DNA from: Diploschistes diacapsis
Taxonomy: Eukaryota
Assembly: GCA_023645945.1 (NCBI GenBank)
Contig: JALAIB010000081.1
Location: 1 to 34,955, forward strand
DNA: 34,955 nt
Reading direction: 5' to 3'
This document shows, piece after piece, positions 1 through 34,955 of the stretch. Position 1 is the first letter of the stretch; each line of letters opens with the position of its first letter. The notes below the pieces were generated by a model, which had not been told where the DNA came from, made no database searches, and saw only the letters and a program-made list of their open reading frames with translations. The translations under genes and the position numbers were made by a program.

Positions 1-479
1 GCATGGGGCCGATGTGTTGGTGGACGAGCTCGGGGGTTGGGTTGACGTGGTAGTCCGTGCGGGCGTTGGGGCCGCCGACGATCTGAGAGGGGTTAGGGGG
101 TTGGTGGCGGAAGGGGAAGGAGGTGGAAAGGTGGAGAGGGAGGGTGGAGGAAGGAAGGAAGGAAGGAAGGAAGGAAGGAAGGAAGGAAGGAAGGAAGGAA
201 GGAAGGAAGGGTACCATGACTGTCATATCCTCCTGATACACGCAATGGTTATTTATCGGGGGTTTGAGCAGGTGGCGGTTTTTGGCAAGCCTATTCTCAG
301 CATCAGTCTATGCTTGCGAGGGACATTGGAGAAAGAGAGCCTTGTGTAAAGCGTAAAAGCAAATTGTTCGTTGAGAGAAAGGCAGGATGGCAAGCTGGCA
401 GACTGGCGTGGGCGGGGGTATGGAGAGGGGCTCATTACCATTTCGGAAGATTCAGCGGCATGCGCAACGAGCTAGCCAT
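1..479 (-). CDS. BNA1: 3-hydroxyanthranilate 3,4-dioxygenase (kynurenine/NAD pathway), 5' part, truncated by the window edge
   Basis: Exons 479-439, 290-215 and 82-1 joined by GT-AG introns give [57 protein letters not shown]..., including the 3HAO signature VGGPNxRxDYH. Confidence 0.95.
149..210. repeat. (GGAA)15 microsatellite in BNA1 intron 2
   Basis: Perfect GGAA run; it reads (TTCC)n on the BNA1 sense strand, directly after the splice donor. Confidence 0.97.
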
Positions 480-729
480 ACTGGTCATGCTGGATGTGAT
501 ATGAATATATGGGGGGACAATAGTAACGCCGTGGGGCGGGATAGTGCGGCAGGACGGAGACACGAGGATAGTGGCCTATGGCTGTGGACTGGGAGAAGAA
601 GGCGGTAGGTAGAATGCTTGGACACAGATGCACTAGAACATGATGATCGGTAGAAGGTATTTCTTTCTTCCAGATTACATTTCATCTCTGTGATTAGTTA
701 TGAAGCGTCTGGCCTTTTCGCCCGGCAAA

Positions 730-737
730 TGACGTCA
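730..737. promoter_or_regulatory. Palindromic CRE (ATF/CREB-type bZIP site) upstream of BNA1
   Basis: TGACGTCA about 250 bp upstream of the BNA1 ATG; motif match only. Confidence 0.3.
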
Positions 738-1529
738 AAATAATTATAGGAAGGTTTTCGCCAAGAAAGGGATTCCAAATTCGGCAATTCTTCCTGTCTT
801 GCTTCTCAAAACGAGCACTTTACACATAGTTCTTCTACCCTTCCAGGCTTAATGGTAGGTAAGTGCTAGGAAAAGTCGCCTTAGAAAAGTCGATCTGCGT
901 GGAAGTTTGGACTCTATAGATAGATATGCATGCTCTGGGGGGCTTCTTCTCAACTTATGGGATTCATATTGCATGGGAGCTCATGCTGCATGGGATATAA
1001 TCTTGTGTAGAGACAGCTTATCTTACATGAGGCTCATGGCCTTCATAAAAACCATACTGCAATCAAGTGGTACACTAGGTAGAGGAACCGCTCAGGATGG
1101 CAATATGAGTTGCAAAGGTAGACAATGGCTTGTAAAATTAAATTCGGTAAAAGGAGGTGCGTTCGTCAAGACCGTCGGTTCGTTGCCTCTGGAATTGCAA
1201 AGGTACGCGCATCAGAAGGGGCGCTATGGAAATTCGTCCTCCATCCTCGGAGCAGCATGCGCAAAGGTGTTGAACCTGCTGTAACACAGAACACCTCCTG
1301 AATTCGGCGTTCTTCATCTTCCCCTCTTCTCACCTGGAGGCAGTTGATGCCCGTAGCACAGCCAGCGCGCTAGCAGTGATTCTAGTGACCATTTTCAGCT
1401 TCCGTCGGGCATAGAATACAAAGGGGCCTCTCCTCCATGTGTCATATCCACTAATCAATAGCCTGTCCTTCACTCGCCTTTCTCCCGTAAGCGCCTTCAC
1501 AATATCGACTCACCTACCATAAACCCTTA

Positions 1530-2897
1530 TCATTCGGCCCACCTCTTCTCCCGCAATGGCATTTCCTTCCCTCCCTTGGCTCTCGACCCGTCCTCCTCTG
1601 CCCTCCACGCAAAGTACTCGCCCAATCTTATCTCTGCGTACTCGGCGTAGTCGAAGTCAATCTGCGAGATTGTGGCTTGGATAAGCGCCCATATGCCCCA
1701 ATACAGGCCTGGAATACCTCGAAAGTGGTCCACGCTCTCGACCACGGCGTCCAGATCGGCATATGCAGGCAGGTCTTTGCCGTTCTCCAGGTTCTGCTTG
1801 TACGAGCCTAGGTAAACGGAGAGGAAGGCCCGGCGCGTGCCTCGAGTCGGAAGCACGCTGTAGTCGCAATCGAACCCGCCCCATTCGGCGAAGTGGTTGG
1901 CAAGATCAAAGGCGGCCGGTGCCGGGACGGCGTATTCGTAGTCGATGAAATTGACGTCCTCGCTCTCTTTCGTTCCATCAACAGACTTCTTCGACGGCGA
2001 GCTGACAATCACGACGTTGCCCGAAAGTAGATCGCAATGGCTGAGGACTAAGCCATCCTTGCCGAGACCCGGGAGATGCACGAACTCGGATACTGTGCGG
2101 TCGAGCTCTTTTTGCAGCAGAGCTTGCCGGCTCTTCTCCGATTCGCTCTCCGCAGGTAAAGCACGTATCCACTTTTGCATGATGGTCCACACGTTCGGCG
2201 TTACCGTCTTCGAGGTGAGACCGTTGAGATCCGACGGCGGAACCGGTTCCTGCAGGGCAAAAGAGATCGGCACTGCCGGATGCCCATTTTCGACGACCTT
2301 TGCAGGCATCGAGGGGGTTATAGGAAGACTGGCATGCCATTGACCGAGCCTTGCCGCAACACCGCGCCATACCGACTCTTTTCGAAGGTCTGCCGGGGTG
2401 CAGACCCGGCCCGGGATAAACCTGTAGATCATACCGTTCTGGAATCTCGCGAGCAGGGGCGGTGCAAGGTTGTGCGAGGCGAGGAGCAAATGGGAGGCAG
2501 TCTCCTCTATATCATCATGAGTTATGGCGCATGTGGGTCATGATCGCTCTACTGACTTTCTCTGTCGATGAGTACTTCGGTGCCTCTGCCATAGGCTCGA
2601 ATGAGTATGCTGTCGGCGTCAACTTGGGATTCTGACCAACCAGGTCTGTGCTTGGCTGCCTTGAGGAGCTGGGGCAAGTTTAGCATCGGTTTTTCAGGGC
2701 TATATGCCTCGGAGCCATACCGTGTTTGTGATTCCGTCGGTGAACCTCGTCAGCTTGATCTCGCCCTCGTCTTTTTCCCACTCAGGGAAGAGAGAGAAAA
2801 TGAGACGCAGAGCAGAGGCTTGATGGTCAGCATTATTGAAGGAATGGGAAATATGCCGCAGAGTTGGCCGTTTGGGTTTTGCTGTTGAAGAATTCAT
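1530..2897 (-). CDS. EKI1: Ethanolamine/choline kinase
   Basis: Exons 2897-2721, 2668-2557 and 2506-1530. Motifs: FTDGITNTLLK, IRAYGRGTEVLIDRE, Brenner motif HCDLLSGNV, FIDYEYA, FDLANHFAEWGG. Confidence 0.93.
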
Positions 2898-3386
2898 ACT
2901 GGGACACAGTACCATTTTTCTGAAAGCTGGAATGGACTCGATTTAGAGACGTAGGGATTCATGAGCGTGGATGCTTGATGAAGCAAGGCACCAAGAGAAG
3001 TGTGTTCTGGTTTAAGGTTAAATAAGCCGATGTGATGAGAGTGTGTATATAGGTTCTTCCATGGTACAAAGTCAACAGGAACTGTGCAGATGCAGGGAGT
3101 GCCTACCAGCCAAAACAAAGTGGTGGGTATGAGGGGTGTGAAGAAGATGCGTGGGAATCCCGCGCAGTATCATGGCACGTGACTTGAAGATTGACCGGAT
3201 ATTTATTTCTCCGCCTCTCATTACCGTCTTGGCACTTTGCTGCCTGGGTAGGGCTGCTGATGCTCTTGGACACACGGACAACAAGACGCTGGGAAACGGC
3301 CCGATACTAACTAAGTAACTATTGATGGAGGAGGTGTGGGGGGGAATGACCTATCGAAATGTCAGATGTGCATACTAGACTACTAG

Positions 3387-3620
3387 TACAGTACTGGGCC
3401 AAAAGTAGTTAGATCCCGCCCCATTTCTTGTCACGAAAGTTTACGAAAGTACCCCCCAGAATAAACCTTGAGCCTTTTTTGTATGGCACCATTTTAATCA
3501 GCGCTAACCTTTATTCTGCATTCTGGGGGGTACTTCGTACTGTTCAACACTTGAAGTTATTTCATTCTTATTTTTTCTCGATTTTTCAGAATTTATATAG
3601 ATGCATTAAAACGTCAGCGA
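3387..3620. mobile_element. Putative solitary Tc1/mariner (impala/mimp-like) terminal fragment
   Basis: TA followed by CAGTACTGGGCCAAAAGTAGTTAGATCC resembles Tc1/impala TIRs (CAGT...CAAAAAGT). The segment is AT-rich and has an internal inverted repeat (3442-3462 / 3520-3539). No second TIR or transposase was found; the right boundary is approximate. Confidence 0.45.
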
Positions 3621-4090
3621 AATAAATGAGAATATAATTACTGCACCCGTAACCGCCATTTTTATAGGTGTTTTCCCCTACCACCCCACTATAACTATTT
3701 CTAGGGGGCCTGACCAGAGAATTTATTTCAAAAGATGAGGCTACAATCCGTGACATACCAATGACGTGGGGGCCTAATCTCTTTTCAACAATGTGCGTTG
3801 TCTTAGGGATGCACGGCTTATTCCCAGTCTCAAAGTCGCATGCAGCACCCACAATCAGCTTGACACATGTCCCAACGGCTTTAGCAGTAGTATTACAAAG
3901 TACTACGTGTCGGGCATATATACACTCGACCTCTGCAGGAGTACCTTTCCCTACCTTCTTTCTTTTCCCCGTTGCACCTTCCATGGAAGATACATACCGT
4001 CAGTTATAAGACCCATTACTAGCAGAGTAGCCCGTGTGAATTTTCTCATACTTCACAATGTTAGCAACTCCTAAAGACGCCAACTTCTTC

Positions 4091-4968
4091 ATGGGCGTGC
4101 TCAGGAGGTAGTTTCTCCCTATCCAGCGGCATGTTCTAGCCACCTACTAATACTTCCCAGTGACAGCGATGGGTGCATTGAAGGGAGCCTGGCCAGTCCA
4201 AAGCAAGGCTTCTTGACAACGCTCCTCCTCGTGCTTATTGTCTCCCTTCTCTCCTGTCTCTATCTCTTAGTCGTCTTAGATTATGAATTCTTTCTTGCCA
4301 TCGGTCCTGGTGGTACTCCCTCTACCCCAGCGGGTTATGCCAAGATCTGCCTTCTCCGTCTTCTAGCCAGGAGCAAACGCGGAGTCTTGACTCCACCTCC
4401 AAACCATCTTGATCGCGCTTTTCGTCCATACTTCAGCATTCCAGAGGCATTGCCACAGAGATCACGGTCGAGACCACGAAGTGCCGGCCTAGCACCCCAT
4501 CGCCAAATCACCCAGAAAGGCAGCGCCCAGGATGTCCTCACCCTGGCCACCGCATTCAAGGATCTCGCGAGGAAGAACCCCACCGTCCTCCAGGAAGGCG
4601 TGTCGTGCTTCGAGAAACACAACCTCGGGCTCTTCCTGACGCCCTCTCCTGCCGACGAAGCGCTTCTGGCCAAGGAGCACCACCTTCCAACCAAGACCAG
4701 AGTATCGAGACGCGTAACCTGCGGCGTTCCGCCGGAGGTTGCGCACATGCATGGCAGCGAAGGAAGCCTGCATTTGACGCTCCACCCGCAGGACGCCGCG
4801 GCGGTTATTCAACGAGGATGGGGTGAGAGACATCCCTTAGCAGGACGTTGGCTGCTGAGCGAGTTCATGATGATTTATGCCCCGGTTGGGAAGGAGGAGC
4901 TGAAGTGTGTCATGGACATTGTGAGGGCAGCGGCTTGGTGGGTTGGGAGCGTGGAACTGGAGGCTTGA
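4091..4968 (+). CDS. Luciferase-family (fungal Luz / DUF5519-like) domain protein with an N-terminal transmembrane helix
   Basis: Exon 4091-4107, intron 4108-4160 (GTAGTT, TACTAAT, CAG), exon 4161-4968. Motifs: DYEFFLAIGPGGTP, LPQRSRSRP...PHRQITQ, AHMHGSEGSLHLTLHPQDA, GWGERHPLAG, MIYAP. Confidence 0.85.
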
Positions 4969-5907
4969 GCTTTGAAGAATTGAGGCTCCCTGATGGATGC
5001 TGATGGGGTTGTTCAGCTGAAGATCTGAGTTTCTGAGGAGCTGATGCTCCGCAAAGAACCCCATGTTAGTGTCAAGCGGGAAGCTTCAATTCTGAAGAGC
5101 TCATAGCTTGGTGACGGCTTCTTATGCTTGAAAGCAGGAAGCTTAGTGATGGAATTTGATGCTTGTACTCCGAGGAGCTGGTGGATCGGTAACGGATCCT
5201 GATGCTTGTTGAGGAGCCGGTTGCTTGGCGATGGATTTCGAAGTTGGTGTTGTGATGAGGAGAGAGCTTTGATAGGAGACTGAACAAGGAATGTTCCTCC
5301 TCCCTTGGACGACTAATATCTCCACTGATGATTGCATGTGCTCTTCTGGCCCACTTTGACTTCGGGACAGTACCATATTCACCTAGCCTGGACAGAGCAA
5401 GTCTAGTTGGGGACACGTGTTCCTTGTTCTAATCATATTCCGTGACCCCAGATCCAACTTCACTAACCAAACTCCGTTCTACTCTCCGCAGTGCTGCTGA
5501 AGCCTTGCACTGCCTCCGACTATCCCTTCCTCTCTAACCTCCTCTACAGTCCCAGACTGGATGTGTCTATAACAGATGACGCGCTCGCGACAGTCTCGCG
5601 TATCTCTACACCGAGACCTGACAGTGCCTACCCGAGCTCCAAGGACGCACAAAGAAACATTGGGATCAAACAGAGACATAAAAGATACAAATACCATCCC
5701 TTACTCCAGCGGCTACATCTTCATTTCCTCTTCCCCTCTTCACCTTTTCTACCTTCCTTTCATTCTCTTCTTTCTTTCATTTCCAGTTCATCTCACTTGC
5801 TCACCTGATGGGGTATCAGAGGTCCTGCTTCTGAACCCAGCCTTCTTCCCCCTAATACTTATACGAATATACGTCCCTACACAAGCTTCCTGTTTACCCT
5901 CCCCACG

Positions 5908-8680
5908 ATGGCAGCTCACCTCTGTGTCGTCTCTCGTCTCCCATAAAGGATCTTCGCGCTGCATGAAGCAGGCGAGTCTTCCGTCACCCTTGCTGCCATT
6001 CAGGAATACAACAAGATATATATGAGCCAGGAAGGGCCCGTCCTCCTGTTTCCACAACCAGCTCAGACCATCAACATCAGTCAAATCCCTTTGCTACCCT
6101 GCTTCACTCCGCGCGAGGAAAGCCTTCTCCTTCCTCTTTTGAGCTTTTCTCGCCCGGGGTGAAGCAGGAGAATCTTCCAGGATCGTCCTTCCATACCTTC
6201 TCCTGCTGCAATCAAGCGGAGAACCATTCGTCCCAAGAATGAGGCGTGTCCCAAGTCTGCCGAACATCTTACATCCTTCGAAATTCGCCTGCTTCTCCCC
6301 GGAAGGAGTGAAGCAGGAGAGTCAGGTGGGATCTGGCATTAAAATTTGCGGCTCATCCACCAGTAGGGCTGGGGGTCGGCCTTTTCCTGCCTGCAGATCA
6401 AGTGGAGAACCGTTCATTACAAGAACGCCAAACATTCCGAGTATCCCAAGTTGCCTTTCATCTTCTTGGATTCTTCGGACCTTTCGCCCCGCGCAACTGA
6501 AACAGCAAGTAAAACTGTCGAACCGGCAACGCGCCCCATGCTCAAAGCCACGCAACGCAAGATGAGCAAAGTTCTCAGCCCTCCAGTCCCTCCGCAATCG
6601 TCTGCATCCAATAAAGGAGCTTGACAAAAGAACGCAGTCTTCAACCCCCGTGCTTTTCTGCCTTCAGGGCCTTGTCGCCCACTCCTATTCTGGCAGGGGA
6701 GCTTCGACACACCATTCTCTCGGCAGGACGAGTCTCGGGAAAGCATTGAACGAGCACACTGAGCAACAACCTGTCCTTTTTTTCTTCCACAACCGCATCT
6801 TGCCATCCCCCGTTCCTTGGTGTTTGCGGTATATGAGAACGGCTTTTCCCATCTCCCGATGAACATACATGATTTATCTTTCGCAACGAGAGGAGTGACG
6901 AGCCACCTTCCGACTGAAGGTAAATTGAGCAGGGAATTATGAAGACTGGGGGCTAATCGCATTCTAGTGGTAAACTTTCTCTCGGCCCCACCCAAGGCGC
7001 CGCCACATCCGATTAAGTTGCCAGCAAGGGAGACCCCGATCCAAGCACCTCGGCTTACCGCCAGTCATTGTTCAGGCACAACCTTATAAAACCAGCTCCA
7101 AGCTTTCACGCACTTCATTCTTCTGTCGTTCTTCCCATCAAACCGGCAGCAGGCAACCCGCACCCAAGCATCGCAGCCCATCTCAAGAGTCAGTCATTCG
7201 CAACATCCAGAACAAGTACAGCCTTTCTCGGTCCAACCTTGGCTGAGATTCGATTGAGAAGCTAATCTCAACTGAGAATTTCCGGTATCTTATACTTGAC
7301 CTTTTCAGCAACTGGTGCCGACAACTGTGCGGCGATTTGGGTGCTCTCAAGATTTCACAAGGCTTGGAGGCGCGCATTCTCTTCGCAGAGCTAAATATAT
7401 CTGAGAATTTCCGGCGTCTTATACTTGATATCCCGCGATCTGTGGCGTCCTTGATGGAGAAGCTCAAGGGCGCGGATGTCCAACGACTTGCCTCATTCGT
7501 CGTGTGTGTTTGTGATCCGTAGACAGCTCCGAGCAGCACACCGCAAGAGAGGCGCGTATCCTCACAGATAATACGCGACGTATAGGGTGGTCGGTGGATA
7601 TGAGCATCGAGCCCAACACAGGACCAGGACCAGACTGCGGAATTCTGGTAGGTACATGGTCATCCAGGAGTTGCCCTTTCTTCAACCCTGAGAAGCTGAG
7701 CCATGCCTCCGCCACTGTTGCCTTTGCTTTCAGATACCTCTGGTCCATTTGCACATCAACCTCTTCAAAATCGAGTTCGATATGGGCCGCCTTTGCACTT
7801 CGACGAAGATTCAGAAGCCGAGGGTCACAACCTTTGGATCTTCACCGTTTTGTTTCAAGTATTAATCGCCGAGGAAGACCATATATATCGAATCAAGGGT
7901 TGTGACCCTCTGCTTTCTGAAGGCTCAAGCATTCCGACTTAGGAGATCAGTAACTTCACCACAATCGTTAGCAGGAACAGCAATATGCAAGGTTCGATAT
8001 ATAAGAAAGAGAGCTTTCTGAAGGCTCAAGTATTCCGACTTAGGAGATCAGTAACTTCACCACAACAAATAGCAGGAACAACAATATGCAAGGTTGGATA
8101 TATAAGAAAGAGAGCTTTCTGAAGGCCCAAGCATTCCGACTTAGGAGATCAGTAACTTCACCACAACAAACAGCAGGAACAGCAATATGCAAGGTTGGAT
8201 ATATAAGAAAGAGAGCTTTTTGAAGGCTCAAGCATTCTGACTTAGGAGATCAGTGACTTCATTATAATAAATAGCAGGAACAACAATATGCAAGGTTCGA
8301 CATATAAGAAAGAGAGCTTTCTGAAGGCTCAAGCATTCCGACTTAGGAGACCAGTGACTTCACCACAATAAACAGCAGGAACAGCAATATGCAAGGTTCG
8401 ACACATAAGAAAAAGAAACTCGTCCTCGATCAAAGAATTCCCTGGAGGAGGTAAACAACGAAATCGAGGCCGCAAGGGGTTTCCAGCGAGTTCATCTGGG
8501 CTAGGAAATTGATATAGCTCAGGTAACACAGAATGGCCCTTTTAGATATGCGCACGCCGGACGTATAGGTCCGGCTGGGAAACACTCTGCATCATCCTTA
8601 GATAGCAACACAAAACCTTTCAGTCCTAGCCAAGTAGTTAGCCTTCACCGTCAACTGTTGATGTGGACATCGAAATAGAC
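5908..8680 (+). pseudogene. Possible decayed orphan coding region with internal duplications
   Basis: A CT-rich leader (about 5720-5790) precedes ATG 5908, then about 110 codons interrupted by one TAA. Further protein-like segments are broken by TAA/TAG/TGA, and there are internal direct repeats. No family recognised; boundaries are uncertain. Confidence 0.3.
7913..8412. repeat. Tandem array of five 101-bp units
   Basis: Units start at 7913, 8014, 8115, 8216 and 8317 (CTTTCTGAAGGCTCAAGCATTCCGACTTAGGAGA...ATAAGAAAGAGAG). They differ mostly by C>T and G>A changes. Confidence 0.97.
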
Positions 8681-9964
8681 CAAGGAAGCATCAGAACCCC
8701 TGCTGTATGGCAGCACCGAGCGACAACCCTCTCGTACACAGAGCACGAGATGCTTTGGGCCGCGCTCTCAGAAAGCCATGCATGTATAAAGCGTATAATC
8801 ATCTGCTAGGTAGAACAAGCACAAAAGAGCAGAGAGTAAAACTTACTATCTTGCATGCCCAAGGTTCAAGCTACACCAAATACACTTCACTCCACAGCCC
8901 CTGATCGAAGCTTGGGGCAAACCTTCATCCTGACGGAGCATGCAGCGTTCCCAGTATCTTGTTCAGGTCCTTTTTGCGAAGGGGGATAGGACTACTGCAT
9001 CTGTGGAACGGAACGTTTGATTGATGCTCGCTGTGATTGCAGATTTTGTGGGAAGATTGGCCCCCAACCCAAGGCGCTAAACCCAAGACAGTCCACATCT
9101 TGTGATTGGCCGGCGCATCGCTCCAGCCAAAAATAACTTTAACCGCAACTTTGATCCTTCAGGCCTTTGTATGGGAACACAAAGGATCGACCCTGAAGAA
9201 AGAGCGTGGAGTCCTCTTCTACCGGCTCACGATCCTACCATGCGTGCAGTGAAGGATTTGCGCAAAAGATAACGTTACGGCCATCGGCCATCGGCCGTCG
9301 AGGCCAGGTTCGGTGTTAATCTGTTCGATGTTAATCTTCTACGCATCTCGAACTACGAAAAAGTATCGAGGATATTGATTGTTTCAAGCCAATCCATCTC
9401 CATGAGGATTCATGCTAGTACGGAGAAAGGGAAATCAAATCAATTACACAACTTGCCACGCGCTGTTCACAGGATGCCTGCATGTAGTATGTTACAGCAA
9501 GCAAGATTACCACAGAAGCTTGGGTGCAGATACCTTGTGACTGGCGCGGATCGATAGAGTTCAGTGAATCAAGCACTTAAATACCAGAGATGCTCACGTT
9601 CCTTGACTGTCGTTGGTACTTTTCCAGCACGGTGATCCCAGCTTTATTGATTCCTATTCGTTCGTTACCGGCATAACCGTCAAGTATTCCCTATTACATT
9701 CTTTGTTCAGTCCCCATTGTTAGCCTCCAATATGTGCCATCGAGGTGTGTTTCATCTCGCTTGCTCATAAGTTCTACTGTAAGTATCCTATGTGTTCGAC
9801 CTGGCAGTGTCACGCCGACCTTTGGCAGCAACAATAAGTCAGAAATTCCCAAGCTTCTGACACTTCAAGTTTTTTTTTCAAATCCAGAAACGCAGCACTC
9901 TCTTCCCGTACCCCAAACTTCCCTCTACATCCCCATCCACATCCTCGTCACCGTCTTCCCCACA

Positions 9965-11013
9965 ATGCTCTCCATTACCCTCCTCTCCCTCGGCGCTCTC
10001 GGCCTGGTAGCCGCCGCCTCCGACGCGCCCATCACAACCAACAACCCCCTCGGCGCCACCTACATGGCCATGCTCCCCTGCAGCAACAGCACGCCGATCC
10101 GCGGCTCCGTCCTCGGCACCACCAACTCGAACGGCTCCGGCATCGACTTCACCGTCTCCCTCGACCACATCCCCGTGACCGGCGGTCCCTACATCTACCA
10201 CATCCACCAGTACCCCGTCCCCTCCACGGGCAACTGCACGGGTACGGGGGCACACCTGGACCCCGAGAACCGCGGCGAGGAGCCGGGGTGCGATATCACG
10301 AAGCCGGAGACGTGCCAGGTTGGCGATCTAGCCGGCAAGTTCCCCTTCCTTCCTTCCTTCCTTGCTCTTTCTTCCCCCCCAACCTTCGTTCGAAACGATC
10401 TAAGAAAACATGTCCAATAGGCAAACACGGCTCCGTAAACACCACCTCCTACGGCACCCAGTCAGTTTCCTTCCCCACGGGCACCTCAGGCCACGTGCTC
10501 GCGCGCAAGAACGTCACTGCTGACCTGCACCTCAGATACCTCGACCTCTTCGTCTCCAGCGAGCCGGGCACCCCCGCGTTTTTCGGCAACCGCTCGCTCG
10601 TCGTGCACGACGGGTCCGGCGATCGGATCGCCTGTGCGAATTTCACGGCGCTGCAGGCTGGTGTTGGTGGAGGCGGAGGCGGAAGTGGGGCCAACGCGAC
10701 GTCCACGAAGTCCGCTACTGCTGCGAAGCACAGCACGGCGACGGCGACGGAGACAGGGGCGGGCGCGGGTACGGCCACATGCCATGGCGCTACTGCTGCG
10801 AGTACTGAGTATGCGACGGCAGCCTCGGCGACGAGCACGCGCCACGCCACCACCACCAGCACTACTATAGACACGGGCACCGCCCCAGCCGCCGTGACGC
10901 CCACTGCCTCGCTAAACGCGACCGCCATCCACCCCTTCACCGGCACCGCCGCGGCAGCCAAGCGCCTGAGCGCTGGAGCCGTGCTTCTGGCGGGCCTTGC
11001 GTTCTTTTTGTGA
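9965..11013 (+). CDS. Secreted, GPI-anchored Cu-only superoxide dismutase (Candida SOD4/5/6-type)
   Basis: Signal peptide MLSITLLSLGALGLVAAA. Exons 9965-10334, 10421-10460 and 10536-11013. Motifs: YHIH, C..TGAHLDP, CQVGDLAGKHG, RSLVVH..RIACANF. Thr/Ala-rich stalk and hydrophobic C-terminus GAVLLAGLAFFL. Confidence 0.92.
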
Positions 11014-12028
11014 AAAGGGTTTTTGTTTCTCTTGTTTGTTTGTTTGGTTGGGGGCCACATACTTACTTACACTACCTACCCCGGAGGAGGGCCTACGAGT
11101 GTGCTTTACTTACTGCTTGTGCAATGGTGCTTTCGGTGGGGATGGGGTCTGCATTTGATTCCTGAAGCTTGAGGCTTGAGGCTTGCATGGCCTGGGACTG
11201 GGAGCCCGCGTGCAGCTTTGGCAGCTTTGGGTCGAGCTTTCTCGATAGATAGGCGTATTTAGTTCCGCCGATGCCTTGGCTTGGCGGAGGCTTCAGCCGG
11301 TGAGGAGCGAACCGTGGCTGTGATTGTGGTTATGGTTGTGCCCAGGGAGCTGTGTGAGCGAATGGGATATGGCGTTTTGGCTTTTGGCCGGGGGGGGGGG
11401 AATTGACTGTTGGATGCAAACGAGGGATGCGGGTACTGGCTGCTTTGTGGTGCGTTGTGTTTGTGCGATACATACCCCCCCTATGCAAATGTATGATTTG
11501 ATGGATGGAAGTTTTGATGTGTGATAACAATGCTATTCAGTATCGCATGATTGTTATTATCATTGTCATTGCCATCACGGGCGAGATATGTTAACAAGTG
11601 ATGAATGACGTACAAAACCGTCTGGAAACAAGAGTACATCACATATCCCGTCCCCTGGACCGTCTCCACAGTCCACACCCTAAAAAAACCTTCTTATCGT
11701 CACTTTTCCAATGCCGGAAGAAGAGTAACGGACCGACGAGACGAAGAGCAAACGGCACTGGCGCTGGACCATCTGATGTATAGAATAGTCATTCATTCGT
11801 AGCTCATCACGGTAGCGATGTTCTAGACCTACCAAGGGCCGAGAAACTAACTAACGATTAGGTATCGAGCACCATATTCCCCCATCCTGTCGGCTCCAAC
11901 TCGAACTCCTGTTTCCCGATCCAGTCGCCATAGCCTAGCAAATACACTGGTCCACCCCTCTCCAAAACCTCATCCCCTTATTCGTCGCCTCCTCTAACCC
12001 CCCGTTCCCTACCGACACGCCCTCCTCT

Positions 12029-13131
12029 TTAGTCACTGCCCTTCTTCTCCTCCAAACTCTTCCTCCTACTCTCCCTCCTATTCCTGCTCTTTCTCTCGCC
12101 CTCACTCTCCTCCGCCTCATTATCCGGCAACTCCCACCCCCTGAACCCCGGCATCTCGCTGACCACCACGCCACCAGCCCCTCCCATCGCCGGATGTGTC
12201 TGATCGCCCAACTCCATCGTCTGCCCCTTCGCCGGCGAGGCGATGATGGGCGCGCCGTGTGCGCCGTGTCTCACATCGCCATGGCTATCGCTATGGCTAT
12301 CGCAGTAGGCGCATTTGTCCGGGTGGTACGCGTGCGGCTTGTCTGGTAGCTGCGGGCGGGCTTCCTGGCTGTGGCGATTCCGGCGGAAGAAGAAGATGGC
12401 TAGGCCGAGGAGGAGCAGGAAGAGCAGAACGGCGAGGGTGGCGAGGCCGGCGATTAGGGGCGTATTGGTCGAGGCGCTGGATGCGGAGGCCGGAGGGGCT
12501 GAGCTCGAGCTCGAGGTGCTGCCTCCGAAGGTGGCGGCTGGGATTACGGTGACGGCTGCTTGCGTTGTTGTGCTGGATGCCGAGCTGGAGGTAGAGGAGG
12601 AGGCGGTATTGGCGAGGTTCCACGTTACGGGCTGCAGGGAGCGGTCGTTGCGGATCTCGAAGGAGCCGCTGACGGAGAAGGGGGCACCGACGTTCAGGAG
12701 CGGGCCTTGCTGGAGGACGAAGTTGGAATTGTTGTACGCATTGCTGTAGTCCAGGGGGACGACGATAGAGGTCAGGGATACGACGGATTTGTTAAAGACT
12801 GCGGGTGATGTTAGTGGAGGATGGTTTAAAGGTAGCGGCGGAGTGTTTGAAGCAACGGGATCGGTGGTAAGGTGAAACGGGGGAGGAAAGGGAGTGTACC
12901 TAGCTCCTGGGGCGTGCCCACCCAGAGCATCAAGTATGGATTGGTGAAGTTATTCGCTTCCCAGGTCACGTTGAGCGAGTCGAGAGAGTTGTAAGACGCT
13001 TTCGAGCCACTGGCGGGGAAAGTGAAAGCTTCCAAGCCGGCGCTTTGGGCTAAGACTACCTCGACGAAGGGAAAGGTGAGGAGAAAGAGCCCGTCAAAGT
13101 ACCGGAAGCCGAACGAGAAGTGCTTCATCAT
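12029..13131 (-). CDS. Single-pass type-I membrane protein (signal peptide, beta-rich ectodomain, Ser/Thr stalk, TM, cytoplasmic tail; Mid2/Wsc-like architecture), paralog A
   Basis: Exons 13131-12900 and 12798-12029; intron has GTACAC, CTAAC, CAG and keeps the frame. TM segment LIAGLATLAVLLFLLLLGLAIFFF is followed by RR. Confidence 0.85.
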
Positions 13132-13863
13132 AGCAGGACGCTGCTTAACAGGTTTGTGAGATCGAGATGCTTCAATCGACAATATCGCAGTCAAGTATCC
13201 GTAAAAATGCAGGTCGAAAAACCCAATCCGGCTTGACAAGGCAGCCTTTCGACTATATAGGGCCGATAAGCAGCATCTTGCGAATTTTGTACAGCCTTGT
13301 GGCTTCGGGATAACCCAGTCTTACTGACAGCCTTGTTTATCCGTGTTTCAGAGGCAGGCCAAAAACGGCAGCGGTTATTAAAATCCGAGAGAGTAGTATC
13401 GTGTCGAAGAACGTTACAAGGCTTTGACATGCAGCGCACTTACGAGAGACGAATTGTTGCAAATTTGGCTATTAATCTTGACAAGCCGCAGCAGCCTCGT
13501 CGATCACTGCTCAGCCATCCAGAAAACCACGCAGCATAAGACATCACAGATGCTCTGTACAGAGTACTCTGTAGAGTTGCTGTCAGCGTAGGAGACAAAG
13601 GCTGAGGATCGCAATTACCTAGACTGCTGATACGGATCAATAAATTTCCCACATTAGTAGATATATGAGCATTGATACCTAATGACAAGCGTCTTAAAGG
13701 TGTGTAAATCTACCCCATCTAGCTCCCCCCCCCCCTGCATTGTCGACCTGGCTAACCCAAGCCTAGCTGCCGAGCGTCGAGAGTAGACTAGCCGCTTTAG
13801 TTAGGCCAGGTTGTCAAACCTGGAGTGAAGAATATTCGGAGTCGAGTAGATATGTATTCATTA

Positions 13864-15239
13864 TCATAACCAAACTCCCATCTCGTTCTCCTTCTCCTTC
13901 TCGTCACCGTCCCCCTCCCCTACATTTTCCAATCTAAACCCTCCTCCTTCATATTCCCCCAACACGCCACTACTCCTCCTCGTCGGACTCAAAGTCCCGG
14001 CCTTTACCGTGCTCGTCCTCGACGGTAACTCATACCCCAGAAACGCATAGATTTCCTGGCCTCCTACCGCGCCGCCCAACTCCTGCCCTGACCTAGCCTG
14101 TTGCTCGCTCACCCCACCTACCGGCTCCGCATCCGCGTACCAATTTCTCGTATACACCGAGCTCGCCATGCGCTTGCCTCGCGAGGCTTCGCTCCCGCTT
14201 CTGGCCGCTGCTGCGGGAGACGGGGGATACTGACGCGCTTTGTCATAGCGATAGCAGGGCGTCAATGGGACGTCCTTTTCGAGTGCTCGGGTCGAAGGTA
14301 AAGGTGGTATATCGCACAGCTTGTTATCATGAGAGGATCTGAGGAAGGATTTAGGAGTCGGAGGAAAGAAGCTAGTTAGGCTGCTATCAGCTTGTTGTGA
14401 GGCTCGTTTGGAGTAGGTGCGCCGCCGTCGACGACGGAAGCAGAGGATCGTAGCCAGGGCGAGGAGGAAGACGAGGAAGGACGACACGGTCGCTACGGCG
14501 GCGATAAGGGTTTTACTTGACGAAGTATGCGTGTTTGCGGTGTCGGAAATGCCCGCCGGCTGAGGGCTGTTGGTCGAAGTAGCACTGCCTGGAATGGGTG
14601 CTGTCACGGTAAGAGGAATCGGCCCGTTCTGGCTTGGCACAACGGTGGCCGCCGCGCCACTGATGACCGAAGAGGTCATCTTCCCATCACTGCCCACCCC
14701 CCATACTACAGACTTCGCTGACCGATCGTTGTTGATCTCAAAATATCCGCTGAAAAAGTAAGGGCCGACGGCGCCTCGTTCGTCGTTCTCCTGGATTATA
14801 AGCCTACCGTTGTTGAGGGACATGCCGAAATCGAGAGCTATTAACGAGGAACCGTTCATATGCCCGGAGTGGCTGGAGAGGCTGACTTCACGGAGAATCA
14901 GCACAGATGAAAATAAACCGAACGCAGCATTGCAACGACCAAGGCCTGAGATGCAGAATGGGCCCTCGCGGTCATGACGGTCTTACCTGTGCCAGGGCCC
15001 GGAATGACCGTGCCGTTGTTGCCGTAGAGTGTGAGCACGGCAATAGTAAAGTCACTGGGTGCTGATGTCCATGTTACATTTAGGGAGTCTAGGGAGTTGA
15101 AGGTGCCGTTTGTTGGAGAATTTGCTGGGGGAAAGATAAAAGTTCCGGGCATGTCGGCCTGAGAGAGCACAAGCTGGGGGAGGAGAATACAGAATGAAAA
15201 GAATTTGTGGCTGGGATATAGGCTTGCAAAAGACATCAT
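13864..15239 (-). CDS. Single-pass type-I membrane protein, paralog B
   Basis: Exons 15239-14987 and 14885-13864; intron has GTAAGA, GCTGAT, AAG. Shares NSLDSLNVTW and SG.FEI.NDRS with paralog A. TM segment LIAAVATVSSFLVFLLALATILCF is followed by RRRRRR. Confidence 0.85.
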
Positions 15240-16854
15240 TGAGGCCAAGAAGAAAAGAGCTTCCAGATCGAGAAACTAGAACATTGAACAAAAAGCCTTG
15301 TAGAGCACCACAGAGGAATCAAAAAGAGGTGCAGTTTCCGTGCACAAAAATTAAACATGAGGGTGGAAGTCTCTAGGACAGCTACAGAGCAAGACGGAGA
15401 AGCAAAGGAACCTCAAAGGGTCCATTCGAGTGGTCTGCTATATGAAGCCAGAGCGGTCCGTGTCCAGAGTGCATGTAGGTATACAATCATCATGCACGGA
15501 TCTTATCCCCATTCACCGTATCTCTGGCACACGGTATTGAGGCAGAGCGTTGTTATCGAGGGATGATTGATCCGTGCCACTGACATACCCGCCCACGTTG
15601 TTCAAATGCCGTGATTTGGGGTAAGTACAAGGTTTTCCAAGATGCACTGAGCCATTGCCGATTAAGATGCTTCAGAGGCACCAGGTGCGCCCCCCGCGTA
15701 TAGAGTGCTTGCTATCTAGTTTAGTGTATGTTAATCACATCATAACTAGAATGCATGTCTTAGAAACATGGCTGTAAATCATAAAAGTCAAAAAGAAATT
15801 TCTCTAATAGTTGTATAGTTAGACTGAATGTTTATATATAAAAGAGCAACAGTACCGTTTATTGGGTGGGCCGCACCTGATGCGTCCGAAGCATCTTGAT
15901 GCTGATGGAAAAGAACACATGAACGTCGTCGCTACAGAAGTCAGGATTTTGCGAGGTGTCTGCACGGCCTGTATTCGACCATCCTTTAGACATGGCCCTA
16001 CCGTACATAGCGAGGATGAAAAGAGTTATCGCAAGCACCGATTGGGGCGCAACAGGATCTGGGGCGCAGGCATTTTACCTTTTGCATGAGTCTGGTGCAT
16101 CAAAGTTGAACTTAATGTGCAGTTGGTCTATGGCCGGAACAAGATTTTATGCTGTCGAAGATAGTCGAGGGTGGCGTAGAGGCCACTTGGCTGCATCGGG
16201 AAAGGCCGTTGTTCAACCGAACCATGCACTGTTGCATTGGACTTTCATCTGTGGAGTATAGAAATCGCAGGTAGAATAGCATCTGTGACGAAAACTACTA
16301 GTATAGTAGGTTCAAACAGCGACGGCTTCTGGTCGTGTTAGTTCGCCTCAAACCGCATAGATATTTGGAAAGCCGAAACAGGCCTGACAGAGCAAAATGC
16401 AAAGGGAAGGAAAGGCATGGGGGAGTTTCAATAGCAGTAAACCTGTATTCAATCTAACACCTAAACAACACCAGAGCAGGCCAAGAAACCTCTTCAAACT
16501 AATCAAAGAACGGGCCCAGACCGTCCATCAGTAAGTTCCGAGTCCCAAGGCATTGAGATCATGACCATGACGAGAGTGAACAAGGCGTGACCCACATAAT
16601 TTTTTTGAACAAGAAACGGTTTCTTGACAGTAGCATGCACGCCAGAGCCTTTGCCAGCCTAACCACGTTTGACAGTTTTGCTCGAGGTTGGGTTGGGAAA
16701 GACCGCTTGATAATGTACTTGTAGACAATGTTACCGTACCTACGCCGCATCGCAGCCCATGAAAGAATTCACATGCAGCAGAGAAGCGCCAGAGACTAGC
16801 AGTACTTATCACGAACTTGCTCCACTGTCGCTACCGATCTCTTTGTCCCCACGC

Positions 16855-17540
<686 letters not shown>

Positions 17541-17585
17541 CTATGGAAGATATGCGCAAGTGGAATATGAGGCTACGAATGGGCC

Positions 17586-17760
17586 CTAGAGCACACTCTG
17601 TGTTAGCGACAGTCTGGCAATCGTAGTGGGTTGTAGGATTATAATCGAAAACTGTACTCCAGGCCTTCTCACTTCGTGACGGAAGTTCACAGCAGGTGCC
17701 GACTTCTCTTTGTGCACGATTGTATCTATGATTCAAGGCGATGGGTGAAGCTATACATAC
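17586..17760 (-). other. Probable 5'-UTR intron of ARF1
   Basis: Minus-strand GTATGT donor at 17760, GCTAAC branch at 17607-17602 and TAG acceptor ending at 17586, about 60 nt upstream of the ATG. Confidence 0.65.
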
Positions 17761-17891
17761 CGGGACGATTGCTACAGGACCTAGCAAGAGAATGGGTCGA
17801 TTCAGAGATCGAAGGGCGAGCTGAGTTTGTTGTTGAGGCTGATGCGGATTAAACGCTTGATACTAGTAAAAGAAGACACTTTTTTAGCTCC

Positions 17892-17899
17892 TCACGTGA
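17892..17899. promoter_or_regulatory. E-box (TCACGTGA, Cbf1-type bHLH site) in the ARF1 promoter
   Basis: Palindromic motif just upstream of the likely transcription start; motif match only. Confidence 0.35.
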
Positions 17900-18365
17900 T
17901 CCGGCCTGTTGGCACACAGCTTGGAAGTAATTGAAGATGCAACTCCAGGATGAATACAGAATAAGCTCAACACCAAGGTGATATCCGAGCAAAAAAACAG
18001 GTATGTTTTATCTACAGAGCATTGCTACCTATTGAATCTTTTATAAAGCCTGATGCATCCATCTGGCCACGTTACATCATCGCCGACCGTTCAGACCTAC
18101 AAGGCAGCCATAACAAAACCTGATCACTTGCGCTTGTACCGTCGGCAGTGTTGACCTCGAGTATGGTGCCTGGTCTTGCCTTTATAATATGGCCACTAAC
18201 TATCAACTATTCCAATTCAGATGAGGAAGATTGCAACAGCTGCGCAACAGCAATTTTGCGGTGCGTCCTCATGCCAGTAATTCGAGAAAGAGTACCGAGA
18301 AATACTCTTATCAAACTTGTCTTCAATTAGTTAGTACTCGACATGTAGAACTGAGCCGTGGTTCA

Positions 18366-20386
18366 TCAGGCCTTTTTCTTATTTGCACGTTTCCCGGTGA
18401 AAGCTCTCCAGGTTTCGACCGCTGTACGAGTTAAGGATTGATAGATTGGCCCACTTTCTCTTGTATCGCTCAGATAGCCAAAGGCGACGAGACCAAGGAC
18501 CGATATGAAGAAAATCACTGCAAACCAGATCCAGAATTGTGTAGTTGTGAATGCTTGATTTGTGAAGTTGATGCCAAAGTACGCTGCCAAGACGCTCACT
18601 GGTATGAACAGTATGGTGATCTTCGCAAGCAGAATGGTGATGCGGGTCAGACTCTCGACGTATGATCCCTCCTTGATAGCAACCAAATTAAAGTTCTAGA
18701 AGAACGAGTCATTCGGCCGTTTGTAGCGATGCTGAAGGCGTTCTTACCATTGACATCAACGAGTCTTTCTCAGCCAGACATGACCTGATTTCACTAAGAG
18801 CATAGAGAGCAATCCTGTCCTTTAGTCTTTCAAAGCGGAGCGCTGCTGCAGCAGAGATCGGAACACCGTAGCCTTCCGCTTGTAGCTTCTTCTGTTCCAG
18901 AACGCTCGAGGTTTCGCGGCTAGAGTCTGTTGCGCTCATGCTACTGCGGCCCATTTGCATCGATGGTGCGTTTAGCTGCTGTGACCTATTCATGATCCGC
19001 TCGATAATAAGATTGTAGCCTTCATATACTCGGTTGAGTACCCCAAGTTGGTGACCTAATGAATGGAGGTTGTGAACATGGCTCAGCTGCGCGGATTTAA
19101 ACATTTCCTCTCTCTGCCTTTGTTAGTATGTCTTCGACCTACCTCTGGGCCACTTACAATAGTGTTCAGCTGCCTCCGATACTCATGGTCGCTCTTAGCC
19201 ACCAAGCTATAGCTTGTATACCAATCATCAAAAAGATAATAAAGGAGAAGACTGGGTGAATCGGCCTCGTGGACTTGGTTTTCGGCCATACTGGACTTTC
19301 TTCCGGCACGGACCTGTACGGTCATTATAGGATTCAAAGGCTGGTCTTTATCAGTCACCATTGAAAGTTGAGCGAAGACGTTTAGCAAATTCTGTCGAAT
19401 AGAGTTCAGTTCATACTGCTGATGTTCGTTAAGAGTATCGCAGTAGGGGAACGGGTTTTCATTGATTGAAATAAGAGTACCTCGCAAAGTAAGCGATGCG
19501 TTAAAGGCTCCTCTTGAAACATTGCCTACCATCATGGCAAAGAACGAGCCAGGACCAGATTCTTCGGCCTTCTGGCCTGCCATGTTGCCGTTCCGCGCTT
19601 TCGAGATCGATGCGGGGCTTTGTTCCATACAGCTGGTTGAAGCCGATCGAAGCGTCTGGTGCAGTCTTAGCAGTATACGAAATAGCAAAGAAGACTAGAA
19701 CTGACACTTGTGGCCCCAGTCTACAGAAATGAAATGCCAGATCTCATTGACGACACGATAGTGATTAAGGTCAAGAGTTCGGCGGCTGTGCTCGTGCTCG
19801 CCAGCTTTCTCATTGCCCTCGACATCCGAGTCCTTTGATTGCTGAGTCTGGGATCTGCCGTATGCCTGCCAGGTCCGGGGATGCAAAACCTTTCTTACAT
19901 GACTGGTTCGTGCGAGTGGATCGATTGCGGGCTCAGCTCTGAGTGGGTCGCAGCACATGGATAAAGCCAAGCGAGTAGAAAGGCCATAGTGACCTGCCAA
20001 TAGCTGTACACTATAAGTCGAGCCTGTGAGCAAGTGGAACTCCTTCACCTTGATGATATCTTTCTGCTCTTCTGGGCGCCAGATGTTTCTTCGAGAGGTT
20101 AGGGTTTGTCAATCGAGCTCTGAAGCGCCCTCGGCACTTACATCCAGCGGGTACCAAGGGAGCTTTGAGCAAGGTTATGATCACCTTGTCTTTGTTCTCT
20201 GTCGGCTAAAGCCAACTGAAGCGCGCTCTTGTCAAGGTCGAAAGCACAGGATGCCTTGCTAGCGGTGAAATCGATAACAAAGTTTAAAGACCGATGAGAT
20301 GCGGCTAACCGCTGCAGCTCATTAAACACTACTGGATCATCAAAGTTTTGAAAGGACATGGAGGCTCGCTGATTAGAGTAGGCCAT
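18366..20386 (-). CDS. CorA/ZntB-like divalent-cation transporter family protein, about 575 aa
   Basis: Seven exons (20386-20142, 20088-20049, 20003-19706, 19655-19530, 19480-19158, 19113-18748, 18695-18366) with consistent phases. Contains a TRWINIW motif, a long helical stalk and two C-terminal TM helices around T.LF.P.S.LAAYFGIN. Confidence 0.8.
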
Positions 20387-21139
20387 TCGGATTATGGCGC
20401 TGATTGAAAGATATGCGCATGTTGAAACTCTTGAGATCGCTTGCTACTATAAAATATATTATATATAATAAGAGGAAAAGAAGTTATCTAAGGAACAAAA
20501 GGAAACAGAGCGCTAGAGATCAGCCCCTAACATCACGCGTATCACGGCGCTGTGTTGAATTCAGTTGCAATGCGAATACTTTGTGTTGCCCTTGGTCGGT
20601 GGGACTTACAATGGGTGAAACCACCTGCAGCCATCACCCGCTTACAATCCAGACACTCCCAGCTACCGAGCATTTGGAACGATGAACACGAGTTGCAGGT
20701 GATCACCAAACGTTACAGAGCATTCTGACTATTTTCTTTGGCGTCTACTCTATATGCGTTTTCGGCAACATATGAGCAGGAGATCACCTTCCTAGCCGCA
20801 CGATGGGCGCATAGGCTTCAATTACATCCAAACAGACCAGCAGAGATTGAGATTATATTATTGTCGATCGTACTAAAAGGCAGTTGTCAAGCTTGTGGAT
20901 TAAAGATTATGAAGGGAAAACGAAAAAGTGCAAGAAACACGTGCAGCGTTTGAACGGATCCCCATTGGACAATATGCGAGCCAATCATTCGCTCCCACTG
21001 CACCCTCTGCACCCTCACGAAACCCACAATGTTGTGTGCCCGGTGTAAAATCCAACACCGTCGAACTCAAGCACTCAACTGCCACGCAAATTCCTCACCA
21101 AAAGAATTCTAACTGTTCTTTTGGAAGACTGTCCATATC

Positions 21140-22430
21140 ATGTCGAAAATCACGTAAGCACAATATTCATTGCAGCCTCTACCACCAGCCGATAGGCTTT
21201 CACTCTAGAAAACCGATCTCAATTTCGACATCATACAAGGAGAGACTGACGATATTCCAGAGTCGCCGGAGTACGGACCAACGTGCAGGAGCTCTTGAAG
21301 TATTCCACCGAAGAGAAAAAGAGAAAATTTCTCGAGACTGTCGAGTATGTTACTGGCCTGGGGATGCGATGTCCTGCGCACTGCTGTGGGAGCGTCATCT
21401 TAGAACAATGCTCACTGGATTGAAGATTGCAGATTGGGCTGAAAAACTATGACCGTAAGCCATTCCGATCTATGAAGATCAAGAAACCCAGGCTAAGACT
21501 GTGCAGCGTACGGTATCTTTCTGTGAAGCATCAAAGACACAAATATTGACAGCCACCAGTCAGCGTGACAAGCGTTTCTCCGGCACTGTGAAGCTACCAA
21601 CCGTCCCCCGTCCAAGAATGAGCATATGGTATGGAACATCCTTAAGCGACTTGGTTGATGAGCAAAGTGCGGATCAGGGACTGAGTGTTCGCAGCATTCT
21701 TGGTGACCAGCACGATATCGATAGGGCCAAGCACGTTGGTGTAGATGCCATGTCCAGTGAAGATCTGAAGAAACTCAACAAAAATAAAAAGGTCTTCGAA
21801 TACTCTACAAACTGTGGTTTTGCAGCTAATTCATCTTAAAGCTCATCAAGAAGCTTGCCCGCAAGTAGTTGTTTCGTACATTGGGGCTATTTAACGATTG
21901 CTAAGAGAGAATTTAGATACGATGCCTTTGTTGCCTCCGATTCGTTGATTAAGCAGATTCCACGACTCTTAGGTCCAGGTCTATCCAAAGGTCAGGTCCC
22001 TGGACTGTTGCTAAAGATGATCCTGATGTTGAGATAGCTGGCAAATTTCCAACTCCAATATCTCATGCGGAGGATTTAAACGGCAAGATTACTGAGGTAA
22101 AGAGCACGATCAAGTTCCAACTAAAGAAGGTGCTTTGCCTTGCGGTTGCAGTCGGAAGTATGTCTCCATCCTTCCTTGCAACATCAGATCGCGAACAGTC
22201 ATGTCTTATGAAAGAGCATCTGGGCCGATGTTGCGCGATCATATGGGTCATTTTTGCTTTTCTACCACAACCACTAACATGACTTAGATATTGAGATGTC
22301 TGAAGACGAGTTGATCTCGAACATCATGCTTGCGATCAACTATCTCGTCAGTTTGCTGAAGAAGGGCTGGCAGAACGTGGGCTCCTTGACTATCAAGGCG
22401 ACAATGAGTCCACCGAAACGTCTGTATTAG
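21140..22430 (+). CDS. RPL1: 60S ribosomal protein uL1 (L1/L10a), 217 aa, 10 exons including a 1-nt exon
   Basis: Exons 21140-21153, 21261-21344, 21426-21454, 21507, 21560-21628, 21695-21791, 21842-21864, 21917-21990, 22038-22157 and 22288-22430 total 654 nt. Protein: MSKIT...[24 protein letters not shown]...LGPGLSKAGKFPTP...[23 protein letters not shown]. Confidence 0.97.
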
Positions 22431-23227
22431 GTGCAACTATGAGTCAGAAACTTCAGGTTCTTGACATGAAATAGGCCTTGTGTCGTAGAATCAAATAAGT
22501 ATTACAAAAATCCAGAATGAAGTACCAATTAAGCTTCATTTATGGCAATGACGTGGTGATAACAAGTAGCTGCTCTTGCCATGCCAATAGAGGGTGATTT
22601 ACGGCTTGATCGTATAGATGTAGAGACCGCTATGGCAATCCGACCACACCACATAGTAGTAGGCAGTAATCCACTGACAGCCTTACCTACTCTAATCTCA
22701 TGCCGTAACCCTCCGTAGCAGCTTTGGCTATATGTTTTTGAAGAAGCAGCACAAATCCAGCGAAGCACTGCCTCGATCTTCCAAAGCTCCACAATAGAAT
22801 GCCCTCAACCCATCCCAAACAAACGATGGTGTGTATAGCATGTAGCATCCACTCCACAACCCCCGCCCACGAAAAAAAACCCAAAGGGCTCCGGACGACG
22901 CTTGTATTGGAAAAAGCGGACGCAGAAAATCTTCACTCAAGGGGGCCGGGAACGGAAGAAAACCCACGTCAAGCTGACAATACCCCATCTGACAAAAGAA
23001 AGGTAGAGCTCAAAAGGGCGATCCTCAGCAAGCCGCCGTAGCGGAGCCCCCATGGTTTTTAGGTAGATTTTACTACTGATGATGAAGAAGAAAAGAAAAA
23101 GGAAAAGGATGGGATGTTTTTTTCAGTGTGGAATTTGTAGTGCCGGTGGTAGGGCTGGGAGAGGGCTTGCTTTGGCGTGGGGTGTTTTGGTGGTGGGTGG
23201 CGCCCGAGGTGGGCCGGATTGGCCGCC

Positions 23228-23255
23228 AGGGGCCAGGGGTTAGGGGCCTAGGGGG
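23228..23255 (+). promoter_or_regulatory. Cluster of four STRE (AGGGG) motifs, also a putative G-quadruplex
   Basis: AGGGGCCAGGGGTTAGGGGCCTAGGGGG, about 440 bp upstream of the hydrolase ATG. Confidence 0.5.
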
Positions 23256-23693
23256 CTGCGTTTGATAACAGGAGCTTGTGGCAGTCCAAGCAGAGCAAGC
23301 AGCCGGGGCCGCTAAGCCCCCAGCGGAGTGGTTTGCCTTGGCATACCATCGGCAGACATCAATACAATACAAGTTGGCACACCATAGAAGGGTTCTTCAG
23401 ATTAATTCTAAAATAGATCTGAAGCTTCCAGGAGACCTAGAAGTACTAGGGATTTAGTTTACAATTAGTCTGAAGCATCTCTCGGGCTTTTGTTTGGAAC
23501 AGTAATTAATAATATCGCCTCGGCAAAGTTCCAACCCCTGTACACTTCTCAGGTTCTAAGCAGGTCACTTCTCTACCAGAACATCGTTGGTTCTTCTTTT
23601 GGAAGTTCTGTATCACTTGGACTCAGGGTGCGGCGGCATCATGGCGTCTCTGGTATTCGATCCGTTGGGCTGAAGATATACTCGTTTGCTGTT

Positions 23694-26329
23694 ATGGAAG
23701 GCTCGGTCTCAAGTTCTTCACACCCTAAAAGCGCTGTGCGCCAGGATAGCCATCGCTCCAGCGCCAATCCCGAGACTTCAAGGTTCTCAGCGCGGCGTCC
23801 TTCGAGCCGCGCGCAAGTGCCCACTTCCACGTCCCCCGAAGTCATTTCTTCCCTGATCTCTTCGCTTTCTGCCATATCGGCCCCAGCCGAAGATTTCTAC
23901 GACAGCTTGATACCCGATGGAGCAGTTTCAAAGTCTGCGCCTCCTCCTATCCCGAGGTCCCACTTGTCACACAACGTAAGAGACGACACCATTCAGGAGC
24001 ATCCTCGGCCTGGGGTATTCTTGCACCCAGATGAAGCAGCCATACCGCCAATCGTTCGAACGTCAAAGCCTCCTTCAGGTTTCTCGCCCGTTACGGCGCC
24101 CAAAAAAAACAAAGCGCCTCCTGTCTTGTTCACGACGTCGAGCATCCATGACTTGAGACGTTCCAGATCATCAATTGGTAGTGTTAGCATCGGGCCACGC
24201 CATAAGCCTTCTTCAACGAGCCTACAAACATTCTCGACGTCCAACTCTTGGAGCAGCAAGAGTTTAAGACTCATCGCTTCAAAGGAAAAATTGCGGGAAT
24301 TTGATAAAGAGCGCAAGCGCGGGGCCTACAACTTGTCTCCTGCAACGAGCAACGGAGAGTGGCCTCCTGGCAGCTATACCGATCTGTCAAGTCTCGCGAA
24401 CCGAATTTCTCCTGACGTTGTTGGTGGCTCTACGGGGCCAGAAATACCAGCCAGAATTGCGGTTTGGCATGTTCCAGCTCCACGTGAACCTATCACCGCA
24501 TCGTCCTTTGTTCCCAGCTCGCCCGGTTCGCCTTCAAAAATACCGGTTCCGGATCGACGCTCATCGTTGCGACATAGCTTCGGGCCAACTGAAAAGCGCA
24601 AACACAAGACGTCCCCGCATAAGGGCAAACGCAAGGATACTCGCTCCGACCCAAGCACGGGTTCTGAGGAGGGTCAAGAGTCACCAATGAAAATGAAGGG
24701 CAAAGAAAAGGCAACGAGCGACGCCGAGGAAGGTGTGGCCAGACGTATCCAAGAGCTCAAGATGCAAAAAGAGCTACGTCGGATCTCGCAGCAGACCATC
24801 GCAGACCGGGAGCGCTCTGAGGAAGCTGAGAGAATTGAAAAATCTTTGAGGGTGGCAGATTCAAATTTGGGGAACAAGATGGATGTTAGAAGCGCGAGTG
24901 CTCTGACCGCACCAGGAAAGGAAAACTCCAACCCAGCAGGGGATGCTGATACTACGAAACCTTGGCGTGACCCTCTGACAAGATCAGCGACCGAACCGAT
25001 TCCTCTCGATCACACAAAGACCTTTGATCACATCGCTCTACCCCGGGTATCGAGTTCGATGGGCCGCCCCTTGCCTTCTTTGGCCGATTCTATCGATGAA
25101 GCTATTGATGAATACCTCGCAAGCCCAAGACTGTCACAAAAGGTCAAGGATCCATGTACCGGCCGGGTCATTGCATTTTCAGAGGTTGGAGATCCTACAG
25201 GATCCATAGTCTTTTGCTGCGTGGGAATGGGCACGACGCGGTACCTTATGGCCTTCTACGATGAACTTGCGACGACCTTCAAACTCCGTATCATTACCCC
25301 AGACAGGCCTGGCATAGGAGAGAGTCAACCCCATGCGGATGGTACGGATACTCCGCTTGGTTGGCCAGGTAAGCAGTCGTAACAACTCGTTAGGGCGGCA
25401 TGCTAAGTCTCGTAGATGACATCCGGACTATTTGCGCAAACCTCGGCATATCGCGGTTTTCCATCCTAGCGCACTCTGCTGGGGCTGTCTATGCGCTTGC
25501 AACAGCATTACGAATGCCGGAGCACATCCGAGGGCGTGTTCATCTAATGGCACCATGGATACCGCCCTCTCAGATGACAGCGGTAGGTATACAAAAAGAC
25601 CAGGTGCCGAACACCTCCTTGCCCTATGGGCAACGACTTCTAAGGTCTCTGCCCACACCCTTCCTAAAAGTTGCAAACTCAGGCTTCTTTGCAATGACAA
25701 GCAATTCGCTCGCGTCAGCTATGCCAAAGAACTCTCCCAGGCGCAAAAACCGGCGTTCCCTCAACGATCTTGACCACGCAACGATCCAAGCAAAAGCGAG
25801 AGAGCGTCGAAGCAAGCGCAGCTCCATGCCGGTCGACCGGCCTGCCGAGTCGCCCTCGACTCCAAACGGCTTACGCCCAAACGCAGACACGGAGTCCATA
25901 ATAAGCTCTTCGCTTAGTGCACTACCAGGTAGGGACAAAGAACCAGAGTATCAGTTCCGCCTTACGCACGCCATCTGGGAGGCAGCAACTACCAACGCCA
26001 ACCCAGCCGTCGATCTCCTTGTTTGCCTAGAACGACGGCAGGACATCGGTTTCCGTTACGCGGACGTGAGCCGGGAAGTCGTTATACATCATGGCGCCAA
26101 GGACACGAGGGTGCCTGTGGAGAACGTTGAGTGGCTAGCCAACCGGATGAGGAGGTGCGAGCTAAGGCTACTCGAGGACGAAGGGCACGGCCTGATGGCG
26201 AGCGCTACGGTCATGAGCAATGTTCTGAGCGAGATGGCGCAGGAGTGGGACGATTGGAATGTCCTTACGAAGATGAGCTCCCAGAATGCGTTGGAGAAGG
26301 GCGAGAGGATCAATTGGCCGCTGAGATGA
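23694..26329 (+). CDS. Alpha/beta-fold hydrolase with a long disordered N-terminus
   Basis: Exons 23694-25368 and 25416-26329. Motifs: FSEVGDPTG, TPDRPGIGES, nucleophile elbow AHSAG, HHGAKDTRVP, EGHGL. Confidence 0.9.
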
Positions 26330-27354
26330 ACCTGTTCGCTGTATCGGGTTTGCTAGGATTCTCATGAGCGTTTGTCAAGGTATCGCATTGGATTCACGCT
26401 GCGTCGCTTTTGTATGAATAGGTTGCTGGACGGAGAGGTGGATGATACCCTTGCTACATTGCAGCATCGCTGTGCGGACTGTGTATTAATCCCCGGAGCT
26501 TGACATGAGGATCTACAATCAGACCTTCTAATACTAATGTCTTTATTCATTCTCTACCTACCTACAGACCAGAGAACTCCATCGTATCTGCATGAAAATC
26601 CCAAACAGGAACATGCAAGACATGCGATATTGCGATGTATAGTATAGACACCAAGCCGTGCCGTATAGGGAGATACGAGCTGCATGGGCGTTCTGGGATA
26701 CTCAGTGGTAATGAAAGGGAAATGAAGATAGATTGGACGGATGGTCGGGAAGAGCCTCAGCTGTATATACATGGTGTGGTGGTGACATCGTAGCATGGCT
26801 GCAACCATTCCATGCATGACAGTAAACTTATCATCCAGAGTTCCAGAAACATCAGTGTATACAAATACAGTAGCAACAGTGTTAGGACTCATTATCGATC
26901 TATGGCCTGCCTCACGATGCTGGACGGAAGCCGTGCATCTCGAAAAGGAAGTTGAGGCAAGCGTTTTCCACTCCGTCGGGACTCTTATGTAGCGGACCTG
27001 CTCCGAAAAGACAGCTTGTAACCCCCTCAGCTCTTTTATTTTCATTCCTAGTTTTCATAGCTATGTAGATAGAACTTGAGAGCTGGATTCTCTATCTGTG
27101 TCTCCAATACTCTTACTCTGTACCTACGTCAAACGGTCGGTCTCCCGTACCGCGGCTCAAAGCTCCATGACTGCCCACATCCGCATCTTCAGCAGCTATC
27201 GTGTGCCGCATGCGTGCCTCCTCGAATCGCACAAGAACCCCTCTTGCTCCCTTAGGATACATTACATTAAACATCAAAACGGATCATAGCACCTCGGTAA
27301 CTTGGAGCGGAGTCTCATGTACGATCTGGCACACCGGTGCCCTCCTCAGCAATT

Positions 27355-28355
27355 ATGCCGTCCTCACGGCGTGTTAAAATCCTCTCCCTCACCGTCGCCC
27401 TCATCATCCTCTCCGTTCTGTACCTCTCTGTACGTATTCCACATTCCTTCCGCTCTTTCCCCAATCCACCCTTTTGCAACTCTGTTCAGTTTCCGCTCCG
27501 CTCTCCGCCAGGGCATGTGTTAATCCAGACGCCGTCCACGTGCACAGAGCAGTGCCCGCCAATCCAATCGCCAATTCTACGACCGCACCGTCGCCGCCAT
27601 GGAAAAAGCTTCACAAGCTCACACCGACCCTGGATTGCCACTGGACGCAAATCAAAGACCGCTCGCAGGACTGGATCTCCCAACTCCGGACCCAGAAGCC
27701 CTTACGGGGAAGACAGAGGCGCAGGTGCCAGTAGATGCGGGGCAGAGAGAACCCGTGCCTGAGGTGAAAAGCCCACCGGAGGCAGTATCGAATACGGAAG
27801 AGGCAAAAGACAAAGCAAAGGGAGGCAAGCCAGGAGATGTAGGTAGGAAATGGGGTGCCGGAATCGAGGGAGCGGAGGGGAGAGCCAAGAAGGAGGTGGA
27901 TGAGAAGAGCGAGAAAGAGATAAAGGTGGAGGCAGAGCTGAATTCGATACTCAAGCGGAGCCCGAGTAAGTCTACCTCAAGCCGAACATGTGCGGGAAGA
28001 GCGGCCATTTCCATCTTCGCAGGTACATTAGCCATCAGGGCTGACAGGTTGCTCAGTAATCATCTTCTCCAAATCCTACTGCCCCTACTCGAAAAAGGCC
28101 AAGGCCGTATTCTCGAAATACAGCATCACGCCGGCCCCCTTCATCGTCGAGCTGGACCAGCACGAGCTGGGGTCGGGCCTGCAGGCAGCGCTAGGGAAAA
28201 CGACGAAGAGGAGGACAGTGCCGAACATTCTAGTAGGCGGTATGAGTATTGGAGGCGGGGATGAAGTGGCGGCTATGGATGAGAAGAGAGAGTTGGAGGG
28301 GAAGATTAAGGAGTTAGGGGGGAAGAGAATAATGGAGGTGAAGAGAAGTGGATGA
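27355..28355 (+). CDS. Membrane-anchored monothiol glutaredoxin (CPYS; secretory-pathway Grx6/7-like)
   Basis: Exons 27355-27429, 27548-27965 and 28057-28355. N-terminal signal anchor; motifs IIFSKSYCPYSKKAK, VELDQH, RTVPNILVGG.SIGGGD. Confidence 0.92.
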
Positions 28356-29862
28356 TGCCGTGGAATGGAAAGGGAATGTAAGGGCAGAGAGGTATACGGA
28401 TTGATGGAGGACAGATGGAGTCTAGGCGGCCTGGATAAAGAGAAGGGTACTAATGTTTCTGGCTACTGGCGCTCGATCTGACGGAGTAGATGGAACGACT
28501 TGAACTTTGGCGGGCGAACTTGGTAATAGCAAGACGAAGACCGGATCTGCTTAGCAGGAGTCCTTCTTCCTGTTGGCGCAACAGGGAGGCGGCATGTTGC
28601 GGAGCAATTACGATATTTAACACCACCCATCACGCTCAGCGGGATGGTATGGACGACGTCGGTAGTGTAATGTACACTCTGATGCACGTGCTTCATGCAA
28701 GGCTGCTCAGAATCCCCATTTTACCTTTGCCTTGCGTATCTCTGATATGCAACCTGTGTGAGAAAACTTCCAATTAATGGACTGTGAATTGAATTTCTAT
28801 CGTTTTCACTGCAAGTACTTTCGCACTGGATCCGCCGCTATTACATGGCGTGCACCTGCTCTGGTTCTCAACTATATCCATATTCGATCCTTCCAGACCG
28901 CGTGAGGTTCACATCCACGTCAATAACGTACGCTAAGGCTAGCAGCGAACAACGGCTTGATTTCTCATTAGTGGAAGAATTGTAAAAACGGTGAAGAACG
29001 TTGGACCGGTTGATGATCTGGAGGCTAGAGCACGCTTTCGCTTGCGTCTTGCCGAGCCTTGAAGGGGACTACCAACTGCAGGTCTGCAACCAATTACGGT
29101 GGCATCCGTCCTGGTGGGTTGAGGAGCATTCACCTTCTGGGAGGAAAGGCCGTAGCCCTGGTTGCTGCTAATGGTACTAGGCAGACAGAGGACTCTATTG
29201 AGCTTTCGACGGCTTCAATGGGAAAGCTGAGTTGAGAAGCTCGCGCGGGCATGGCTTGCGTGTTTGCAGCTATGGCTACAGATTTAATTTACGGAAATGG
29301 ATCGCGGAGGCTCACACTGCTTCATCCGACTGGAGGAGAAAAGGGTGGGAAAATTGATGGACAGTTTTTGTATTACTTTCGCTCTCGTTGTACCTTGGGG
29401 AAAGCGTTCGGATCACAGCAGGCTCCCCCAGTCCAGAGTTCTCTACAGAATTTGAAAGTGCGTGCGAAAGGTTCGAGATGCCCAACATCCCGTGCGCTGG
29501 TACTCGGCGGTATCCATCTTCAGTTTGGAGATGGATGTCATCTCCATTGGATGGCCGAACCTGCATCTTCGCGTACGGTTTTCTAGAAGCACATGGTGGA
29601 GCTCTGCGCCAATGACACCTCAAGCATGGGGGAGCCCCATTTCTACCTCCACCGCAATATACTGTACTTTACATGAAGGATAGCCCGCTGGATTGTAAAT
29701 ATGCCGGGCCTCCTCACCTCGTCTTTCTCTAGAGCTGCAGATCGCCTGCTATTCTGTTGCCTCCGCAAGTTCACGCGCCATTGAGGTATCTTTTGCTGGA
29801 CCAACGTTGAGCTAGGCTATCATTAGTCCTTCAGCAAGTATTGATTCTCTAATACTGTCGGG

Positions 29863-31749
29863 ATGGGATTGATGGTTAAGAAGAGAGCATACAACTGGAT
29901 CTTGCGATTTGCATCATATATTTATATCTCGCTGGTAGTAGCGTCTTGTATGGTATTGTACGGTTACGATGCCTCCATCTTCAATACCGTGCAGGTGTCG
30001 ACGAACTGGCTGAACTGGTTCGGATTTAACTCAAAGAAGCCTGTGGGTCGGCACCAGTGTACTGCTCAATTTGGGGAACTCTGGCCCTCTTTAGGATCCG
30101 AATGTTTTGGGCTCTATCAATACAGTCTACACCGTCGGCGCCATCGTCGGCGAGTTCTTCCTTGGTGGCCCCATTGCCGATTATGCTGGCCGGAAGGTCG
30201 GTATGTTCGTTGGCGCTTTCCTCGTCATTATCGCGACTTTCATGCAAATCTTTGCGCCCTATCGGAATATCGCGTGCTTCATCGGTGGTCGTGTTCTTAT
30301 CGGACTGAGCCAGGGTATCGCCTTAAGTATGGGAAGCTGAAGTGCTTCAAGATCATCAGTTTATGCTGTAAAGCTGCTGGACCGATCTATATAGGAGAGC
30401 TCGCAACCCCCGGAGATCCGTGGTAAGATCATGACCTTTTGCAACTATTCTATTCTGTGGGGTCTTACCACCTACGGGGTCGGGTACGCTGCCACAGAGC
30501 CCGTCCAAAGCCTCGGGTATGTATTCAGGCCCAAGCAAGATTCATTTAGCATCTAACTCTTTGCACAGGGAATGTGATTGGAAGATTGTTTGCATCTTTC
30601 AGCTGCTTGCCCCAATTCTCATTTGTAATTTGCTCTTTACCATTCCTGGGACTCCTTGATGGTACATCAGCATGGCAACCCATATTCAGTAAGCACGTCT
30701 TGCCCATCGGAAAGTCAGAGACACTGAACAAGACGTTGAGGATGAGCTATTGATGATTCGGGAGGCACTCGAGTACGAAAAGGAAGCTATCTTGTCTGGC
30801 TACTCCGTGCTATGGGTGCCACAAAGGTCTGCTGCTGGCGTTCGTTATCAATGCTGCGCGACAAGTCACCGGACAAGGAACGTTGAACCCTTACTCGAGT
30901 ACCATCTACAAGGAGGTTTGGAACAATGCTTCAACAGTTGCTTTGATCAGTGCTCTTAATCCTAGATTTGGAATCATTTCCCGCTTAACGCCGCATGGAC
31001 AGCCGATCGCTTCTGACGAGAATTACTCTTTATCGTTGACGGTATCGGAATAGGTATTTGCATGATTATTGTCGCAGCCGTTGGGTCAGAGACACCTACA
31101 AGTCCCGAGGGAGCCAAGTCAGTCCCTGTCGGTACAGCTGTACCTAGACCTCGCGTCCTTCAAATCTGCTGTTTCCCTTGCCAATAAACACCCAGATTGT
31201 CTTCTTATTCTTATTCTTTGCCTTCTTCTACAAACCCAGTTGGGCGGCTTGCGTTTGGATTTGGACCGCCGAGGTCTTCAACATGAACGTTCGAGCTCAA
31301 GCAACCGGAATGACAAGCCAGACGCAGAATCTAGCCAATTCCATCTTCCAGCAATACTTCCTAATCTTCCTCTGACACTGCAACTTCTATACTTTCTACT
31401 TCTTCGCCGGCGTCGGCGTCATGCTAGCAGCGTTTGTCTGGTTCTTGTAAGCTTTTGCCCGTTGCAGCATCTTTGAGACTAGAATTCGGCTGACTGTTTC
31501 AAGGATTCCTGAGAAAAGAGCATCATGCTCGAAGCAATGGACACCCTGTTTGGCGGCAACAACCACGTGGAAAAGGGAGGCGACATAATTGCTGTCGAGG
31601 ACGCCCACCACGCCACTGTGGGCTACGGTTAGGACGAGGTCAACACCAACGATCTGATCAGCCCAACGGGCGTGGCAAATGTGGCGGAAGCGGTGCGCAG
31701 GAACAAAGAGGTGAGCGGAGCGGAATCAATTTGTGAAGCGAAGACATAA
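29863..31749 (+). pseudogene. MFS sugar-porter family transporter, disrupted
   Basis: Recognisable segments YGYDASIFN, ADYAGRK, FIGGRVLIG, IYIGELA-(P)PEIRGK and WIWTAEVF...RAQ. Frameshifts at about 30405 and 30441; in-frame stops at 31014 (TGA in DRF*R), 31373 (TGA) and 31630 (TAG). Confidence 0.9.
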
Positions 31750-32255
31750 AATGCCTTGGGAAAACTCAGTCTTCAATGAGGCAGAGGCATTTCTGGCTTG
31801 TGGCAAGCTTCTGCAGGAGAACTTGAGGCAATGAAGTAGCTTTACGGCGCGTTGTAGAGGATATACCCCATATTAACTCGCTGGGCTTGGTCGAGTATGG
31901 CCGACTATGTCCATTAGACACAACTTAATAAATAAATTGAATTGAACTTCAGCCTTGGAGCGCGTATGAATGTTCGATGCCGATCTTTGTCAACTACCCC
32001 TGTGCCTCCCTTATCGCCTTCTAAATCAGTATACCTTACTTCTAGATCCAGTGAATAGTCCGTGCTTCCGGCAGATTATCTGCACCATGGCATACTGGAC
32101 ATTAACCACCAAACAAGGCAGCTACGGAGGTACAGCCGAGCGAAGCGCCCTCCAAAGCACTACTGATCCGGACGACTACGTAAACCATCCTCATCTAGCT
32201 TTTCCTCTTCTAGCCTCTACTTTTTTCTTCTTCATTAGAATACGTTAGCAATACA

Positions 32256-34955
32256 ATGGACGACCCAGCAATGAAGCAGTACTTCGCGGACTCGCCGCCT
32301 ACGATGGTGAAGCTGGAGATTGAGCCGCACTTCTCAAATCTCAGTGAGAGGGAGAAGGCTTATGCGCACCACATGTCGCGGTTAGTGGACATGTCTCGTT
32401 TGCTTTCCTTCATTGATGTCCCAACTTATCAAGCGAATCCTTTAATGTGTTACAATGGCCGCAACAATGTTCTGCTGCGCCCTGAAAACAAATGTGGAAG
32501 TTGAGCCCAAAGAGGCGTATATCATCAGAGCATCCCCCAAGTACATGCTGCTCTTTGCATTTGGCTCTTGGCTGGCGTATTATTTCGTTGAAGATCTGAG
32601 CTGAGGCCTATAAAGCGCTGCCTATCATGGAACCCGCATCACTCTCCGCCAGGTCAGCCCCGAGGCGGAAGCTATCTATGATCTCATCATCGCTCTATAC
32701 CATAGCTGCGGCGGTGACTGGAAGAAGCTGCAGGAACAGACTAGAGTGTCGAGCGAGGACGTAGACCACTTCCTTAGCTATGCTGCGCAGTTTTTGGGCA
32801 ACCTGGGTGAGCTGAAGCATTGGTACCTCTGCGTGTTCGATATGATGTATCCTCGGAGTTTTTTCAAAAGCCAATCACGTTCGTAAATTGCACCGAGAAT
32901 GGCTACTATTGGACCCCATTAAGGTGACAAGGGTACATCATATCAGACATATAAAGGTAATCCTACAGCTTCAGACACAATAGCTAACCCTATTATCAGG
33001 TAACTACAAAGGCTTTGGCGATTCCAAATTCGTTCCGCGCATCTCCCCCTCAGCCTTCGAGCAGCTTGTGTCTAAAGATGTTAAAGCAAGATCCTTCTTT
33101 GAAAGCACCGGCGGAAAGAATGGGTCCATCTTCGCCACCCCTGACAAGCCCGGCCTCATGCACCTGGGTTTCATTGACCAAGGCCATATGTCCACCTACT
33201 ACCCAGAGTCACCCACCATCACAAAGCAAGAGATCGACATCATCTCTGAGGTCATGGCTAAGAATGACATCCTTCCCGAAAATACTCGTCTCCAGAAGCT
33301 GCAGTCGGGGGACTTCGACCTCCTTATCGCTTCTGGCATCTCCAATCCCCCTTCCTCCGAGATCGACTCTACGGATCACCAAACCTCTTTCCCCCTCCCT
33401 TCACCACTGGACGGGAAATCTCTCCACCTGGTCTTCGGCGACCACCGCGAAGAAATGGCCAAAGCCGCGCTCTCAATCCGCAAAGCGGGCCACTACGTCG
33501 CGAACCCGACCCAAGCCGCCATGCTGGACGCCTACGCCAAGTCCTTCGGCACGGGCTCCCTCAAAGCCTTCAAAACTGCCCAAGAACATTGGGTGCGCGA
33601 CCTCAAACCCACCGTCGAGTCCAACATCGGCTTCGTCGAAACCTACCGCGACCCGGCCGGCATCCGCGGCGAATGGGAGGGCTTCGTCGCAACAGTCAAC
33701 CAAGAGCGCACCCTCGCCTTCGGGCGCCTTGTGTCCGCTGCGCCGCGCCTCATCCCCACCCTCCCCTGGCCGAAGGATTTCGAAAAGGATACCTTCAAGG
33801 CGCCAGACTTCACCTCCCTCGAGGTGTTAGCTTTCACCAGCTCAGGCATCCCAGCGGGTATTAACATCCCCAACTACGACGACATCCGGCAGGCCGTCGG
33901 CTTCAAGAACGTCAGCCTCGGCAACGTGCTCGGCGCCAAGTCGCCCAACGAACCCGTGCCCTTCATCGACGCCGACGACCTCGACGCGTACACCAAGCAC
34001 CGCGACGCCGCGTTCGAGGTCCAGGTCGGCATCCACGAGCTGCTGGGCCACGGCACGGGCAAGATCCTCGCCGAGACTCAACCGGGGGCGCACAACTTCG
34101 ACCAAAACAACCCACCGCTCAGCCCGGTCACGGGCCAGCCGATAAGCAGCTGGTACCGCCCCGGCCAAACCTACTCCAGCGTCTTCGGCAGCCTGGGCTC
34201 GGCGTACGAGGAGTGCCGGGCCGAGTGCGTCGCCATGTACCTGGCCTGCGACATGTCGATCCTCAAGCTCTTCGACCTGGACGCCGGGGCCGGGCTGACG
34301 CACCTGGCGCAGCACAGCAGCACGATGATGACGACGACGACGACGACGACGGCGGAAACCGAAACCGAAACCGCGAAGGCAAAGCAGGACCCGTACCGCG
34401 GCGTGGACGTGCGCAGCCAGGCGTTCGCGACGCTGCACGCGGCGTACCTGTCCATGGCGCGGGCCGGGATCGCGGCGCTGGAGATGTGGGATCCCAAGAG
34501 CGGCAAGTGGGGGCAGGCGCACAGCCGCGCGCGGTGGGGGATACTGCAGTGTTTCCTCGACGCCTCGTCGGAGGAGCACGCGACGCCCTTCTGCGCCATC
34601 AACCCCGCCCCAGGTGGTGGCACCGACGCCGCGGACGAGGATCTCGACGCGCTGACCGTCCGCATCGACCCCATGCAGATCCTGACGACGGGCCGGCGCG
34701 CGGTCGGCGAGTTCCTGACGCGCCTGCATGTGTATAAGACGACCGCGGACGTCGAGGCGGGGAGGGAGCTGTTCGAGAGGATGACGAGGGTGAGAGGGAG
34801 GGAGCATGGGGAGTGGTGGGCGGAGAAGGTGAGGGCGGTGGTGCTGCGGAAGAGGGTGCCGAGGAAGGTGTTTGTCATGGGGAACACGGTCGAGGTGGAG
34901 GAGGGAGATGTGGGGAGGGTGGAGTTGAGGGAGTATGAGGTTTCGAGGGAGGGGG
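32256..34955 (+). CDS. DPP3: Dipeptidyl peptidase III (M49 zinc metallopeptidase), 3' end beyond the window
   Basis: Exons 32256-32380, 32616-32806 and 33000 to the window end. Motifs: GNLGNYKGFGDSKF, GFVETYRDP.G.RGEWEG, GINIPNYDDIRQ..GFKNVSLGN, HELLGHG (34034), EECRAE (34208), WGQAH. Absent from the ORF track because it has no stop inside the window. Confidence 0.97.
32824..32959. repeat. 30-bp inverted repeat (136-bp hairpin) within DPP3 intron 2
   Basis: Arms 32824-32853 and 32930-32959 are 23/30 identical; all 7 differences are transitions. Confidence 0.85.
34322..34372 (+). repeat. Coding (ACG)7 and (GAAACC)3 microsatellites in DPP3
   Basis: Encode TMMTTTTTTTAETETET in frame. Confidence 0.9.

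Follow-up and report, generated by a model that had tools for sequence, protein, structure and literature searches.

How can a ribosomal protein gene yield a full-length product when two of its neighbouring exons are one base out of phase? The question is raised by the uL1 (RPL1/L10a) locus of Diploschistes diacapsis, which lies in a contig of 34,955 nt (JALAIB010000081.1, assembly GCA_023645945.1; this whole stretch is referred to as the window). An earlier sequence-only reading had proposed that a single nucleotide, C21507, is an exon in its own right, set between two 52-nt introns. Computational follow-up favours the same answer. In the best model, C21507 would be spliced into the mRNA as a 1-nt exon supplying the middle base of a proline codon, a reading to which we assign a probability of about 0.8.

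Gene model and the one-base gap

The gene is predicted to encode the ribosomal protein uL1/L10a, as judged by its match to the Ribosomal_L1 profile and by full-length likeness to eukaryotic uL1. Exon 10 scored 38.9 bits against Pfam PF00687 Ribosomal_L1 (cut-off 32.2), and exon 9 alone scored 25.2 bits. The 217-aa product aligned without gaps, from residue 1 to residue 217, to fungal uL1 at 85-92% identity. The features of the gene model are as follows.

21140..22430, + strand: uL1 (RPL1/L10a) coding region, ATG at 21140 and TAG stop at 22428-22430; 10 exons including C21507
21140..21153, + strand: exon 1, 14 nt, ATG TCG AAA ATC AC
21261..21344, + strand: exon 2, from the gene model and protein alignment
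21426..21454, + strand: exon 3, 29 nt, ending in phase 1 with GAC C (...TAT GAC C)
21455..21506, + strand: intron 3, 52 nt; donor GTAAGC, branch CTAAG (A at 21496), acceptor CAG
21507..21507, + strand: candidate 1-nt exon C, middle base of the Pro codon CCT
21508..21559, + strand: intron 4, 52 nt; donor GTACGG, branch TTGAC (A at 21549), acceptor CAG
21551..21552, + strand: AG acceptor of a rival model, 2-3 nt after the branch A; exon 5 would then begin at 21553 and gain Thr-Ser
21560..21628, + strand: exon 5, starting in phase 2, T CAG CGT GAC AAG
21695..21791, + strand: exon 6, from the gene model
21842..21864, + strand: exon 7, 23 nt
21917..21990, + strand: exon 8, from the gene model
22038..22157, + strand: exon 9, from the gene model; PF00687 match
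22288..22430, + strand: exon 10, including the stop codon; PF00687 match

Exon 3 ends with GAC C and the next coding block opens with T CAG CGT, so the joint is one base short. Expressed as phase, exon 3 ends in 1 and exon 5 starts in 2, leaving the flanking exons one base out of step. Removal of the whole intervening stretch as a single intron (21455-21559) gives a coding sequence of 653 nt, with a frameshift and an early stop. When C21507 is included, the gene model gives 654 nt and 217 aa, in agreement with the length first proposed, and carries NYDPQRDKRF at the joint. The proline read from CCT at this point is the residue found in 69 of 71 full-length relatives.

The 105 nt between exons 3 and 5 can be divided exactly into a 52-nt unit, C21507 and a second 52-nt unit, each unit having a donor, a branch and an acceptor. 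These coordinates and signals were found in the sequence as originally described. AG-C-GT thus lies inside the intervening 105 nt, and the introns on either side of it are both complete and long enough to work; the gene's remaining introns measure 47, 50, 52, 66, 81, 107 and 130 nt. The distance from branch A to acceptor G is 10 nt in both intron 3 and intron 4, and 10-12 nt in the other uL1 introns (for intron 2 the branch, CTCAC, was assigned by eye, at 11 nt). The hydrolase gene next to uL1 has a 47-nt intron (25369-25415) in which the GTAAGC and GCTAAG hexamers of intron 3 recur unchanged. Intron 4 has a weak donor, GTACGG in the window and GTACGA in two further assemblies (X2 and X3, below), with C at exon position -1.

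Chance expectation for the two-intron anatomy

The frequency with which such an arrangement arises by chance was estimated from 400,000 random 105-mers, generated with the first-order composition of uL1's other introns. To be counted, a sequence had to contain HAG-N-GT in its interior and a YTRA branch 9-13 nt upstream of it, and neither half could be shorter than 45 nt. This was the case for 702 of the 400,000 sequences; N was C in 156, and C was combined with G at donor position +5 in 38. In the whole window, on both strands, 81 complete short-intron-like units were found, and the sole pair spaced by one base was 21455-21506/21508-21559. The two-intron anatomy around C21507 exceeds chance expectation.

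Splice patterns across the joint

All splice patterns across the joint were enumerated, using every GT or GC donor and every AG acceptor in 21430-21625 and introns of at least 40 nt. This gave 907 GT/GC-AG combinations (101 single, 806 double), 195 of which were open and in frame; the number is this large because two frames stay open through the stretch. Judged by eye, the list contained only one pattern that gave both NYDPQRDKRF and 217 aa, namely 21455-21506 plus 21508-21559. The proposal that C21507 is an exon providing the middle base of the proline codon thus stands as the best-supported model, being the only pattern predicted to give the motif together with a gapless 217-aa protein.

Comparison with related proteins indicated how strictly the joint is kept. 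Among 229 proteins examined, 89 did not contain QRDKRF and two were the window's own reading frames. In the other 138, YDP stood immediately upstream of the motif in 137 and YDS in one, and none had an insertion. The alignment of 71 fungal uL1 proteins of 217 aa was gapless, with an exact NYDPQRDKRF in 69. For representatives of 50%-identity clusters, exactly two residues separated the flanking anchors in 78 of 78, the remaining 71 of the 149 examined having no anchors.

The sequence-only reading had held that the alternatives to two introns all shift the frame. This was correct for the single intron to 21559 but overlooked the AG at 21551-21552, whose use keeps the frame and yields 219 aa. 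In that case one 98-nt intron (21455-21552) would be removed, exon 5 would begin at 21553, Thr-Ser would be added after the proline, and the presence of C21507 between AG and GT inside the intron would be coincidental. The pattern is open and has canonical GT-AG ends, and its 98 nt fall within the uL1 intron range of 47-130 nt. Against a profile of the 71 fungal uL1 proteins its product scored 455.5 bits, compared with 462.5 bits for the product of the 1-nt exon, so that the penalty for a 2-aa insertion is only 7 bits. An automatic gene predictor, unable to place 1-nt exons, would probably pick it.

The position of this AG nevertheless argues against its use. It lies 2-3 nt past the sole nearby branch-like motif (TTGAC, A at 21549), compared with 10-12 nt in the other introns, and in yeast AGs so near the branch are not known to be used. 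Upstream, the next YTRA lies at a distance of 56 nt and one or more AGs (among them CAG at 21504-21506) intervene, and intron 7 of uL1 itself bypasses AGs immediately after its CTAAG branch. An insertion at the Thr-Ser site was found in 0 of 216 relatives; the site was free of insertions in the 138 fungal, the 71 gaplessly aligned and the 78 diverse proteins alike. The 98-nt intron would also leave a complete set of internal intron signals to chance, at odds of about 1 in 600 to 1 in 10,000. Taken together, we regard it as unlikely.

Patterns with a longer exon 3 or another donor would make part of the 105 nt coding. With 195 of the 907 combinations open and in frame, such patterns are not scarce; for example, an intron at 21501-21559 gives a 15-aa insertion, and a GC donor at 21459 joined to the acceptor at 21559 gives NYDRNQRDKRF. 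The invariant motif was destroyed or lengthened in all of them, however, and the donors GTGCAG and GCCATT are poorer than GTAAGC at 21455. A protein search with the read-through frame 21459-21836 returned the window's own open reading frame and relatives, and no relative in which the intron is read through. The independent assemblies described below bear on these patterns further.

Independent assemblies of the locus

A search of sequencing runs traced the window to a lichen metagenome. Contigs of four sequencing runs were aligned to 21100-22500, with the following outcome.

Run X1: Logan's own assembly, probable source run; depth 88; identical to the window
Run X2: other organism label, other study; depth 102; one contig spans the whole stretch, with 25 substitutions and 6 gaps over 1401 nt
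Run X3: rock metagenome, third study; depth 5.3; a close contig covers 21100-21578
Run X6: study shared with X2; depth about 2; just a 44-nt piece from another organism

Within the 105 nt, X2 differs from the window at 21476, 21497 (CTAAG to CTAAA), 21513 (GTACGG to GTACGA) and 21529. X3 has the changes at 21513 and 21529 in common with X2, plus one inserted base after 21464. This extra base lies in intron 3 and is of the kind expected of non-coding sequence. Elsewhere in the gene, a contig from another organism in X3 spans the 52-nt intron 7 (21865 to 21918), with a shorter side of only 21 letters.

A lone missing base beside a run of C is a typical slip; if such a base had dropped out where exon 3 ends or exon 5 begins, through a sequencing or assembly error, the 105 nt would be one ordinary intron. 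No indel was found at 21454/21455, 21507 or 21559/21560 in X1, X2 or X3. Logan's separate assembly (X1, depth 88) is identical throughout, and X2 (depth 102) and X3 (depth 5.3), from other studies, have the same exon edges although they differ elsewhere. An assembly slip as the cause of the missing base is very unlikely, since none of the three assemblies has an indel at the exon edges, and we treat the ordinary 105-nt intron as barely credible. Assembly error, which the sequence-only reading had named as a way in which its model could fail, is excluded as far as these three assemblies go.

AG-C-GT is intact in X1, X2 and X3, though X2 and X3, at about 98% identity to the window, are too close to it to show selection on the splice signals. 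With four changes per 105 nt, the dozen key splice positions would often persist by chance. The same differences do bear on a longer exon 3. The one-base insertion after 21464 in X3 (depth 5.3) puts models that code through 21455-21500 out of frame, and the four X2 substitutions in the 105 nt represent an intron-like rate. Combined with the loss of the motif and the poorer donors, these data make a longer exon 3 or another donor highly improbable.

Selection and copy number

The X2 contig also allowed exons and non-exon sequence to be compared over the whole gene. Relative to the window, there were five substitutions in 654 exon nt (four silent, one K27N) versus 20 in 747 non-exon nt, and indels were confined to non-exon sequence. 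The exons evolve about 3.5 times more slowly than the sequence around them. The one replacement, K27N, shifts the residue towards that of other fungi. From this comparison, purifying selection on the uL1 exons is evident and the gene appears live. A search for a second uL1 copy at 80% likeness or more found none in X1 or X2, one contig being matched in each. With a live gene and no second copy seen, the mRNA must regain its reading frame.

These observations bear directly on the simplest single-intron reading, in which C21507 is skipped and 21455-21559 is removed in one step, using an outer donor and acceptor that are both good sites. The product would be frameshifted, and the locus would be either a dead copy or one rescued by ribosomal frameshifting or RNA editing. 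A dead copy does not fit with eight remaining junctions that are intact, with exons about 3.5 times slower than non-exon sequence and four of five exon changes silent, or with the lack of a second copy at that likeness in either run. In general, uL1 is an essential gene of single-copy type. As for rescue, fungal nuclear ribosomal protein mRNAs are not known to undergo insertional editing or programmed frameshifting. The frameshifted single intron is accordingly considered improbable.

Proposed splicing pathway

In the 1-nt exon model, the uL1 gene of this lichen-associated ascomycete would carry a pair of short spliceosomal introns of the ordinary type (21455-21506 and 21508-21559), with C21507 retained between them. 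Intron definition is usual for fungal introns of roughly 50 nt, and each 52-nt intron would be recognised singly in this way. Between the intron 3 acceptor (21504-21506) and the intron 4 donor (21508-21513) there is a single base, and the intron 3 branch lies 12 nt upstream of that donor. With acceptor, donor and branch so crowded, two spliceosomes presumably cannot act at once, and we infer that the two removals are successive.

Either order of removal would lead to the same mRNA, as the first removal would attach C21507 to the exon beside it and leave an ordinary splice for the second. Intron 3 is probably the first to be removed, since its transcription comes earlier and its signals are stronger. 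Once intron 3 had gone, C21507 would act as the last base of exon 3 before the GTACGG donor. The site would in this respect resemble a recursive splice site, except that one base is kept. In the long introns of animals, recursive splice sites consist of an acceptor followed immediately by a donor, and the intron is removed stepwise with no base left. A donor right after an acceptor and stepwise removal are common to both, but recursive sites serve very long introns and keep no base, whereas the uL1 introns are 52 nt long and one coding base would be kept.

The predicted product of the pathway is GAC C-C-T CAG, which reads Asp-Pro-Gln and would restore the invariant NYDPQRDKRF in a 217-aa uL1. 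If C21507 were skipped, a stop would be reached at about codon 54 and the mRNA would probably be prone to decay. The sequence-only reading had gone further and suggested that skipping may serve as an autoregulatory NMD switch. This found no support: the local RNA fold of 21440-21575 was no better than that of shuffled sequences (z = -0.09), and Rfam gave no match in 20900-22700.

Comparison with known one-base exons

Single-nucleotide exons had been presented in the sequence-only reading as essentially an Arabidopsis curiosity, a view that is outdated. The Arabidopsis case is APC11, whose constitutive single-nucleotide exon was examined in vivo by means of GFP fusions (Guo and Liu 2015, PMC4674806). 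In fungi, a report on the Fusarium P450 gene CYP621A describes a 1-nt exon in the context AG-G-GT, first deduced from a phase mismatch to an intronless relative and afterwards confirmed with 18 public reads (Nelson and Syed 2026, PMC12940212). In CYP621A the intervening stretch is roughly double a usual intron, and at least 20 species share the arrangement (PMC12940212). A long-read annotation of Coprinopsis cinerea lists exons of 1-3 nt, including 13 1-nt exons in 13 genes (PMC12230235). One-nucleotide exons are therefore on record for Fusarium, Coprinopsis and Arabidopsis, and the uL1 case changes nothing in kind.

The closest parallel is with Fusarium CYP621A. Both genes belong to filamentous ascomycetes with short introns, and both have a one-base phase gap within an invariant motif, AG-N-GT in an intervening stretch of about double length, and a single base in the middle of a codon. 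The differences are also clear. In CYP621A the base is G (AGGGT) and fits both splice-site consensuses, whereas in uL1 it is C. CYP621A is rarely expressed, while uL1 is presumably among the most highly expressed genes. The CYP621A exon is supported by RNA and occurs in at least 20 species, whereas the uL1 candidate is known from the DNA of three near-identical sequences. The likeness to Arabidopsis APC11 is that a single-nucleotide exon is needed to keep an essential gene in frame. Coprinopsis cinerea is a basidiomycete, and its published annotation shows that fungal spliceosomes cope with 1-nt exons repeatedly. On the evidence of its phase gap, its AG-N-GT with two introns and its conserved residue, the uL1 locus would be classed with the single-nucleotide exons of the APC11/CYP621A type. 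A limited literature search found no 1-nt exon in uL1/L10a and no micro-exons in lichen fungi.

An analogy with stwintrons, drawn in the sequence-only reading, proved loose. In a stwintron the external intron has its donor, branch or acceptor split by an internal one and becomes functional only after the first excision; the two are removed consecutively (Fekete et al. 2017, PMC5587772). The same paper also deals with a 1-nt intron shift (PMC5587772). The resemblance lies in two U2-type introns within one short Pezizomycotina stretch, consecutive reactions and positions 1 nt apart. Stwintrons, however, are nested and leave nothing between their introns, whereas introns 3 and 4 of uL1 are side by side, each complete beforehand, and would leave one base. 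Assignment to the stwintron class was rejected, the defining nesting being absent: both introns are complete in the DNA, with a base between them.

Origin and spread of the arrangement

The interiors of introns 3 and 4 contain a common 15-nt block, TCTATGAAG-ATCAA in one and TCTGTGAAGCATCAA in the other, at a similar offset. Their local alignment score was 18, compared with 11.2 +/- 2.2 for shuffled sequences, and was reached by 75 of 5000 shuffles; the global score was reached by 69 of 2000. The local score also exceeded that of either intron against any of the seven other introns. Tandem Repeats Finder reported no repeat at introns 3-4, including a 53-nt tandem. These scores give a weak hint that one of the two introns may be a copy of the other.

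One may speculate that the 1-nt exon was born when a neighbouring intron was copied one base away, by duplication or reverse splicing. An essential and very highly expressed gene would then need two splices in a fixed order, and skipping, which yields a frameshifted, decay-prone mRNA, could buffer uL1 dosage. We hold this scenario to be doubtful.

In X3, contigs from other fungi carry ...TATGACCC immediately before the position of 21560, uninterrupted by an intron. Read-through frames in the protein database included none with an intron at the exon 3/5 joint. When metagenome contigs were scanned for an acceptor placed immediately ahead of the exon 5 sequence, no fungal locus emerged; the one match lay in a bacterial histidine-kinase-like frame and was set aside as a chance hit. 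A protein search with the adjacent reading frame 23469-25379 gave its nearest matches at 57-62% identity, and the named ones came from many ascomycete classes. From these searches, the two-intron arrangement looks restricted to one lineage.

Significance

Automatic gene predictors cannot place 1-nt exons, and this essential uL1 gene would be called frameshifted, truncated or as having a false 2-aa insertion. This risk concerns the annotation of lichen and rock-fungus genomes. If RNA bears the model out, a ribosomal protein gene would have an exon of 1 nt. The base being C and not G, a micro-exon would then not need to fit the exon-side splice consensus. The mRNA of uL1 being very abundant, splicing would need to retain one lone base faithfully in a very large number of transcripts. 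If true, this would be a harder test for the spliceosome than that set by the rarely expressed P450 gene of Fusarium.

Genes surrounding uL1

Four gene features besides uL1, together with one intron, were placed in the window:

1530-2537, minus strand, choline/ethanolamine kinase gene
4075-4968, plus strand, protein with a Luciferase domain (Pfam)
23469-26329, plus strand, alpha/beta-hydrolase-type gene of ~900 aa, two reading frames joined by an intron
25369-25415, plus strand, 47-nt intron of this hydrolase gene
32984-34954, plus strand, M49 peptidase of the dipeptidyl-peptidase III type, continuing past the end of the window

A Pfam search with the N-terminal 560 aa of the neighbouring hydrolase returned no domain, and the nearest relatives of this portion were metagenome proteins, at 57-62% identity. 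A stretch at 9838-11013 (10001-11000) has a G+C content of 66%, compared with ~50% in the rest of the window. Long open frames overlap on both strands of 9838-11013, where a Pfam search gave no match.

uL1 codon 27 and introns 3 and 4

Within the uL1 gene, the window and X2, the contig from an independent sequencing run, differ by a single amino acid: codon 27 (21327) encodes Lys in the window and Asn in X2. Among the N-termini of other fungal uL1 proteins that were listed, most have KKRNFLE.

The 52-nt introns 3 (21455-21506) and 4 (21508-21559) have a 15-nt interior block in common, at nearly equal offsets. The local alignment score between the two introns was reached in 75 of 5000 shuffles, and was higher than the score of either against any of the gene's seven other introns. 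Comparison of the sequences thus gives a weak hint that one intron may be a diverged copy of the other.

Protein calls at uL1 loci

On the plus strand, a single frame is free of stop codons for 126 codons (21459-21839); it runs over part of intron 3, C21507, introns 4 and 5 (the latter of 66 nt) and exons 5 and 6. As a result, gene callers of the prokaryote type give a false 112-aa protein here (database protein P0122).

Five other database proteins from fungal uL1 loci (P0043, P0065, P0092, P0108 and P0115) start at the ATG within TAT GAC C, the sequence that ends exon 3 in the window. All five read exon 5 in the wrong frame (M-T-L/P-x-V-T-S-V-S...), among them a named Cladophialophora immunda protein, 'isoform 1'. 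Mis-calls of this kind recur at this site.
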